From a virus (taxonomy: Duplodnaviria > Caudoviricetes), in the IMG/VR virus record IMGVR_UViG_2576861548_000003, positions 45,909 through 109,908 of that record: DNA of 64,000 bases. One strand, given 5' to 3'. This document shows positions 1 to 64,000 of this stretch, piece after piece. Position numbers and translations under genes: made by a program. The notes under the pieces were generated by a model, which was not told where the DNA came from, searched no databases, and saw nothing but the letters and a program-made list of their open reading frames with translations. Every line of letters begins with the position of its first letter. Position 1 is the stretch's first letter.

Positions 1-44
1 GAATTTATCAAAGTGGTAACCGATTATTTGAATAACATGTAGTT

Positions 45-458
45 ATGGCTGTTTCGCAAATTATAAAAGATATTCGTTGCCTAAAGAAACTGATAAAAAA
101 TGCTACTGGATTGAAAGTCTATGAGCAAGAAGCTATTTATCATCATGATTCCTATTGGAGCATTTCTAATGAATATAAAGACAAAAACAGTCCTCATATC
201 ACAGTTACTAGAGGTAGCTATTGGACCTTGGATGATGGGGCAGAATACAAAATATCTATTTATGCTTCCTCTTTATCGATTGGCATACGTAGAAATTTCA
301 ACGCTCCATTATTTCAATCTTATATTGACAGAATAGTTCAGGCATTAGATAGCTGTTTTGGAGAAAAGCAGTGGAATTACTGTAATGAAGAATGCATTAC
401 TTGGCGTCCAATGTCTCGATTTAGTTTTTATGTGCAGATTCCAAATTTTAAAGATTGA
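45..458 (+). CDS. Hypothetical phage protein
   Basis: 137-aa ORF, co-oriented with neighbours, no recognised motif. Confidence 0.55.
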   Translation: MAVSQIIKDIRCLKKLIKNATGLKVYEQEAIYHHDSYWSISNEYKDKNSPHITVTRGSYWTLDDGAEYKISIYASSLSIGIRRNFNAPLFQSYIDRIVQALDSCFGEKQWNYCNEECITWRPMSRFSFYVQIPNFKD

Positions 459-463
459 GACTT

Positions 464-616
464 ATGAAACCGAATGAATTAGAAGAATGGCATAAGCTAT
501 CAAAGAGCCTTCTTGCATTTACTAATGATTGCAGTGAGGACATAAAGCCTTATATTCTTGGACAGCTGGAAGCTTTATGCGAGATACTGTCTGGACAAAT
601 TGATTTTGAGAAATAA
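464..616 (+). CDS. Small hypothetical protein (50 aa, MKPNELEEWHK...)
   Basis: Read by hand; ATG 5 nt after previous stop. Confidence 0.4.
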   Translation: MKPNELEEWHKLSKSLLAFTNDCSEDIKPYILGQLEALCEILSGQIDFEK

Positions 617-737
617 AACTTGTGTCGATTGGTTCAACTCCTATTATCGGCAAATCGTTCTTTGACATTTTGTTTTCAGCTTTTAATCTGCCTTATTACT
701 GCATTGGAATAAATAAAGCCAGATATAATGTCTGGCT

Positions 738-1157
738 TTATTTATCAATTAGTCCGAACCTTTTTAATTCGGCTTTATTGATTCGAGAGTTACTCTTTAT
801 CTTATCACAAACAAGGCTAATATCTTCCTCATCCAATGTGCCTAAACTAGTACTTTTAAGAAGTTTGTTCTTCTTTACTATTTTAATTGAAGAGCAATCT
901 ATGTAGCTATCATATGAAAGGAAATCATAACTTTCCCCTTTTATAAGATGTTGCATTGCTCGTACATTAAGTGGCAGATTCATATTAATAAAGGAGTTAA
1001 AGATGACACCACCATAAACGTTTCCATCGTTATCAAAGCCAAGTACTACAAAAAATTTATCACGACTGGTATCTCCGGGTTTGGGTACTACTCCATTGGC
1101 TTTGTTCATCGTAACAAAAAATACATCCCCTATCTTAATTTCCGAAGGTTTCATCAA
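738..1157 (-). CDS. Putative PemK/MazF-like toxin
   Basis: N-terminal IKIGDVF...SRDKFFVVLG and C-terminal DSYIDCSSI...LGTLDEED pattern resembling PemK-fold RNases; overlaps upstream Panacea gene. Confidence 0.55.
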   Translation of the reverse strand: MMKPSEIKIGDVFFVTMNKANGVVPKPGDTSRDKFFVVLGFDNDGNVYGGVIFNSFINMNLPLNVRAMQHLIKGESYDFLSYDSYIDCSSIKIVKKNKLLKSTSLGTLDEEDISLVCDKIKSNSRINKAELKRFGLIDK

Positions 1158-1683
1158 ATGCTATTGAATCATTAATATATTTTACAAGTTCATCATTAGC
1201 TCCTCCATCAAGGGCAATATCCCCCGGATCAATAACATGATTCCCCTTTTTGTCTCTCGCTTTTTGCCAACAAGTTGTATGAGAAGTTTTTTCCAACTCC
1301 TTAAAACTCATTTTCCCGTATTTGGAAATACATAAATCTAAAGTGTCTTTATCATATTGTGAAAGATAATCCATATTCGGTTCACGTTTAGATAATAGAT
1401 AGTAATCTACAACATGAACATCATCTGTCATTTTTGAAAGAACGCTTTTTTGCCCCCGTATTGTACTATACAAAATTGTTGGTACTGGTCCATGGGGAAG
1501 AGCACAAAACTTATCTGCTATCATCAGTTGTCCCCAGTCAACCAAGCTGCGTTGATTGGCAAAATATAATATCTTGAACAAATGATAATAGTCCATACCC
1601 CCAGTTTTATTAAGGATATAAAGTACTATTTCTATGATTTTTTGTTGTTCAAATTTTGTCATTTTTTTAGGGTTCTTGGTCAC
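1135..1683 (-). CDS. Panacea (DUF4065/SocA-like) antitoxin
   Basis: LFKILYFA and ALPHGPVP motifs typical of DUF4065; directly upstream of toxin-like ORF. Confidence 0.8.
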   Translation of the reverse strand: MTKNPKKMTKFEQQKIIEIVLYILNKTGGMDYYHLFKILYFANQRSLVDWGQLMIADKFCALPHGPVPTILYSTIRGQKSVLSKMTDDVHVVDYYLLSKREPNMDYLSQYDKDTLDLCISKYGKMSFKELEKTSHTTCWQKARDKKGNHVIDPGDIALDGGANDELVKYINDSIAFDETFGN

Positions 1684-1857
1684 TAATTATATAACTGCAT
1701 ATTCAAATATATGCATTTTAATGCAAAGAAACAAACAATAATTCAATAAGCAAACGATTAACGGCTTAATTAACACGTTAATTAACATGTTTATAGCTAA
1801 AATATCGGTTTATTAGGGAGCTATATAAATAAAGAGATGCATTTCATCCCTTATTTG

Positions 1858-2124
1858 TTAGCCTTTCTCGATTGTTGTTTTGACTACTATCGGTTGTCCG
1901 CAGTGGGGGCAGATGTCAGACTTGGTTTGTTGGGCGACTTCTTCCGGGGACGCGAATAGCTGCCACATGGGGACGTTGAGGGCGGTGGCGATTTTTTCAA
2001 GTGTAGCAGTTGTCAATGATTCAGCAGCAACCATTTGTCTAACAGCAGATAGGCTTACATTCATTTTATCTGCCAATTCTTGTTGTGTGTAATGTTTCTC
2101 TTTTAAAAGTTCCTTTATTCTCAT
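1858..2124 (-). CDS. XRE-family HTH repressor with C-terminal CxxC zinc knuckle
   Basis: MRIKELLKEK..TQQELADKMNVS..TLEKIATALNV..LF; CPHCG; divergent from the following operon. Confidence 0.9.
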   Translation of the reverse strand: MRIKELLKEKHYTQQELADKMNVSLSAVRQMVAAESLTTATLEKIATALNVPMWQLFASPEEVAQQTKSDICPHCGQPIVVKTTIEKG

Positions 2125-2139
2125 AATTATCTTTTTGAT

Positions 2140-2256
2140 TTCAAAAATACAGATTATTTATGAAGAATACAGTATATACTATATTAATTTATGCAAAAGA
2201 AATAGTATATTATAGTTGTTTTGTTTGGCGATATACAGTAAATACTGTATCTTTGC
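2140..2256. promoter_or_regulatory. Divergent promoter/operator region
   Basis: Palindrome ATACAGTA-AA-TACTGTAT (2233-2250) overlapping rightward -7 element TATCTTTG (2248-2255); second copy ATACAGTA-TA-TACTATAT (2167-2184); leftward TATTTTTG near 2142-2149. Confidence 0.7.
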
Positions 2257-2295
2257 ATCAAATAAAAGAACTAATAACAATTAACTCCTAAATAT

Positions 2296-2607
2296 ATGAA
2301 ACGCTACAATTTATCAGAGATAATGAAAAACGCTCACAGATCGTATAAGTATTCAGGCAAGCAGCAAGGTAAGACTTTCGGTGAGGTGCTTAAAGCAACT
2401 TGGAAGCTTGCAAAACTTCAAGCTATCTTCACGCAGGAAGCAGTAAAAGCACGAACTGATAAATTTTTGACAGAAAGTAACGAAGCTATAAGAAGAGCGG
2501 CTAAGTCTACTCCTAGCAAAGCATACAATGATTTATCAATTCCTTCGTCGGCATATTACAATCCGAATAGCACCGGTAGATATGGGGCCCATTATGTAGG
2601 AGATTAA
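2296..2607 (+). CDS. Hypothetical phage early protein
   Basis: 103 aa; first gene after the rightward promoter. Confidence 0.7.
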   Translation: MKRYNLSEIMKNAHRSYKYSGKQQGKTFGEVLKATWKLAKLQAIFTQEAVKARTDKFLTESNEAIRRAAKSTPSKAYNDLSIPSSAYYNPNSTGRYGAHYVGD

Positions 2608-2630
2608 CTAACACTTTAAAATATAAAACA

Positions 2631-2783
2631 ATGAAATACGAAGTTTCTAAGAAAGGTTCAAGCGTAACATTTAAGTTCGAAACATACGAACAGGCGGCTG
2701 ATTTCTGCTATATGTATGTCATGTCAATGCACGTGAAAGGTGATAGATTCCCTGAACTTTCAATTAGAGAGATAAGCGAGTAA
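2631..2783 (+). CDS. Small hypothetical protein (50 aa)
   Basis: Read by hand, A-rich leader, MKYEVSKKG... Confidence 0.5.
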   Translation: MKYEVSKKGSSVTFKFETYEQAADFCYMYVMSMHVKGDRFPELSIREISE

Positions 2784-2806
2784 TCAGAACATTAAAATTT
2801 AGAGCA

Positions 2807-3211
2807 ATGGACAATATTTTGAACTCAACAGTTGAAATGAGCCAAGCAGAACTTATTCTTCAGTTGGCCAAGACGAATGTGGAACAAGAGAAAAGGCTTA
2901 AAACTACAGAGCTAAGATTAAGCGCACTCGAAGAGGAAATAAAAAAGTTGTCTTCAAAGTGCATTGGTAACTATGGGTGCTCCACCATGTCATCATATAT
3001 CCAGAGGTACAAATTACCGATTTATGTGAGTGACATTTCGAAGCTTAGTAATGATGCTGCACGATTATGCAGAAAAAGGGGGTATCCGGTCAATAAGGTA
3101 AATATTGAACGTTTCGGTGCAATCAATGTTTATCCGGACTTCATTCTTCATGAACTACTGGATGACTATATAAGGACCACACAGCGTCTTAATGGAAGTA
3201 TAATAAGATAA
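2807..3211 (+). CDS. Antirepressor-like protein (coiled coil plus C-terminal DNA-binding-like domain)
   Basis: SQAELILQLAKTNVEQEKRL and ERFGAINVYP segments resemble phage antirepressor C-termini. Confidence 0.5.
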   Translation: MDNILNSTVEMSQAELILQLAKTNVEQEKRLKTTELRLSALEEEIKKLSSKCIGNYGCSTMSSYIQRYKLPIYVSDISKLSNDAARLCRKRGYPVNKVNIERFGAINVYPDFILHELLDDYIRTTQRLNGSIIR

Positions 3212-3230
3212 TAATACAAACTATAAAGCA

Positions 3231-3431
3231 ATGATTAAGGTAGAAATAAGCCAATACTTAGCAATGTTAAAGTCATTCACTGAATGCGCTCAATACAGAG
3301 CGGAGTGTTACCGGTTAAAAGCTGAAAACGAAAAGCTAAGATCTGAACTGTCGGATAGTTTAAAAGATTCTCGGTCTCCCCGTAACAAAATCGAATACTT
3401 CGATTACGGTAGCCGGATAGGAACTAACTAA
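3231..3431 (+). CDS. Hypothetical protein
   Basis: 66 aa, AAAGCAATG start context. Confidence 0.55.
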   Translation: MIKVEISQYLAMLKSFTECAQYRAECYRLKAENEKLRSELSDSLKDSRSPRNKIEYFDYGSRIGTN

Positions 3432-3649
3432 ATATGAAAGTTGTGTTGGGGCTTCGGTCTGACACTTTAAGTTGATGCCAATCGACACAGTGACAATCTG
3501 AAAAATGGTTGTCACTGTTTTACCGATTTTAGTGGTTCTAAGTGAATCATGTAATTTGAAATAATAACTATTATCCTTAATTATCAATATGATATGAAGG
3601 TAAAATAGTACATAAAACAATTTTATTAACAACATAAATAATTAGTATT

Positions 3650-3844
3650 ATGAAACAAGAATCAAGCGCAATCAATCCGTATAACGGAATGTTTGGACAG
3701 CAAGGATGGATTTGTCCGAAGTGTGGAAGGGTATATTCACCTTTTACCCAAATGTGTTTGTATTGCAAACCCAATAATACAAATACAATTTCTAATACAA
3801 CCGTCAGTGAAGAAAAATTAAGAGAAAACCGTAAAACAGAGTAA
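3650..3844 (+). CDS. Zinc-ribbon protein
   Basis: GWICPKCG...CLYC. Confidence 0.7.
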   Translation: MKQESSAINPYNGMFGQQGWICPKCGRVYSPFTQMCLYCKPNNTNTISNTTVSEEKLRENRKTE

Positions 3845-3845
3845 T

Positions 3846-4208
3846 ATGAAACAGACATTAGAAGAAGCCGAGAAAGAATATTGCGAAAAGAATTATCCGT
3901 ATTCAGATTTGAATATAAGGTTGCTGGTGGAAAATGCGTTTGAAGCTGGTGCTGAATGGCAATCAAATCAATCACCTTGGATAAGTGTGAAAGAGAAGGC
4001 TGGTTGCGATTCATCGAATGATTGTATTGTAATGGATAGTGATGGTGAGGTATTTAGAGCATGTTTCATCAGAAACAAGTGGCTGAAATATAATCGCGGG
4101 TATTATGTGATAGACAATGTGACTCACTGGATGCCTATCCCTTCATTCGATGAAATACTGGAAGCTAATAGGGATGTATTAGAACGGATTAAAGAGAAAG
4201 GAGATTAA
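3846..4208 (+). CDS. DUF551-family phage protein (copy 1)
   Basis: PWISVKE...VTHWMPIP signature. Confidence 0.75.
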   Translation: MKQTLEEAEKEYCEKNYPYSDLNIRLLVENAFEAGAEWQSNQSPWISVKEKAGCDSSNDCIVMDSDGEVFRACFIRNKWLKYNRGYYVIDNVTHWMPIPSFDEILEANRDVLERIKEKGD

Positions 4209-4210
4209 AT

Positions 4211-4579
4211 ATGAAAGCAAGAGTAAAATCAACAGGGGTTCTAATAGATGTAATTCCGAAAATAAATACCAATGCGTTACATAGTGGAGATAACCTATAT
4301 GTATGTGATAATATGGTATTCAGAGAGTGTGAACTTGACTTTTTAAATATTGGAAATTCAGCTATTGATTGGGAACAGAGGCGCTACGAATTGGCGAAAG
4401 CTGCTATGCAAGGGATTTTAAGTGACAATACAGAAGTTGGTTACGCTTGTTCGGAAGCAGATTACAAGAAAGGAGAGAAACATACAATACCTATAAGCAT
4501 TGCTCGGTTTGCAATTGCTTGTGCTGATGCTTTAATTAATGAATTAATGAATAAAAATGATAGAAGTATTAAGGAATAA
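4211..4579 (+). CDS. Hypothetical phage protein
   Basis: IDWEQRRYELAKAAMQG...ADALI motif common in phage accessory proteins. Confidence 0.7.
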   Translation: MKARVKSTGVLIDVIPKINTNALHSGDNLYVCDNMVFRECELDFLNIGNSAIDWEQRRYELAKAAMQGILSDNTEVGYACSEADYKKGEKHTIPISIARFAIACADALINELMNKNDRSIKE

Positions 4580-4907
4580 AACTCCTGTCGCTCGTAAAGA
4601 GCATAGATGTGAATTTTGTGGTGAGGTGATACACGTTGGAGAAAAGTATAACAGGCAGTCCAATGTTTATGATGGTCGTATTTATGATTGGGTAAGTCAT
4701 TGTGTATGCTCCAAGTTAGCCTATGAACTTGACATGTTTGATGATTGTGATGAAGGTCTTGACGGTGATGGGTTTGTTGACAGATTGAATCAGTATGTTT
4801 ATGACAATCATTATGATGATAAAATAGATGATATTGCGAAAGATTGGCAATTACCACGCTACGAACTTGTAAAGAAAGTATTAGATGAATTAAAAAAGGA
4901 GGAATAA
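4557..4907 (+). CDS. Zinc-binding hypothetical phage protein
   Basis: ARKEHRCEFC...HCVC. Confidence 0.7.
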   Translation: MIEVLRNKTPVARKEHRCEFCGEVIHVGEKYNRQSNVYDGRIYDWVSHCVCSKLAYELDMFDDCDEGLDGDGFVDRLNQYVYDNHYDDKIDDIAKDWQLPRYELVKKVLDELKKEE

Positions 4908-4909
4908 CC

Positions 4910-5284
4910 ATGACCGAAGAACTTGTAACGCTTGAAATAGCAAAGCTTCTAAAAGAAAAAGGTTTTAATGAATACTGCGAGAATGTTATTGATGATAACG
5001 GTGTATTGCGCAAAACTTTATACCGAACAAATAACTATTTGCCTAAAGTGTGTTATTCTCGACCTACCCAAACTATTGTGGCTAAATGGTTAAGAGAGAC
5101 AAAGAATGTTCATATATGTATTTATAATAATGCTTGCGGCTATGGATATGAAATATCTAAAGCAGATAATGGCACACACATATCTAATGACTTAAAAGAT
5201 GGTCCTAACAATGGAGGAGTTTGGGATACATATGAAGAAGCATTGGAAGCAGGTATTAAAGAGGCACTAAGTCTTTTGTCTTAA
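4910..5284 (+). CDS. Hypothetical phage protein
   Basis: 124 aa, coupled to previous gene. Confidence 0.7.
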   Translation: MTEELVTLEIAKLLKEKGFNEYCENVIDDNGVLRKTLYRTNNYLPKVCYSRPTQTIVAKWLRETKNVHICIYNNACGYGYEISKADNGTHISNDLKDGPNNGGVWDTYEEALEAGIKEALSLLS

Positions 5285-5383
5285 TTATTATTACGTGCTT
5301 TATTTTGATGAAGAGCTTAAAAAGTTATTTGAAAAATATCTAATTTAATTTAAATCATATATGATAAGAAAGGAGGACTAACT

Positions 5384-5776
5384 ATGGGATTTACAACACC
5401 CTGTTTTATACGAAAGAATAATTCGGAGCTTAGGAATAAATTAAAAGAGCTTGGTTATTATTGCAATCCGTATTTAGGTTGGAATAATCTATACACTTCC
5501 ACATACGGACTTGCTTCTGTTTATTCAATGAGCGATGATATAAATGTTATCTCTAAAGAAATGGATATTATTGATTGCGGAACCAATGAGGAACTTTTCC
5601 TGGCTATAGTAGCATTGAGGGACGATACAGACAAGAACCAGTGGTTTACGGATGGTTACTTATGGTTTAAATGTGGTGATGAAATGTGTGATGAAACTAT
5701 TGAATACTATCTTAATAAATACGGTAGAAAATTTCACAAGGCTACGGTAGAAGAACTTATTAATCATTTCAAATAA
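5384..5776 (+). CDS. Hypothetical phage protein
   Basis: 130 aa, GGAGGA upstream. Confidence 0.7.
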   Translation: MGFTTPCFIRKNNSELRNKLKELGYYCNPYLGWNNLYTSTYGLASVYSMSDDINVISKEMDIIDCGTNEELFLAIVALRDDTDKNQWFTDGYLWFKCGDEMCDETIEYYLNKYGRKFHKATVEELINHFK

Positions 5777-5790
5777 AAGGAAGAAAATTT

Positions 5791-6543
5791 ATGCCGATAA
5801 GCGAAGTATGCAATATAGACCGAATGGATTTCTTAAAGAAATTCCCAGATAACTTCTTTGACTTGTTCATAGATGATCCACCATACGGAATTGGAGCGGA
5901 TAATCCTTCGATCAAGCCCAATACTGTAAAACAAAGTAATGGTAATATACTGTATGTTAAACAATCCGTTTATCCGAAATCAGACTGGGATTCACGAGTT
6001 CCCCCTCCAGAATATTTCGATGAAGTAAAAAGGGTTAGCCGAAATCAGATAATATGGGGAGTAAACTACTTTAATTACGACTTTACTGGTGGACGCATTG
6101 TTTGGGATAAGCTAAATGGTGATACTGACCAATACGATTGTGAAATAGCTTACTGCAGTATGAATGACAGAACCGACCTTATATATTGCATGTGGCGGGG
6201 AATGATTCAGGGAACCTATTGTGGAAAGGATTTATCTAAGGCAATTATCCAGCAAGGAAACAAAAAATTGAATGAAAAGCGGATTCATCCCTGCCAAAAG
6301 CCTGTGATTCTATATGGGTGGTTACTCAATCAATATGCCAACCCCGGTTATAAGATCGGTGATGCTCACATGGGTAGTCAAAGTAGCCGGATTGCAGCTT
6401 ACAAGCTAGGATTCGACTATTGGGGATGTGAAAAAGATAAGTTTCATTTCAAAGAAGGTAATTCTCGTTTCCGCTATGAATGCCACGGAGAAATAAAAAC
6501 AAATAAAGGGATTTTAGTGCAAACAAATCTATTTGACTTATAA
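5791..6543 (+). CDS. DNA N6-adenine/N4-cytosine methyltransferase (beta class)
   Basis: DPPY motif IV near the N-terminus, HPCQKP and DAHMGS motif I near the C-terminus. Confidence 0.9.
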   Translation: MPISEVCNIDRMDFLKKFPDNFFDLFIDDPPYGIGADNPSIKPNTVKQSNGNILYVKQSVYPKSDWDSRVPPPEYFDEVKRVSRNQIIWGVNYFNYDFTGGRIVWDKLNGDTDQYDCEIAYCSMNDRTDLIYCMWRGMIQGTYCGKDLSKAIIQQGNKKLNEKRIHPCQKPVILYGWLLNQYANPGYKIGDAHMGSQSSRIAAYKLGFDYWGCEKDKFHFKEGNSRFRYECHGEIKTNKGILVQTNLFDL

Positions 6544-6556
6544 TATTAATATAACA

Positions 6557-7105
6557 ATGAAGAAAATTGAATTTTACCCAGGAATCAATCTTGATAAAGC
6601 ATATCAAGAATTGCAGGAGAATGCACCATGTTATGGTGAATTTAACGAGAAAACGTTGTATTCTACCGATTCTCTCAATGACGTGTATGTCAAAGTGACC
6701 GGCAAGTCAAAAGTGGAGCATGATGAATATATTCGCAAAATACGCGAAGAGTACGAACGTAAAGAGGCGGAATTTAAGGCTAAGATCCCGAAATTAACCG
6801 CAGATTACAGAAAACGTGCAAGGGGAATTATTCCGGAAGAACATTTAAAATACTGGGATAAAATAGTTCCTATCAGACTGAATGACTTATATCATGGTAT
6901 GGAACTTGACTGCTGGTTGACGTTTATTGAGATTTTGAATGATACATCAAAGGAAGTGTTGGAAAGATTTGAAAGATGTCGGTTTATCTTCTGTGAACAA
7001 GGTCACAGTGGCATGAGTTCAGGACTTGTCTTTATGGGGTTGAAGCGTTTTCATCCATTAGGGGAAGCGTTAGTATCATATATTAAAGATTCAATAAAAG
7101 CATAG
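6557..7105 (+). CDS. Hypothetical phage protein
   Basis: Long ORF; ATG 6557 preferred over 6533. Confidence 0.7.
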   Translation: MKKIEFYPGINLDKAYQELQENAPCYGEFNEKTLYSTDSLNDVYVKVTGKSKVEHDEYIRKIREEYERKEAEFKAKIPKLTADYRKRARGIIPEEHLKYWDKIVPIRLNDLYHGMELDCWLTFIEILNDTSKEVLERFERCRFIFCEQGHSGMSSGLVFMGLKRFHPLGEALVSYIKDSIKA

Positions 7106-7112
7106 TATTTGT

Positions 7113-7556
7113 ATGGAAATAAACTGTAAATACTGCCCTAAAAACGATGGTGCAGGGACGTGCAAAATAGATGACTGTCCTCTTCTTCCTATTATACAGG
7201 AAATAGAAAAAATGCAGTCATTCCTTGAAACAACCGCTAGTGATAACCCAAAAGAACTGATAGAACGTCTTACTGACATAAATGTCTACTTGGCCCGTTC
7301 AGGAAAACTCTTAGCTGATGCAAAAGCATATCAGGATCAAGTGACTGCAAATATATATTCGCAGCACATGGAGTTTATATCGCGGGTTCCGGCTACTGTT
7401 GCAATAAAGTTTGTTGCAGCCCAAAGTGTGACTGCTAATCAGTTGGTTGTATGGCTAGATCGCATAAATCGAACACTTGTTCATGCTGGAGATAATATAC
7501 GTACGCAGATATCCTTTGCAAAGCAGGACATGGCATTGCAAAGAAAGGGATATTGA
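7113..7556 (+). CDS. Hypothetical phage protein (Cys-rich N-terminus, helical)
   Basis: 147-aa ORF. Confidence 0.7.
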   Translation: MEINCKYCPKNDGAGTCKIDDCPLLPIIQEIEKMQSFLETTASDNPKELIERLTDINVYLARSGKLLADAKAYQDQVTANIYSQHMEFISRVPATVAIKFVAAQSVTANQLVVWLDRINRTLVHAGDNIRTQISFAKQDMALQRKGY

Positions 7557-7588
7557 AAAAACGTTAATCACGGAAAAATAACTGATTT

Positions 7589-7626
7589 AAAGTGATTGTT
7601 TTTACGTCACTTTTGTTTAGCTTTAC
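7589..7626 (+). promoter_or_regulatory. Phage operator-promoter unit AAAGTGR-N~9-GTCACTTTT + -7 box (copy upstream of rep)
   Basis: Same motif at 19147, 28404, 33819, 42959 and 47557. Confidence 0.65.
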
Positions 7627-7816
7627 ACCGTGAAAATAATGAATCATCTTAGTGGTGTTTGATGACAAAAGGATATTAAATAGGCTTTCTTGGAGTATAT
7701 ACCCTAAACACCACATCAAGGGTATAGAAACTCGAAAGCCTTCGCTTTTTATAGATGAATACAATAGGCATACATGGCAAATCCATTGGTTAATTTCTAA
7801 AATACTAGATTTAATT

Positions 7817-8800
7817 ATGTCGAGACCTAATAAGACAGGTTTGAGTTATTTCCCAATGGATGTTGATTTATTCCAAGACATACGAATAAGGAAACTAATC
7901 AAGTATCAGAGTGGCAAGGCTATAACAGTATATGCTCTCCTGCTATGTCTTATCTACCAGCGTGGGTACTACATGAGGTGGGATGAAGAGTTGCCCTTCA
8001 TTATATCGGAACAAACCGGGTTTGAAGAGGCGTATATACTGGAGGTCATCAGAAGCTGCATGACACTAGGGTTATTCTCCAAGAAACTGTATGATGACGA
8101 ACAAATCATTACGTCAAAAGGGATTCAAGAGCGATACCTGTATATATGTAAACTGCTCAAAAGAAGAGTGAGCATTACTGAATATTTGCTTATTGATGAA
8201 GAAAAGGAGCTTGTTACTTCTCAAGAAACCGGGGTTATTTCCGGAAAAACCCCGGTTATTTCCGAAGAAACTGCTTTAAATTCGGTGAAAATGCAACAAA
8301 AGAAAAGAAAGGAAAAGGAAATAAAAGAAATCTCTCTATTGAGAGATAAAGAAAAGTTTCCCCCTCCCGAGGTTGTAGACAAAACATTAAGCGAATGCTA
8401 TGATGAACTATCATGTGACAGAAGTTGGATTGAAATCGTAACGATGAATACACGTAATTCCGGTCATAAGGATTTTACGATAGACATGTTCGGAATGTAT
8501 TTAAAACGTTTTTTCGAGAAGCTCCAAAACGAGGGAGAGGTAAGAAAGTCTCCCAAGGATGCAAAATCGCATTTCTCCCGTTGGTTGAATATTGAACTGA
8601 AAAAGAAAGGCAATTATGAACCAAAACCAATTACCAACAACATCTACGAGCAGAAGCGAATTGATTCTGAGCGGAGAAAATCTAAACTCATGGCTGAGTT
8701 CGCAGAAGCGGACGCAAAATTCCTTGCAGAACAAGAAGCTAAACGAAAAGCAGTTGGCTTTATTGGAGAAATATCCGACACCTTCCCGGATGGCGGTTGA
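7817..8800 (+). CDS. Phage replication initiator (DUF4373/Lin1244-like N-terminal domain)
   Basis: MSRPNKTGLSYFPMDVD...ITSKGIQERY N-terminus, internal iterons, basic KKRKEKE linker; start 7817 preferred over 7652. Confidence 0.85.
   Translation: MSRPNKTGLSYFPMDVDLFQDIRIRKLIKYQSGKAITVYALLLCLIYQRGYYMRWDEELPFIISEQTGFEEAYILEVIRSCMTLGLFSKKLYDDEQIITSKGIQERYLYICKLLKRRVSITEYLLIDEEKELVTSQETGVISGKTPVISEETALNSVKMQQKKRKEKEIKEISLLRDKEKFPPPEVVDKTLSECYDELSCDRSWIEIVTMNTRNSGHKDFTIDMFGMYLKRFFEKLQNEGEVRKSPKDAKSHFSRWLNIELKKKGNYEPKPITNNIYEQKRIDSERRKSKLMAEFAEADAKFLAEQEAKRKAVGFIGEISDTFPDGG
8213..8296 (+). repeat. Four 21-bp iterons inside the rep gene (probable origin)
   Basis: gttacttctcaagaaaccggg / gttatttccggaaaaaccccg / gttatttccgaagaaactgct / ttaaattcggtgaaaatgcaa followed by an A-rich tract, as in lambda O. 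Confidence 0.75.
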
Positions 8801-9356
8801 TTACAATCCTGACCTGCAAGGGAAACTTGCGAAGTCGAATCTTACACTTGCGGATATTGCAATGAATGACAACATACCTTCGTTGTCCATCATCCGCTCC
8901 GTGTACGGTGAAGACAATGCACTTAGGTGGATGAAAGTGCAGTTTGACAGCCTAAACGATTATGCGGAGCAAGGGAAGGGTATAGCAGACTCACAACTGG
9001 ATGAACTTTGTATCCTTGTCCTGGGTGAGTATTATTGGATGAATTTAGCTGAAATATGCAACTTCATATCCAGGCTCAAGTTGGGAAAATATGGGCCGTT
9101 TTATGGAGCCATTGGTCCAATGAAGATTACTTGTTCGCTCCTGGAGTATATCAAAGAGCGACGTATTGACATCGAACGTTATGAACGTGAGCAATACCGC
9201 ATTCAGCGACAAAAAGAGATAGAGGAGCGTGGTAATAATAGCATATCATACGCAGAATATCTTGAGCAAGAAAAGAAGCTTGTCGAAAAGGGTGATAAGG
9301 ATGCTATTGAAAGAGCTTCGAAGCGTATCGGAAGCACTTGTTTGTCAACAGGTTAA
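8616..9356 (+). CDS. Replication-associated protein (putative helicase-loader partner, DUF6633-like)
   Basis: 246 aa directly after and overlapping rep; LKLGKYGPFYGAIGP motif. Confidence 0.55.
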   Translation: MNQNQLPTTSTSRSELILSGENLNSWLSSQKRTQNSLQNKKLNEKQLALLEKYPTPSRMAVDYNPDLQGKLAKSNLTLADIAMNDNIPSLSIIRSVYGEDNALRWMKVQFDSLNDYAEQGKGIADSQLDELCILVLGEYYWMNLAEICNFISRLKLGKYGPFYGAIGPMKITCSLLEYIKERRIDIERYEREQYRIQRQKEIEERGNNSISYAEYLEQEKKLVEKGDKDAIERASKRIGSTCLSTG

Positions 9357-9459
9357 TTAAAGATAAAGCCTTGTGAATAAAACGAGTAATGTTTGTTTAC
9401 AAGTGGAAAAATAAGTAACTTTATACCTGTAAATCAGAAATATATAAAATATAAGAGCA

Positions 9460-9603
9460 ATGAAAACAATTAGAAAATTAACTGAAAGGGAAGTGGTACT
9501 CAACAGGCTCACACAACCTATTCTTATGCCTGTTATTTACTCACTAAATTACAAAGTTAGTAACCAAACAGATGATAATTCAAGGTTATCCAGTAATTTG
9601 TAA
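9460..9603 (+). CDS. Small hypothetical protein (47 aa, MKTIRKLTE...)
   Basis: Read by hand; ATAAGAGCAATG start context downstream of a TAACTTTA promoter-like element. Confidence 0.45.
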   Translation: MKTIRKLTEREVVLNRLTQPILMPVIYSLNYKVSNQTDDNSRLSSNL

Positions 9604-9728
9604 CGGCATTCATAATGCCGAAAGGCATCTTAAGCCTATGTGCAAACAATGCCTGTTGTATACCAAAGTAAAGCAGCCATCGAGAAGTTCATGGCGCATA
9701 AGTGGAATTGAAAAATGTATCATAAATC

Positions 9729-10121
9729 ATGTTAGTAGGAACAACAAATCTTAATACGACGCTCAACCTAACCTACGTGTTGACTGACGTCGTGGAAACG
9801 CTTCTCTACGATTTGAGGAGTGAAATGGGAAAACAAGGCTATGAATTGCGTCATGATGCAAAACGCAACTTCAACACTGCGATAGCAGCAATTCGTAAAT
9901 TGAAACTTGATGTTGACAAAACGCAATTATCCACACAGGAAAACTTCGGGAATGACTCCGATTGTCTTCTTGCCTTCATTAAGCTGTTAATAGATCGCTG
10001 CGGTGATGATGACAAGAAGATGTTTGAGTTCTATAATTATATCAAACGGTATCCGTCGCAACTCGGCTTGGAGCTGTCTGATGAAAAGTGTGTGTTTGCG
10101 CATGTTTTTGAGAATAAGTAA
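9729..10121 (+). CDS. Hypothetical phage protein
   Basis: 130-aa ORF. Confidence 0.7.
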   Translation: MLVGTTNLNTTLNLTYVLTDVVETLLYDLRSEMGKQGYELRHDAKRNFNTAIAAIRKLKLDVDKTQLSTQENFGNDSDCLLAFIKLLIDRCGDDDKKMFEFYNYIKRYPSQLGLELSDEKCVFAHVFENK

Positions 10122-10309
10122 CCATTAAAACTTAGTAAAATGGACCCAAGAATACTTCTTCGTTTGGCTGCAATGTTTGTCTTTATTGCTTCGATTGTGG
10201 TTAACTTTCGAGACAGGGACGATTCAACCCTGATGTCCTTTTTATTAAATATTATTGGGTGGTTGATATTGATTTATAGTAAATTATAAACGTTTAAAAC
10301 CAATAAGTA

Positions 10310-10618
10310 ATGAACAAAAATATAATCATAAAGAAAGAGAAGCCTATCTGTCAGTTAGATGGGCTTCCGGGAGTAAAAAGACGTAAGGTTGATGCGTATA
10401 GTATCAATAATACAAGTGACATTGAATCAACCATCGAACTGGGATATGCGTGTACTTCTGCCGGAGATAATGGAGCTATAAATGTTTGGAAGGATGATGC
10501 AGGAATTATTCGCGGTGAATTAATGCGGTACTGTGTAACTGTTGAAAAAAGAACGTTTACCAGCTATGCAGAAGTGGAAAAATGCGTTAGTGATTGGCTT
10601 GAAAGGATTAACCCATAA
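10310..10618 (+). CDS. Hypothetical phage protein
   Basis: 102-aa ORF. Confidence 0.65.
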   Translation: MNKNIIIKKEKPICQLDGLPGVKRRKVDAYSINNTSDIESTIELGYACTSAGDNGAINVWKDDAGIIRGELMRYCVTVEKRTFTSYAEVEKCVSDWLERINP

Positions 10619-10629
10619 CCTTTATTGTA

Positions 10630-11163
10630 ATGAACACAGAAAGAACTTTATATGAAATTGAAGTAGCTCTATCTAAAAGTGATGCTTTCAACTTTGTACG
10701 AAATATCATAGCTTTTAATGTAAATGGTATGAGTGATAGTTTAAGTATCTGGCACGAATGCGATATGCTCGTCTTATCAAAGTCCGGTTATCTCACAGAG
10801 ATTGAAATTAAGCGTAGTTGGGCTGATTTTCTTGCTGATTTCAAGAAAAGGCATACTCACGAAGGAAGAGGCATTATCAAGTATTTCTATTACTGTGTTC
10901 CAGAATGCTTGCTTAAACAAGTTTACGATAAACTGGATGAACTAAAGGCTGACTATACAGGGATAATAACATACGATGAAGATTTAAAAATAACACTCCA
11001 CGGACATCGATGGATTACTCACGATGGAAATTATTCGTATCACTTCACCGAACAACACCCATATCGTAAGTTATTTCTTGAAGAACAGCTACAAGTCGCT
11101 CGGTTCGGCGCAATGCGAGCAATTAAATTAAAGGAAAAGTTAATTAATAGCCATTTGGCGTAA
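10630..11163 (+). CDS. PD-(D/E)XK nuclease-like protein (MmcB-like)
   Basis: ECDML...EIEIKRSWADFLADFKK...FYYCVP. Confidence 0.7.
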   Translation: MNTERTLYEIEVALSKSDAFNFVRNIIAFNVNGMSDSLSIWHECDMLVLSKSGYLTEIEIKRSWADFLADFKKRHTHEGRGIIKYFYYCVPECLLKQVYDKLDELKADYTGIITYDEDLKITLHGHRWITHDGNYSYHFTEQHPYRKLFLEEQLQVARFGAMRAIKLKEKLINSHLA

Positions 11164-11350
11164 AACAGTGTAGAAATGATTCAAATTAAGATTCGTGAGT
11201 TAATTATCTTCATTATAATCATTGCGCTATTTTCCTCTTTATTAATTAATTGTTCTCAGCATTCTTTGATAAAAGCGTTAGAACATTCAATAGAGCAAAG
11301 AGATAGCCTACTGAATGAAAGTTTTAAATTGAAATACTAATAATAAACAA

Positions 11351-12265
11351 ATGAACATTGGATTAATCGACGTGGATGGTCATAACTTCCCTAACTTTGC
11401 TCTTATGCGTACGTCTGCCTACCATAAAGATAGAGGTGATCAAGTAGAATGGGCTGCTCCTTTTAGCAAATACGATAAAGTAATTGCAAGCAAGATATTT
11501 ACCTTCACTCCTGATTTTAATTACTTGACTTTGGAAGCTGGCATAATAGAGAAAGGAGGGACTGGCTATAATATAAAAAAACAATTACCATGTGAAATTG
11601 AAAGTAGCAAATCTATGGATTATTCGATCTATCCTCAATACAAGTTTTCAATTCAATTTTTTAGTCGAGGCTGCATCCGTAAATGTCCTTTCTGCCTTGT
11701 CCGTGAAAAAGAGGGGTATATTCATCCAGTGGAACCTGTTGATTTGAACCCTAAAGGAGACTGGGTTGAGGTACTGGACAATAATTTTTTTGCTAATCCG
11801 GAATGGAAAGATTCGGTTGATTATCTTCTCAAAGTGAAACAGCCCGTAAAGCTTCATGGTGTAGATGTTAGAATTATGGATGAAGAGCAGGCTTATTATC
11901 TGAATAAGCTGAAAATGAAACAGAATATTCATATCGCTTGGGATTTACCGCAGATTGATCTAACGGATAGACTAAAAGAAATGATTAAGTACGTGAAGCC
12001 TTACAAAATAACCTGCTATGTGCTGGTAGGATTCAACTCTACTATTGAGCAGGATTTGTTTCGGCTTAATACACTAAAGAGCTTGGGTATTACTCCTTTT
12101 GTTCAACCTTATAGGGATTTTGTGAACAAAAGAAAACCTAAGCAATATGAGTTAGATCTTGCGAGGTGGGCGAATAGAATGTGGTTGTTTAAGTCGCTTG
12201 ATTTTGCAGACTTTTCACCACTCAAAGGATTTAAGTGTGATTATTATTTAAAGCAATTAGCGTAA
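11351..12265 (+). CDS. Radical SAM protein
   Basis: SRGCIRKCPFC (CxxxCxxC), LDNNF, YVLVGF. Confidence 0.9.
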   Translation: MNIGLIDVDGHNFPNFALMRTSAYHKDRGDQVEWAAPFSKYDKVIASKIFTFTPDFNYLTLEAGIIEKGGTGYNIKKQLPCEIESSKSMDYSIYPQYKFSIQFFSRGCIRKCPFCLVREKEGYIHPVEPVDLNPKGDWVEVLDNNFFANPEWKDSVDYLLKVKQPVKLHGVDVRIMDEEQAYYLNKLKMKQNIHIAWDLPQIDLTDRLKEMIKYVKPYKITCYVLVGFNSTIEQDLFRLNTLKSLGITPFVQPYRDFVNKRKPKQYELDLARWANRMWLFKSLDFADFSPLKGFKCDYYLKQLA

Positions 12266-12278
12266 AACAAAATTAGAA

Positions 12279-12716
12279 ATGAAGATAATAGCCAAACAAG
12301 ATTCAGAGGGTGAGATACTGAAACAACAGAACGAACTTCTTCTGGGAGATTATGAAAGAGCGGTTGCATCCGATTGCTTTCAAGGTACGCTTGAAGAATT
12401 TAAAGAATTTCGGGAAGTTGGCTGCTGGGGAATTACCAGCATGAATCGGGACGATTTTTCAGGCTTTTCCCCAATCCCTAATGAGTTAGGATGTGGTGTT
12501 AACGGCGCTTTAGGTCCTCTGGGTACAAACTCCGGCTCTGCCTTTATTCTTGTTCCCTCGGAGTGCAAGTATTGCAAGGTGCGTTCTTTCCCTACTCTTG
12601 AGCAAGCGGAATGCTTTGTTTCAGAGAATCCCAGAATGACTGATGTCGAAATTATCACAGAATGTGAATTTGTAAAAGCATGGAATGATAGGTTTTATCC
12701 GTTGAACCGATTATAA
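12279..12716 (+). CDS. Hypothetical phage protein
   Basis: 145-aa ORF in the operon. Confidence 0.6.
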   Translation: MKIIAKQDSEGEILKQQNELLLGDYERAVASDCFQGTLEEFKEFREVGCWGITSMNRDDFSGFSPIPNELGCGVNGALGPLGTNSGSAFILVPSECKYCKVRSFPTLEQAECFVSENPRMTDVEIITECEFVKAWNDRFYPLNRL

Positions 12717-13101
12717 ATACTCAAGTAGTTATGATAGAAATATTAGAATTTATCTTTCAGAGTTTCTGGCATTGGATAGGTACCGTAATACTTATAGCTG
12801 CCATTCCTGTGCCATTTGGGAGCACTCGAACCCTGTTACGTATAAAAGGGAAAAGACATGAAAAAAGTAAAACTGATAAGACATGAAGGAACCACATACA
12901 GGCATTGGGATATGCCATTGCCGCCAATGTCGAATGGATAAGAAGCATTGCAGTTCTAAAAAAAGAAAGTTTGAGAAACGGGCTATAAATAAGTTCCGTC
13001 GGAAACAATTGAAATTAGATGAAATAATAAAATGCAATCGTTTCGGAAAATATTGGGCTTGATTCCATTAGTTCCGATTTAAAAAAAGAAAGGATATAAT
13101 T

Positions 13102-13488
13102 ATGAAACAGACAATAGAAGAAGCCGAGAAAGAATATTGCGATAAGAATTATCCGTATTCAGATTTGAATATAAGGTTAATGGTGGAAAATGCGTTTGAA
13201 GCCGGAGCAGACTGGCAGGCAAAACAATCACCGTGGATAAGTGTAGAGAAGCGATTACCGGAAGTTGGTGAACTTGTTCTTTGTAGAATGGTATCAAACG
13301 GAGCGATAGTAAGTGGATTCCTTGATCCAATTCCGAATTGTCTTCCCAAAGTGGCTACAAGGCCTGATTTTGAATTTGAAGATTACGGTTATTATTATTG
13401 TGATTTTTGGATGCCTATCCCTTCTTTCGATGAAATACTGGAAGCTAATAGGGATGTACTAGAACGGATTAAAGAGAAAGGAGATTGA
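13102..13488 (+). CDS. DUF551-family phage protein (copy 2)
   Basis: PWISVEKRLPE...WMPIP; ends nearly identical to 3846-4208. Confidence 0.75.
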   Translation: MKQTIEEAEKEYCDKNYPYSDLNIRLMVENAFEAGADWQAKQSPWISVEKRLPEVGELVLCRMVSNGAIVSGFLDPIPNCLPKVATRPDFEFEDYGYYYCDFWMPIPSFDEILEANRDVLERIKEKGD

Positions 13489-13904
13489 TAATGACAGCAA
13501 AAGAATTAAGTAAGTTAATCACTACTGGCAGAAAACTGAAAAAGTTTATTAAAGAAACTCTCCCTAAAATCAGAGAAGAGTATCAAAGACATGGCAATAA
13601 TGGAATAGATAAGCATACAGATGGATTTGGCAGAAGGGAGAGTATTCAGAGTATGAATATAAGTAATCTTTGTTATTCTTCTTTTTCTGGCAGTTGTGGA
13701 AGTGGAGATACATATTCGGATATAGCAAATATGGATACTGATTTGATGAAGGAATACTTTATCAGATATCTGAATGGGCATAAGGATGAAATAATGGAGG
13801 GAGTAGCAGATTTAATGATAAATGATGCAAAATCAAATCAAGAAAATGCTATTAAGGAAATAGACGAATATAAAAATTCACTGCTAAAACTATTGGAGGA
13901 ATAA
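13485..13904 (+). CDS. Hypothetical phage protein
   Basis: 139-aa ORF. Confidence 0.65.
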   Translation: MIMTAKELSKLITTGRKLKKFIKETLPKIREEYQRHGNNGIDKHTDGFGRRESIQSMNISNLCYSSFSGSCGSGDTYSDIANMDTDLMKEYFIRYLNGHKDEIMEGVADLMINDAKSNQENAIKEIDEYKNSLLKLLEE

Positions 13905-13906
13905 TC

Positions 13907-14086
13907 ATGAAGATAACACTTCATGGGCATAGATATGTCACTCATGATGGAAATTATTCATATCATTTTGTTGAGCAACACCCATATCGTAAGTTGTTTC
14001 TTGAAGAACAGCTTCAAGTGGCTCGTTTCGGTGCAATGCGAGCAATAAAATTAAAGGAAAAGTTAATTAATAGCCATTTGGCGTAA
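13907..14086 (+). pseudogene. 3' fragment (59 aa) of a paralogue of the 10630-11163 nuclease gene
   Basis: MKITLHGHRYVTHDGNYSYHF...KEKLINSHLA matches the C-terminus of 10630-11163; nuclease core missing. Confidence 0.75.
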
Positions 14087-14099
14087 AACTGATAAAATA

Positions 14100-14660
14100 A
14101 TGAATTTAAACGAACTTCGTGACAAAGCCTATAGAATAGCTTGTGACCATGGCTTTCATGATAAGGAATTAAGTAATGAACATTGCTTAATGTTAGTGAT
14201 CACAGAGCTTTCCGAAGCTGTAGAAGCGGACCGAAAAGGTAGATTAGGAAAAAATTGTAAACGTCGTTTTGAAATGGAATACAATCGTTATCCTGCATTA
14301 GTAGAGGAAGAAAAACGATTTAAGTGCTCGTTTGAAAATAATGTAAAAGATTCACTTCCCGATGAACTTGCCGATGCTGCTATACGACTGTTAGACCTAT
14401 GCGGGCTACGTAACATTGAGTTAGAAAATGATTGTCTGGATGATGAAGTGCTTGAAGAATATTCGCGTATATTCATTAACAAAACATTCACAGAGTCCAT
14501 TTTCAATATTACTAAAAATCTTATTGATAGAGATATATCCTACTCTCTTATTAAGATTTTTGGGCTTGCTAAGCATCTCGATATTGATTTGCTCTGGCAT
14601 ATTGAGCAGAAACAAAGATATAATGAATTAAGACCTGTGTTGAACGGAAAAAGATATTAA
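14100..14660 (+). CDS. MazG-like nucleotide pyrophosphohydrolase
   Basis: ELSEAVEA...DELADAAIRLLD acidic motifs. Confidence 0.8.
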   Translation: MNLNELRDKAYRIACDHGFHDKELSNEHCLMLVITELSEAVEADRKGRLGKNCKRRFEMEYNRYPALVEEEKRFKCSFENNVKDSLPDELADAAIRLLDLCGLRNIELENDCLDDEVLEEYSRIFINKTFTESIFNITKNLIDRDISYSLIKIFGLAKHLDIDLLWHIEQKQRYNELRPVLNGKRY

Positions 14661-14662
14661 TC

Positions 14663-15064
14663 ATGAACAGAGAAATAATATTCAGAGGGAAAAGCACAAA
14701 TAATGGTAAATGGGTGTATGCAAAATTACATGGGTTTGGCATGGACTTATTTAATGAGTGTGTACAGGAGAATACTGTTGGGCAGTTCACCGGCTTGCAT
14801 GACAAGAACGGAAAAGAAATATACGAAGGTGATATTGTTGAACGAATAGTTACAAATGGATACGGTTTTGGTTTTATAGGTGAAGTGGGCTTTGATAATG
14901 GAGTTTTTGGTATAAAACATAAGACTTATAAAGGTTACATTGTATCCAGTTTTGTATATTCTTCGGATTGGAATGATGGTCATGCGCACGGAACTGTTTT
15001 ATATGAATATGAACTAAAAGGAAATATCTACGATAATCCAGAGTTAATCAAGGAGGAATTATGA
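14663..15064 (+). CDS. YopX-family protein (copy 1)
   Basis: REIIFRGK...GQFTGLHDKNGKEIYEGDIV...GNIYDNPEL. Confidence 0.9.
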   Translation: MNREIIFRGKSTNNGKWVYAKLHGFGMDLFNECVQENTVGQFTGLHDKNGKEIYEGDIVERIVTNGYGFGFIGEVGFDNGVFGIKHKTYKGYIVSSFVYSSDWNDGHAHGTVLYEYELKGNIYDNPELIKEEL

Positions 15065-15705
15065 AAAAGATACTTTTTAATGATAAATTTGGACTTACAC
15101 AGGCTGTTCTTGACGGTCGGAAGACGATGACGAGAAGGGCAATAACTTGTCCGAGAACCTTTAGAGGTGAATGGGTTGCAGGATTCAATGTGCATATCCA
15201 GCAATCTGACAGGAAAATAGTTGATTATCCTTGTATGTACGATGCAGACGAAAGGGAATTTGATGGGGGCCAAATACTTCCAAAATACAAAGTAGGCGAA
15301 GTGGTTGCTATTGCGCAATGCTATATGGATATTGACCAGTTTCACCGAAATGGTAAAAATGCAGCTTATTTAGAACTGTTACCTGGACTGAAATTATATC
15401 CAGGATGGGGTAACAAAATGTTTGTTAGATCTGATCTAATGCTACATCATATCCGTATTACTGATATCAAAGTCGAGCGCCTAAAGGGTATATCTGATAC
15501 AGATTGCTTACGTGAGGGAATAGTGAAGGGGCAATGCGGCTCAAAAGAAACACATTTCTTGGATGCTTATTATCTGCCTGTTTCCTACCAACCATATTGT
15601 ACTCCGCAAGAAGCTTTTTCCGTATTAATAGACAAAATTTCTGGTAGAGGTACATGGGAGTCTAATCCCTACGTATGGGTATATGAGTTTGAATTGGTTG
15701 ATTAA
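15061..15705 (+). CDS. ASCH/PUA-like phage protein
   Basis: AVLDGRKTMTRR...IKVERL...WESNPYVWVYEF. Confidence 0.6.
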   Translation: MKKILFNDKFGLTQAVLDGRKTMTRRAITCPRTFRGEWVAGFNVHIQQSDRKIVDYPCMYDADEREFDGGQILPKYKVGEVVAIAQCYMDIDQFHRNGKNAAYLELLPGLKLYPGWGNKMFVRSDLMLHHIRITDIKVERLKGISDTDCLREGIVKGQCGSKETHFLDAYYLPVSYQPYCTPQEAFSVLIDKISGRGTWESNPYVWVYEFELVD

Positions 15706-15842
15706 TTGCTTGTTATTTAGTAAGTTAAACAAAGTTTAAGTAAAAGTTTTTAGATTGTTTTATTTTGGTTAACTCGTTGATAATGACTATCTTTACAATA
15801 CTAAAAGAAACCAATAATACTAATCATTAAAAGACAAGAGCA

Positions 15843-16493
15843 ATGAATACTTACCACAAATTCTGTCCAAATGTATTTTTAGCAAAGTGCGAAGAAAAGC
15901 ACGAAAGAGGTGAAGAAATTCTAGTTACCACTAGGTATGGCAAAGAAAACGAAAGCATAGTTTTCAATCTAATTTTTGAGAAAGACGGTTTTTACTATTA
16001 CTCCATCGTACGTGCTGACGGTTTTAACGTTCAGGAATGGGCTAAGCAAAGAGCGGAACGCAGACGTGAATGGGTTATATCGGCAGAACGTAAAAGTAAA
16101 GAGTACTTTGACAGGTCTAATAAAGATAGAGATTTTCTTTCACTTGGTGAACCTATCAAGATTGGTCACCATAGTGAAAAACGTCATAGAAAAGCAATAG
16201 AGGATGCTTGGAATAATACCGAAAAAGCTGTTGCATTCAGCGATAAGGCTTTAGAGCATGAAAGCAAAGCCGAATATTGGGACAAGCGCGCTAATACAAT
16301 CAATTTGTCTATGCCGGAAAGCATTGACTTCTACGAACACAAGTTGGAACAAGCGAAAGAATACCATGAAGGTGTAAAGTCTGGCAAATATCCGCGTGAA
16401 CATGCTTATACTCTTACTTATTCCAAGAAAGCAGTTAATGAAGCACAAAAGAATTACGAACTGGCTAAAAAGTTGTGGGGAGACGAACTATGA
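15843..16493 (+). CDS. DUF3560-domain protein
   Basis: GEPIKIGHHSEKRHR motif. Confidence 0.8.
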   Translation: MNTYHKFCPNVFLAKCEEKHERGEEILVTTRYGKENESIVFNLIFEKDGFYYYSIVRADGFNVQEWAKQRAERRREWVISAERKSKEYFDRSNKDRDFLSLGEPIKIGHHSEKRHRKAIEDAWNNTEKAVAFSDKALEHESKAEYWDKRANTINLSMPESIDFYEHKLEQAKEYHEGVKSGKYPREHAYTLTYSKKAVNEAQKNYELAKKLWGDEL

Positions 16494-16675
16494 ATATATC
16501 ACTATTAAGTCTTACTGACAAACAGGAATATGCCGTAAGGAATATCCTGCAATCATTAGATAATGCAAAAGTTTTCTGCTCGTATCTTGATAAGAATGAT
16601 TTGAGAAAAGAGCTGGAGGATATGATTGAACGATTCATTAAACAAACCGAAAAGAAAATCAATGAAAATTTTTGA
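16490..16675 (+). CDS. Hypothetical protein
   Basis: ATGA overlap with the previous gene. Confidence 0.55.
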   Translation: MNISLLSLTDKQEYAVRNILQSLDNAKVFCSYLDKNDLRKELEDMIERFIKQTEKKINENF

Positions 16676-17184
16676 ATATGGTACAGTTGATATTAGAAAA
16701 TAGACTTATAGGTAATTCGGGCTGGATTGTTGAGTATTTCGATGTGCAAGGTTCAAAGTACATCAATACCGTAAAGATAAGAGGAGACAAGGATTACCAA
16801 ATAGGAGATATATTCAACGCAATAGAGTATGGACATGATGGACTAAGTAGCTACCAACGCAAACACGGCATTGAGTATGACGGAATAAGTTTCCAATCCT
16901 CCATTGAAAAAGCAGAGGTTGAAATACTCTTGAATTTTCATTTGATAGACGAACTCAAAAAACGCTTCAAACCATGTTTCGTTTACCAAGAAGAATGGAT
17001 GAACGAAGATGACTACGATGAAGCTGTTCGTGATAAAGCAAAGGAAATTTATGTTGATATTATAACTAATCTTTCTGAGGAATTGCATAAGGACTTTGAA
17101 GAGATAGATGAATCGGTGTCAGTCAATGAATACGATGATATTATATGTAGTTTTAGTAGTCAAATCATAAATTATACAGCATGA
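16672..17184 (+). CDS. Hypothetical acidic protein
   Basis: 170-aa ORF. Confidence 0.6.
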   Translation: MNMVQLILENRLIGNSGWIVEYFDVQGSKYINTVKIRGDKDYQIGDIFNAIEYGHDGLSSYQRKHGIEYDGISFQSSIEKAEVEILLNFHLIDELKKRFKPCFVYQEEWMNEDDYDEAVRDKAKEIYVDIITNLSEELHKDFEEIDESVSVNEYDDIICSFSSQIINYTA

Positions 17185-17516
17185 AAACGAAAGTAACTAA
17201 AGATGGTTTTATATGGCTTGTTGTACCAAGTGACGACGCAATGGAAATGTGGAAATCAAAGACAGCCGAATTGTATATACTCCACAATGATGACAGCGAA
17301 ACAATGGTTGAAACCGATTTACAAGTGCAACGTGCCACATTCAGCGGAGAGCAGATTGGCATCGAAGTAGGATTCATCAAAGACTTGCTTCCTGTTTGCC
17401 CCAAATGTGGCAAAAGGCTTGTTCCAAGTGACAATCCTGAATATGTTTGGCAGTGTTATGAATGCGATGAGGATTTTTATTCATTTGAAGTGTGTAATGG
17501 AGACCAAAACCAATAA
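17181..17516 (+). CDS. Zinc-ribbon hypothetical protein
   Basis: CPKCG...CYEC. Confidence 0.65.
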   Translation: MKTKVTKDGFIWLVVPSDDAMEMWKSKTAELYILHNDDSETMVETDLQVQRATFSGEQIGIEVGFIKDLLPVCPKCGKRLVPSDNPEYVWQCYECDEDFYSFEVCNGDQNQ

Positions 17517-17736
17517 AGCGATTTCACTACTCCAGTGCGGTGATTTTAAAGCCGCACTGACTATTTTCTCCACTTTTCGCATTGGATTTACCAAAGAAGA
17601 GCAAAGAACCTTGAAAATAGCAAGCGAAAGCCTTTCTGGTAATTCCTCGTTCTATCGTCAACTTGGAATTGATACCGACAAAGCGATAGAAAAAAGTAAG
17701 TCTATTATTACATCGAAGTACTTGAAAATGAAATAG
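17497..17736 (+). CDS. Hypothetical protein
   Basis: METKTNKAISLL...; start 17497 preferred. Confidence 0.55.
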   Translation: METKTNKAISLLQCGDFKAALTIFSTFRIGFTKEEQRTLKIASESLSGNSSFYRQLGIDTDKAIEKSKSIITSKYLKMK

Positions 17737-17859
17737 TTAAACAAAGTTTAAGTTATGTATGTTTGTGGTTTAAACTATTGGTAATCAATATATTATTTGT
17801 ATCTTTACATATCAAAAATAACAAAATACGTAATCGCGGAGACGCTTACAAAATAATCA

Positions 17860-18153
17860 ATGAGAGCAATGAAAAAGATAGAACAAATGACATCCGAACT
17901 TAACCGAGTATTGCATTCTAACACCTACCAATTCGAGATTGACACCGAAGATTTTGTTTTCGGTTTCAAGGAAACAATAAGAACGAGGACTAAGGATTTG
18001 GCAATGGCTATTAAGCTTGAACAAAAGGTAACAAGGGACTGCGGACGTTTCCTGTCCGACACCGTTAGAATCGTATCTGTAAGAATTTACAAAAACGGTG
18101 ATTTGAGAAAAGAAATTCATGCTGAAGAAATAACAGCATCATATAATGGATAA
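17860..18153 (+). CDS. Hypothetical protein
   Basis: AGAGCAATG start context (likely start 17869), own promoter-like element upstream. Confidence 0.6.
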   Translation: MRAMKKIEQMTSELNRVLHSNTYQFEIDTEDFVFGFKETIRTRTKDLAMAIKLEQKVTRDCGRFLSDTVRIVSVRIYKNGDLRKEIHAEEITASYNG

Positions 18154-18164
18154 AATATAGAGCA

Positions 18165-18593
18165 ATGAAAACATTGAAAAAATTAACAAGCAAAGAAAGC
18201 TTTGCCATCCTTAGAGAAATCGAAAGCAAGAAATGTCCTAATGGCGTTAAGTATTCAGAGTGGAGAGAGGAAAGAGATAGACTACAGACGGAAGCCATCA
18301 GAAATTTAGTTCCCGAAGTCGGGCTAGGTTGTACCGTATGTTACTATTCTGACAGGCGAGCAGCTACTGTAACCAAAGTTATTTCTCCATGCAAGATTGA
18401 GGTTACATTTAATCAAACGGAATGTATCGACTACTATGCTGGTGATTATAAGATTTTACCAGAACTTGAAGGTGGACCAAAGGTGTTCACTAAAAGGAGA
18501 AATGGCCGTTGGGTGGCAGATGGGCAAGCGTACAAGGACGGTGTTTTGCTTATGCTTCATTATCAAAGTCATTATATTGATCCACGTTTTTAG
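18165..18593 (+). CDS. Hypothetical protein
   Basis: 142 aa, TAGAGCAATG start context. Confidence 0.7.
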   Translation: MKTLKKLTSKESFAILREIESKKCPNGVKYSEWREERDRLQTEAIRNLVPEVGLGCTVCYYSDRRAATVTKVISPCKIEVTFNQTECIDYYAGDYKILPELEGGPKVFTKRRNGRWVADGQAYKDGVLLMLHYQSHYIDPRF

Positions 18594-18604
18594 CATTAAA
18601 AGCA

Positions 18605-18949
18605 ATGAAAGCAAATAAAATAATGTTCCTATACTATCCTTGTATAGTAATTGTATGTGAATCAATGGAAACCCCTAATTCCAAAGACCCGGAAACAAAC
18701 GATCTGAGGGAATATGCTAGAATAGTTAGATTTTCATATGAAACAAAATTTTTCCCTTATTTTGAATTTATCCCTGCTGGTTCAATTGAATGGACTAAGC
18801 ATGCAGATATGCTTAGCAAAGAACAAAGAGACAGCATAGAAAAACGTTCCCAACAATTGCGGGAAGAGGATAAAGAGCGGATTGATTATTTCAACAAACT
18901 AAAAGAAGCAAGTATAAAATCACATAACCAACATAATAATAAGCAATGA
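18605..18949 (+). CDS. Hypothetical protein
   Basis: 114 aa, AAAGCAATG start context. Confidence 0.6.
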   Translation: MKANKIMFLYYPCIVIVCESMETPNSKDPETNDLREYARIVRFSYETKFFPYFEFIPAGSIEWTKHADMLSKEQRDSIEKRSQQLREEDKERIDYFNKLKEASIKSHNQHNNKQ

Positions 18950-19131
18950 AAACAACTGTAAAAGTGTATTTAAGAGATGAACAAGGTAATGAAGACTACT
19001 TCATTACTCCTATTAACTTATCAGAGCAAGAAGCTCACAAGTACTATCTCGGTAACATCTTCAATATGGGGTGCGAAACAGATCACATGATGAAATGCTA
19101 CAAAGTTGAGACAATAAAATCATCAAATTAG
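18946..19131 (+). CDS. Hypothetical protein
   Basis: 61 aa, AAGCAATG start context. Confidence 0.6.
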   Translation: MKTTVKVYLRDEQGNEDYFITPINLSEQEAHKYYLGNIFNMGCETDHMMKCYKVETIKSSN

Positions 19132-19200
19132 ATAAATTTATGACTAAAAGTGATTGTTTTTACTTCATATTTTGTATTTTTACACCATAAAATTAAAGCA

Positions 19201-19611
19201 ATGAGGATTTACACAAGTTATTTCGGGAATTACAGAAAACTAGCAGCTGCAAACGTAAAAATGATATGTGTTGCGCTAGGGAAGCCAAGATTTTATAATG
19301 CACCTCAGATCATAGAGGTGGCACCAAGAAGATACATGTTGGATGATAAATGGACTTATGAAGAGTACACGAATATGTATTTGAATGATGTCCTTGCAAA
19401 AGTCAATCCGCAAGAATTGATTCAAACTATCCAGCGACTCAGTGAAGACAAAGACGTCGCTCTCTGCTGTTACGAAAAACCGGGTGATTTCTGCCATCGT
19501 CATATTTTGGCAAAATGGCTTACCGAAAAGACTGGCATTGAAATAACAGAGTTCGGAGTAGTTGAAAGGAAAGAACCTAAATACGAACAAGCAAGTTTGT
19601 TTGAGATATGA
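19201..19611 (+). CDS. DUF488-family protein
   Basis: MRIYTSYF...VALCCYEKPGDFCHRH. Confidence 0.8.
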   Translation: MRIYTSYFGNYRKLAAANVKMICVALGKPRFYNAPQIIEVAPRRYMLDDKWTYEEYTNMYLNDVLAKVNPQELIQTIQRLSEDKDVALCCYEKPGDFCHRHILAKWLTEKTGIEITEFGVVERKEPKYEQASLFEI

Positions 19612-20009
19612 ACAGAGAAATAATATTCAGAGGGAAAAGCACAAATAATGGTAAATGGGTGTATGCAAAATTACATGGGTTTGGCATGGACTTATTTAAT
19701 GAGTGTGTACAGGAGAATACTGTTGGGCAGTTCACCGGCTTGCATGACAAGAACGGAAAAGAAATATATGAAGGTGACATTGTTGAACAAATAGTTACAA
19801 ATGGATACGGTTATGGTTTTATAGGTGAAGTAAGTTTTGATAACGGAGTTTTTGGTATAAAACATAAGACTTATAAAGGTTACATTGTATCTAGTTTTGT
19901 ATATTCCTCAGATTGGAATGATGGTCATGCGCACGGAACCGTTTTATATGAATATGAATTAAAAGGAAATATCTACGATAACCCAGAATTATTAACCAAC
20001 TATCAATAG
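19608..20009 (+). CDS. YopX-family protein (copy 2)
   Basis: Near-identical to 14663-15064. Confidence 0.9.
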   Translation: MNREIIFRGKSTNNGKWVYAKLHGFGMDLFNECVQENTVGQFTGLHDKNGKEIYEGDIVEQIVTNGYGYGFIGEVSFDNGVFGIKHKTYKGYIVSSFVYSSDWNDGHAHGTVLYEYELKGNIYDNPELLTNYQ

Positions 20010-20069
20010 CGTTTGATAGAATGCTGTCAGATTTGCCAAGCAAGCGGTGGTTTGACAGCATAGTTAAAA

Positions 20070-20142
20070 GGGAATTTAGCAAAGATGGTCTATGCGTCGG
20101 ACTAAAAATCCGAAGAACAAGGTTCGAATCCTTGAGTTCCCA
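20070..20142 (+). tRNA. tRNA-Phe with AAA anticodon
   Basis: Acceptor GGGAATT/AGTTCCC, anticodon arm TCGGA-CTAAAAA-TCCGA, T-arm CAAGG-TTCGAAT-CCTTG. Confidence 0.8.
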
Positions 20143-20155
20143 CAGTCTTGTATCA

Positions 20156-20336
20156 ATGAACGCACCACTCTATCCGAATTGAAGACGGGCGTCGGGTCTG
20201 TCTGAAGATAGGAAAGCCGATAGAGTAGCAGATAGAAAGGGGAAGGGTAAATCCGAAATAAGTCCCAGAGAGTATCTATCAAGGTGGATTCCCACAAAAT
20301 CATGTGGCAGTTGACGGTGACGACATGGCGGTTCAT
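20156..20336 (+). ncRNA. Unidentified ~180-nt structured RNA
   Basis: Closing ATGAAC/GTTCAT, internal ACTCTATC/GATAGAGT, TCGG/CCGA, AGATA/TATCT and CCACA/TGTGG helices; no credible ORF. Confidence 0.5.
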
Positions 20337-20367
20337 AATGTTGGCAGCTTGGAATAGACAAGCATTT

Positions 20368-20437
20368 GCGGAAATAGCTCATCGGTAGAGCGTTGGCATT
20401 CCAGCCAAAGAGTGGGGTTCGATTCCCTGTTTCCGCT
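20368..20437 (+). tRNA. Atypical tRNA-Gly(TCC)-like
   Basis: GCGGAAA/TTTCCGC+T73, D-arm GCTC/GAGC, T-loop TTCGATT; anticodon arm TTGGC-ATTCCA-GCCAA (6- or 8-nt loop). Confidence 0.7.
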
Positions 20438-20511
20438 CTAATGCCGTTAAACTCGGCTCGTTGATTGAGGTTGTGTAAAGTAAGCGACAAGGTTCGATTC
20501 CTTGCATTTAG
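20438..20511 (+). ncRNA. tRNA-like element without a normal anticodon loop
   Basis: Perfect T-arm CAAGG-TTCGATT-CCTTG, GCCG/CGGC hairpin, TCGTT/AGCGA stem around a 20-nt loop, imperfect acceptor CTAATG/CATTTAG. Confidence 0.4.
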
Positions 20512-20556
20512 TTGGTACTGCAAACAATCTGACAGCGTGGAAAGACACGCAAATTT

Positions 20557-20712
20557 GGTAGTATGGCGGAATTGGTAGACGCTGACAACTCTTAGTAGAC
20601 TTGGTTACGATGTTATGAAAACTGGGCATCATTGTAAAACGAACCAATCCAGTGTTACACGGAAGATGTAGAAGATTGCCAAGCATTGCAGGTTCGAGTT
20701 CTGCTGCTACCT
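20557..20712 (+). tRNA. tRNA-Leu-like RNA with a ~105-nt structured insert in place of the anticodon/variable arms
   Basis: Acceptor GGTAGTA/TGCTACC, Leu-type D-arm TGGCGGAATTGGTAGACGC, T-arm GCAGG-TTCGAGT-TCTGC. Confidence 0.6.
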
Positions 20713-20739
20713 CAACCCTTATAGTAGCGATAAGCAAAA

Positions 20740-20834
20740 GCAAGAACATTAAAGCTTGTACAGTTTACGGGGTGATGGAAATTGCCATCTGACACGACTG
20801 AAAGAAGCCGAATAAATTGCATAGGTGTTCTTGC
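20740..20834 (+). ncRNA. Unidentified ~95-nt structured RNA
   Basis: GCAAGAACAT/GTGTTCTTGC, TGTACAGTTTA/TAAATTGCATA, CGG/CCG and GATGG/CCATC nested helices. Confidence 0.5.
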
Positions 20835-20867
20835 AAATAGCTTGAAGAATAGTTAGATTTGTGTTAA

Positions 20868-20897
20868 GCCTGCCGGGAATACGCCCGGTAGGCATTT
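20868..20897 (+). terminator. GC-rich hairpin closing the RNA cluster
   Basis: GCCTGCCGGG-AATACG-CCCGGTAGGC-ATTT; U-tract is weak. Confidence 0.55.
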
Positions 20898-20936
20898 AGT
20901 GCAAAATGTATATGAAGTTATATACAACTTAAATAT

Positions 20937-21836
20937 ATGAACGATAAAGGACTAATAAGAGCATGTGAAAACTCCGGCTGTGGTTGGAAGTGTTGTTCGT
21001 TCGGATCAGACGGACATATTGTAATTTTGCCCCATGAATTTGACGGGCATGAAAAAGAAATCTCCCATTTACAGATTATAGACGATGATTACTTTGGCGG
21101 TAAAAAGGTAAAATGTATCGCTAAAGATTGCAAATCATGTGACAATGGTTACAAGCCTATTATGTGTCGTACTTATCCTTTGTGGGTAAAATCAGTGAAA
21201 AAAAGTTTTGTGTTTCGTAGTGGTAAGTGTCCGCTAAATAATGAACAACTTGCTAAACATAAGGAGTTTGTATTAGACATTTTCAACAATTACAGAAAAG
21301 TGCTGTTGCCTGAAAATGATATAGACACATTCCTTTCAAAAGCATGGATTGACCGTTACGAACCGCTGTTCCCAATAAAGAAGGAAAGCACAGAGTACAA
21401 GATGCAGGTCAAATCTTTATCTATGTCTGATATATCAGATATTGAAAAGATGGAGCAGACGCTTCTTCGCAATCCAGATATGTGTTTCGCATCAGAGCCG
21501 GAAGACATAGCCAAATGCTTGGAATCAGGTTGCAGTTATGGGTTATTCGTAAATGACAAACTGGCTGCCTATTCTCTTGCATACTTCACAGAATACGGTA
21601 CTGCCTATGTGGATAAATGCTTTGTTCATTCTGATTACAGAGGGAATGGATTCCAATACGTACTTCTCAATTCTAATATTGCTAAATTAATATCTAATGG
21701 GGTCCAGGAAATCTATGCCATGGTCTCACCGAAAAATGAAGCAAGTATCAAGAGTTTCATTAATGCAGGATTTTCTTTTAAACGAGATAGCAAATACAAA
21801 GAGATTGAACGTTTAATCTTAAAGTGGGAACTATGA
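20937..21836 (+). CDS. Cys-cluster (YkgJ-like) domain fused to a GNAT acyltransferase
   Basis: CENSGCGWKCC...KPIMCRTYP N-domain; C-domain FVHSDYRGNGFQ (acyl-CoA motif A) and NEASIKSFINAGF. Confidence 0.8.
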   Translation: MNDKGLIRACENSGCGWKCCSFGSDGHIVILPHEFDGHEKEISHLQIIDDDYFGGKKVKCIAKDCKSCDNGYKPIMCRTYPLWVKSVKKSFVFRSGKCPLNNEQLAKHKEFVLDIFNNYRKVLLPENDIDTFLSKAWIDRYEPLFPIKKESTEYKMQVKSLSMSDISDIEKMEQTLLRNPDMCFASEPEDIAKCLESGCSYGLFVNDKLAAYSLAYFTEYGTAYVDKCFVHSDYRGNGFQYVLLNSNIAKLISNGVQEIYAMVSPKNEASIKSFINAGFSFKRDSKYKEIERLILKWEL

Positions 21837-22711
21837 AAGTTGTTGTCTATACCAAGAATATAATAGAGAACATTGAAAAGGCGCAAAGCTTTATTAATGT
21901 TCCTATCTCGTTAATGTTCAAAGATTTCTACGAGGATATTTATGGACATATCGCGGATAAAATAAACAATAAGATTTTTGGGCTTCATTTAAAAGATAGT
22001 ATATGTTATTCTATTGGCAAAGCGACAAAAGATAATAGTGGTGCCGTGGTGACATCATTTACTGATGTTTGGCAATATCTTAATATCAATGGTATCGCAT
22101 GTCAAGGAATACATAATTTCTACATTCCGATTAATGCTTGTGATGATAGAGAAGGTTTAAGTTGTTATGAAGCAAGTAAGTTGGCCAATGAAATAAGAAT
22201 GATTTCAAGCTCCCATATATATGGCTTGATTACTTCTGGATGTCTGAATGAAAACCATCCCTCGGAAAAAGAATTGTACCGTATTTGGAAAAGCCTACGC
22301 GATAATATTGAATCTATTAGTTTGGGTGGTAGCTTTTGGCTTGGACAAGAAACTAAGATCCCAGAATTCACAAGCGATGTTCGTATTGGTGAATATATGC
22401 TGTTTGGCACAATCCCATATTGTGATTATGAGGTGAGAAAAGGTCTTAATGGCATAGAAATCGAAACAAGGGTTATAGGTATTTACCCAGAACGTAATCA
22501 ATTGATTTTGGATTGTGGCTATTCAATGGTAGACTTAGATAAGTGTCAAATTAGTGATTGTACCAATTTGAAGTTTGTAGATAGTTCTAGTGAATACTCA
22601 ATTATGGAGTGTGACCATGTCTCAGATTATTGCATTGGTGATGTGGTTACGTTTGTTCCCAATTATAAATCATTAGTCAAGTTGAGATATGCAGAACATG
22701 AATATAGATAA
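21833..22711 (+). CDS. PLP-dependent alanine/ornithine racemase-family protein
   Basis: N-terminal MFK (putative PLP lysine), DDREG, ISLGGS, VRIGEYMLFG, SSSEY and IGDVVTFVPNY parallel ornithine racemase motifs; ATGA overlap with the previous gene. Confidence 0.75.
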   Translation: MKVVVYTKNIIENIEKAQSFINVPISLMFKDFYEDIYGHIADKINNKIFGLHLKDSICYSIGKATKDNSGAVVTSFTDVWQYLNINGIACQGIHNFYIPINACDDREGLSCYEASKLANEIRMISSSHIYGLITSGCLNENHPSEKELYRIWKSLRDNIESISLGGSFWLGQETKIPEFTSDVRIGEYMLFGTIPYCDYEVRKGLNGIEIETRVIGIYPERNQLILDCGYSMVDLDKCQISDCTNLKFVDSSSEYSIMECDHVSDYCIGDVVTFVPNYKSLVKLRYAEHEYR

Positions 22712-24776
22712 ACCTTGGATTGATTATATATCCAATCGTACATTTGGCATGGAACTGGAGTTTGCCGATGGTGACAAACAACGCATCCCGCTTCCATCCG
22801 GTTACAAGTGGACGGACAACAAGTTGACCATGATGAACAATTCGGATGGTTCGGCAGTTACGCATCACGGCCAGTTCGGTGGTGAGATAAACACCCGTCC
22901 ATACCATTACTGCGCTGAAGACCTTCAGGAGTTGAAAGACTTCATTCATACCATGAAAGATGCGGGAAGCTATCTTATGTGGAATGAAGGCTTTGATGCG
23001 CATCTGTACATCAAGGATATGGACCTGGATGTTATCAAGCGTATGTTTGTCCTCTCTTATTATACTGCATATCCAATCAAACGGATATTTGATATTGCGG
23101 AGTGGTGGGAAACAAAATATCTCGTACCAAGCCCTCCTTGGGATGTAGTGAAGCGTGTATTGGAAGCAGATACTATTGAGAATCTACTGAAAGTTTTTAG
23201 CAATGGTTCAGATCGAGGACACATCCGGTACTGGCTTAATTTATGTTCTATTGAAAAGATAGGAACGGCAGAATTTAGGATCTTCAATAGCTCCTGGGAT
23301 TTCGATAAAATACTGGAAACAATCAAATTCATGTATTCGTTTGTGGAGTACGCCTACCTGCATGAAGATATGGAAGAGTATAAGCAACTCACCACAATTG
23401 ATAGGTGCCTTGAAGTGTTCAATATAGACTATTCTAAGGTTCCCCAAAGACATAAACCGTTACTTTGGGCAGCAGAACACTCGGATAATGTTACAATAGT
23501 AGGCTCCATGTTTAAGAAATCCAACCGTATGCTTTCCTTTATCAAGAAAGAGGCTTCCAAATTCGATGTAGCCCATGTGGTAAACTCGTATTATATGGAT
23601 ATAGAGCAAATACTTACCAACCGTGAGATTAAGGTGTATACAAAGGAGTATTTTATCTACATGATGTATAAGGCAATCAAGGGAGAGATAAAAGAACTGC
23701 GCTTTAATGAAGAATATGAGTTTCTAAGTATTAAATCTGAAAATCCTGCTGAAATTATTGCCACTATTCACCTTTTTAATGCCATCAAAAAGCATAAGAA
23801 TTCACAGGATATTTATCACAAATCGCTTTATGACGATTTTATGGCAAAGTTAGAGCATTACCATAAGAAGTATACGGAACGTTATCAAAAGCTAGTAGAT
23901 AACCTTAAAAGTAAGTCTATTGAAGTGCTTTATTGTGCTGATATATCGGATGCGATTCTTAACTGTAAAGAGGATGATATACTAATCTATCAGAATGAAT
24001 TTCATTCCGGAATGAAAGCTACGAGTAACGCATTGCAACGTTTCTTATTGGATGATTTTGGATCTCAAGAAAGAACTAAAACGAAATATGCAGAAATAGA
24101 TGAAGAACAAGTTAATTACATGGCTCTCTCGCAGCATGGATTTATGGGCAGAAGAGAGGTATTCAAAGACCAACGCACATATATTTGGTCTAATGTGGTA
24201 GAAAGCGGAGATAGTAGCTTTAACAAGCGAACTATCGTTCCTTTAAAATATAAACGGCTTCCGGATGATTATATGCTTACGGATAAAAGCAAACTCCGGT
24301 TTGTACGTGCTTCTATGGCAGAGATTGATTATCTGCGTATGATTTACTTGAAAAAGGGTATTCTCCTCGGTTCTGCACCATTCTGTTACTTATGGTTCTT
24401 GGATGATTATGTGTTTGGGGCTTGTATGTTTGATTTCCTGAAGGTAAGCAAATACGGCATGGATGCAGTTTGGATGAAGTCGGATTTCGTGATAGACCAT
24501 CCATTGCCCAAATTGAGTAGATTGCTAATTATGGGTGTACTTTCGTCAGAGTTCAAAGATGAATTGGACATAAGATATAAACATGAATGTGGAGTGATTG
24601 CTACTTCTGTATTTACCGATAAACCGGTAAGTATGAAGTATCGGGGAGTGTTTAAACTGCATGAACGCTGTGTTGGTAAACTCCATTACATACAAGATGC
24701 AGGCATTCGTGGCAACTTAGATGATATTTTAAAAGATTTTGTGAAAAAATACGGTGATGAGCCGAGAAAGGAATAA
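22689..24776 (+). CDS. Amidoligase-2 (COOH-NH2 ligase) domain fused to a degenerate methyltransferase-like domain and a C-terminal Mom-like GNAT domain
   Basis: RTFGMELE..DGS..GEINT..AHLY..RYWLN..GTAEFRIF; C-terminal KSDFVI..KLSRLL..TSVFTDKPVSMKYRGVF typical of phage ParB-linked DNA-modification proteins. Confidence 0.75.
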   Translation: MQNMNIDKPWIDYISNRTFGMELEFADGDKQRIPLPSGYKWTDNKLTMMNNSDGSAVTHHGQFGGEINTRPYHYCAEDLQELKDFIHTMKDAGSYLMWNEGFDAHLYIKDMDLDVIKRMFVLSYYTAYPIKRIFDIAEWWETKYLVPSPPWDVVKRVLEADTIENLLKVFSNGSDRGHIRYWLNLCSIEKIGTAEFRIFNSSWDFDKILETIKFMYSFVEYAYLHEDMEEYKQLTTIDRCLEVFNIDYSKVPQRHKPLLWAAEHSDNVTIVGSMFKKSNRMLSFIKKEASKFDVAHVVNSYYMDIEQILTNREIKVYTKEYFIYMMYKAIKGEIKELRFNEEYEFLSIKSENPAEIIATIHLFNAIKKHKNSQDIYHKSLYDDFMAKLEHYHKKYTERYQKLVDNLKSKSIEVLYCADISDAILNCKEDDILIYQNEFHSGMKATSNALQRFLLDDFGSQERTKTKYAEIDEEQVNYMALSQHGFMGRREVFKDQRTYIWSNVVESGDSSFNKRTIVPLKYKRLPDDYMLTDKSKLRFVRASMAEIDYLRMIYLKKGILLGSAPFCYLWFLDDYVFGACMFDFLKVSKYGMDAVWMKSDFVIDHPLPKLSRLLIMGVLSSEFKDELDIRYKHECGVIATSVFTDKPVSMKYRGVFKLHERCVGKLHYIQDAGIRGNLDDILKDFVKKYGDEPRKE

Positions 24777-24779
24777 TAT

Positions 24780-25481
24780 ATGGGAAAATTCAAGATAGCG
24801 GAAGTGCAATTATCTGACATTAAACTGGTCAAGAAAAATGCGCATTTCATGCAGCAGGACACGTTTAATGCCTTAGTGAATAACATTCGTAGAGACGGTC
24901 AATTATCGTCTGTACCATTCTGTGTAAAGCATTCGGATGGCTCTTATACGGTGGTGAGTGGTAATCACCGAACACAAGCGGCAAAAATGGCTGGGCTTAC
25001 TTCCATCCATGTTATGTACATAGATGAAGAGGAGACTACAAACGATTGGTTGCTGGCAACACAATTGTCACATAACAGTATAGTTGGGCAAGACGATGCG
25101 GAGATTTTGAAGCAATTGCTTGATGAAATAACAGATGTCGCACTGAAAGAATATGCGCATATCAGTAATGAAGTTCTGGAAAGTGTGAAGGACATTAACT
25201 ATACGGTTGAAATGCCGAATAATGAAATCGTCCCGGTAACTCTTATGTTTGTTGATACGCAGAAAACCGCATTCGATAAGTTGATGGAAACATTGGATTG
25301 CTATTCTGAAAAAGAACTTGGCAATCTTACTTTGGTAGATATGGATACAATGCACCGGTTGAATGAAGTATCGGCTAAAGTACAAGCCAAGTATAAAATC
25401 AAGGCCCAGGCTTTGAGTATTTGCAAAATGTTGGAAATTGTAAATAATGTATTGGAGGGTAATGCGGATGGAGAAAGATAG
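24780..25481 (+). CDS. ParB/Srx N-terminal domain protein
   Basis: KNAHFM..LVNNIRRDG..VVSGNHRTQAA. Confidence 0.85.
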   Translation: MGKFKIAEVQLSDIKLVKKNAHFMQQDTFNALVNNIRRDGQLSSVPFCVKHSDGSYTVVSGNHRTQAAKMAGLTSIHVMYIDEEETTNDWLLATQLSHNSIVGQDDAEILKQLLDEITDVALKEYAHISNEVLESVKDINYTVEMPNNEIVPVTLMFVDTQKTAFDKLMETLDCYSEKELGNLTLVDMDTMHRLNEVSAKVQAKYKIKAQALSICKMLEIVNNVLEGNADGER

Positions 25482-25839
25482 AAAATACAGGTTGAATACA
25501 AGGCAAAAGAAAACATTGTTTCTAAAAGCCCTTGATGCAAGACTTCTTAATGTGACGAAAGCATGCGAGGCCGCAAGTATATGTCGTTCTCTTGCTTATA
25601 AATGGAGAGAAAATGACCCCGAGTTTAAAGCGAAATGGGAAGAGGTTGAAGAAGCGTTCAAAGACAAAATAGAAACGTGTATGTTCACAAAAGCTATTAC
25701 GGAACAGGACAATACTATGCTTATTTGGCTAAGTAAAACTAAGCTTCGTGATAGAGGCTACGTAGAAAAGATTGAACAGGATTTGAACGTGAACCCGTTT
25801 GAAAAACTTATGCAGGAATTGCCAGATGATGAAGAATGA
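25468..25839 (+). CDS. Terminase small subunit
   Basis: HTH-like NVTKACEAASICRSLAYKWRENDPEF, RDRGY; immediately upstream of TerL. Confidence 0.75.
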   Translation: MEKDRKYRLNTRQKKTLFLKALDARLLNVTKACEAASICRSLAYKWRENDPEFKAKWEEVEEAFKDKIETCMFTKAITEQDNTMLIWLSKTKLRDRGYVEKIEQDLNVNPFEKLMQELPDDEE

Positions 25840-27350
25840 CAATAGCAGATGAAAAATCTTTGCGGAAAATCAAATCATGGACAGAAGACTGGAATAGGTT
25901 TGTGCGTGATGCTCTTAAAGCTCGTTTGGATAAGGAGCAACAGGATATTATTTCATCTGTGCAGTACAATCCTATGACAGCTGTTGCATCGGGAACAGCT
26001 CGTGGTAAGGACTTCGTGGCGGCCTGTGCATCTTTGTGTTTCATGTATCTTACTCCTCGTTGGAAAGATGGGAAGTTGACTAAAAACACTAAAATTGCTA
26101 TGACAGCGCCTACCGCTCGTCAAGTACAAAATATTATGATTCCGGAAATCTCACGTTTATACAGGAATGCAGGTTTCCTTCCGGGAAGATTGTTGTCGTC
26201 AGGTATAAAGACTGATTACGAAGAGTGGTTCCTGACGGGGTTTAAGGCGGGTGATGATAACACCGAAGCATGGTCCGGTTTTCACGCTGTAAATACGATG
26301 TTTGTTGTTACCGAAGCTTCTGGTATTTCTGAATCAACGTATAACGCCATTGAAGGTAACTTACAAGGTAATTCTCGTTTGCTTATCGTGTTTAATCCGA
26401 ATGTTACTACCGGTTATGCCGCACGCGCTATGAAGTCGGAGCGTTTTGCAAAATTTCGTTTGGATTCTCTTAATGCGGAGAATGTGGTATCTAAGAAAGC
26501 TGTAATTCCAGGACAGGTAAACTACGAGTGGGTTAAGGATAAAGTTGAGAATTGGTGTTCTCTGTTACAGAAAGCAGATTTCAATGAGGGAGAGGGAGAT
26601 TTTACATGGGAAGGTAAGTTATATCGTCCAAATGATCTTTTCCGTGTCAAGGTCAGAGGTATGTTCCCTAAAGTTTCCGAGGATGTACTTATACCTTATG
26701 AATGGATAGAAATAGCAAACAGAAATTGGCAGGAATTACAGGCAAGCGGCTTCATTCCATCCAAATCGTGCAAGTTAGGTGTTGACGTGGCTGGTATGGG
26801 ACGCGACAATAGTGTACTTTGTCCTCGATATGGTAACTATGTGGCGCAATTTGAAGTACATCAATCCGCTGGTCGAGCAGACCATATGCATGTAGTCGGT
26901 ATGGCGATACCCTATTTGAAGAAGAGGGGAGCTAAAGCATTTATTGATACGATAGGAGAGGGGGCAGGTGTTTATTCCCGCTTGTTAGAAGAAGAATTTA
27001 CAAATGCTTTTTCATGTAAATATTCAGAAGGTGCGGATGGATTGCATGATATTACCGGAGAATATGAATTTGCCAATATGCGCGCATATTTGTATTGGGC
27101 TTTGCGCGACTGGCTCAATCCTAAAAATGGATTTGGTGCAGCTTTACCTCCATGTGACCAGTTAATGGAAGAAGCGACTGAAACTAAATGGAAGTTTCTC
27201 AGTAATGGAAAGATTATCATTGAGGCTAAAGAAGACATAAAAAAACGTATCAAGCGTTCTCCTGACTATATGGATGCATTAGCGAATACATTTTATCCTA
27301 GGGATTACAGCTTTATTAGCGATGAAGAGCTGCTCAAAGATTTTTTGTAG
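25836..27350 (+). CDS. Terminase large subunit
   Basis: Walker A-like SGTARGKD, VVTEASG, FNPN coupling motif, LGVDVAG nuclease motif, SPDYMDAL. Confidence 0.92.
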   Translation: MTIADEKSLRKIKSWTEDWNRFVRDALKARLDKEQQDIISSVQYNPMTAVASGTARGKDFVAACASLCFMYLTPRWKDGKLTKNTKIAMTAPTARQVQNIMIPEISRLYRNAGFLPGRLLSSGIKTDYEEWFLTGFKAGDDNTEAWSGFHAVNTMFVVTEASGISESTYNAIEGNLQGNSRLLIVFNPNVTTGYAARAMKSERFAKFRLDSLNAENVVSKKAVIPGQVNYEWVKDKVENWCSLLQKADFNEGEGDFTWEGKLYRPNDLFRVKVRGMFPKVSEDVLIPYEWIEIANRNWQELQASGFIPSKSCKLGVDVAGMGRDNSVLCPRYGNYVAQFEVHQSAGRADHMHVVGMAIPYLKKRGAKAFIDTIGEGAGVYSRLLEEEFTNAFSCKYSEGADGLHDITGEYEFANMRAYLYWALRDWLNPKNGFGAALPPCDQLMEEATETKWKFLSNGKIIIEAKEDIKKRIKRSPDYMDALANTFYPRDYSFISDEELLKDFL

Positions 27351-27377
27351 TTGTGTTTCTTTTAGTACCTTTGTAAC

Positions 27378-27446
27378 CGAAAACACTTCTTTTGTGTTTT
27401 CATTGCTCTTATGTGCACTGGCTTGTGAAAGTCGGTGCCATTTTTG
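27378..27446 (+). ncRNA. Candidate trans-acting antisense sRNA
   Basis: -7 box TACCTTTG (27366-27373), 5' hairpin GAAAACAC/GTGTTTTC, seed TGTTTTCATTGCTCTTAT, terminator GCACTGGCT-TGTGAA-AGTCGGTGC-CATTTTT. Confidence 0.65.
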
Positions 27447-27588
27447 TTCTATGTCAAAAGTTAAATCTTTGATTTAGAGAGGTTTGTTGTAAAAATAAAA
27501 GTGCAAATGTTTGGATAACTCGTTGATAATTATTATCTTTACAATACAAAAAGAAACCAATAATACTAACAATTAAAAGACAAGGGCA

Positions 27589-27771
27589 ATGAAAGCAACA
27601 ACAATCCAACAGAGAATAATAGAAAAGTTCATCATGTCAGAGTTTGTACAAGGTAACTTAGATACAAAAGAACAGGTTAGCTGTATGCTTATCCTAATTC
27701 AAAAGAAGCTGAATATGTCAGTAGAGCAAGCAAGTGACTTTATGAGAAAATCAATTGGTATTAACGCTTAA
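27589..27771 (+). CDS. Hypothetical protein (insert between terL and portal)
   Basis: 60 aa behind a duplicated promoter/leader. Confidence 0.55.
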   Translation: MKATTIQQRIIEKFIMSEFVQGNLDTKEQVSCMLILIQKKLNMSVEQASDFMRKSIGINA

Positions 27772-27782
27772 TACACACGATT

Positions 27783-28100
27783 ATGAAAGTATATGATATA
27801 AATGGCAATGTAGTAGCAGAAGGCTATTTAGTTCCCAATCCCAATTTCATTCCTAAAGGTGAATACAAAGAAACTGAACTGGATTATCAAAAGAAGCAAG
27901 CTGATATGTTGATAACTTCAATTGATGGCAGTTTCTATGAAATCAGTTTGCCTAAAAATGCTACACTTCGCCAGAAGATAAGCAAAGATATAAAAGGATA
28001 TGGCAGAAACGTAAGAAGGTATAATGAAGATATAATTCATGTAACAGAAAAAGTCCTAAAGATTTTGCAAACTAAATATACTATAATGTGTGACTTTTAA
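27783..28100 (+). CDS. Hypothetical protein
   Basis: 105-aa ORF. Confidence 0.6.
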   Translation: MKVYDINGNVVAEGYLVPNPNFIPKGEYKETELDYQKKQADMLITSIDGSFYEISLPKNATLRQKISKDIKGYGRNVRRYNEDIIHVTEKVLKILQTKYTIMCDF

Positions 28101-28108
28101 AAATAGAT

Positions 28109-28378
28109 ATGACACAAGATCGACTTGATATATTTGAAAAAGTACTCCTTCTTTATGGAGAATACGTCTTACTCAATCTTTATTCTTCTGCTAAAGTTAT
28201 GGAAAGGTACGAAGATTGTGCCATTATGCGAGATTTGATGAAAAGGCACAATATTGATGAACGTAATGAAATCCAGGATTGGCAAGCTGAATTATGGCGT
28301 TGTGGATATTCTGGTGAAATTGCTGGCATTAACTTTCCATATTATATGCATGAAGCTGTAAAAATGGTAGGTTATTAG
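28109..28378 (+). CDS. Hypothetical protein
   Basis: 89-aa ORF. Confidence 0.6.
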   Translation: MTQDRLDIFEKVLLLYGEYVLLNLYSSAKVMERYEDCAIMRDLMKRHNIDERNEIQDWQAELWRCGYSGEIAGINFPYYMHEAVKMVGY

Positions 28379-28403
28379 ATAAATATTATTATTTTTTTTG
28401 TTT

Positions 28404-28443
28404 AAAAGTGGCATAGTGAATGTCACTTTTGTTATATTTGCAC
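28404..28443 (+). promoter_or_regulatory. Operator-promoter unit upstream of portal
   Basis: AAAAGTGGC-atagtgaat-GTCACTTTT-gt-TATATTTG. Confidence 0.7.
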
Positions 28444-28563
28444 CATAGCATCTGATGCTAACGTATCCTTTCACGTTCTCGGGTATACGTATTGTTTTAT
28501 CCGGTCCCTTTTGGAAGGTATTTATTGTTGTTCAACTAATTACCGTATGAAGATGTACGGAAC

Positions 28564-29970
28564 ATGCCCATGGATGAAATAACCGCTATATTAGACAGTA
28601 CCCGACCTGTTGATAATATTATCAACGACTTAAAAGAGAAATCAGTCTGTGTCCCCTCATGGGATAAACTTATCAAAGACTATGAACCAACGATGCACGA
28701 CATAGTTACTGATACTGTTACTCGTCAAAACAAGGTAAGGTCTGACGGTACGGTAGAGCAAGCTTCACGTATCTATGTTGGTCTTGAAAAGCTTCTAACG
28801 AAGCGAATAACAGAGTTCATGTATTCTATTCCGGTAAAACGTATATATCACAATATAGAGGGTAATCCTACCAGACAACAAATAGCAAAAGCGATCGAAG
28901 CAATATACAAGTATGCTCGTATTGATAGTGAGAATATTAAGCGAGGTAATGCTTACTTTGCATCATGTGAAGTGTTCACTATTTGGTACACAGTTGAGAG
29001 CCCCAATACTCTATATGGTTTTACAAGTAGATATAAACTAAAATGTAAGACCTACTCACCAATGGACGGTGTTAAGCTATATCCTTTACTTGATGAACTT
29101 GGTGATATGATCGCAATGTCTTTTGAATACACAAAAAAGGTCAAAAATGAACAAATTACTTTTTTTGAGACATATACAGCAAACATGCATTATAAGTGGA
29201 AACAGGAGGGTAGCGGATGGGAATTAGTCAAATCAGAACCGGTTGCTATTCTAAAAATACCAGGAGTCTACGCCTATTGTTCGGTACCTATTTATCACGG
29301 GCTTTCCTATATCAGAAAAGAAATAGAATATACCCTTTCACGCAATAGCGATGTAATCGCGTATAATTCCGCTCCTATACTAAAAATAGCTGGTGGGATA
29401 AAGGGTAGTGAGAATAAAGGAGAAAGTCGTAGAGTTTATCGCGTAGAACAAAATGGGGATGTAGCCTATGTTTCGTGGGCACAATCTATCGAGGCATTAA
29501 AATACCATGTTGACACTTTAGTCAAATTGTTTTGGTCACAATCACAAATGCCAGATATCTCTTTTGAAAACATGAAATCTCTCGGTAATATCGGATTTGA
29601 TGCAAGGCAGACTTTACTTACTGACGCTCATTTAAAGGTTGGAGACGAAAGCGGAGCGTGGATAGAAGCATTTGAACGCGAATGTAGTGTAATTAAGGCC
29701 TTCTTGAAAATGATGAATGTTACGTGGAAAGGTGAAGTAGATAATGTTGAAGTTGAGCATGTTATTACTCCGTTTATCCAAAATGATGAAAAGTCAGAAA
29801 TAGAGAAGTGGGTTACAGCCAGTGGGGGGAAAGCGGTTGTCAGTCAATTAGAGGCCATCAAGAACTTGGGCATTTCTACCGATCCGCAAGAGACTCTCTC
29901 TCAAATTCAAAAAGAAGATGAAACTGCTTCTAGAATCAGAGTGAGCAACATATTTGAACAATCAGAATAA
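28564..29970 (+). CDS. Portal protein (SPP1 gp6-like)
   Basis: 468 aa after TerL; QSQMPDISFENM..GNIG motif. Confidence 0.85.
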   Translation: MPMDEITAILDSTRPVDNIINDLKEKSVCVPSWDKLIKDYEPTMHDIVTDTVTRQNKVRSDGTVEQASRIYVGLEKLLTKRITEFMYSIPVKRIYHNIEGNPTRQQIAKAIEAIYKYARIDSENIKRGNAYFASCEVFTIWYTVESPNTLYGFTSRYKLKCKTYSPMDGVKLYPLLDELGDMIAMSFEYTKKVKNEQITFFETYTANMHYKWKQEGSGWELVKSEPVAILKIPGVYAYCSVPIYHGLSYIRKEIEYTLSRNSDVIAYNSAPILKIAGGIKGSENKGESRRVYRVEQNGDVAYVSWAQSIEALKYHVDTLVKLFWSQSQMPDISFENMKSLGNIGFDARQTLLTDAHLKVGDESGAWIEAFERECSVIKAFLKMMNVTWKGEVDNVEVEHVITPFIQNDEKSEIEKWVTASGGKAVVSQLEAIKNLGISTDPQETLSQIQKEDETASRIRVSNIFEQSE

Positions 29971-29990
29971 TAATCTAAAATATAAATATT

Positions 29991-30275
29991 ATGGCAAAAA
30001 CGGATACTCTAGAATTTAATAAAGAAAAACAGGGATATTCCTGCGAATTTACCTCTGTTGGGAAATGTGTGATACAGATAGACAGAGAGAAAAGTGGCAC
30101 ACTTAGTATATACGCAAAGTTGGAAGGAATGGATTATACGCTATTGTATCAATACCCATCTGTTTCATTCAATGATAATATAATTTTTGAGCTTGATGTA
30201 CAAAAAGGACTTTCTATCAAGATACTAAGTTCGGTAGGTGTCATGAGTGCAAAGATGACTTATGAAGATTTATAG
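29991..30275 (+). CDS. Small beta-rich hypothetical protein
   Basis: 94 aa; resembles 56087-56374 in length and pattern. Confidence 0.6.
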   Translation: MAKTDTLEFNKEKQGYSCEFTSVGKCVIQIDREKSGTLSIYAKLEGMDYTLLYQYPSVSFNDNIIFELDVQKGLSIKILSSVGVMSAKMTYEDL

Positions 30276-30349
30276 ATTGTCTGCCAAGTTGTAGAAAAGG
30301 TAAAGACAACATAGGAAATGTTTACGCTGCTGGCTTAAAACTTAAAATC

Positions 30350-30718
30350 ATGAAGACAAAAATATCAAACTGGCTTATTAGATTAGCAGAAAAAATCAAT
30401 CCACAAGAAAGATTGAGCAGTATTGAACGAGTTGATAACTACGAAGCAAAGAAGCTTGGTATCTGCCTTGCCAGAACTAAAAAAGAAATCAAGGATTACC
30501 GGAAAAAGAAGAAACTTGATGAAGGGTGGTCCAATCGTAAAGCCGATGAAATGCTTATCAGAGAACTTAAGAACGAAGTGCGCCAGTCAATCAACAACTC
30601 TATCAACCAAAGAGGGTTGGTTGAATACTCCGTTGAAAAGGTTGGTGACGAACTTCATGTTACCGGTGAAATCAAAGTCTATATCAAAAAAGAATCACAT
30701 GAAAGTTCCAATAGATGA
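30350..30718 (+). CDS. Hypothetical protein
   Basis: 122-aa ORF. Confidence 0.6.
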   Translation: MKTKISNWLIRLAEKINPQERLSSIERVDNYEAKKLGICLARTKKEIKDYRKKKKLDEGWSNRKADEMLIRELKNEVRQSINNSINQRGLVEYSVEKVGDELHVTGEIKVYIKKESHESSNR

Positions 30719-31061
30719 AATGACGTTTGCCGAAAGCGAATATCATAGAGGTAACAAAATATGGAATGCCCAAACGTTATACGATTTTGCTAAGGCAAAA
30801 GAGTATCCAGTTATGGATATGCCACTTTGGTGCATTGATTTGACTACTGAAGCATTTGAATGCAGCCAACTTCATAGTTTCATATTCCAATGCAAGCGGG
30901 TTCGTAACTGTTCGCTTGATTATCCTATCATATTAGATGAAGTTGGCCAAATTGCTGATGGCTATCATCGTTTATGCAAAGCTATATTAGAGGGTAAGGA
31001 GACAATTAAAGCTATTCGGTTATTGGAAATGCCGGCACCTGATAGGATTGAGGAGGAATAA
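30699..31061 (+). CDS. ParB/Srx-like small protein
   Basis: YPIILDEVGQIADGYHRLCKA; start 30699 preferred over 30423. Confidence 0.75.
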   Translation: MKVPIDEMTFAESEYHRGNKIWNAQTLYDFAKAKEYPVMDMPLWCIDLTTEAFECSQLHSFIFQCKRVRNCSLDYPIILDEVGQIADGYHRLCKAILEGKETIKAIRLLEMPAPDRIEEE

Positions 31062-31187
31062 TATGAAGAAGCATACAAGAATTATTACGGTAGAATATGT
31101 TGTACGAGATTGCCCTATCTGCGGTAAAGTTATAGTGAAGCATCATTTGTATCCAGAAATTGATAAAAAGCAAGAAAAACTGCGTAG

Positions 31188-31382
31188 ATGGCAAAGGAGG
31201 TAATGATTCAGTCTAAATATCATTGTCGAGATTGTGTACACAGCTACGATTGGCATGAGAAAAATAGTAAAGGTGAATTGTTTATGTGCCGATGTCGGTT
31301 ATCTAAATGGACTAAATTTTTGAATCGTAATATATGTGATAAGTTTAAGGAGAAAGAATTGATTCTTAAAAATATGCCATGA
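31188..31382 (+). CDS. Small Cys-rich protein
   Basis: CRDCVH...CRC...CDKF. Confidence 0.5.
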   Translation: MAKEVMIQSKYHCRDCVHSYDWHEKNSKGELFMCRCRLSKWTKFLNRNICDKFKEKELILKNMP

Positions 31383-31445
31383 TTATTAGTCTAACCCCCG
31401 TGATTTTTCTGACAACTTAGAACGTAATATTAAAAATAGGACAAT

Positions 31446-33062
31446 ATGGCAAAACCTAAAATTCCAAATCAGAAAAAGAAGTATCAAGAACTTAACAGTC
31501 GGATAAATAGGTATGTCGTTCTTGTTGAGCAGATATACGACACACTGAATTTGGACGCCGCCAAAGCTGTTTCACGTACGGAATATTCCTCTGATAGCAA
31601 TAAACCGTTTAAATGGTCCGATTACCCTCAAACTAAAAAACAAATTGACGACATACAAAGGCATTTCGTAGAAGATATAAACGCAATTATCTATCGTGGT
31701 ACGACCGAAGAATGGAAAAATAGTAATGAAGCACAGGATTTGATAGCAAACAGAGTATTAAAAGCATATAACGCACAAGTTGATAGAGAGAAATATAAAG
31801 TTTTGTATCAAGTAAATTCTGATGCTCTGAAAGCATTTCAAAACCGGAAGGATAAAGGATTCAATATATCGGCAAAACTCTGGCAGCAATCTATGATCTA
31901 CAAAGAGGAATTGGAGGCTGCGATCTCATGCGCTATTCAAAAAGGAACCAGCGCTGTTACGTTGAGTAAGCAAATATCTCAATACTTACTTGATTTTCCA
32001 TCACTGCAAAAAGATTATAAAGACAGATACGGAAGTGCTGAACATATACAAGATTGTGAATACAGATCTATCCGCCTAGCCCGTTCGGAGATAAACATGG
32101 CTTATCGAACATCCGAAAATGAACGTTGGAAGCAAATGGATTTCGTAGTAGGATATGAAATTAAATTAAGTTCCTCTCATCACAACCGTATGCCACATGG
32201 AGATATTTGTGATACACTTGCCGGAAAATATCCTAAAGATTTCAGATGGACAGGATGGCACCCGAACGACTTATGTTATAAAGTCCCTATCCTCAAAACA
32301 GAAGAAGAATTCTGGGAATGGGATGGACTGAGCGATGTTTCTACAGAAAGTATTAATGAAGTAAAGGATGTTCCTGACGAATTTAAAAAATGGGTACTTG
32401 ACAACCAACAAAAGATTGAGAAAGCGCGGGAAAGAAACACCTTACCTTATTTTTTGAGAGATAACAAATCAATTGTTCAGAATATAAATACTGAAAATTC
32501 AGCTAAAGAGCTTGTTAATCGTGCTTCTTTAGTTGGGAAGGAGGTACAAAGTTTAGCAGAATCCATCGCTAAAAATAATAAAGGATTTGTAACTCCAATC
32601 AATTACAAAAGCATTTCATCAATAACAAGAAAAGCGACAACGGAGGGTATAACTCCATACGATATAAAAGACGCAGTTAGGACGACAATCATAGTTCCCA
32701 AATCACAAATAGATCAAGTCTTGAACGAACTATCTGAAAACGATTCGTTTGTGCGACTGAAAAGACAAAAGCCGGAATCATTTATGGGATATAGTGGCAA
32801 TATAGTTAATATTCAAACATCTAACGGATTAATTGCTGAGATTCAAGTTAATACAGACCGTATGATTTATGCCAAAGAAAAACCGGAAGACGCAAAACGA
32901 ATTCTTGGAGAAAAACGTTGGAAGGATATACAAAATCAAACAGGTATGAAGGGGGGGCTGGGGCATAAATATTATGAAGAATGGCGAGTATTAGACAAAG
33001 CTGATAAAAAGGCGCAAAAAATAGTTGAAAAATCAATCGAATATTATAGTCATTTCCAATAA
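31446..33062 (+). CDS. MuF-family minor head protein with C-terminal RelA/SpoT-type alarmone synthetase (Apk2-like) toxin domain
   Basis: MuF: RLARSEINMAY..CDTLAG.YPK.F.WTGWHP; C-terminal YKSISSITRK, IKDAVR, GYSG, AEIQVNT, GHKYYE. Confidence 0.85.
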   Translation: MAKPKIPNQKKKYQELNSRINRYVVLVEQIYDTLNLDAAKAVSRTEYSSDSNKPFKWSDYPQTKKQIDDIQRHFVEDINAIIYRGTTEEWKNSNEAQDLIANRVLKAYNAQVDREKYKVLYQVNSDALKAFQNRKDKGFNISAKLWQQSMIYKEELEAAISCAIQKGTSAVTLSKQISQYLLDFPSLQKDYKDRYGSAEHIQDCEYRSIRLARSEINMAYRTSENERWKQMDFVVGYEIKLSSSHHNRMPHGDICDTLAGKYPKDFRWTGWHPNDLCYKVPILKTEEEFWEWDGLSDVSTESINEVKDVPDEFKKWVLDNQQKIEKARERNTLPYFLRDNKSIVQNINTENSAKELVNRASLVGKEVQSLAESIAKNNKGFVTPINYKSISSITRKATTEGITPYDIKDAVRTTIIVPKSQIDQVLNELSENDSFVRLKRQKPESFMGYSGNIVNIQTSNGLIAEIQVNTDRMIYAKEKPEDAKRILGEKRWKDIQNQTGMKGGLGHKYYEEWRVLDKADKKAQKIVEKSIEYYSHFQ

Positions 33063-33086
33063 AAATCACTATCTTTACATATAAAA

Positions 33087-33314
33087 ATGAACCAGAAGGA
33101 ATTATATAATAAATTACAGTCAGGCGAAACGGTTTATTTACTTGACGATTTTGAAGAAGCTGTTATCCGTTTATATTTCGATAACGGCCAAACAAAATCA
33201 TATATAAAACATCATGGACGTAATGAAATAGAAATTCCGCAATCCGATGATACAGTGTGTGATATAATTCTTGGAGGAAAAGAGATTTCAAAATCAGAAT
33301 ATGACAAATACTAG
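33087..33314 (+). CDS. Probable immunity protein for the MuF toxin (IapK-like)
   Basis: 75 aa between toxin and HD hydrolase; C-terminal EISKSEYDKY. Confidence 0.6.
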   Translation: MNQKELYNKLQSGETVYLLDDFEEAVIRLYFDNGQTKSYIKHHGRNEIEIPQSDDTVCDIILGGKEISKSEYDKY

Positions 33315-33732
33315 TACTTTATTAGAAAAAGCTCTTCAAATAGCAACTGATGCGCATCTTTATCAAGTTGACAAAGCTGGGGTACCTTATATTTTCCATC
33401 CTATCCGTGTCTCAAACAGATGTTCTACTGATGACGAAAGGATTGTTGCTTTGCTGCACGATACAATAGAAGATACCGAAGTTACCGCTGAATATTTACT
33501 TATGGAAGGGTTTCCTCGTAATATAGTAGATGCTATACTTTCTGTCACTCGCAACGAGGATGAAAACTATGAAGATTTCATAAAACGCTCTAGGCTTAAT
33601 CCTATAGGAAGACAAGTAAAACTACATGATTTAGAAGACAACATGGATATAACACGTTTGAATGAACTTACAGAAAAGGATCTTTACAGATTGAACAAAT
33701 ACATAAAAGCATATAAATATCTTAAAGAATAA
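33301..33732 (+). CDS. HD-domain small alarmone hydrolase (Aph1/Mesh1-like)
   Basis: AH..QVDKAGVPYIFHP..ALLHDTIEDT..VKLHDLEDN. Confidence 0.9.
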   Translation: MTNTSTLLEKALQIATDAHLYQVDKAGVPYIFHPIRVSNRCSTDDERIVALLHDTIEDTEVTAEYLLMEGFPRNIVDAILSVTRNEDENYEDFIKRSRLNPIGRQVKLHDLEDNMDITRLNELTEKDLYRLNKYIKAYKYLKE

Positions 33733-33818
33733 TCGCTGATGTACAATTACATTCAGTTTCACGGCACGAAGTACAAGATTACTCTCGTGCCGTGCGTTTA
33801 TTATGATAGTTTAACATT

Positions 33819-33856
33819 AAAAGTGGCGTTGTTTATGTCACTTTTGCTACTTTTGT
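33819..33856 (+). promoter_or_regulatory. Operator-promoter unit upstream of the capsid operon
   Basis: AAAAGTGGC-gttgtttat-GTCACTTTT-gc-TACTTTTG. Confidence 0.7.
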
Positions 33857-34024
33857 ATCAGAAGCGTATGAAGATGTACGCCACAGAACTTGTCGTGTTG
33901 TGATTTGCTTCAATTTAGCACGATTGAACGAAACTCATTGCTCTAATGTTTAGTAAAGTTCTAAGCGAATAGTCTGCTGGCATACGTGCTACGCAGACTA
34001 TTTTTGTAATTAAAACATTGTACA

Positions 34025-34744
34025 ATGGACAGAAAACAACAAGTATTGTTGAGATTGAAACCGAAAGTGAAGGCATTCGGGTTCAATTCAAGGGAATTAA
34101 AGGGTATTGCTGCCAAGATTGCCGATAACCTTACTTCCGCAGATGATGCCTCAGATGAAGACGTAAATGCAGAAATTGACAAAGAGATTGACTCCGCATT
34201 ACGTTACTTGCCTTTCGGCCAGTCACAAGCCAATCGCTTGCTTGATGAATGGAAGAAAAATCACCCTGAAACAGATGACGACGACAACGATGACGATGAT
34301 GACGACGACGGAGCTTCGGATAATCAAAGACGTCAAGCTGGTTCAAACACCAAAAATCCCAAAAACAAAGGAAAGAATGATGATGCTCCGGAATGGGCTA
34401 AAGGTTTGGTTCAGACAGTACAAACACTGAATGACGAAATCGCAGCATTGAAAGGTGAAAAAGTTACCACTACACGTAGAGAGAAACTTGAAACCCTTTT
34501 AAAAGATGCTGGTACATTCGGAACTCGCACATTGAAATCCTTCAATAAAATGAAGTTTGAAAATGATGAAGAGTTTGAAGAATTCTATTCCGAAGTTGAG
34601 GAAGATTTAAAATCTTACAACCAAGAACGTGCCGACGCAGGACTATCTAGTTTGGGGAATCCTCCAGGTGCAGGAAGTAAGAAACAAGAAAAAAATGAAG
34701 TATTAACCGATGAAGAGGTTATAGCAATTGCTAAAGGCCTTTAA
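34025..34744 (+). CDS. Capsid scaffolding protein
   Basis: Acidic, coiled coil, APEWAK motif, position before capsid genes. Confidence 0.7.
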   Translation: MDRKQQVLLRLKPKVKAFGFNSRELKGIAAKIADNLTSADDASDEDVNAEIDKEIDSALRYLPFGQSQANRLLDEWKKNHPETDDDDNDDDDDDDGASDNQRRQAGSNTKNPKNKGKNDDAPEWAKGLVQTVQTLNDEIAALKGEKVTTTRREKLETLLKDAGTFGTRTLKSFNKMKFENDEEFEEFYSEVEEDLKSYNQERADAGLSSLGNPPGAGSKKQEKNEVLTDEEVIAIAKGL

Positions 34745-34761
34745 TCAAAAGTAAAATTAAA

Positions 34762-35163
34762 ATGGGCGCAAAAGCTGATTTAGTAAACGAACAGGAGACG
34801 ATTTTAACCGGAATGGATTCGATTGTTATTCGTAACTATTTGGGCGGAATTATGAATGGGCGGACATTAGACATGACTGGATTTAAGCAGTCTGTAATTA
34901 AAGCCGGTCATATTGTTATCCGCGATACAGAGAACGATACCTATAAGCCAATGCCTGTTAACTCAGCAGGCACAGCTTACGAATCATTGCCATCTAATCA
35001 TGAATACGTTGGTGTTGTTGTTTGTTCAAAACCTGCCGACAAGCCATTCGTTGGTATTATGTATGCTGGTGAAGTAAATGATGTGGCGAGTCCTTATCCT
35101 ATTGACAGCATTAAGGCTGCATTAAAAACGGCATTGCCGCAATTGGCTTTTTTACACGATTAA
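34762..35163 (+). CDS. Head decoration protein
   Basis: 133 aa between scaffold and MCP; IKAGHIV. Confidence 0.6.
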   Translation: MGAKADLVNEQETILTGMDSIVIRNYLGGIMNGRTLDMTGFKQSVIKAGHIVIRDTENDTYKPMPVNSAGTAYESLPSNHEYVGVVVCSKPADKPFVGIMYAGEVNDVASPYPIDSIKAALKTALPQLAFLHD

Positions 35164-35177
35164 AAAGGAGGTGAAAG

Positions 35178-36515
35178 ATGAATGAATCATTATTTATTGA
35201 ATTTGTAAAAAAAATATGGCCCAAATTGAGCCTATATGTGAAAGAAAAGATCAATGGAACAAATAAGAATTTGACCTATCTTCACAAAACTATGCTTACC
35301 AGAGTATATTCTCCTGATCAAAAATGGGAAGGTACTTCTGCTAACACTACTTATGTAGCAGCGGATATGGTAGCTATGGATTCTCCTTTGTCTCCCAAGA
35401 AACGTGACTCTATTGCACGTTCTAGTGGTGAATTGCCTAAAGTTGGTATTAAAAAGATTCTGAGAGAAACTCAGATCAACGCTATTAATATCATGAAAGC
35501 ACATTTGTCTAATGCCACTACAGAGGAAGCGCAAAAATCTCTCAAAAACAGAATCTTTTCTCGATTAACTGATGACGGAACCGCATGTTCTGTTGGTATT
35601 GATGAAAGGAATGAAGCTAATTTCCTTACTGGGCTGTCTGATGGGGTTATTATTGTTGAAGGTGATGATGATAAAAATTCCGGTCTCGGACTTCGTGTAA
35701 ATTATGGTTATTTGCCAGAACATAGTTTTGGTGTTGTTACTACCGGAGAAGTAACAGGTGATGATATTGAAAGAGTTATAGGTAAAGCCAACGATGACGG
35801 GAATAGCATTTCTGTTATCATGTTAGCGTTGTCTACCTATAACAAAATGCGTCAATCTCAATGGGCTAAGGAATTGGTGGCAAGTTATCGAGGGCAAACC
35901 TTTGATAATGAAACAAAGTTGCCTGTTCCCACTTCTACGTTGTTTGATGAAGCATTTTCTGATCAATATAATGGCATTTCATTCTTTAAGATTGATCGTT
36001 CTGTCACTTATGAAAAGAATGGTAAAAGAGTTTCTTATAAGCCGTGGAACGCAAATAAACTTATATTCCTTCCTTCTGCTGACAATGTAGGTTCTTTTGT
36101 ATGGGGAACTTTGGCTGAATCTACTAACCCTGTCAAGGGAGTAGAATATACCATTGTTGATGAATATAAGCTGATTAGCCGTTACTCCAAAACAGACCCG
36201 TTGCAGGAATTTACGAATGGGCAGGCTCTTTGTTTGCCGGTTATTGAGAATGTAGACCAGATTTATTCATTGGATATTCTGGAAGCTCAAACAGTAGATA
36301 CAACGAAAGAATCTGAGGATTCTACTGATGTAAAGATTACGATTTGGGGAGTAACTTACAAGAAGCCAGAATTTGTGACAGAATACAATAAAATCGCTGG
36401 TAAAAACTTGACTTCCACCGTTTCCGATGATAAACTTATCGCGGCAGTCAACAGATTGAGTGATGCAGACGAAGCATCGTTGAAAAAAGCGGTTGAATCC
36501 CATAAAACAACATAA
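35178..36515 (+). CDS. Major capsid protein
   Basis: 445 aa, position; AADMVAMDSP..SGELPK and ALCLPVI segments. Confidence 0.8.
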   Translation: MNESLFIEFVKKIWPKLSLYVKEKINGTNKNLTYLHKTMLTRVYSPDQKWEGTSANTTYVAADMVAMDSPLSPKKRDSIARSSGELPKVGIKKILRETQINAINIMKAHLSNATTEEAQKSLKNRIFSRLTDDGTACSVGIDERNEANFLTGLSDGVIIVEGDDDKNSGLGLRVNYGYLPEHSFGVVTTGEVTGDDIERVIGKANDDGNSISVIMLALSTYNKMRQSQWAKELVASYRGQTFDNETKLPVPTSTLFDEAFSDQYNGISFFKIDRSVTYEKNGKRVSYKPWNANKLIFLPSADNVGSFVWGTLAESTNPVKGVEYTIVDEYKLISRYSKTDPLQEFTNGQALCLPVIENVDQIYSLDILEAQTVDTTKESEDSTDVKITIWGVTYKKPEFVTEYNKIAGKNLTSTVSDDKLIAAVNRLSDADEASLKKAVESHKTT

Positions 36516-36518
36516 TCC

Positions 36519-36857
36519 ATGAAGACAATTCAGCAAGCCCTTATAGACGAAATACATTACCCGATTCCAGCTGGTTTTGTAGAGAATGTTATGATTAAAC
36601 GTAATCTCAAAGTTGATGAAGAGTTTGATTATGACGTTTCTCGTTCCAACGAATATCAGGGGGCATTAGCTGATTGTCTTTGGTCTTTAGTTCAGTCTAT
36701 CAATTTTTCTGAAGCAGATAAGTCTTTTGGAGCTTTATCTGATAAAGACAAAGAGCGAATTTTGTTACGTGTCAACTCTATCTACAATACTATTGGTGAG
36801 CCTTCGGTAGAACTGGAGGCAAAGCCGATGGTATATGTAGGTGATTGCTTGTTGTAG
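36519..36857 (+). CDS. Head-tail adaptor
   Basis: Synteny, size, NFSEADKS. Confidence 0.6.
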   Translation: MKTIQQALIDEIHYPIPAGFVENVMIKRNLKVDEEFDYDVSRSNEYQGALADCLWSLVQSINFSEADKSFGALSDKDKERILLRVNSIYNTIGEPSVELEAKPMVYVGDCLL

Positions 36858-36858
36858 A

Positions 36859-37185
36859 ATGGCAGTATTGAATAGAAAACCCCACCGTTTGTCATATCTT
36901 GTATCCGGTTCTGGATATGATGATGAAAACGGCGATTATCATCCCGGTTCCTCTGAATGGAAAGGCGTGATACCTTGTGATGCCGTACCTGCTGGAAAAG
37001 CGGAACAAAGAGAGTTTGAGGATGGTGTTGTAAGAAGCTATTCATACACGGTTTATCTTCCAAGTGATTGTCGTACGTTTACTATTGGAGACAGGGTTAA
37101 GATTGATCTTATCGGAGAAATTGAAAGAGAATTTGAAGTGAAAGGTTTTCATCGTTACCAGCTTCAGTGTAAAATTTGGGTTTAG
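36859..37185 (+). CDS. Head closure/stopper protein
   Basis: Synteny; GYDDENGDY, IGDRV. Confidence 0.6.
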   Translation: MAVLNRKPHRLSYLVSGSGYDDENGDYHPGSSEWKGVIPCDAVPAGKAEQREFEDGVVRSYSYTVYLPSDCRTFTIGDRVKIDLIGEIEREFEVKGFHRYQLQCKIWV

Positions 37186-37188
37186 GAT

Positions 37189-37650
37189 ATGGGTATAAGA
37201 ATGGCTACCAAACTTGATGAAATTCATAATACACTTATGAGGGAGGCACAACGGGTTGAAAGGCTAACAATACGCGCTTTGTCGTATCTTGGAGAACAAT
37301 GTGTTATCAGGGTACGTGATAGAGGTGGTGATAAAAGTTGGTATGATCAGTCTGGTAATTTGCGTAGTTCAGTTGGCTATGTAATAGCCCGTAATGGCAG
37401 TATTATCCAATACTCGGACTTTAATCAGGTGAAGCAGGGTTCACAAGGTGTAAAAGTCGGTAAAGACCTGGCAGAAGAACTGGCTAGAAGATATTCCAAT
37501 GACTATGTTCTTGTTATTGTTGCCGGAATGAATTATGCTGAATATGTAGAAGCGATGGATAACAAGGATGTATTAGCATCAACGGAGCTATGGGCTATAG
37601 AACAGGTCCCTAAGATGCTTGAAAAACTGAAAAAACAGATTGCTAGATGA
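37189..37650 (+). CDS. Neck/tail completion protein (HK97 gp10-like)
   Basis: DQSGNLRSS...GMNYAEYVE. Confidence 0.75.
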   Translation: MGIRMATKLDEIHNTLMREAQRVERLTIRALSYLGEQCVIRVRDRGGDKSWYDQSGNLRSSVGYVIARNGSIIQYSDFNQVKQGSQGVKVGKDLAEELARRYSNDYVLVIVAGMNYAEYVEAMDNKDVLASTELWAIEQVPKMLEKLKKQIAR

Positions 37651-38069
37651 AATCGGACATTGAAATACAGAAGTTTGTCTATCACAAGATTAAAGGTACA
37701 GCTCTTGAACAAAATGTTACTGGAAAATTGAGTGATAGAGGTAGACCTAACAAATCAGACAAGGAAGATATTGTCATATCAGTACTTGCTAATGAGGGGT
37801 GCGGTCAAATTCAACGGGCTTATGTGAATATCAATGTTTACGTTAGTGACCAATGGAATGAAGATACGAAACAATGGGAACGAAATACAGTCCGTGTAGG
37901 CAAATTATGCGAATTATGTAAGTTCCTTTTCTCCATACGAGAGGAAGAGTATCATACGGTACCTAAGCAATGTTCTCAGAAAACCATTCCAACAGGAGTG
38001 ACCTTTGAAGATGGACATACCGAACATTTCATTAATAACAAACTGTATATTGAGATAAATAACGAATAA
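37647..38069 (+). CDS. Tail terminator
   Basis: Synteny and size. Confidence 0.55.
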   Translation: MKSDIEIQKFVYHKIKGTALEQNVTGKLSDRGRPNKSDKEDIVISVLANEGCGQIQRAYVNINVYVSDQWNEDTKQWERNTVRVGKLCELCKFLFSIREEEYHTVPKQCSQKTIPTGVTFEDGHTEHFINNKLYIEINNE

Positions 38070-38098
38070 TTATTAACTATATTAAATGATATAGAATT

Positions 38099-38647
38099 AT
38101 GGCAGTAATCGGGTGGGGGAAACCACGTATATTTATTAAAGATTTGGATGCAAGTTCTCCAAAGTGGGAAGAGCTTCCGACTCCTGTAGAGGATTCTACA
38201 CAATTGACAACAACCAAAGGAGATAAACAGGAAGCCAAGATTGAAGGTGGGGAAAACGAAGACGTAAAGTATGGCAAAAATACTTATGCTCTTGCTCTCA
38301 ACATTCGTGCCGCAAAGGGACGCAAAAGACCTATTAGTGATAGTGATGGTGTAGTTGCTCACAATTACGCTATTGCGTTACAGCCGGAGGATCCGGAAGT
38401 TCAGGGTTTCTGTATGGAAAAGACTACTGTTTCTGTTGAAGATACATTTACTACGGCAGATGGTGGTGTTTGGGCGTATATGTTTGATGCATTAAAACCT
38501 GGTGCCGACAAAAAGCAAATTCAATGGGGTAAAATTATTGTAACTCCGAACACTGGTACACCAACTAAAATTGAATGTGATCCAGAAGATGAATCCGGAG
38601 ATGGGGATAAGTTTGAAGTAGCTCCTAATCCTGGTATAGGAGGTTAA
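38099..38647 (+). CDS. Major tail tube protein
   Basis: Synteny; beta-rich 182 aa. Confidence 0.7.
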   Translation: MAVIGWGKPRIFIKDLDASSPKWEELPTPVEDSTQLTTTKGDKQEAKIEGGENEDVKYGKNTYALALNIRAAKGRKRPISDSDGVVAHNYAIALQPEDPEVQGFCMEKTTVSVEDTFTTADGGVWAYMFDALKPGADKKQIQWGKIIVTPNTGTPTKIECDPEDESGDGDKFEVAPNPGIGG

Positions 38648-38695
38648 GTTTTGATAGGTAATGCCGAGCGTGGGGGCGTAGTACCCACGTGTTTT

Positions 38696-38766
38696 GCGGA
38701 GATGGTGTAATGGTTGCATATATATCATCCAGATATCAGGTTACGGTTCAAGTCCGTATCTCCGCT
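38696..38766 (+). tRNA. Second atypical tRNA-Gly(TCC)-like gene
   Basis: GCGGAGA/TCTCCGC+T73, D-arm GTGT/GCAT, T-arm TACGG-TTCAAGT-CCGTA, anticodon loop CATCCAG (A instead of U33). Confidence 0.7.
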
Positions 38767-38843
38767 CTGTTTTTTGAGAATCTGATTTGTTGTTCATAAT
38801 TTAATGTCGGTTGTCTGTGAAGATAGCCGATAAAAAATAATTG

Positions 38844-39560
38844 ATGATGAAAGAAACTATAAAAGATATAGACGCGGATATTGCTGATATAATAATGAGC
38901 GTTCCGAGAGGATTTAAAGTGGGTAAAAGAAAGTTCTATCTTTATCCTATTACTCTTGGTAAAACATATCTTATTTCACGCCTTATGTCTTCCTTGAATA
39001 TAAATCTAAAAATAGTACACGCTAATCCATACATGGAGGCTTTAAGGCTATGCCAAGACAAGAAAAATATTGTATGCCGTATATTATCCTATCACACAAT
39101 TAATAAGAAAAAAGATTTGTTTGATAATGATGTGATTCAGGAAAGATGTGATTTTTTTATTAAAGAACTTGATAATGAAAGTTTGGCACAACTGCTTGTG
39201 ATGGTCCTTTCCGAAGGGGATATATCTCAATTTACTAAGCATTTAGGCATTGACAAAGAAAAAGAGTGGCAAGAAAAGGCGATGAAGGCTAAAAGAGACA
39301 ATAATTCTTTCGTTTTCGGTGGAAAAAGTATATACGGTACACTAATAAGTTCTGCTTGTGAACGTTATGGCTGGACTTTTGAATATGTTGTATGGGGAAT
39401 AAGCTATGCCAATCTGCAACTACTTCTTGCCGATTCTATAACGTCTATCTATTTGTCTGACGAAGAACGTAAGCGAGTTAATATACCTAAAGACCGCAAC
39501 GTGATAAATGCTGATGATCCGGCAAATATGGCAAGGATTAAGGCAATGAAATGGGATTGA
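38844..39560 (+). CDS. Tail assembly chaperone
   Basis: Between MTP and tape measure; LYPITLG..ERYGWTFEYVVWGISYANL. Confidence 0.65.
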   Translation: MMKETIKDIDADIADIIMSVPRGFKVGKRKFYLYPITLGKTYLISRLMSSLNINLKIVHANPYMEALRLCQDKKNIVCRILSYHTINKKKDLFDNDVIQERCDFFIKELDNESLAQLLVMVLSEGDISQFTKHLGIDKEKEWQEKAMKAKRDNNSFVFGGKSIYGTLISSACERYGWTFEYVVWGISYANLQLLLADSITSIYLSDEERKRVNIPKDRNVINADDPANMARIKAMKWD

Positions 39561-39565
39561 TTCAA

Positions 39566-39710
39566 CATAAATGTATGCAATAACTGGGTTTCTTCGGAAA
39601 TAACCCCAGTTTCTTCCGAAATAACCCCAGTTTCTTCGAAAATAATACGGTATTATTCCGTGATTAATCACTGATTATTCCGTGATCACTACGTCAACAC
39701 TACGTGATTT
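39566..39710. repeat. Intergenic ~21-bp-period array containing inverted copies of the rep iterons plus other short repeats
   Basis: ataaccccagtttcttc.gaa x3; GTTTCTTCGGAAATAACC (39588-39605) is the exact reverse complement of 8254-8271; then ttattccgtgat x2 and cactacgt x2. Confidence 0.85.
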
Positions 39711-40181
39711 TTAAAATATATTAATTCTTATCTGTTTTATATTGAATATAGATAAAAATATCTATATTTGCATCTGTAACAAGTACGAGATGTTACCAGA
39801 CATTGATTCAGTATTCTCCTGTACGGAGTTTATATATGAATAGCCTCGTAGTAGCTCGTACCTATTACGGGGCTTTCTATTTAAAGCCAGTTATACAATC
39901 GGTTCTATCAGTGCCAACCGTTCCGAACTTTGACAGCGGAGAGATAAAATGGCTCTTATGTTTTGCACTATATGTCTTTTATTGGAAAGTCCTGCTCTGT
40001 TCCTATCACCTAACAACAGGCGCCCAAGCGTTGTATTACGATAACCAATAAGGGATGAATCAAAGATATTGGAGAAGTATTGAGTGTTAAAGCAACAAAA
40101 TGGATAATTGAAGTTTAATAAAGTCCATCCACCTCCTAATAATTATCTTGGGAGAAAGGGTGAGGTATAAAATTAGTCAAC

Positions 40182-40667
40182 ATGGAAGAGATATATTCGT
40201 TTGAAGAAATTGCAGATTATATCAATAAGCGTAATTTAGCCGTATCTCCTGAGTACGTTGTTAGTTATTGGACAAAGAAAAAATGGATAACTAAGAAAGG
40301 GACTCCTGTAAAAACATTAGCTGCTGTTGTTGATGTTGCTAATAGCATATTTCTCACTAAAAAGAGAAGAGAGAAAGGAGAGCCAACTTCTAATTTAAAA
40401 TCTCTTCGGAAAATGAAGAGAGAAAAAGAAAAATTAGAATATACTAAATTTACCACTTATAATAACCAACTTCAAGATGATAGATGGATAGCGTTTAGAA
40501 ACTTTGTTCTTACAGCAAGAGGGAAACGTTGTGAAAAATGTGGGAGTGACAAACATATTAAAATACATCATCCATATTATATTAAAGGAAGAGCTGCATG
40601 GGAATACAACTGCTTAGATGTTATCGTATTATGTAGTTGTTGTCATGAAAAAGAGCATCACATTTAA
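40182..40667 (+). CDS. HNH endonuclease with an N-terminal helical domain resembling phage replication-protein C-termini
   Basis: CEKCG..IHH..WEY..LCSCCH.EH; N-terminal SFEEIADYI..VSPE..VSYW...W. Confidence 0.75.
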   Translation: MEEIYSFEEIADYINKRNLAVSPEYVVSYWTKKKWITKKGTPVKTLAAVVDVANSIFLTKKRREKGEPTSNLKSLRKMKREKEKLEYTKFTTYNNQLQDDRWIAFRNFVLTARGKRCEKCGSDKHIKIHHPYYIKGRAAWEYNCLDVIVLCSCCHEKEHHI

Positions 40668-40696
40668 AAGAACAATATAACTTTAAATTATAGTTT

Positions 40697-40786
40697 ATGA
40701 ATGAACTTGTTTTCAAAGGTCAGAATGACCAAGTTTTAACAAGCAGCCTATTCAGTCTAAAAGTAAAGGGCAATAAATCACGATAG
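40697..40786 (+). pseudogene. Truncated Rha-type antirepressor N-terminus (29 aa)
   Basis: MNELVFKGQNDQVLTSSL then runs into a terminator. Confidence 0.55.
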
Positions 40787-40812
40787 GCTTTGTGTAACCA
40801 TCGTGATTTATT
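40772..40812. terminator. Bidirectional hairpin between convergent units
   Basis: AATAAATCACGAT...ATCGTGATTTATT. Confidence 0.7.
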
Positions 40813-40843
40813 GGTAGTAAAATAGAACATATATAGCATCTAA

Positions 40844-41716
40844 TTAGGAAACTATTTCTCCAGTATCCTTATTTAATATCAGATGGTATTTCTTTTTTTC
40901 TCCTACTTTGGTAGTGGCTTCAATGTCTAATATTACGTTATCTTTATCTAATGAATATATGGATTGGTTAACTCTTATCTCTTCATCGGTGATGGGTACC
41001 TGCCAAATTAGATATTCATCATATATATACATTGAAAGGTCGACACACATAACCATATTGTCATAGATATATACCATATTACTGTAAGATATAGGCAAGT
41101 AATTATTTCTTTCAATTTCTTTAATCCATCCTTCGGTACCTGTAGCATTATTCCCAATTGTCTGCTTTAAATCACTATCCAATACTCCAATTTCGTAACC
41201 TCCTGTTCTTGTGGTTATATAAATGGCAACATATTCTCCATACCAATCTGCTATTGCTTCTGGATAGAAGACAGTTTCTTCAAAGCCATTATTATGTTCT
41301 TTATCAAAATATTCTTTTTTAAGGACCTTACCATCTTTTATTTTCAAGATGAATTTATGTGGGTGATTAGCCATATTTGCGTATAAGCTAACCAATATAT
41401 AGAAATAGTCGTCTTTTTTTAAGGCACTTTGAAGAAAACACCCGTTGACTATATATTCTCTTTTATCTCCGAACCCAAGATCATGAGTGTAATTCTCTGC
41501 TTTATCTTTGATAGTAAATACCTTGTTCCCTGATTCATCAATAGCCTCTATATAGTAATCTCCTTCAAAGATATAGGCTTGTAGTTTTAAATCATCTACT
41601 AAGATAGCACTGTCTATTTTATATTGGGGCTGATCTGGTTCATTAACAAGATTGTCGTTTGAACTACAACTTGTAAATATAATTATTGCTATTATAAAGA
41701 ATAAATTTTTTCTCAT
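40844..41716 (-). CDS. Lipoprotein (moron)
   Basis: MRKNLFFIIAIIIFTSC lipobox; very AT-rich; opposite strand. Confidence 0.8.
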   Translation of the reverse strand: MRKNLFFIIAIIIFTSCSSNDNLVNEPDQPQYKIDSAILVDDLKLQAYIFEGDYYIEAIDESGNKVFTIKDKAENYTHDLGFGDKREYIVNGCFLQSALKKDDYFYILVSLYANMANHPHKFILKIKDGKVLKKEYFDKEHNNGFEETVFYPEAIADWYGEYVAIYITTRTGGYEIGVLDSDLKQTIGNNATGTEGWIKEIERNNYLPISYSNMVYIYDNMVMCVDLSMYIYDEYLIWQVPITDEEIRVNQSIYSLDKDNVILDIEATTKVGEKKKYHLILNKDTGEIVS

Positions 41717-41729
41717 AAGTTGTCTGTTG

Positions 41730-42854
41730 TTATTCCCTTATTGCCATTTTAAGTGATTCTTCTAGTTTTCCTGCATATTTAAATATATCGTCTATACTGT
41801 CAATCTGAAGCCATTCGCAACTCTTGTAGTTATCTAATGGTATTCCTATCTGCTTCTTTCTTGCGCCAATAGAGATACGGCATATCCAAAACCACTGGCT
41901 GTTATCAAGGTTCACGACGAAGTAGCTCTTGTAGTCTCTATAGGTTATACGTGTTACATCCACGCTTTTTCTTAAAATACTTCTTACGATATTGTAAGCA
42001 TCCAATTCTTCTTGCGTCGTTACAACACCGGATTCTTTGTCCATATATACAACTCCGTCCGGGAGTTTCTCTTCTGTATTTTCTGTGGAAGTATTTATGG
42101 ATGTATTGTCTGACATCTGGAGTGGATCAGATGTCTGCTCACCATTCTTTATGGCTGTGTTTAGCCTATCTGAAATGATGTCATTGATAATTGATGAGAT
42201 GGATTTCTTTACAAGTGGAGTGAACATATCTATAACCTTGGATGTGATTTGCCCGGAAGTATATGCTTGGCGGGCGAAGAATCGTACAAATTCAGGTGTT
42301 GGCGATGAAAACTCGTTGTTTAGTATAGACTTTATCTCCGTTGTATATTTAAGTTCATTTGCCGTACTTAGAACATCCTCTTCGTTGTAATATGATTTAT
42401 GAAACTTTTTTAGCTGTTCTATATCCGCATCTGATAACTCAAGCATATCCACAATAAGAAACGGCTTTTCATCCATGATGTTGATTTTCTCCAAGTCTGT
42501 ATAAAAGCGGTATTCTATCCCATTGGTAAGTACTCCAAATCGTGCTTTTGATGCAACAAAATACTTCTGTAGTTGCGTGTCATGCAAGTTTAAGTCCTGT
42601 TTGCAGTGTTTGCATTCTATGAGTATTATTGGGCTTTCGTCCTTCATTATGGCGTAGTCAATCTTTTCTCCCTTTTTCTTTATAAGGTCGCAATCAAGTT
42701 CTGGAATGACTTCAAAAGGATTAAATACATCGTAGCCTAAAGCAGCGATCATAGGCATAATAAATGCTGTTTTCGTAGCCTCTTCTGTAGCTATACTATC
42801 CTTTTGCTTTTGGATACGTTCTGCAAGTTGTAAGATTTGATCTTTAAAGTCCAT
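41730..42854 (-). CDS. Type I restriction HsdR N-terminal domain protein (moron)
   Basis: TEEATKTAFI.P...LGYD..EKIDYAI..IECK..LTNGIEYRFY; own TATATTTG promoter near 42884-42891. Confidence 0.85.
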   Translation of the reverse strand: MDFKDQILQLAERIQKQKDSIATEEATKTAFIMPMIAALGYDVFNPFEVIPELDCDLIKKKGEKIDYAIMKDESPIILIECKHCKQDLNLHDTQLQKYFVASKARFGVLTNGIEYRFYTDLEKINIMDEKPFLIVDMLELSDADIEQLKKFHKSYYNEEDVLSTANELKYTTEIKSILNNEFSSPTPEFVRFFARQAYTSGQITSKVIDMFTPLVKKSISSIINDIISDRLNTAIKNGEQTSDPLQMSDNTSINTSTENTEEKLPDGVVYMDKESGVVTTQEELDAYNIVRSILRKSVDVTRITYRDYKSYFVVNLDNSQWFWICRISIGARKKQIGIPLDNYKSCEWLQIDSIDDIFKYAGKLEESLKMAIRE

Positions 42855-42958
42855 GCTTTTATTGTTGTATAATAATATATGCACAAATATATTTTATATA
42901 ACAATATAAACAAAATTAAAGATAAAAAAATAATCTATTAAATATGTTTTTGCTATGT

Positions 42959-42995
42959 ATGTGGCATTTAATACGTCACTTTTATTATCTTTGCA
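42959..42995 (+). promoter_or_regulatory. Operator-promoter unit upstream of tape measure
   Basis: atGTGGC-atttaatac-GTCACTTTT-at-TATCTTTG. Confidence 0.65.
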
Positions 42996-43039
42996 ATGCC
43001 GTGTGATGTTGCACGGAACTATTTCTATCGAAAAGACTT

Positions 43040-46000
43040 ATGGCTGGATTACACTTCGACATAACCGGTGACAACTCCAACTTTATACGTAAACTTCATG
43101 AGTGTGAAAATGGAGTAAAAAACACATCCCGACAAATAGAACAAAGTGGGTTAGGTATAGAAGATTTATTTAACCGTATGACTAAAGCTGCTGCCGCATT
43201 CGGAGTTGGTTTCACTGCGAAAGAATTAATTTCAAATATAGCACATGTTCGCGGCGAGTTTCAACAATTGGAAGTTGCATTTAAGACAATGCTTGGTAGC
43301 GAAGATAAAGCTAATGCTCTTATGCAACAGTTGGTCAAAACAGCTGCTACTACACCATTTGATTTGCAAGGAGTTGCAAATGGAGCCAAACAGCTTCTTG
43401 CTTACGGAGAAAACGTTGAGAATGTCAATGATGATTTGATACGTCTTGGGAATATAGCAGCAGGTCTTTCTCAGCCGCTTGGTGATATTGTGTATTTGTA
43501 CGGTACTACCATGACGCAAGGACGGTTATACACGGCGGATTTAAACCAATTTACTGGCCGTGGTATCCCTATGATTCGCGAATTAGCAAAAGTATTTGGT
43601 GTCGCTGAAGGGAAAGTAAAAGGTTTGGTTGAAGCAGGGAGGGTTGGTTTTCCTGAAGTGCAGAAAGTTATCCAGAATCTTACAAATGAAGGTGGAATGT
43701 TTTTCAACTTGATGCAGGAACAATCTAAAACGATTGCTGGTCAGATTTCAAATATTGAAGATGCAATTGCTACTATGTTCAATGAAATTGGTAAAGCCAA
43801 TGAAGGTATTATCAATGATGCTTTGTCTGGGGTTTCTTATCTGGTTGAAAACTACGAAAAGGTAGGAGCTCTTTTATTAGAAATAGTAGGAACTTATGGA
43901 GTATACCGTACAGCCCTTATGGCTACGACTGCATTGCAGGCTTTGCAAGCTTCCGGTATAACTGCTTTAACGGCGAAAGAAGCTATTCATTATGGGTGGT
44001 TAGTGCTTACGAAGAAAGCTCAAGATGCCTTAAATTTATCCATGCTTAAAAATCCTTATATATTGGTTGCTGCATCTATTGCAGGATTGGTTTATGGTAT
44101 ATATAAATTTGCTACAGCAGAAAGTGATACGGAACAAGCAATTCGTAAAACGAACGATGCACTTGAGGCACAAAATAATCATTATGAAGAGTTGAAAAAT
44201 AAGGCAAGTCAACTCTCTAATATTTTAAGTGATGAATCTAAATCTATAGAAGAGCGTTTCATTGCATATCGTAAACTTCAGCGTTTAATGCCAGAAGTTT
44301 TTAAAGATATGGATTGGGAAGCAGCTAAACGGAAAACAAATGCTGAGCTTACAAAACTTGAGAATGATGAACTTTTAAGACAGCAACGTATTGGGCTAAA
44401 AACAAAGGTTGTAATGTCTCAACAAAAAATACAGGGGCTAAGGAGTAGCTTAATAAAAACTCAAAATGCTGGTGGGTATACTGGGGCATTAAAGGAAGAT
44501 TTAGCTGCTGCTGAAAAAGAATTGGAAATATATCAAGAGGCCCTTAAGGCTTTTGAGGAAGCCAAAGAAGAATCGAAAAAAGCTAAAAATGCTCCAACTG
44601 TACAAGACAAAGAATATTGGGAGAATCAAAAAAAAGAAGCTGAAAATGCCTTAGAATCTATTGCATCTTCTCAAAAGAGATTGTTGGACGCTGGTAACTT
44701 TAAAGGTATAGATACTGCTGTTGTAAAGAGTTACAAGGATAATGTTAAAAAGCTAAAGGAGGCTGAAAAAGAACTGAAGGTTTATGACACCTCTTCCAAA
44801 CAGGAATCTGCTGCTGAAAAACTTCGCAAACAGCAAGAAGGCATTCGTTCCCAGAATGATAAGATCTCTGAAATAGAACGCAAACAGGCAATCCAGCGTA
44901 AAAGGCAGGCTGAAGATATGGAAATGGAAATCTCACAGTCTGAGATCAATGCCATGGCTGATGGATCTGAGAAAAAACGTATGCAGAGGGAATTGGATAA
45001 CCGGAAAGAGATCCAATCACTGGAAAGGCAAAAAGAAGATATGATCCAGGCTGTAATTCAAGCTGAGAAAGAGATTTTTGATGCTCAGGAAGAGTTGAAG
45101 GTTAAAGAGAATAACAAATATCAGAAAAAGACTTTTGATTCTTCTAAGGTGGATACAGAGAAGATTAGCTCTATCTGGGATACCATTATAGGGAACACGT
45201 CTAGAAAGCAACTTGATGATAAAATACGCGAACAAGAGGCGTCTTGGAACGAATATCTTATCAAGTTTGGCAACTATCAACAGAAAAGGCTGGCCATTAT
45301 TGAGAAATATGATAGGGCCATAAAGGAGGCCGAAACGGCGGGGGATGTAGCTATCTTGATGAAAGAGAAAGCTAATGCGCTTGATGATTTTGACAACTCC
45401 GTAAAGAATAGTACAACCTTAATGGGGCAGCTCTTTGCTGATGCTTCCCAAAAGAGTGTGAACGAGATTCAGTCCATCATTGCAAAAGCCGAATTATTGA
45501 TGCAATACCTTGGTGCCGTTAAGGATGAACAGGGAAATGCTCAAATCGGTGGAAAGACAGTTTCAAAGAAGGATATTTTAGGTCTTGGGATAAGTGACAA
45601 TACCCTTCAAAATTTAGAACTTTCAACCGAGCAAACAGAGGCACTAAGAAATGCTATTGGTCGTTTAAAAGAGGAATTGGGAGCAAAGAGTCCTTTTGCG
45701 CTTTTCAAAAAGCAAGTAAAAGAAGCGGCAGGTGAAATAGCGAAAGGAGGTCAGGAAAATATTGCTCGAGGGATTGCAGGGATCGGAAGTGCTATTGTTC
45801 AATTTACTCCTGCTATATCTCAGTTTGGTCAGGATCTTGGTACAATATTTGGCAACGACGATCTTGGTAATAAAATAGCTGGTATTTCTGATGCGTTAGG
45901 TGGAGTTGGCCAAACAGCCATGGGAGTTGGCCAGATAATGTCTGGTGATATTGTAGGTGGTGCTATGAGTGCTGTTTCCGGTATTTCATCAGTTGTAAAG

Positions 46001-47122
46001 GCCTTGGATGGTTTGTTTGGTGCTGATTATTCCCGATACAATGAAATGAAGTCACAATATGAAGCTCTTAATTCTGTGTGGGATGAACTTATCAATAAGA
46101 AGAAAGAGTATATTGATATGTCTTATGGGGATGAAGCGTATAAAGTTGGGAAAGAGGCCGAAAGCCTGATAAAGCAACAAACCCAAAGATATTATGAACT
46201 TCTGAATGAATTAAGAAAAAGTGGGTCCAGTATCGGGTCAAGTTCTTTAGGCAAACGAATAGAAAAAAGACTTAATAAAGAAGATTGGGCCAGAATATCC
46301 AGTGCTGTTGGTGAATCTGTAACAAATGCAGAAACTTTATTAAATCTTTCAGCAGAACAGCTAGAAGAAGTGCTTGCCGACCCTAAGCTAGTCTCTGTCC
46401 TCAATACTGTCAACGAAGACTTTATAAAGTATATACAAGATATTGTGAATGGTTCCGAAAAATTAGAGGATATACAGAATCAAGTCAAAGAACAGCTTAC
46501 TCAAGTATCGTTTGATAGCGTGTTTGACAGTTTTGTAGACACTTTGATGAATATGGATAGTTCGGCTAAGGATTTCGCTGATGATTTCACTTCTTATATG
46601 CAAAAAGCTATCCTTTCTACTATGTTAGGAAAGACATATGAAAAACGGTTGCAAGAATGGTATGATGCGTTTGCTTCGGCTAATGAAGATAAAGGCGGTA
46701 TCTCTAGTGATGAATATAAGAATCTGCAAGAACAGTGGAATAGCATTGTTAATGATGCCATTAAGGAACGTAATGAATTAAAGGATTTGCTTGGTTGGAG
46801 TTCCGATACTTCCGTTTCGCAAGATTCTACAAAACGAGGGTTTGAAGGAATGTCCCAGGATACAGCAGAAGAACTGAACGGACGTTTCACGGCTTTGCAG
46901 ATGGCAGGGGAAGAGATTAAGAATCAAATGATAAATGTTGTTGTTGGAGTTAACTCTTTAATTTCAATCTCAACAGAAGGGAATGTTACCTTGAGTAATA
47001 TCCTTAGCCAACACGTAATTACAAATGGCTATTTAGAAGATATTGTGAAACACACAAAGCTGATGCTTGGTTTTGGAGATAAATTTGATAAGATGATTAC
47101 TGTTTTTAATGATAGACTATAA
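43040..47122 (+). CDS. Tail tape measure protein
   Basis: 1360 aa; tape-measure N-domain (AATTPF..GAKQLLAYG..LNQF..RGIP), helical/Gly-Ala rich. Confidence 0.93.
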   Translation: MAGLHFDITGDNSNFIRKLHECENGVKNTSRQIEQSGLGIEDLFNRMTKAAAAFGVGFTAKELISNIAHVRGEFQQLEVAFKTMLGSEDKANALMQQLVKTAATTPFDLQGVANGAKQLLAYGENVENVNDDLIRLGNIAAGLSQPLGDIVYLYGTTMTQGRLYTADLNQFTGRGIPMIRELAKVFGVAEGKVKGLVEAGRVGFPEVQKVIQNLTNEGGMFFNLMQEQSKTIAGQISNIEDAIATMFNEIGKANEGIINDALSGVSYLVENYEKVGALLLEIVGTYGVYRTALMATTALQALQASGITALTAKEAIHYGWLVLTKKAQDALNLSMLKNPYILVAASIAGLVYGIYKFATAESDTEQAIRKTNDALEAQNNHYEELKNKASQLSNILSDESKSIEERFIAYRKLQRLMPEVFKDMDWEAAKRKTNAELTKLENDELLRQQRIGLKTKVVMSQQKIQGLRSSLIKTQNAGGYTGALKEDLAAAEKELEIYQEALKAFEEAKEESKKAKNAPTVQDKEYWENQKKEAENALESIASSQKRLLDAGNFKGIDTAVVKSYKDNVKKLKEAEKELKVYDTSSKQESAAEKLRKQQEGIRSQNDKISEIERKQAIQRKRQAEDMEMEISQSEINAMADGSEKKRMQRELDNRKEIQSLERQKEDMIQAVIQAEKEIFDAQEELKVKENNKYQKKTFDSSKVDTEKISSIWDTIIGNTSRKQLDDKIREQEASWNEYLIKFGNYQQKRLAIIEKYDRAIKEAETAGDVAILMKEKANALDDFDNSVKNSTTLMGQLFADASQKSVNEIQSIIAKAELLMQYLGAVKDEQGNAQIGGKTVSKKDILGLGISDNTLQNLELSTEQTEALRNAIGRLKEELGAKSPFALFKKQVKEAAGEIAKGGQENIARGIAGIGSAIVQFTPAISQFGQDLGTIFGNDDLGNKIAGISDALGGVGQTAMGVGQIMSGDIVGGAMSAVSGISSVVKALDGLFGADYSRYNEMKSQYEALNSVWDELINKKKEYIDMSYGDEAYKVGKEAESLIKQQTQRYYELLNELRKSGSSIGSSSLGKRIEKRLNKEDWARISSAVGESVTNAETLLNLSAEQLEEVLADPKLVSVLNTVNEDFIKYIQDIVNGSEKLEDIQNQVKEQLTQVSFDSVFDSFVDTLMNMDSSAKDFADDFTSYMQKAILSTMLGKTYEKRLQEWYDAFASANEDKGGISSDEYKNLQEQWNSIVNDAIKERNELKDLLGWSSDTSVSQDSTKRGFEGMSQDTAEELNGRFTALQMAGEEIKNQMINVVVGVNSLISISTEGNVTLSNILSQHVITNGYLEDIVKHTKLMLGFGDKFDKMITVFNDRL

Positions 47123-47123
47123 T

Positions 47124-47546
47124 ATGGCAGCGGGAGAACTTTATATAAATAATAAAGACGCTTATACTACATGGGGTATAAGTATGGATACTTCTTCTTT
47201 ATCATCATTGATGACGCCACCTCCAATGAAAGATTTTATAGAAAACAAATCTCGTTTGGAGCACGGCAAGAGGGTCATAACATCAAATCCTAAAATTGAT
47301 GAACGGAATATTACATTGACATTTAATCTTACAGCTAAAAATGAAGAGCAATTTTTTTCACGGTACAACTCTTTTTGTGAAGAACTTGCTACTGGGGTAT
47401 TGCATATCAAAAGCAAATATCAACCCAGTATTGTATATAAAACTATTTATTTGTCATGTAATCAGTTCACACAGTTTATGAGAGGAATCGCTAAATTTTC
47501 GTTGAAATTAGTAGAACCTAATCCGACAGATAGGGCTATAACATAA
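47124..47546 (+). CDS. Distal tail protein
   Basis: INNKDAYTTWG...EPNP directly after TMP. Confidence 0.65.
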   Translation: MAAGELYINNKDAYTTWGISMDTSSLSSLMTPPPMKDFIENKSRLEHGKRVITSNPKIDERNITLTFNLTAKNEEQFFSRYNSFCEELATGVLHIKSKYQPSIVYKTIYLSCNQFTQFMRGIAKFSLKLVEPNPTDRAIT

Positions 47547-47556
47547 TTTTAATTAT

Positions 47557-47594
47557 AAAGTGATTGTTTCAATGTCACTTTTGTTATATTTGCA
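47557..47594 (+). promoter_or_regulatory. Operator-promoter unit upstream of the tail tip gene
   Basis: AAAGTGAT-tgtttcaat-GTCACTTTT-gt-TATATTTG. Confidence 0.7.
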
Positions 47595-47633
47595 TTCAAT
47601 AAAAGCATTGTGTGAAGGCGCACAAAAACCAAT

Positions 47634-50600
47634 ATGATTAGCATTAAAGACATAACTGGCAAAATACGTTTCTCTTTCGTAGAGAATACCGGTTCTGTAT
47701 ACCGTAAGACTTTGATGAAAGAAGATTATATTCTTCTTCATTTCAGCGTCTACCAACCGGTTCTTTTTGAGAAGGGAGATTATTGTGAAACAGAATTTGG
47801 ACGATTTGAAATTGTTGATCTTGTATTCCCGAAGTACAACACTTCAACAGGAGGCTATGATTATGAACTCCGGCTTGACGCGGAATACTATAAGTGGAAG
47901 AATAAGATCTTGTTCTATGATCGTCAAGGTGGTAACCGCGAAGCTTCATGGAATCTTACCCGTACTCCGGATGCACATCTATCGATAGTGGTCTCTAACT
48001 TAAAATCTTTAGGTTACACATACAACTCAGGAGTAGAATATACTTTTTCTATTGACAGCACAGTAGAGAAGTCTGCTAAGTTGATCCAGTACGATAATAC
48101 GAATATCATTGATGCTTTGACCAAAATAGCGGAAACATGGGACGCTGAATGGTGGATCGTTGATAATGTGATTCATTTGGGCAGATGTGAATATAACACA
48201 GCGGTAGATTTTGAACTGAATGGGCTTGTTTCCGAAATGTCTCGTTCTGAAAGCAACGATAATTATGCTACCCGTGTTTACGCTTTCGGTTCTACCCGCA
48301 ATCTTCCTACTAATTATCGTCCGGATATAACCGGTGTTGTGGTCGACGGAGTAGTCCAAAGAAGATTGATGCTTCCCGAGGGTACTCCTTATGTTGACGC
48401 TTTTCCGGATATGTCTACGGAAGAAGCTGTTGAAGAAGTCGTTGTATTTGAGGACGTGTACCCCAAACGTATAGGTACCATGTCAGACGTGACCACTAAG
48501 GAATACACAGACAAGATTGAGAATGAAGATGGTACCACAACGGAAGTCAAATGGAATGCCTACCGTTTCAGGGATTCCGGCATAACTTTTTCAAAAGAGT
48601 ATATTATCCCCGGTCAGGAGTTAAGAATTGTATTTCAGTCAGGTCCTTTAAACGGTATGGACTTCGCTGTTACCTTTAATCCGGGTGCTGCGGATGAAAA
48701 GAACAGTGACGGATCATGGAACTCCGCTGCCCAGTTATGGGAGATCGTAAGGAATGAAGATTACGGCCGCGAACTTCCGTCTGCCCCGTTAATCCCTGAG
48801 AATGGGAACACTTATGTCTTGTATGGATATGATACAAAATTTGTTTCTGTGTCCATGATTCCTGATGCCGAAAAGGAATTGCTTGAAAAGACAAAAAGCT
48901 ACGTAGAGAAGAGTAAAATAGACCCATCTGTATATACATGCGTCATGGACCCGATAAAAGTGGGTGGATTTAATGGAGGACGCGTTATTGATTTGGAGAT
49001 AGGGGACCGTGTCAATATTATCAATCCGGCTTATGCAATAAAGAGCCGGCAATCTCGTATATATGGCTTTGAAAAGGCACTGGATAAGAAGTATGAAGTT
49101 ACTTATACGGTGGGACAATCGACTAAATATTCTCGTATCGGAGAGATTGAAAGTAAAGTCGAAGCGTTGACATATAAAGGGGAGGCTTTTACTGGTTCCG
49201 GTACCGGAAGTGTTTACATTGTCGGGCGATACGATAAAACGAGGCTTACTGACCGTAATGCTTTATCTTCCCTTCGGTCTTTGGAAACATTTTTTCGGAA
49301 AGACCAAGAGGATGTTACCTTCTACAAACAGGCCTTTCGTAAAGGTATAGAAATCGGTTGGAATGAATCCGAAGGAAAGCCTACTGCTTCTCTATATGAG
49401 GATGGCATATTAAACGCTGCCGCAGCTATACTGAAGGAATACATCTCTTCGCCTAAGTTTATTCCGGGATTCACCGGAGAAGGCTTTAAAATATATAAAG
49501 ACGAGTATGGCAACTGGCATATAGAATGCGACATTCTAGATGTGAGGAAAGTTATGAATGTATTTGAGTTGCTTATACAGAAAATACGTTCAATAAATGG
49601 TGCTCTTGTAATAAGCCAAGCGAACGGGAAAGTCAGTGCAGTTACTGAGACTCCTGATTTGCAATCTTGGATTCTTGAATTTGAGGATGAAGATGAAACA
49701 TTCCAGGCGCACGACTTAGTGAGGTGTCAAGTATTTGATAGAAGAATAATCCAGTCACCGGCTTTTGATTTCACAAAATTTACAGCCTATTTATATGATG
49801 GTTCAGCCATAGATGATAGCGTAAGGATAACGAACACAAGCATTGAGTTTAGCATGAATAATTCAGCAAATTCAGGCTTTCAGTTATATTTACGTCCTGC
49901 TGGTCATAGCGAACAAACTCCAATTACTACTAAAGAATGTATTTTAGAAGTATCAGGTCTATATGATGGCATGATGGCTATATGGAATGCACTTGATAAA
50001 GAAGAAATTGGAATGGAAGGTGTTGGAGGCTTTTTAGTAAATGGCGAAAATACAATTAGAGCTATTACAGAAGCTGATAATGCGTATAACCTTGTCATAA
50101 TGGTTCTTGCAGACTCTGGACATGGTAACGGAAAGGTTACTGTTACTCAAAAAATGGAGGATACATCATCTAAAAAAGGTAAATACTATTGGTGCGAAGT
50201 TGCAAGCGTAAATGGTAATCTCGTAACTATTCCTAAGTCTGAATTTGAGGGTATTACGCCAACTGTAGGTGATGAAGTTGTACAGATGGGTAATACAGAG
50301 AATCCTCTTCGTCAGAGCTTGATATATATGTCGGCCGCCGAGGATGGCAAGCCTAAGATTGAGATATTAGGTGGAGTCAAGACTAAGTCATTTGCCGGAG
50401 CGTCTCGCTCTGTATTTGGGAATTTAGATCATATAACGGACCCGGATTTTCCGGATAATATGCAGCCGCACGATAATGGTGTATATACAAATAACGGTTA
50501 TTTCAAAGGCATCTTCATCCTTCGCAACGGAAAGACCATCGAGCAGGAGTTTGAGTCAACCAACAAGGAAATAGACATCGCCAAAACCGATGCGAAAGCT

Positions 50601-53600
50601 GCTCAGGACAGATTAAACACTTGGGCAGATGATGGTGTAATATCCCCGACTGAAAAGACCGCGTTAAAGCAGGAAATGGAGGCATTAAAAGCAGAAAGAG
50701 ATTCTATTCTGGCTAATGCAACACGGTATGGCATTGATACCGTTGCTTATCGGAATGCTTTCAACGATTACTATCATGTGCTTGAAACACATTCGGCGAG
50801 CGAGCCAGAGAACATACCGGTTAGCGCTTCATTCAAGACTCTTCAACAGGCTTATTATGACCAGCAGCGGACAATTATAGATGCGATAAACTCCGCTTCA
50901 TACTCTTATGTTGGGGAAAAGGTTAAGATTGAGACTGACACGATTATGGAGGCTTTGCCCGGGCAGATTACGTTGGCTGTGAAGGGTGAGGTGAGTAAAA
51001 TAAAGGTGGGGGATGTTAACTTGCTGAAAGGTTCTAATATTGAAACATCAAATCCGTCATATAGAGTTGCAGAATATAGGTATGATGTTAGGCCTGAGAT
51101 TGGTAAAGAGTATACTTTAACCCTTTGTTATACTCTTGGTGCTAACAATTGGGGTATTGGTGCATTTTCGGATATTGGTTCTTCTAAAATTGCGCAATTT
51201 GAAACTCGTGGAGAAAGAATAATTGAATCTAAGAGAGTCGAAATAGCACGCATTTTATCAGGAGATGGCATAAGTTTCTATCAGTTTGAGAATGGAAATT
51301 ATGGTTCAATTATACATTGGGCCGTTTTAGCAGATAGCAATGTAGGTGTAACGCAGTGGATTCCGTCTGCAAGCGAGCGGGGAGTAGGTATTAAGAACTT
51401 ATGCTCTTATAGTAACATTGTAAAAGCAGGATTTACATATGCTTCACGTTATGACGATGATGGAACAATATTAATGCTACCGGGGATTTTACACTCAGAA
51501 TCGTATAATGCTAATAAGGATATGTTCGGTTTGACCTATGACCCTCAAAAAAGGTATTATGTGTTTATAGATCATTCTGTTCTATCATCTACAATTCCTA
51601 ATGGCACAAGAAGTATCTTTTTGCGGATCGTATACACTGATGGCACAAGCGAGGACATGTCGGTATTTAATGACAGCATAGGAAACAATTTCATCCTTAC
51701 ATCAAAGGCTATTAGATACATATTGGGTTCTTATGGTACTTCTGTCTCGACTTGCTTGCGTATTGGAATATTTGAAACCAATACTCCTGTAACCTGGAGC
51801 CCAGCCCCAGAAGATCTTAACTACATTGCCAAGACCTACACCGACTCAGAGATAAAAGTTACGAAAGGGTTAATTGAAAGCAAAGTCTCCCAAACCGACT
51901 TTGACGCTCTCGGACAGGTTGTATCCAATCAGGGCACTGAGATCTCTCAGACCAAGACGGATATTAACCTTGTATCAACGGTATCGGGTAATGCACGTTT
52001 GATTGCCCTTGCTATGAGCAAGGGTAAGATGTTGAATCGTGATCCGGAGTTTAGGAGCGGGATGAACGGCATTGGAACCTACAATAACAGTGGTAATGGT
52101 ATGGTTGCAGTTGAAAGAGTGGCAGATATTAATTTGCCTAATCAATCCGGATATAAAATTAAAATTACGACGTCTGGGGCTGCAGAACCGGGTTTAGGTG
52201 GGTTTACTTTTGGCACTCAAACACGCGCCAATGCTGTATTTATAACTCGGTTTATTGCATGGGTTCCTGTTGGATATAGAATTGAGTGGGCTACAAACTC
52301 TACGGGTAACGGTGGTACATCAAAATGGCTCACCAACAATGTCGGGACTGGCGACTGGGAGGAATATGCATTATATGTCAAGTGTGGTTCAAGTGGTACA
52401 TTCTCTTCTACTAATTATTTTTATTTAGCGGGAGGTGATGGCAGTTTACCCGTCACCTGGTACCTTGCCTTTGCCACGGTTTATGACGCCGGCTCTATTG
52501 ATGACACTCCTACAAAGGATGAATTAAAAACGGGAATCACTATTAAGCCGGGTGCTATCAATATATTCGGGAAAGATATCAGTATTGCAGGCATGGTTAC
52601 TTTTTCCGGCTTGTCGGCATCCGAGCAGCAAAATTTCAAGGGTAATACAGGACCACAAGGACCGCAGGGTCCCCAAGGTCCAACTGGACCTACCGGTGCT
52701 ACTGGTGCTACCGGATCTATTGGTCCTATTGGTCCCCAGGGACCACAGGGATCTCAGGGATCTCAGGGGCCTAAAGGAGATAAGGGAGACACTGGTCCAC
52801 AAGGACCTCAAGGACCGCAGGGATTCTTGGACGCTACCGCTATGCGTAACTTGCAGAATGATTTCGCAACGAAACTCGGATACTCTTCGTATGACCAAAT
52901 GGCTTCGTATGCTACTCAGGGTAAAACAATTATCAATGGTGGATTGATTCGAACGAACTTGATAGATGCAACCGCAATCGTTACCAATGCCTTAGCGGCT
53001 GGTCGAATTACTACTGGAAATCTTACGGTAACGAATGGCTCTTACCTTGGTGGCTGGGAGATCAAAGACAACGCCATATATTCCCGTAACATAGCAGACG
53101 CTAAGATACAGCTTGAAATCAACGGCTATCGCTTCTTGCGTATAAATCAGTATGGAGGTGCAGCTACAGTAGGAAGTTACCCATTGATGGAGATTCGTAA
53201 TGACAACCAAGACTGTCTCTCTCTGTCTACATACGGACAAGGAGGAAAGGCTTTGAGAATCATCGCAAACTCTGAGGGTGGGCATGCAATACAGAGTCAT
53301 GGATCGCATCTGTTTGGTCAACGTAATTCTGAGTCATGGAACGCTCCTGGTATTCTTTGCGGTGTTTATGTGTATGCTGCTGGCACTGGTAACCAATTTT
53401 GGGGGAATGGTTGTACAGTTGGTACAGTAAGTAATATATCAACCGGAAGGTACCGTATCTATCATAATTTAGGTCACACAAAATATTCGGCGATTATACA
53501 GGCCTCAGATGACAATGGATGGTGTTTTGGCATGGTAAAGAGTATTACTAGCACTTACCTTGAAGTGCATTTGGTCGATGCTAATCAAGGAGATAGAAAC

Positions 53601-53642
53601 GTAAATTTCTACTTGTATTTAGTAGGTCGTAACGTCTGGTAA
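47634..53642 (+). CDS. Large tail tip/host-specificity protein with carbohydrate-binding-like inserts and collagen repeat
   Basis: 2002 aa; [11 protein letters not shown] hub motif, NLL..S / WSPAPED module borders, G-X-Y run. Confidence 0.85.
52641..52823 (+). repeat. Collagen-like (Gly-X-Y)n coding repeat
   Basis: [22 protein letters not shown]...GPQGPQG. Confidence 0.9.
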
Positions 53643-53678
53643 GTAAAGAGATAATTATTAAATCAAAATATATAGAGT

Positions 53679-54017
53679 ATGAAAATAGATTTTAGAAAGA
53701 TCGTGGTTAACGATATCGAAGGCAACGTCTTGATGAAAGAGGTTGAGAAGAGAGACTCTGAGGGCAACATTGTCGGGACGGAGAGAGTGATTGATTACAA
53801 AGATGTAAGCAAGGACTTAGGTAATGCTATTTACTTTAATGTGAGTGACATCAAAGATCAGGAGATCGGCAGAAAGTTATATCTTGAAGGTGAGATTGAA
53901 GTCGATGGTCCCACTGCTGCTCTGATTAAGAAATTTGCAGATCAGATTTTCTATGCTTATGTAAAGTTCCCCCTCTTCAAATTGCTGGATTCAGCATTGA
54001 ATCAGAACAAAGAATAA
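53679..54017 (+). CDS. Hypothetical tail-associated protein
   Basis: 112 aa after the tail tip gene. Confidence 0.6.
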   Translation: MKIDFRKIVVNDIEGNVLMKEVEKRDSEGNIVGTERVIDYKDVSKDLGNAIYFNVSDIKDQEIGRKLYLEGEIEVDGPTAALIKKFADQIFYAYVKFPLFKLLDSALNQNKE

Positions 54018-54046
54018 ATTTATTATAAACTTAAAATTAAAATGCA

Positions 54047-54397
54047 ATGAACGAAGAGATTAAAATTGTAGCTACCGATACAACAGAAGTAAAGAGCTTT
54101 GAAGGAACTTCTTTAAGTATTCCGACCGTTAAGTATTCGATCAGATATACTTCAATCAATGGTAACAAACAGTCGATATTTGTCGGTGTAACCGATAATG
54201 CAACAGAAACGGTACCGAACGCCGACGGAGATGGTACACATGAAGAGATCAGAGAGATGAAGTTGGGAGAGGTCCGATTTGACCCTGTTCCAACTCCGCA
54301 GATAACTACTGTTAGTTTTATCTACACGAATGACTTTGAATGTTATATGTCTGATATCCGTAAGATCATTGAGCAGATCACTAGTGATAAGTCATAG
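54047..54397 (+). CDS. Hypothetical protein
   Basis: 116-aa ORF. Confidence 0.6.
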   Translation: MNEEIKIVATDTTEVKSFEGTSLSIPTVKYSIRYTSINGNKQSIFVGVTDNATETVPNADGDGTHEEIREMKLGEVRFDPVPTPQITTVSFIYTNDFECYMSDIRKIIEQITSDKS

Positions 54398-54511
54398 CAT
54401 AAAAAAGCCCACCTCACCTTCACAGGCAAGATAGGCTCACGCATTTATCTAGTTTTAATTTAATTATGTAATCTGATTACAAATGTAGTATTATTATTTA
54501 AAAAGACAAAT

Positions 54512-54979
54512 ATGCAAGACAAATCAATACATCAATTCTCTTCTGGTCTGTTTGCTCCTGTAGCCGGAAGTTTCGTAATGGAAGCTATAGAGCACATGAT
54601 CCCATGGTTGATCACTATGTTCTTTGTAATACTGTGTGATTTGGCTACGGGATGCAGGAAGAGCTTGTTGATGGGTGAGCGCGTGAGGTTTAGTAGGGCT
54701 TGGCGGGCTACAATGGGTAAGATGGTTACCTATTTTAGCTTTGTAATCATGGTGGTGATGATAAACGAGGCCAGTGGTGGAAGATATAACATTGATATAT
54801 TTGCTTGCTTATCTGTCTGCTTTATCGAAGGTTGCTCTATCATATCGAATATTCTTAAGCCCAAGGGATATGATTTTAATCTGATAGTAGCTATTGGGTT
54901 ATTCGCTAAAAAGGTATTCAAGATAGAGAAAGAAGATTTAAAAGAGGTGATAACTAAAAAGGAGGAGGACAAGAAATGA
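54512..54979 (+). CDS. Holin
   Basis: Three hydrophobic segments, DLATG..K and EGCSIISN, charged C-terminus, before endolysin. Confidence 0.8.
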   Translation: MQDKSIHQFSSGLFAPVAGSFVMEAIEHMIPWLITMFFVILCDLATGCRKSLLMGERVRFSRAWRATMGKMVTYFSFVIMVVMINEASGGRYNIDIFACLSVCFIEGCSIISNILKPKGYDFNLIVAIGLFAKKVFKIEKEDLKEVITKKEEDKK

Positions 54980-54996
54980 ATTTAAATTTAGTATAT

Positions 54997-55430
54997 CTAA
55001 TTCCCTTTATGCTTTATGTCATATTCTTTGCATTTACGAATGATAAAACCGATAATGGCAATAGGGGTATAAGTAATAGCAGAGGACCTAAGAAAGGTTG
55101 ATAAAGCATATTCGTGTCCAAGTGTATAGTTTTCCGGTGAACGTATAAGGTAAAAAGATGCAGCTAACATTGGACATATGAGTATTAGGATTTCAAGTTT
55201 ATATCTACGTTTTGCTAATACAGAACATAAGCAGAGCATTGCAAATGAATAGTATATAGATAAAATGGAAGCCGTAGCAGAAAATATAATCTGCAAATAG
55301 ATATCTAAATTATTGAATTGCGGAATATATAAATATAGTATAGTGAAAATCAATGGAAGCTGTATGCAAAGCCGGTAAAAACATTTTTCTGTTCTGTATT
55401 ATAGCTTTTAATTAGTTCAGATATATCCAT
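54997..55430 (-). pseudogene. Frameshifted multi-pass membrane protein (moron in lysis cassette)
   Basis: ATG 55430 (MDISELIK..) stops after 26 codons; one extra T in GGCTTT(T)GC would join it to the 118-aa hydrophobic ORF; TAACTTTG promoter near 55449-55456. Confidence 0.55.
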
Positions 55431-55500
55431 AAAAATCTAATTTTTTTGCAAAGTTAATATTAAATAAATAAAGAGGAAAAGAAAATAAGGAGGAAAGAGT

Positions 55501-56085
55501 ATGAAAATTCTAATTGACAACGGACACGGTGAAAACACTCCCGGGAAACGTTCACCGGACGGAAGGTTGCGTGAGTGGGCTTATTCCAGAGAGATAGCGG
55601 ATATGGTCGTTTTCGGGCTGAGAAAGCATGGTGTTGACGCGGAACGCATTGTGAAGGAGGACGTGGATGTTCCATTGTCTGAGCGTTGCAAACGTGCTAA
55701 TAATATTTATCGCGATTCTCAAAAAAACGCTATTCTGGTATCCATTCATTGTAATGCGGCCGGTAACGGGACAAGTTGGATGAATGCTCGGGGATGGGGT
55801 GTATATGTCAGTGATAATGCTTCTTTTAATAGCAAAAGGTTGGCTTCCTCCCTTGCGGAAGTAGCGGAAGGTAAAGATGTGACAGTACGCAAACAGACTC
55901 CGGATGTGGACTATTGGGTGCAGAACTTGGCTATTTGCCGGGATACGAACTGCCCCGCTGTACTGACAGAGAACTTCTTCCAGGACAACAAGGAAGATGT
56001 GGAGTTCTTATTGTCGGCTGAGGGCAAGCGGACTGTGGCAAATATTCACATAGAAGGTATTATTAACTATTTAAATTCAAAGTAA
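55501..56085 (+). CDS. Endolysin, N-acetylmuramoyl-L-alanine amidase (Amidase_3)
   Basis: ILIDNGHG..E..VSIHCNA..PAVLTENFF. Confidence 0.93.
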   Translation: MKILIDNGHGENTPGKRSPDGRLREWAYSREIADMVVFGLRKHGVDAERIVKEDVDVPLSERCKRANNIYRDSQKNAILVSIHCNAAGNGTSWMNARGWGVYVSDNASFNSKRLASSLAEVAEGKDVTVRKQTPDVDYWVQNLAICRDTNCPAVLTENFFQDNKEDVEFLLSAEGKRTVANIHIEGIINYLNSK

Positions 56086-56086
56086 C

Positions 56087-56374
56087 ATGGCTCTAACAGA
56101 TTTAACTTTCAGCAAACATGGTGAAGCTTATGTATCGGACCCTGTGCAACTTCAATCGGATGCAGGCCTTCATCTTGAATTTGCAAGTGAAGATAAGAAT
56201 AACGTTGTCTCTCTGTTTCAGAGTATGACGAATACAAATTACGTTCCTTTCGGATCATATAACTATGTGGGTAGCACAATGGATGTTGCTATTACAGGAG
56301 TGATTCCCGGGATGTATATCAAAGTGCAGTCTATCTCACAGCCTACTTTGGCTAAAATTCTTGTATCGGAATGA
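56087..56374 (+). CDS. Small beta-rich hypothetical protein
   Basis: 95 aa, coupled to endolysin. Confidence 0.6.
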   Translation: MALTDLTFSKHGEAYVSDPVQLQSDAGLHLEFASEDKNNVVSLFQSMTNTNYVPFGSYNYVGSTMDVAITGVIPGMYIKVQSISQPTLAKILVSE

Positions 56375-57840
56375 AAGTTTCAATCAATCAGGTAAAGATT
56401 AACCGCGTTGGCATTAACACGGCTCAGGTTAGGGGAATACGTCTTGGATCAGCTTCAAAGGGAGGGCAAACTTCTCCTTTTCACCCGTCCCTTGTAGATT
56501 ATTGGAACTTTAAAGGTAAGAGCAATTTTGATAAAGATAGGAATACTATCAAGGGAATAAAAGGTGAATTATTGACCGCGTATAACTTCGGTTGGAGCTT
56601 AGGCAGTGGTTATGGGTTATTTAAGGAGAATTACCTAACTTATAATAAAGCGCAGAATGTATTCGTAACGGATGATCATTCTGTTACGATAATGAACTTT
56701 GTTCCGGCCAATAATTGGATACTTTCAAAATACGGGAATAGTCAATTAAATGCTACAAGAATAAGAGTGACAGGACTTACAGCCAATAACCAACTTGCTT
56801 ATGGGTATTCACCTACTAATGATGGAGCAAGAGTCTTAATGGCAATTCCCTCAGATGGAGAATATGATTTACCTAAGAGTGTAGTTAATACTCAAACTTA
56901 TAGTGTTGGTTTCATTGTACAGAACGCCTTATCTCAAAATGTAACTATACAGCAAATTCCAGAATATGAAGGAGCAATAGTTACGGATGGCGTTGACGAT
57001 TATCTGAAACTTGATAAGGTAGGATATAAGATAGGAACTGTTATAGTTAAATATGTCCCTATTTCAATACATGGAGTATGGAATACTGTATTTGATACTT
57101 ATAATGACGTTTATGTTGATAAATGTGTTATGTTCTATAATAATACCCTTGAAAATTGGGGTTCTACTATGAACAGAAAAATTATAAATGATTATTCTGC
57201 ATTTGTTAGCGATACTCCTAAAAATGTAGATGTGCCTTTATATCTTGCAGCAAGGTATGAAAATACAGTTAGAGATTATCTTTCTATGGCTCTATATGAA
57301 ATGGCTATTTATAGCGAGATACTCACTGCTGAAGAAATTCAGAAAGAAATCAACGTCATGAAATATGGTACTCCAAATCCAGTGTTTGCATTGAACTTTG
57401 ATAACTTTGCATATAAAGCCGTTGATTATCCTGAATTTGCCAGTGGCGAAGCTACAACAAATAAAATTGTTGTATATAGCACAGCTGAAACCTTTAACGG
57501 TGCTATTGCGGTAGCTATGAATCCCGAAGCAGATACAGGAGACCCTATTGAAGTACCGTCTTACAAAATAAAAGTCACAGGGCTTAATCAGTATAGCGTT
57601 GGTGAAGGTAATTGGGCAGTTGGATTAATGGGAATGATGATTGATTCAACTAAAGACCCTTGGACTTATCCTATATCTAAAGATGGAGTTTACGATATAC
57701 CGGCAATTTCATTGAGTGATGGGATTTATAATTTAGGAATAATGGCTCAAATCGCAATTGACAATCCTATTGAGATAGAAGTCCTCTACGATAAGAATAT
57801 CACAAAGAGCTTCCCGGAGAACAAACAAATATTCCCTTAA
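56371..57840 (+). CDS. Beta-rich, LamG/lectin-like putative virion or surface protein
   Basis: TDGVDDY and MAIYSEILTAEEI LamG-like motifs; repeated VTGL..DG.YD.P module. Confidence 0.55.
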   Translation: MKVSINQVKINRVGINTAQVRGIRLGSASKGGQTSPFHPSLVDYWNFKGKSNFDKDRNTIKGIKGELLTAYNFGWSLGSGYGLFKENYLTYNKAQNVFVTDDHSVTIMNFVPANNWILSKYGNSQLNATRIRVTGLTANNQLAYGYSPTNDGARVLMAIPSDGEYDLPKSVVNTQTYSVGFIVQNALSQNVTIQQIPEYEGAIVTDGVDDYLKLDKVGYKIGTVIVKYVPISIHGVWNTVFDTYNDVYVDKCVMFYNNTLENWGSTMNRKIINDYSAFVSDTPKNVDVPLYLAARYENTVRDYLSMALYEMAIYSEILTAEEIQKEINVMKYGTPNPVFALNFDNFAYKAVDYPEFASGEATTNKIVVYSTAETFNGAIAVAMNPEADTGDPIEVPSYKIKVTGLNQYSVGEGNWAVGLMGMMIDSTKDPWTYPISKDGVYDIPAISLSDGIYNLGIMAQIAIDNPIEIEVLYDKNITKSFPENKQIFP

Positions 57841-57856
57841 AGTTAATAAGAAAATT

Positions 57857-58084
57857 ATGAAATACGTAATTGTAACAGTAGAATGGTGCCTGAATCACGG
57901 TGTTGTGGTACCGGCACAAGCAAGAAGATCTGTTGACGGATTGAAAGTTATCCTGCATGAAGATTATATCGATCCCGTCTTGAGAGAAGAGGATGACATG
58001 ACCGCGTACCGGCATGATTCGTCCGAGTTAAGGAATATATTGAGTGGTCCTGAGTGGACGGTTCCGCAAGAGGGGGTATTATGA
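57857..58084 (+). CDS. Hypothetical protein
   Basis: 75 aa, coupled. Confidence 0.6.
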   Translation: MKYVIVTVEWCLNHGVVVPAQARRSVDGLKVILHEDYIDPVLREEDDMTAYRHDSSELRNILSGPEWTVPQEGVL

Positions 58085-58467
58085 AACGGTTGACATGTAT
58101 CGTCTTGCTGATGTCGGCAATGTGTTTAGCCGGATGTAGGACAACTCAATACGTACCGGTTGAAACTATTAAGACTGAGTATAAGACAAGAGATAGTATT
58201 CGTCATGATAGCATCTATCAGCGTGACAGTATTTATGTAATAGACAGGGGTGATACAGTGTATACTTATAAAGATCGGTATCTATATAAGTATTTATATC
58301 TTAACCGTATTGATACCGTGATTAAGACGGACAGTGTTCAGATACCTTATCCGGTTGAAAAGGCGTTGACCAGATGGCAGAAGGCAAAGATAGAACTTGG
58401 CGGATGGGCATTTGGCGTACTTATAATGTTAGCTATTGTGTTAATAATTAGATTACTCAAGAATTAA
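58081..58467 (+). CDS. Lipoprotein with C-terminal TM helix (unimolecular-spanin architecture)
   Basis: CLAG-C lipobox, DSI/DTV beta repeats, C-terminal GGWAFGVLIMLAIVLII. Confidence 0.6.
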   Translation: MKRLTCIVLLMSAMCLAGCRTTQYVPVETIKTEYKTRDSIRHDSIYQRDSIYVIDRGDTVYTYKDRYLYKYLYLNRIDTVIKTDSVQIPYPVEKALTRWQKAKIELGGWAFGVLIMLAIVLIIRLLKN

Positions 58468-58654
58468 CCGGCTAATATCTTCACAGACCTCACCGGTATG
58501 AAAAGTTTAAGTGTAACAATAACAAAAAAAGTATATAAGATGTTCAATAAAGGGAGGGAAAATATGGTATAAATAGACTCTAATTTGTACACCGGTAAAG
58601 TAGAAGGCCGGTTATCTTACAAACGTGCTCTTTTGGGGGAAGAGTTAAAAGAAC

Positions 58655-58800
58655 CCCCGACACTGAAAGTTGACGCCAATCAAACTTTTAAACATACAAA
58701 AGCATGCATAGATAGTGCCAGGGGTATAATGTCCTTAACATTTCTATACATGCTTTTGTTCTTTCAATAACCGTAAGTTTGATTGGCAAGGGCAAAAGTA
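58655..58800 (-). ncRNA. Candidate long-hairpin RNA with its own minus-strand promoter
   Basis: GCCAATCAAACTT/AAGTTTGATTGGC and ACAAAAGCATG/CATGCTTTTGT nested IRs; TACTTTTG on the minus strand at 58793-58800. Confidence 0.5.
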
Positions 58801-58820
58801 CAACAAAAAATTAAATTACT

Positions 58821-59117
58821 ATGTGTAAGTCAGAGATTTTTGCCGAGATTCTAAATATTGTTGGAAAAGAAACTGAAGTTTCTACTGAATTGATCCTTTC
58901 ATCAAGTAAAGTTACTGAAGTTGTTGACGCCCGTTCTATTGTAGTATTCTTCCTCACTGAATACGGGCTATACCCTGAACAAATAGCGACTTTTCTTCAC
59001 AAGACATCCGCTAGTATCCGTTACCTTATATCTACTTTCGAAAGCCGTAAACTGGCAAACAAAATGATTGCAATATATCTGCAAAATATTCGCAAATCGC
59101 TTGAAAATGAGCTCTGA
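58821..59117 (+). CDS. HTH protein resembling DnaA domain IV
   Basis: ILSSSK..EVVDARSIVVFFL..GL..EQIATFLHKTSASI. Confidence 0.65.
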   Translation: MCKSEIFAEILNIVGKETEVSTELILSSSKVTEVVDARSIVVFFLTEYGLYPEQIATFLHKTSASIRYLISTFESRKLANKMIAIYLQNIRKSLENEL

Positions 59118-59186
59118 TTTACGCAGTTCCTATTATATACTTTTGTGGTGCGGTTAATATTGACCGTGTTATAATTGTATATTAAT

Positions 59187-60170
59187 ATGAGTGAAACAAA
59201 GACTTACGTTTTCCCGGAGTCAGGCGGGAACGGTGGTGGTAGTGGAATGATGGCTATGCTTGCTCCACTATTGCAACAGAAAGGTATTGATCCGAACTTG
59301 TTGGTTGCTATGCAAGGAAAGAACAACAGCGGATTTGGCGGAGATGGATCATGGTTCCTTTGGATAATCTTCCTGTTCTTCCTGTTCCCATTGTTTGGAC
59401 GCAATGGCTGGGGAAATAATGGAGATGGCGGAAACGGTGGCGGATTTGCTGGAGCCGGTATCCCTAACTTAATTAACAACGATGCAGGAAGGGAGTTACT
59501 TATGAGTGCAATTCAGGGGAACGGACAGGCAATCAACAATCTGGCTACTAATTTAAACTGTTCAATCGGTCAGGTTCAGAATGCTATCAATGGGGTGATG
59601 TCACAGGTGCAACAGGTAGGAAATCAGGTTGGTCAAAGCTCAATGCAGATTATCAATGCTATCCAGCAGGGTAACTGTCAGATCGCTCAACAGATTGCTT
59701 CATGCTGCTGCGAAAACCGTCTGGCGATCTGTCAGCAAACGAACACATTGCAAAATGCCATTAACGGTGTTGCGACTGGTCAGGAAAGAGGCTTTGCTTC
59801 TGTTGCATATGAAACTCAACGTCAGACTTGTGATCTGCAAAATTCCATCAAGGATAGCACACAACAGATTCTTGCCGGCCAGCGTGCAGCTGAAATGCGC
59901 GAAATGCAGAACAAGATTGATAAACTTCGTGAGGAGAATAGCACATTTAAAAGTTCTGCCATGACCTCTCAGATCGTCGGACAGGCAACGGCTCCTCTTG
60001 GTGCAGCTTTAAATGATTTGAGTTCTCGTCTTGCGAAAATCGAATGTAACCAGCCGGAAGTAGCGAAGGTGCCTTATAGTCCGGTTGTAGGGATTCCTTC
60101 TTGCGTTGCAGCTCAGTATGGTCTTTACAATGGTATTGGAGCATGGGGCAATTTTAATGGTTGGGGATAA
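59187..60170 (+). CDS. Gly-rich membrane protein with long N/Q-rich coiled coil and CCC motif
   Basis: GFGGDGSWFLWIIFLFFLF TM, heptads, ASCCCENR; TACTTTTG promoter at 59138. Confidence 0.8.
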   Translation: MSETKTYVFPESGGNGGGSGMMAMLAPLLQQKGIDPNLLVAMQGKNNSGFGGDGSWFLWIIFLFFLFPLFGRNGWGNNGDGGNGGGFAGAGIPNLINNDAGRELLMSAIQGNGQAINNLATNLNCSIGQVQNAINGVMSQVQQVGNQVGQSSMQIINAIQQGNCQIAQQIASCCCENRLAICQQTNTLQNAINGVATGQERGFASVAYETQRQTCDLQNSIKDSTQQILAGQRAAEMREMQNKIDKLREENSTFKSSAMTSQIVGQATAPLGAALNDLSSRLAKIECNQPEVAKVPYSPVVGIPSCVAAQYGLYNGIGAWGNFNGWG

Positions 60171-60187
60171 AAGGAAGGAGGCATTAT

Positions 60188-60532
60188 ATGGCATTCATTA
60201 GTCCTTTTATCATGGCAAATAAGAATGGTATTCCAAGATTGGAAAGTACAGGTGTTACCGTAGGTACTACCAACGTACGTTTCTCTTTTCGGAATCATCC
60301 GTTCCTTTCTGCTCCATTTAGCGGATTGATTCTGTTCCGTTTGGCACAGCCGATCCCTTCCGGTACTACCGGTACATTGCCGGTAGTTTTTGATACCAAC
60401 GGTGCTACTCAAGCACTGACTACGATTGCCGGCGCAGATGTTACTGCTTCGGATATTACCGGTACCGGAATTTATCTGTGCTACTACGAATCAGGTAGCA
60501 ACACATTGCAAATTCTTACCGGAGTAGTTTAA
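60188..60532 (+). CDS. Thr/Gly-rich beta protein
   Basis: 114 aa in operon. Confidence 0.7.
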   Translation: MAFISPFIMANKNGIPRLESTGVTVGTTNVRFSFRNHPFLSAPFSGLILFRLAQPIPSGTTGTLPVVFDTNGATQALTTIAGADVTASDITGTGIYLCYYESGSNTLQILTGVV

Positions 60533-60577
60533 AACAATGGGCGGGAGTAATCCCGCTCCTTAAAGAGTTTATTGATT

Positions 60578-61111
60578 ATGCCTTTTCAGAATCTAAGAGT
60601 AAATAGTGAGTTTTTCATTTTGCATAGGGATGGTACTCCATATATAGAGGTCGGCTCCGTTTCTGGAGTGTCTAATCCTGTTCCTGAGTTTATGCAGCAA
60701 CCCCTTCCTTATGGACAACCTCCTAAGATGGTGGTTGATATAACTATCAAGGTAGGTGAACAGACTGTTACCTTTCAAAAAATACCTGCCATGTCTGATA
60801 TTGCTGATGCAAATTTTCCAGGTGGAGGTAATATGGTAATATCCGGTTCAAGAGAATCTATGAATGCGGAAGTGGCGGCTATGCGAAATCGTTCTTCTGA
60901 GATATTAGGAAGTGTCGAGCATCATAAGTCTGTGATGGAATCATGTGATAAAATGCTCCAGGTACTTAATCCCGAATTTGCAGAAAGACAGAAGCAGGAA
61001 GCGGAGAACAAAGCGCTTCGGCAAGAACTTAGCGAATTGAAAGCTATGATGGCTGATTTCTTTAAGTCCTCTGAGAAGGCTGCAAGTAGTAACAATTCTA
61101 AAAAACAATAA
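60578..61111 (+). CDS. Hypothetical protein with C-terminal coiled coil
   Basis: 177 aa in operon. Confidence 0.7.
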   Translation: MPFQNLRVNSEFFILHRDGTPYIEVGSVSGVSNPVPEFMQQPLPYGQPPKMVVDITIKVGEQTVTFQKIPAMSDIADANFPGGGNMVISGSRESMNAEVAAMRNRSSEILGSVEHHKSVMESCDKMLQVLNPEFAERQKQEAENKALRQELSELKAMMADFFKSSEKAASSNNSKKQ

Positions 61112-61113
61112 GT

Positions 61114-61401
61114 ATGATGATGATTGAAATTTCCGAAAGCAAGGTCGAGAAAATGTCCGACTACGCTGAAAAGATGCTTCGCTACGGTGGTAAGCTCATG
61201 CAATGCATAGAAGAGCTTTCCGAGGGTGAGGGCATGGGTGAACGCTGGGATGAAGATCGTAGATATGATGACGATCGCTATTTTGACGAAGAAACCATGG
61301 GTGAACGCGGTGGTTATGGCCGAGGTGGTAATTCTAATCGTGGTGGTATGGGTGAAAGACGTGGTGTACGGGGTACCGGACGCTATTCACGCTATCGCTA
61401 A
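61114..61401 (+). CDS. Small protein with MGER repeats and RGG-rich tail
   Basis: MGER x3, RGGYGRGG. Confidence 0.7.
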   Translation: MMMIEISESKVEKMSDYAEKMLRYGGKLMQCIEELSEGEGMGERWDEDRRYDDDRYFDEETMGERGGYGRGGNSNRGGMGERRGVRGTGRYSRYR

Positions 61402-61449
61402 TGTTTAATTAGGGAGTAGTTTATCTGCTCCCTATAACCTTATTAAGTC

Positions 61450-61869
61450 ATGAAAAGAGAACCTCTGGATATAAGAGATAGAAGACCGGAAGAAATGGAA
61501 GTATATCTTTCGCATTTTGGATGGCATTTCAACAAGAAAATGTGTGAATTTGCTGTTTCTTTAATGGAATGGAAGGGTCAGAACGGAGAAAAAGAAAAAC
61601 TGCCTGCGATGTCTAAGGACGAGGTGGACGCACTGTTAACTAAATACGGTGTAACTCTTAAAAATAAGATCGGTTATGACTACGTATATGTAGCTAATAT
61701 GTGCAAAGCCGATTTTCTTAAATCATCTGTTCCGAACGAACAGTATCAAGCATTGTATGTAAAAGACACGATTGATGATCCTGACGCACCTGATGGAACA
61801 ACGATGCGAAGATGGTATGTTACAATGATTGCGGCTGGAATACCTATAGAGTGGGACGAAATGCTTTGA
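61450..61869 (+). CDS. Hypothetical helical protein
   Basis: YVANMCKADF..DDPD..WDEML. Confidence 0.75.
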   Translation: MKREPLDIRDRRPEEMEVYLSHFGWHFNKKMCEFAVSLMEWKGQNGEKEKLPAMSKDEVDALLTKYGVTLKNKIGYDYVYVANMCKADFLKSSVPNEQYQALYVKDTIDDPDAPDGTTMRRWYVTMIAAGIPIEWDEML

Positions 61870-61872
61870 TAA

Positions 61873-62307
61873 ATGATAAGGCAACGGTTTATACTATCCA
61901 AATATGACTGGAACTGCATGGTGTATTACGCAGTAGATACGTATTACACGGAAGAAATATTGGATTATATGCACTCTATCGGCTGCGACGGTAATATGCT
62001 CCGTACTGCGTACGATAACATAAACTCCGGCAACCTGAATACCGGAGTTACTTACTCTAACTTCGGTACCCGGGAAACAGTAATGGTCATTGCTCTCACT
62101 TCTTCACCAAAGGAGTTTGCTAAATCATGGAGGCACGAATGTGGACACATGGCCACCCATATATGTCAGGCTCTCGGCATAGATCCGTACGGTGAGGAAA
62201 TACAGTATATCGGTGATGATATTGTTGAAAAGACGTGGGAATATGCAAAGTCGTTATTATGTGAGTGTGATTGCTGTAAAAACAAGGTCAAACATTTAAT
62301 ACGTTAA
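61873..62307 (+). CDS. HExxH zincin-like metalloprotein
   Basis: WRHECGHM..GEE. Confidence 0.65.
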   Translation: MIRQRFILSKYDWNCMVYYAVDTYYTEEILDYMHSIGCDGNMLRTAYDNINSGNLNTGVTYSNFGTRETVMVIALTSSPKEFAKSWRHECGHMATHICQALGIDPYGEEIQYIGDDIVEKTWEYAKSLLCECDCCKNKVKHLIR

Positions 62308-62310
62308 TTC

Positions 62311-62475
62311 ATGAAAAATAAAGAAATTAAGAAAGCATTGAAGAGCGATACTCCTATTAATAGTATGTATGCTCTTATTCCAGGTGACAGGATGCGCTCT
62401 TTCAAAAAGTTTGCTGCCCGTTTTGGCTTTACTGAAGAACGGATAAAATCAGTTCTTGACAATGAAAAACGATAA
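62311..62475 (+). CDS. Small basic protein (54 aa)
   Basis: Read by hand, coupled to neighbours. Confidence 0.45.
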   Translation: MKNKEIKKALKSDTPINSMYALIPGDRMRSFKKFAARFGFTEERIKSVLDNEKR

Positions 62476-62749
62476 GCTGGACATATTGTTGGAACAAGTC
62501 GAGGATCGGTACCATTCCGATTTTTGTAGACTTCTGTTGGTTATGTTATGGAACGCATAGAAAGGTGGTTATATTGGTTGATTCCTCTTGCGATTATTGT
62601 AAGGGTTGCATCTCTATGTTTGTCTCTGGTTATGTAACTGGGGATTTTTTATATTTTGAGTCACTAAGTATAAAATTGCTTTTCGTAGCAGGTAAATTCG
62701 TGTTTGATCTATCCGATTAGGTGTAAAAAGGCGGCTTTTTAGGCTGCCT

Positions 62750-64000
62750 TTATGTTTTCATCAACATTATATCCGCTTTCATCTCGATATACTCTTTATA
62801 TTTGCTTGGATTGTTAATATAATCAATAACCCTATTTATTGCTATTTCTGCTTGTTTAAACCTGGTTTTTGTATAATATCTAACGACACCTCTTCCTTTG
62901 TCTGAATGAGCTAAACAGTAATCTATTATACTGTCCGGTATTCCAAGATCAAAAGCGTATTGAGCAAACGACTTTCTGGCAGAATAAAAGACTACCTTTT
63001 CCTTTATTCCTAGGTCCTTTGCTAATGTAGCAAGAGAACGGCATGTGTACCTTGAAAAATTGTGATATGAAAATTTATATCCAAAATCCAGTTTTCTTGT
63101 CTTTTTATCTATCCATCTATCTATTATTATCTTTGCTGGTTCTGTGATTGGAAGCAGACAATGTTGTTCAGTTTCTGTTTTGAGTCTTGTTTTAATTCTG
63201 ACATAATCCACTTTGTCATTAATAAAACGAGTATTCATTATATCTATCAAGTTCATTCCCCCAAGATAGAAAGAAAGCATAAATACATCTCTTGCTACAA
63301 TGTATTTTTTCTCTTTGGGGGTACTTTCCCTTATCATGTTAAGACTTTCCAAAGAAATATCAACTTCTCGAACTGGAGATTTAGGAATTTTCTTGTTCAC
63401 AAATGGATGTATATCATACCTTAAATAACCAGAATTAATGTTTCTGTTAATAACAGCTTTTATTTGGGACATCATCATTCCAATTGTTGTGTTTCCGATG
63501 TTTCTTTTAGTCTTCAAATATCGTGAAAACCCTTCAATCATATTAGGGGTTATATCTGACATAGGTATTTCCCCTCTAGTAAACTCCGTAAAGTATCGAC
63601 AGCTCCTTTCGATTAATACAGCATAGCTTTCTCTCCCTTCTGATTTCAGGTCAGTAATGAAATCGCTACAAGCTTTCTGATAAGTAATATTTTGTTTTCC
63701 TTGTGAATCCAATTCAGACACAAGCATGTCTTTGATTTGCTTACAAGAATAAAGTGATTGATGGTTTATTTCATCTAATTTATTTTGTAAATCATTCATC
63801 ATGCTTCTTAGTTTGGTGTTTATGATTGAAGCGTCAGCTCGTTTGACTACTTGCCCATCTTTGAACTGGGATAGATTATCTATAATGAAGCGTGTTACAA
63901 TGTAACATGTTTCTTGCTTATGACAGACAGCTATTCTTATTTTATGTCTTCCGTCCTTTAAAACCTTTGCCTTGAAAATAGTTAATTTAAGAGTTGCCAT
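62750..64000 (-). CDS. Tyrosine recombinase/integrase (arm-binding + SAM-like + catalytic domains)
   Basis: KDGRHKIRIAV arm domain, FMLSFYLGGMNLID, RIKT, YSARKSFA, LAH, YY. Confidence 0.92.
   Translation of the reverse strand: MATLKLTIFKAKVLKDGRHKIRIAVCHKQETCYIVTRFIIDNLSQFKDGQVVKRADASIINTKLRSMMNDLQNKLDEINHQSLYSCKQIKDMLVSELDSQGKQNITYQKACSDFITDLKSEGRESYAVLIERSCRYFTEFTRGEIPMSDITPNMIEGFSRYLKTKRNIGNTTIGMMMSQIKAVINRNINSGYLRYDIHPFVNKKIPKSPVREVDISLESLNMIRESTPKEKKYIVARDVFMLSFYLGGMNLIDIMNTRFINDKVDYVRIKTRLKTETEQHCLLPITEPAKIIIDRWIDKKTRKLDFGYKFSYHNFSRYTCRSLATLAKDLGIKEKVVFYSARKSFAQYAFDLGIPDSIIDYCLAHSDKGRGVVRYYTKTRFKQAEIAINRVIDYINNPSKYKEYIEMKADIMLMKT

What the first reader, a model, noticed from the sequence alone, without database searches (positions are those of the whole stretch)
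39566..39710. Origin-mimic array: copies of the phage's own iterons, plus other iteron-like repeats, 31 kb from the origin
Seen: right after the tail chaperone stop, three 20-21-bp units (ataac at 39580, 39600, 39621) reproduce the rep-gene iterons in inverted orientation, including an exact 18-bp match (39588-39605 vs 8254-8271). In roughly the same phase the array changes into different repeats: aatgtatgcaataac before it, then ttattccgtgat x2 and cactacgt x2, followed by an AT-rich tract. No rep ORF surrounds it. Known: separate iteron clusters such as P1 incA titrate or handcuff initiators. Inference: a compact catalogue of initiator-binding sites for this phage and perhaps for relatives with other rep alleles, acting as a decoy against superinfecting phages, a copy-number control, or a hijackable secondary origin.
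Basis: partly seen in the sequence, partly recalled or inferred. Interest (0 to 1): 0.85.

Follow-up and report, generated by a model that had tools for sequence, protein, structure and literature searches.

The report
Phage array of four initiators' sites
A gut-bacterial phage carries, far from its replication gene, a short non-coding strip built from the DNA binding words of its own replication starter protein and of three rival versions found in other phages, which suggests that phages can bait or exploit each other's replication machinery.

Summary
Confirmed and extended. The 139-bp non-coding stretch 39570-39708 is a head-to-tail mosaic of the short repeats that four phage replication-initiator (Rep) alleles carry inside their own genes. 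It holds three inverted units of this phage's own Rep repeats (18 bp exact). It also holds exact 15-, 21- and 22-bp matches to the linker repeats of three other Rep alleles in other gut-phage contigs. Outside rep genes, 313 kb of related phage DNA gave only four 15-mers and nothing longer. The array abuts one of the three most AT-rich tracts of the window, which also holds a promoter-like site for a ~110-nt RNA. All 13 close relatives carry the array with varying unit numbers, and four related contigs carry a second copy elsewhere. Sixty-five more distant relatives lack it at this site, and five phages with the other alleles lack any foreign-unit cluster. The layout (a site inside the initiator gene plus a distal late-region site beside morons) matches SPP1 oriL/oriR; the foreign units are new. 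Most likely it is a multi-specific Rep landing pad that drains or exploits rivals' initiators. Binding is untested. This scan noted comparable mixed iteron arrays before on other DNA (an actinophage, an E. coli satellite).

The parts
39570..39584 (.). Single unit of allele-C type (AATGTATGCAATAAC). It has the same orientation as in the C-type rep gene, and its last 5 bases overlap the first own-type unit.
   Evidence: 15-bp exact match to the repeated linker word of the rep gene in 19 loci L164-L182. That ORF is a Lin1244_N + DUF7833 protein, phrog_16706/2562.
39580..39641 (.). Three own-type (allele A) units of 20-21 bp, inverted relative to the rep gene.
   Evidence: 18-bp exact match to 8254-8271. 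Spacing is 21, 21. Unit number varies from 1 to 5 among relatives and run contigs. Units are also 20 of 21 identical to a unit of a sister allele A' (L247/L254).
39642..39652 (.). Connector ATAATACGGTA, not assigned to any allele.
   Evidence: A 17-mer scan of IMG/VR gave 39 unrelated single hits outside the lineage and none in a rep context.
39653..39686 (.). Allele-D type units at an 11-bp period (TTATTCCGTGAT / TAATCACTGA / TTATTCCGTGAT), inverted relative to D-type rep genes.
   Evidence: 21-bp exact match (31 bp at 93.5%) to the linker repeats of rep genes in L217, L218, L220 and L224. The ORFs in L217 and L220 are phrog_1408/2149/19658 replication initiators.
39687..39708 (.). Two allele-B type units (CACTACGT + 3 bases) at an 11-bp period, in the same orientation as in B-type rep genes.
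   Evidence: 22-bp exact match to the L097 rep linker. The same pair lies in the rep context of 25 further contigs. Unit number varies from 2 to 4.
39709..39775 (+). Extreme A+T-rich tract (86.6% A+T). It is a possible unwinding element and holds a promoter-like -7 box TATATTTG at 39763-39770.
   Evidence: It is one of only 3 regions of the 64-kb window this A+T-rich, and 0.08% of 67-bp windows reach its level. The promoter was read by eye against the Bacteroidota TAnnTTTG consensus, which is recalled and not from a tool.
39776..39885 (+). Predicted ~110-nt structured RNA ending in an intrinsic terminator. It travels with the array.
   Evidence: Terminator at 39842-39874 plus a T run. Fold is -33.6 kcal/mol, z = -3.0. 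A 16-nt perfect antisense stretch (39809-39824) matches two YopX paralogs. In run contigs homology to the window ends at 39902 or 39962, so array, promoter and RNA stay together while the cargo changes. No transcript was shown.
8222..8273 (+). Own Rep linker repeats (2.4 units of 21 bp, in frame). This is the presumed primary origin inside the rep gene. A purine-rich tract follows at 8276-8342.
   Evidence: The repeats are conserved in 11 of 11 close and 7 of 7 88%-identical rep loci, and L095 has one extra unit. The tract is 73% A+T and 72% purine.
7652..8800 (+). Replication initiator gene (allele A). The likely true start is the ATG at 7817.
   Evidence: Lin1244_N (aa 66-158) and DUF7833 (aa 250-313); phrog_2562 'replication initiation protein' at 5e-41 and phrog_16706 'replisome organizer'. 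The alignment with allele C begins at M56. It is the only Lin1244_N gene in the record.

Best explanation
The stretch is a distal, origin-like landing pad for replication initiator proteins. It is the counterpart of oriR of Bacillus phage SPP1, whose first origin also lies inside the initiator gene. Here it is made multi-specific. Shown by sequence: it is built only of the DNA repeats that four Rep alleles carry in the linker of their own genes (own type A plus foreign types B, C and D). The repeats are packed head to tail in helical phase, at a 21-bp or 11-bp period, next to one of the most A+T-rich tracts of the phage. Inferred: each block is bound by the N-terminal domain of its cognate Rep. 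Own Rep bound here would act as in the SPP1 model, as a second origin or a fork barrier that modulates replication. In a cell that also holds a phage with a B, C or D initiator, the foreign blocks would capture that initiator. That would either drain it or handcuff it to the rival's origin, or use it to fire replication of this phage. Either way the carrier gains in mixed infection or when a lysogen is superinfected.
For: Composition: exact matches of 18, 22, 15 and 21 bp to the repeats of four different rep genes lie within 139 bp. The same 44-linker catalogue finds only four 15-mers and nothing longer outside rep genes in 313 kb. All four genes are replication initiators by PHROGs. The repeats are DNA-level elements: types B and D repeat every 11 bp inside coding sequence, so they are read in three frames. 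The repeats and the N-terminal domain change together while the C-terminal domain stays: A vs B is 94% identical over 155 aa with unrelated N-termini. Only the repeats were copied, with no flanking rep coding sequence and with stop codons around them. Origin-like build: the array abuts a tract of 86.6% A+T, one of three such in 64 kb. It is kept as a module: 13 of 13 close relatives have it. Four related contigs hold a paralogous second copy with the order C-A-D, 94% identical over 67 bp with unrelated flanks. Run contigs keep the array while the downstream cargo changes. Type B is common in gut phages, found in rep context in 25 + 4 contigs, so a rival with that Rep is plausible. Precedents: SPP1 gp38 binds repeats in oriL inside gene 38 and in oriR, which lies in a moron segment of the late region, and may stall forks there (PMC6316719 and PMC3485210, passages). 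Ectopic lambda origin or iteron copies block lambda replication (PMC4488673 and PMC3349717, abstracts). Phage ori fragments act as copy-dependent 'PER' resistance (PMC6356513, passages).
Against: No binding, replication or interference datum exists. There are only 1-5 units per specificity and one copy per prophage, while published decoys needed plasmid copy numbers. No reciprocal arrays were found: five complete or partial contigs of B, C and D phages hold no foreign units. A-type phages with an 88% identical Rep carry the repeats only in rep (assigned by contig name), so the array is dispensable for A-type replication. A second rep-like gene elsewhere in the same record (G000:C1:6111-6911) has its own linker repeats, and these are not represented in the array. 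The D allele was found by searching with the array's own 18-mer, so only its position inside rep linker repeats is independent evidence. The C match (15 bp) equals the longest background matches and counts only through its place. Most relatives come from one large data set and may not be independent. Both arrays sit just upstream of small-RNA promoters, which a pure decoy does not explain.
Confidence: 0.45

Rival explanations
1. Legacy or adaptor site. The array is an SPP1-oriR-like site needed only for the phage's own Rep. The foreign blocks are relics of rep alleles that this lineage carried before module swaps, or a hedge that keeps the site usable after the next swap. They play no role against other phages.
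For: Rep N-terminal domain and repeats are swapped as a cassette in this gene pool: A vs B has a 94% identical C-terminus and an unrelated N-terminus, and A vs C shares the C-terminal domain. C is present as a single unit and the D units are imperfect, as expected of relics. Array 2 has lost the B units.
Against: B units are perfect copies and vary in number (2-4) as actively as the own units. All 8 array-bearing contigs whose rep gene is on the contig have allele A, so no swap is seen within the array-bearing lineage. B-type and 88% A-type phages have no distal site at all, so such a site is not a general requirement that would need preserving.
Confidence: 0.2
2. Rep-responsive control region of the adjacent small-RNA promoter. 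Initiators bound 55-190 bp upstream switch transcription of the ~110-nt RNA, and in relatives of the sRNA at 27366. This would tie repression of early genes to the rise of Rep, own or foreign.
For: Array 1 ends 55 bp before the -7 box at 39763-39770. The RNA after array 1 carries a 16-nt perfect antisense to two early YopX genes. In lambda, plasmid-borne inhibition needed iterons plus transcription of the adjacent oop RNA (PMC3349717, abstract).
Against: The window itself keeps the 27366 promoter without array 2, so the promoter does not need an array. No Rep of this family is known to act as a transcription factor; this was not searched beyond. Promoters and intergenic slots coincide anyway, so proximity may be incidental. 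No transcript data exist, because contigs from RNA libraries cannot show transcription.
Confidence: 0.15
3. No function. The array is recombination or slippage debris that gathered at a cargo-insertion hot spot, for example template switches at Rep-bound repeats.
For: The site is a cargo junction: 54 relatives have a terminator and other cargo here, and 11 have the tape-measure gene directly. Unit numbers fluctuate as in any tandem repeat. The HNH ORF downstream is itself an insertion relative to MT836351.
Against: Four unrelated repeat types are present without any flanking rep sequence, are in helical phase, and were duplicated as one module to a second site. 13 of 13 close relatives and run contigs from other habitats retain all four blocks.
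Confidence: 0.1
4. Decayed fragment of a former rep gene.
For: The reverse strand reads a peptide like the Rep linker across the own-type units (tblastn E = 1.5e-4).
Against: Similarity is confined to the units and stop codons flank them. There is no trace of N- or C-terminal Rep domains or of the purine-rich tract. DNA similarity to 8100-8420 covers only 8223-8273. The blocks have mixed orientation relative to their genes.
Confidence: 0.03

Closest known systems
Bacillus phage SPP1 oriL / oriR with origin-binding protein gp38 (G38P)
   Same: The first repeat cluster lies inside the initiator's own gene. The second cluster lies far away in the late region, in a segment with moron genes bracketed by transcription signals. 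Both are built of direct repeats plus an A+T-rich tract (PMC6316719 and PMC3485210, passages). Here the clusters are 8222-8273 in rep and 39570-39775 between the tail genes. The Rep matches a PHROG labelled 'replisome organizer'.
   Different: SPP1 oriR is described with repeats for its own gp38 only. Here three further blocks match the repeats of other initiator alleles. Homology of this Rep to gp38 itself was not tested. The host phylum differs. 88%-identical A-type relatives lack the distal site.
Lambda O protein with ori-lambda iterons inside gene O; inhibition of lambda by ectopic ori or iteron copies
   Same: The repeats lie in the linker between the DNA-binding N-terminal domain and the C-terminal domain of the initiator, followed by an A-rich tract. 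The N-domain and the repeats exchange together (the domain logic of O is recalled). Ectopic origin copies arrest lambda (PMC4488673, abstract). Iterons plus the neighbouring oop RNA suffice for inhibition (PMC3349717, abstract). Here too a small RNA gene adjoins the array.
   Different: Those decoys were laboratory plasmids carrying the phage's own origin. Here the array is natural, sits on a phage, and holds foreign words. The Rep shows only a weak PHROG match to an 'O-like' family (3.9e-6).
P1 incA, P4 crr and plasmid iteron control loci (handcuffing or titration)
   Same: These are extra clusters of initiator-binding repeats outside the origin that bind the same Rep (recalled, not from a call).
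   Different: They hold only the element's own iterons. P4 crr is required in cis, whereas this array is dispensable for A-type relatives. An adjacent A+T-rich tract is not part of incA.
PER (phage-encoded resistance): phage origin fragments that protect cells in trans
   Same: A non-coding origin-like element of a phage interferes with replication of phages that recognise it (PMC6356513, passages citing Sfi21).
   Different: PER is copy-number dependent and directed at the cognate phage type. It has no mosaic of several specificities, and its use was mostly on plasmids.
Origin-centred conflicts: Vibrio PLE RepA/ori vs the ICP1 nuclease Odn; iteron-dependent interference between begomoviruses
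   Same: Specificity of initiator-iteron pairs is the battleground between co-replicating elements (PMC8263062 and PMC10611410, search listing and start of abstract only). phrog_5718, labelled 'HNH endonuclease', shares the N-terminal domain of the B and D type Reps.
   Different: Those cases use a nuclease or a virus's own common region. None is described as a non-coding catalogue of several foreign iteron types.

Membership tests
Iteron-type initiator binding-site array | Tandem direct repeats of roughly one or two helical turns | tested here: met
   Spacings are 21, 21, 22 and 11, 11.
Iteron-type initiator binding-site array | Same words as the repeats at the cognate initiator's origin | tested here: met
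   Exact matches of 18 bp (own), 22, 15 and 21 bp to linker repeats of four rep genes. The background maximum outside rep genes is 15 bp in 313 kb.
Iteron-type initiator binding-site array | Bound by the initiator protein | not testable with these tools
   This needs gel shift, footprint or ChIP. No protein-DNA predictor is on hand.
Iteron-type initiator binding-site array | The rep-internal repeats are themselves an origin | tested here: inconclusive
   Selection at DNA level is indicated: an 11-bp period inside coding sequence, allele-specific words, a following purine-rich tract, and in-frame copy-number changes. No replication assay exists, and the window's GC skew is uninformative.
SPP1-type two-site system (oriL in the initiator gene, oriR distal) | First site inside the initiator's own coding sequence | tested here: met
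   8222-8273 lies within the rep ORF 7652-8800.
SPP1-type two-site system (oriL in the initiator gene, oriR distal) | Second site in the late region, in a moron segment with its own transcription signals | tested here: met
   The array lies between ORF 38841-39560 and the tape-measure gene 43040-47122, together with HNH-like and nuclease cargo, a promoter-like box and terminators. Compare PMC6316719.
SPP1-type two-site system (oriL in the initiator gene, oriR distal) | Direct repeats plus an A+T-rich unwinding element at the distal site | tested here: met
   The tract of 86.6% A+T at 39709-39775 is in the top 0.08% of windows. Unwinding itself was not tested.
SPP1-type two-site system (oriL in the initiator gene, oriR distal) | Initiator homologous to gp38 | not tested
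   There is only a PHROG label 'replisome organizer' (phrog_16706, 1e-25). No comparison with the gp38 sequence was made.
Origin decoy (PER, lambda ectopic ori) | Carries origin words of the phage that it inhibits | tested here: met
   Blocks B, C and D equal the repeats of other phages' rep genes.
Origin decoy (PER, lambda ectopic ori) | Present in many copies relative to the target | tested here: not met
   There are 1-5 units per type and one or two arrays per genome. Copy number would rise only during this phage's own replication.
Origin decoy (PER, lambda ectopic ori) | Lowers replication of the cognate phage | not testable with these tools
   This needs plating and replication assays.
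Decayed rep gene fragment | Residual similarity to rep coding sequence beyond the repeats | tested here: not met
   tblastn and blastn similarity is confined to the units, and stops flank them.
Known RNA family | Match to an Rfam model in 38600-43100 | tested here: not met
   0 matches at E up to 5.

The most novel reading that the evidence does not exclude
A temperate gut phage keeps a compact, evolving catalogue of the origin words of rival phages' initiator proteins, next to an unwinding tract and a small-RNA promoter. Through it the phage captures foreign initiators. That would either starve or handcuff the rivals' origins or get this phage replicated at their expense, and possibly report their arrival by switching on the adjacent RNA. 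This would be a natural, multi-specific form of replication-level warfare or piracy between phages, with unit gain and loss as the evolving interface.
Probability: 0.35. Interest if true: 0.9.

Novelty: new variant of a known kind. Interest (0 to 1): 0.8.

Why it matters
Distal initiator-binding sites are known (SPP1 oriR, P1 incA, P4 crr), and laboratory origin decoys are known to block phages. I found no description of a natural array that strings together the binding words of several different initiator alleles. Subscription journals are mostly not covered, and supplements are closed. If the foreign blocks are bound, initiator-origin specificity would join receptors, repressors and defence systems as an interface of competition between temperate phages sharing a host. 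It would also help explain why the N-terminal domain and its repeats are swapped so often in these rep genes. It is directly testable, because four proteins and four short DNA blocks are defined here. Comparable mixed arrays noted by this scan in an actinophage and an E. coli satellite (unchecked notes) suggest the design may recur.

Tried and rejected
Rfam on 38600-43100 gave no match at E up to 5.

GenBank phages: the 1.4-kb region gave one hit, downstream of the array only (MT836351). The 151-bp array gave only chance-level hits (E 0.5-6, Klebsiella phages and one unannotated record).

A two-unit D pattern scan found, besides the lineage itself, only unrelated tandem repeats (L135/L142, L139).

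A scan with the connector 17-mer found 39 unrelated single hits outside the lineage and no rep context. The connector stays unassigned.

Reciprocal arrays were sought in five fetched contigs of B, C and D phages (G001-G005) and none was found. The contigs are 58-100% complete, so absence is not proven.

Two short matches are at background level and are not used. One is a 15-mer of the own-type core 24-38 bp upstream of the C-type rep start in G003. The other is a 12-mer of the D block upstream of the window's rep gene at 7565-7576, conserved in several lineages.

The genome-contig scan with the Rep C-terminal domain gave one distant hit in a Prevotellaceae MAG, so no host information came from it.

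PADLOC on the cargo ORFs gave one weak hit (E 4e-4) for 41730-42884 and nothing else.

B/D-type N-terminal domains are absent from the whole record, with a working positive control.

Sequencing runs: only contigs were available for the holders. They show array variants and cargo replacement but cannot show transcription, starts or ends. Parts without cover are not evidence.

The cumulative GC skew of the window rises monotonically and marks no origin. The sigma-70 promoter scan is not suited to this phylum.

The decayed-rep-gene reading was rejected. attP, pac and parS readings were considered and dropped because each block equals a rep-gene repeat; they were not tested further.

Full report
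THE OBSERVATION. Ten bases after the stop of ORF 38841-39560 comes AATGTATGCAATAAC (39570-39584). Three 20-21-bp units follow, beginning ATAAC at 39580, 39600 and 39621. After an 11-bp connector come TTATTCCGTGAT / TAATCACTGA / TTATTCCGTGAT (39653-39686). Then come two CACTACGT units (39687-39708) and a very A+T-rich tract. The repeat finder gives spacings of 21, 21, 22 and 11, 11. The 18-bp exact inverted match to 8254-8271 is real. A 20-mer of the unit with up to three mismatches occurs only at two places in the rep gene and two in the array, and in none of 100 shuffles.

THE REP GENE AND THE SETTING. The gene at 7652-8800 (likely start 7817) is a replication initiator. It has Lin1244_N and DUF7833 domains and matches phrog_2562 and phrog_16706 'replisome organizer'. 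Its repeats lie in the linker between the two domains and are followed by a purine-rich tract. The array lies in a roughly 3.5-kb cargo segment between ORF 38841-39560 and the tape-measure gene 43040-47122. ORF 38841-39560 has unknown function and is a 'chaperone' by position only. The terminase, portal and head genes lie upstream. The window is bases 45909-109908 of a 109,908-base IMG/VR provirus record.

WHAT THE OTHER REPEATS ARE. I fetched relatives of the Rep protein and of its C-terminal domain from IMG/VR and compared their DNA with the array.

- Type B. Loci L097-L100 encode a Rep whose last 155 residues are 94% identical to the window's Rep and whose N-terminal domain is unrelated. 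Their linker holds 11-bp-period repeats, and 22 bp of them are identical to 39687-39708 in the same orientation.
- Type C. Nineteen loci (L164-L182) encode a Lin1244_N Rep that is 49% identical to the window's. Its linker repeats TTAATGT[A/T]TGCAA three times, and 15 bp are identical to 39570-39584.
- Type D. An IMG/VR scan with an 18-mer of the middle block found the lineage's own arrays plus four contigs (L217, L218, L220, L224). In each of these the match lies inside 11-bp-period repeats. In L217 and L220 I delimited the surrounding ORFs. They are replication initiators whose N-terminal domain is 44% identical to type B. The match is 21 bp exact, or 31 bp at 93.5%. This allele was found through the array's own sequence, so only its location is independent evidence.
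- Shared design. In every allele the repeats sit between the N-terminal domain and a purine-rich tract. In types B and D the 11-bp period runs through coding sequence in three frames, so the repeat is kept at the DNA level.

CHANCE. A catalogue of 44 distinct rep linkers was matched against 313 kb: the window and five fetched contigs of B, C and D phages. Purine-rich words were masked. Outside rep genes there were four exact matches of 15 bp and none longer. The array alone holds matches of 15, 18, 21 and 22 bp to four different allele groups within 139 bp. The 15-bp C match is no longer than the background and counts only because of where it lies, on both sides.

NOT A DEAD REP GENE. Protein and DNA similarity to Rep is confined to the repeat units. 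Stop codons flank them in every frame, and no trace of either Rep domain or of the purine-rich tract remains. The blocks also differ in orientation relative to their genes: A and D are inverted, B and C are direct.

DISTRIBUTION.
- Of 78 loci encoding a relative of ORF 38841-39560, all 13 with 99-100% identity carry the array. They have 1 C unit, 2-5 A units, 2-3 D motifs and 2-4 B units.
- None of the 54 loci at 77-79% identity has it; they carry a terminator hairpin and other cargo. None of the 11 loci at 38-48% has it; there the tape-measure gene follows directly.
- Eight of the 13 contigs also hold the rep gene, always allele A.
- Contigs from two RNA-library runs of other habitats show the same array with one or two A units fewer and two B units more. 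Homology to the window ends at 39902 or 39962. So array, promoter and short RNA stay together while the cargo changes.
- Four related contigs hold a second, paralogous array with a partial C unit, one A unit and D units. It is 94% identical over 67 bp and has unrelated flanks. It lies between the terminase and portal genes, directly upstream of the sequence homologous to window 27366. The window lacks it.
- An IMG/VR scan for the own-type unit found 39 loci: 13 arrays, 18 loci on contigs known to hold A-type rep genes (assigned by contig name), 2 loci of a sister allele A' with even more similar units, and 6 unrelated coding hits. Phages with the 88%-identical A allele thus carry the words only in rep.
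- A scan for the B pair found the 13 arrays, the L097 contig, and 25 further contigs. All 25 are in the L097-type rep context.
- Five B, C and D contigs hold no foreign units.
- The window's record encodes no B/D-type N-terminal domain (with a positive control).

SURROUNDINGS.
- The tract 39709-39775 is 86.6% A+T. Only three regions of the window reach that level.
- It contains TATATTTG at 39763-39770, which fits the Bacteroidota -7 consensus TAnnTTTG (recalled, read by eye).
- From about 39776 a ~110-nt stretch folds well (z = -3.0) and ends in a terminator.
- Sixteen of its bases are perfectly complementary to both copies of a duplicated YopX gene in the early region.

HOW IT MOST LIKELY WORKS. 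The closest described system is SPP1. Its gp38 binds direct repeats in oriL, inside gene 38, and in oriR, which lies in a moron segment of the late region. Both have an A+T-rich unwinding element. gp38 bound at oriR is proposed to stall forks and trigger the switch to concatemer synthesis (PMC6316719 and PMC3485210, passages). The own-type part of the array fits this design feature by feature. Homology of the two initiators was not tested.

The foreign blocks are what is new. Ectopic origin or iteron copies are known to block lambda (abstracts). Origin fragments also act as copy-dependent resistance in dairy streptococci (passages). My best reading (0.45) is therefore a multi-specific landing pad that binds the phage's own Rep and captures the Reps of B-, C- and D-type phages. 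The effect would be draining or handcuffing them, or being replicated by them. These two outcomes are not exclusive.

Shown: the composition, the phasing, the A+T-rich neighbour, retention, duplication as a module, and the abundance of type B. Inferred: binding and every consequence.

Points against: few units, a single copy in the prophage, no reciprocal arrays, dispensability for A-type relatives, and a second rep-like gene in the same record whose repeats are not represented.

RIVALS. The rival readings are a legacy or hedge of rep-module swaps (0.2), a Rep-responsive control region for the adjacent RNA promoter (0.15), debris at a cargo hot spot (0.1), and a decayed rep gene (0.03, tested and not met).

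NOVELTY. Distal own-iteron sites are a known kind. A natural mosaic of several alleles' words is, as far as my six full-text searches show, not described. I class it as a new variant of a known kind. Unchecked notes of this scan describe comparable mixed arrays in an actinophage and in an E. coli satellite, so the design may recur.

Noticed in passing
window 39776-39885; targets 14762-14777 and 19707-19722: The predicted ~110-nt RNA after the array has a 16-nt perfect antisense stretch (39809-39824). It matches the same place, 100 nt into the ORF, in two nearly identical YopX genes (14663-15064 and 19608-20009). It is a candidate trans-acting sRNA against duplicated early genes.
   Followed up: partly
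L223 ~527-620, L219 ~870-960, L221 ~237-330, L222 ~1040-1110 (relatives); homologous point window 27366: A second paralogous array (partial C unit, one A unit, D units, no B units) lies after a terminator hairpin and about 85 bp upstream of the TACCTTTG promoter-like box of the unit at 27366-27446. It is present in four related contigs and absent from the window.
   Followed up: partly
window 40182-40667 within 39893-40752; L241 2501-2858: In GenBank MT836351 the non-coding stretches homologous to 39893-40184 (86%) and 40696-40752 (89%) are contiguous and precede a different gene. The HNH-like ORF of the window is therefore an insertion into a conserved ~350-nt non-coding element of unknown nature, which has no Rfam match. 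In run contig X17 the same interval is replaced by 685 other letters.
   Followed up: partly
L241 ~2260-2330 (MT836351): Upstream of a similar promoter-plus-short-RNA unit, that record has four TTAC-started words at about 10-bp spacing. This may be another binding-site array.
   Followed up: no
window 7817-8800 vs L097 1012-1968: The rep genes are mosaics. The N-terminal domain and its linker repeats are exchanged as a cassette, while the C-terminal 155 residues stay 94% identical. At least four N-domain and repeat types share DUF7833-type or other C-termini.
   Followed up: yes
G000:C1:6111-6911 (outside the window, about 39 kb before its start): A second rep-like ORF has a C-terminal part 47% identical to the D-type Rep C-terminus. 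Its linker has its own repeats. It may belong to another element in the same record.
   Followed up: no
window 7565-7576 and homologous places in L079, L089, L160, L161, L163: A conserved stretch upstream of the rep gene contains TTAATCACGGAA, a 12-mer shared (inverted) with the D block of the array. This is at chance level for a single match, but it sits in a conserved promoter-proximal region with AATCAC/GTGATT half-sites.
   Followed up: partly
window 15764-15847 and 27510-27593: An 84-bp repeat (93% identical) comprises a promoter-like site, a 5' leader and a start codon.
   Followed up: no
window 38696-38767 and 20368-20438: ARAGORN calls a tRNA-Gly(tcc) at 38696-38767 and an odd tRNA at 20368-20438. 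The Rfam scan of 38600-43100 at E up to 5 returned nothing for the first. This fits the earlier notes that these tRNAs are aberrant.
   Followed up: no
L247 12075-12092, L254 9772-9789: A further rep allele (A') has four 21-bp linker units. One of them is 20 of 21 identical to the array's own-type units, which is closer than the window's own rep units (19 of 21).
   Followed up: partly
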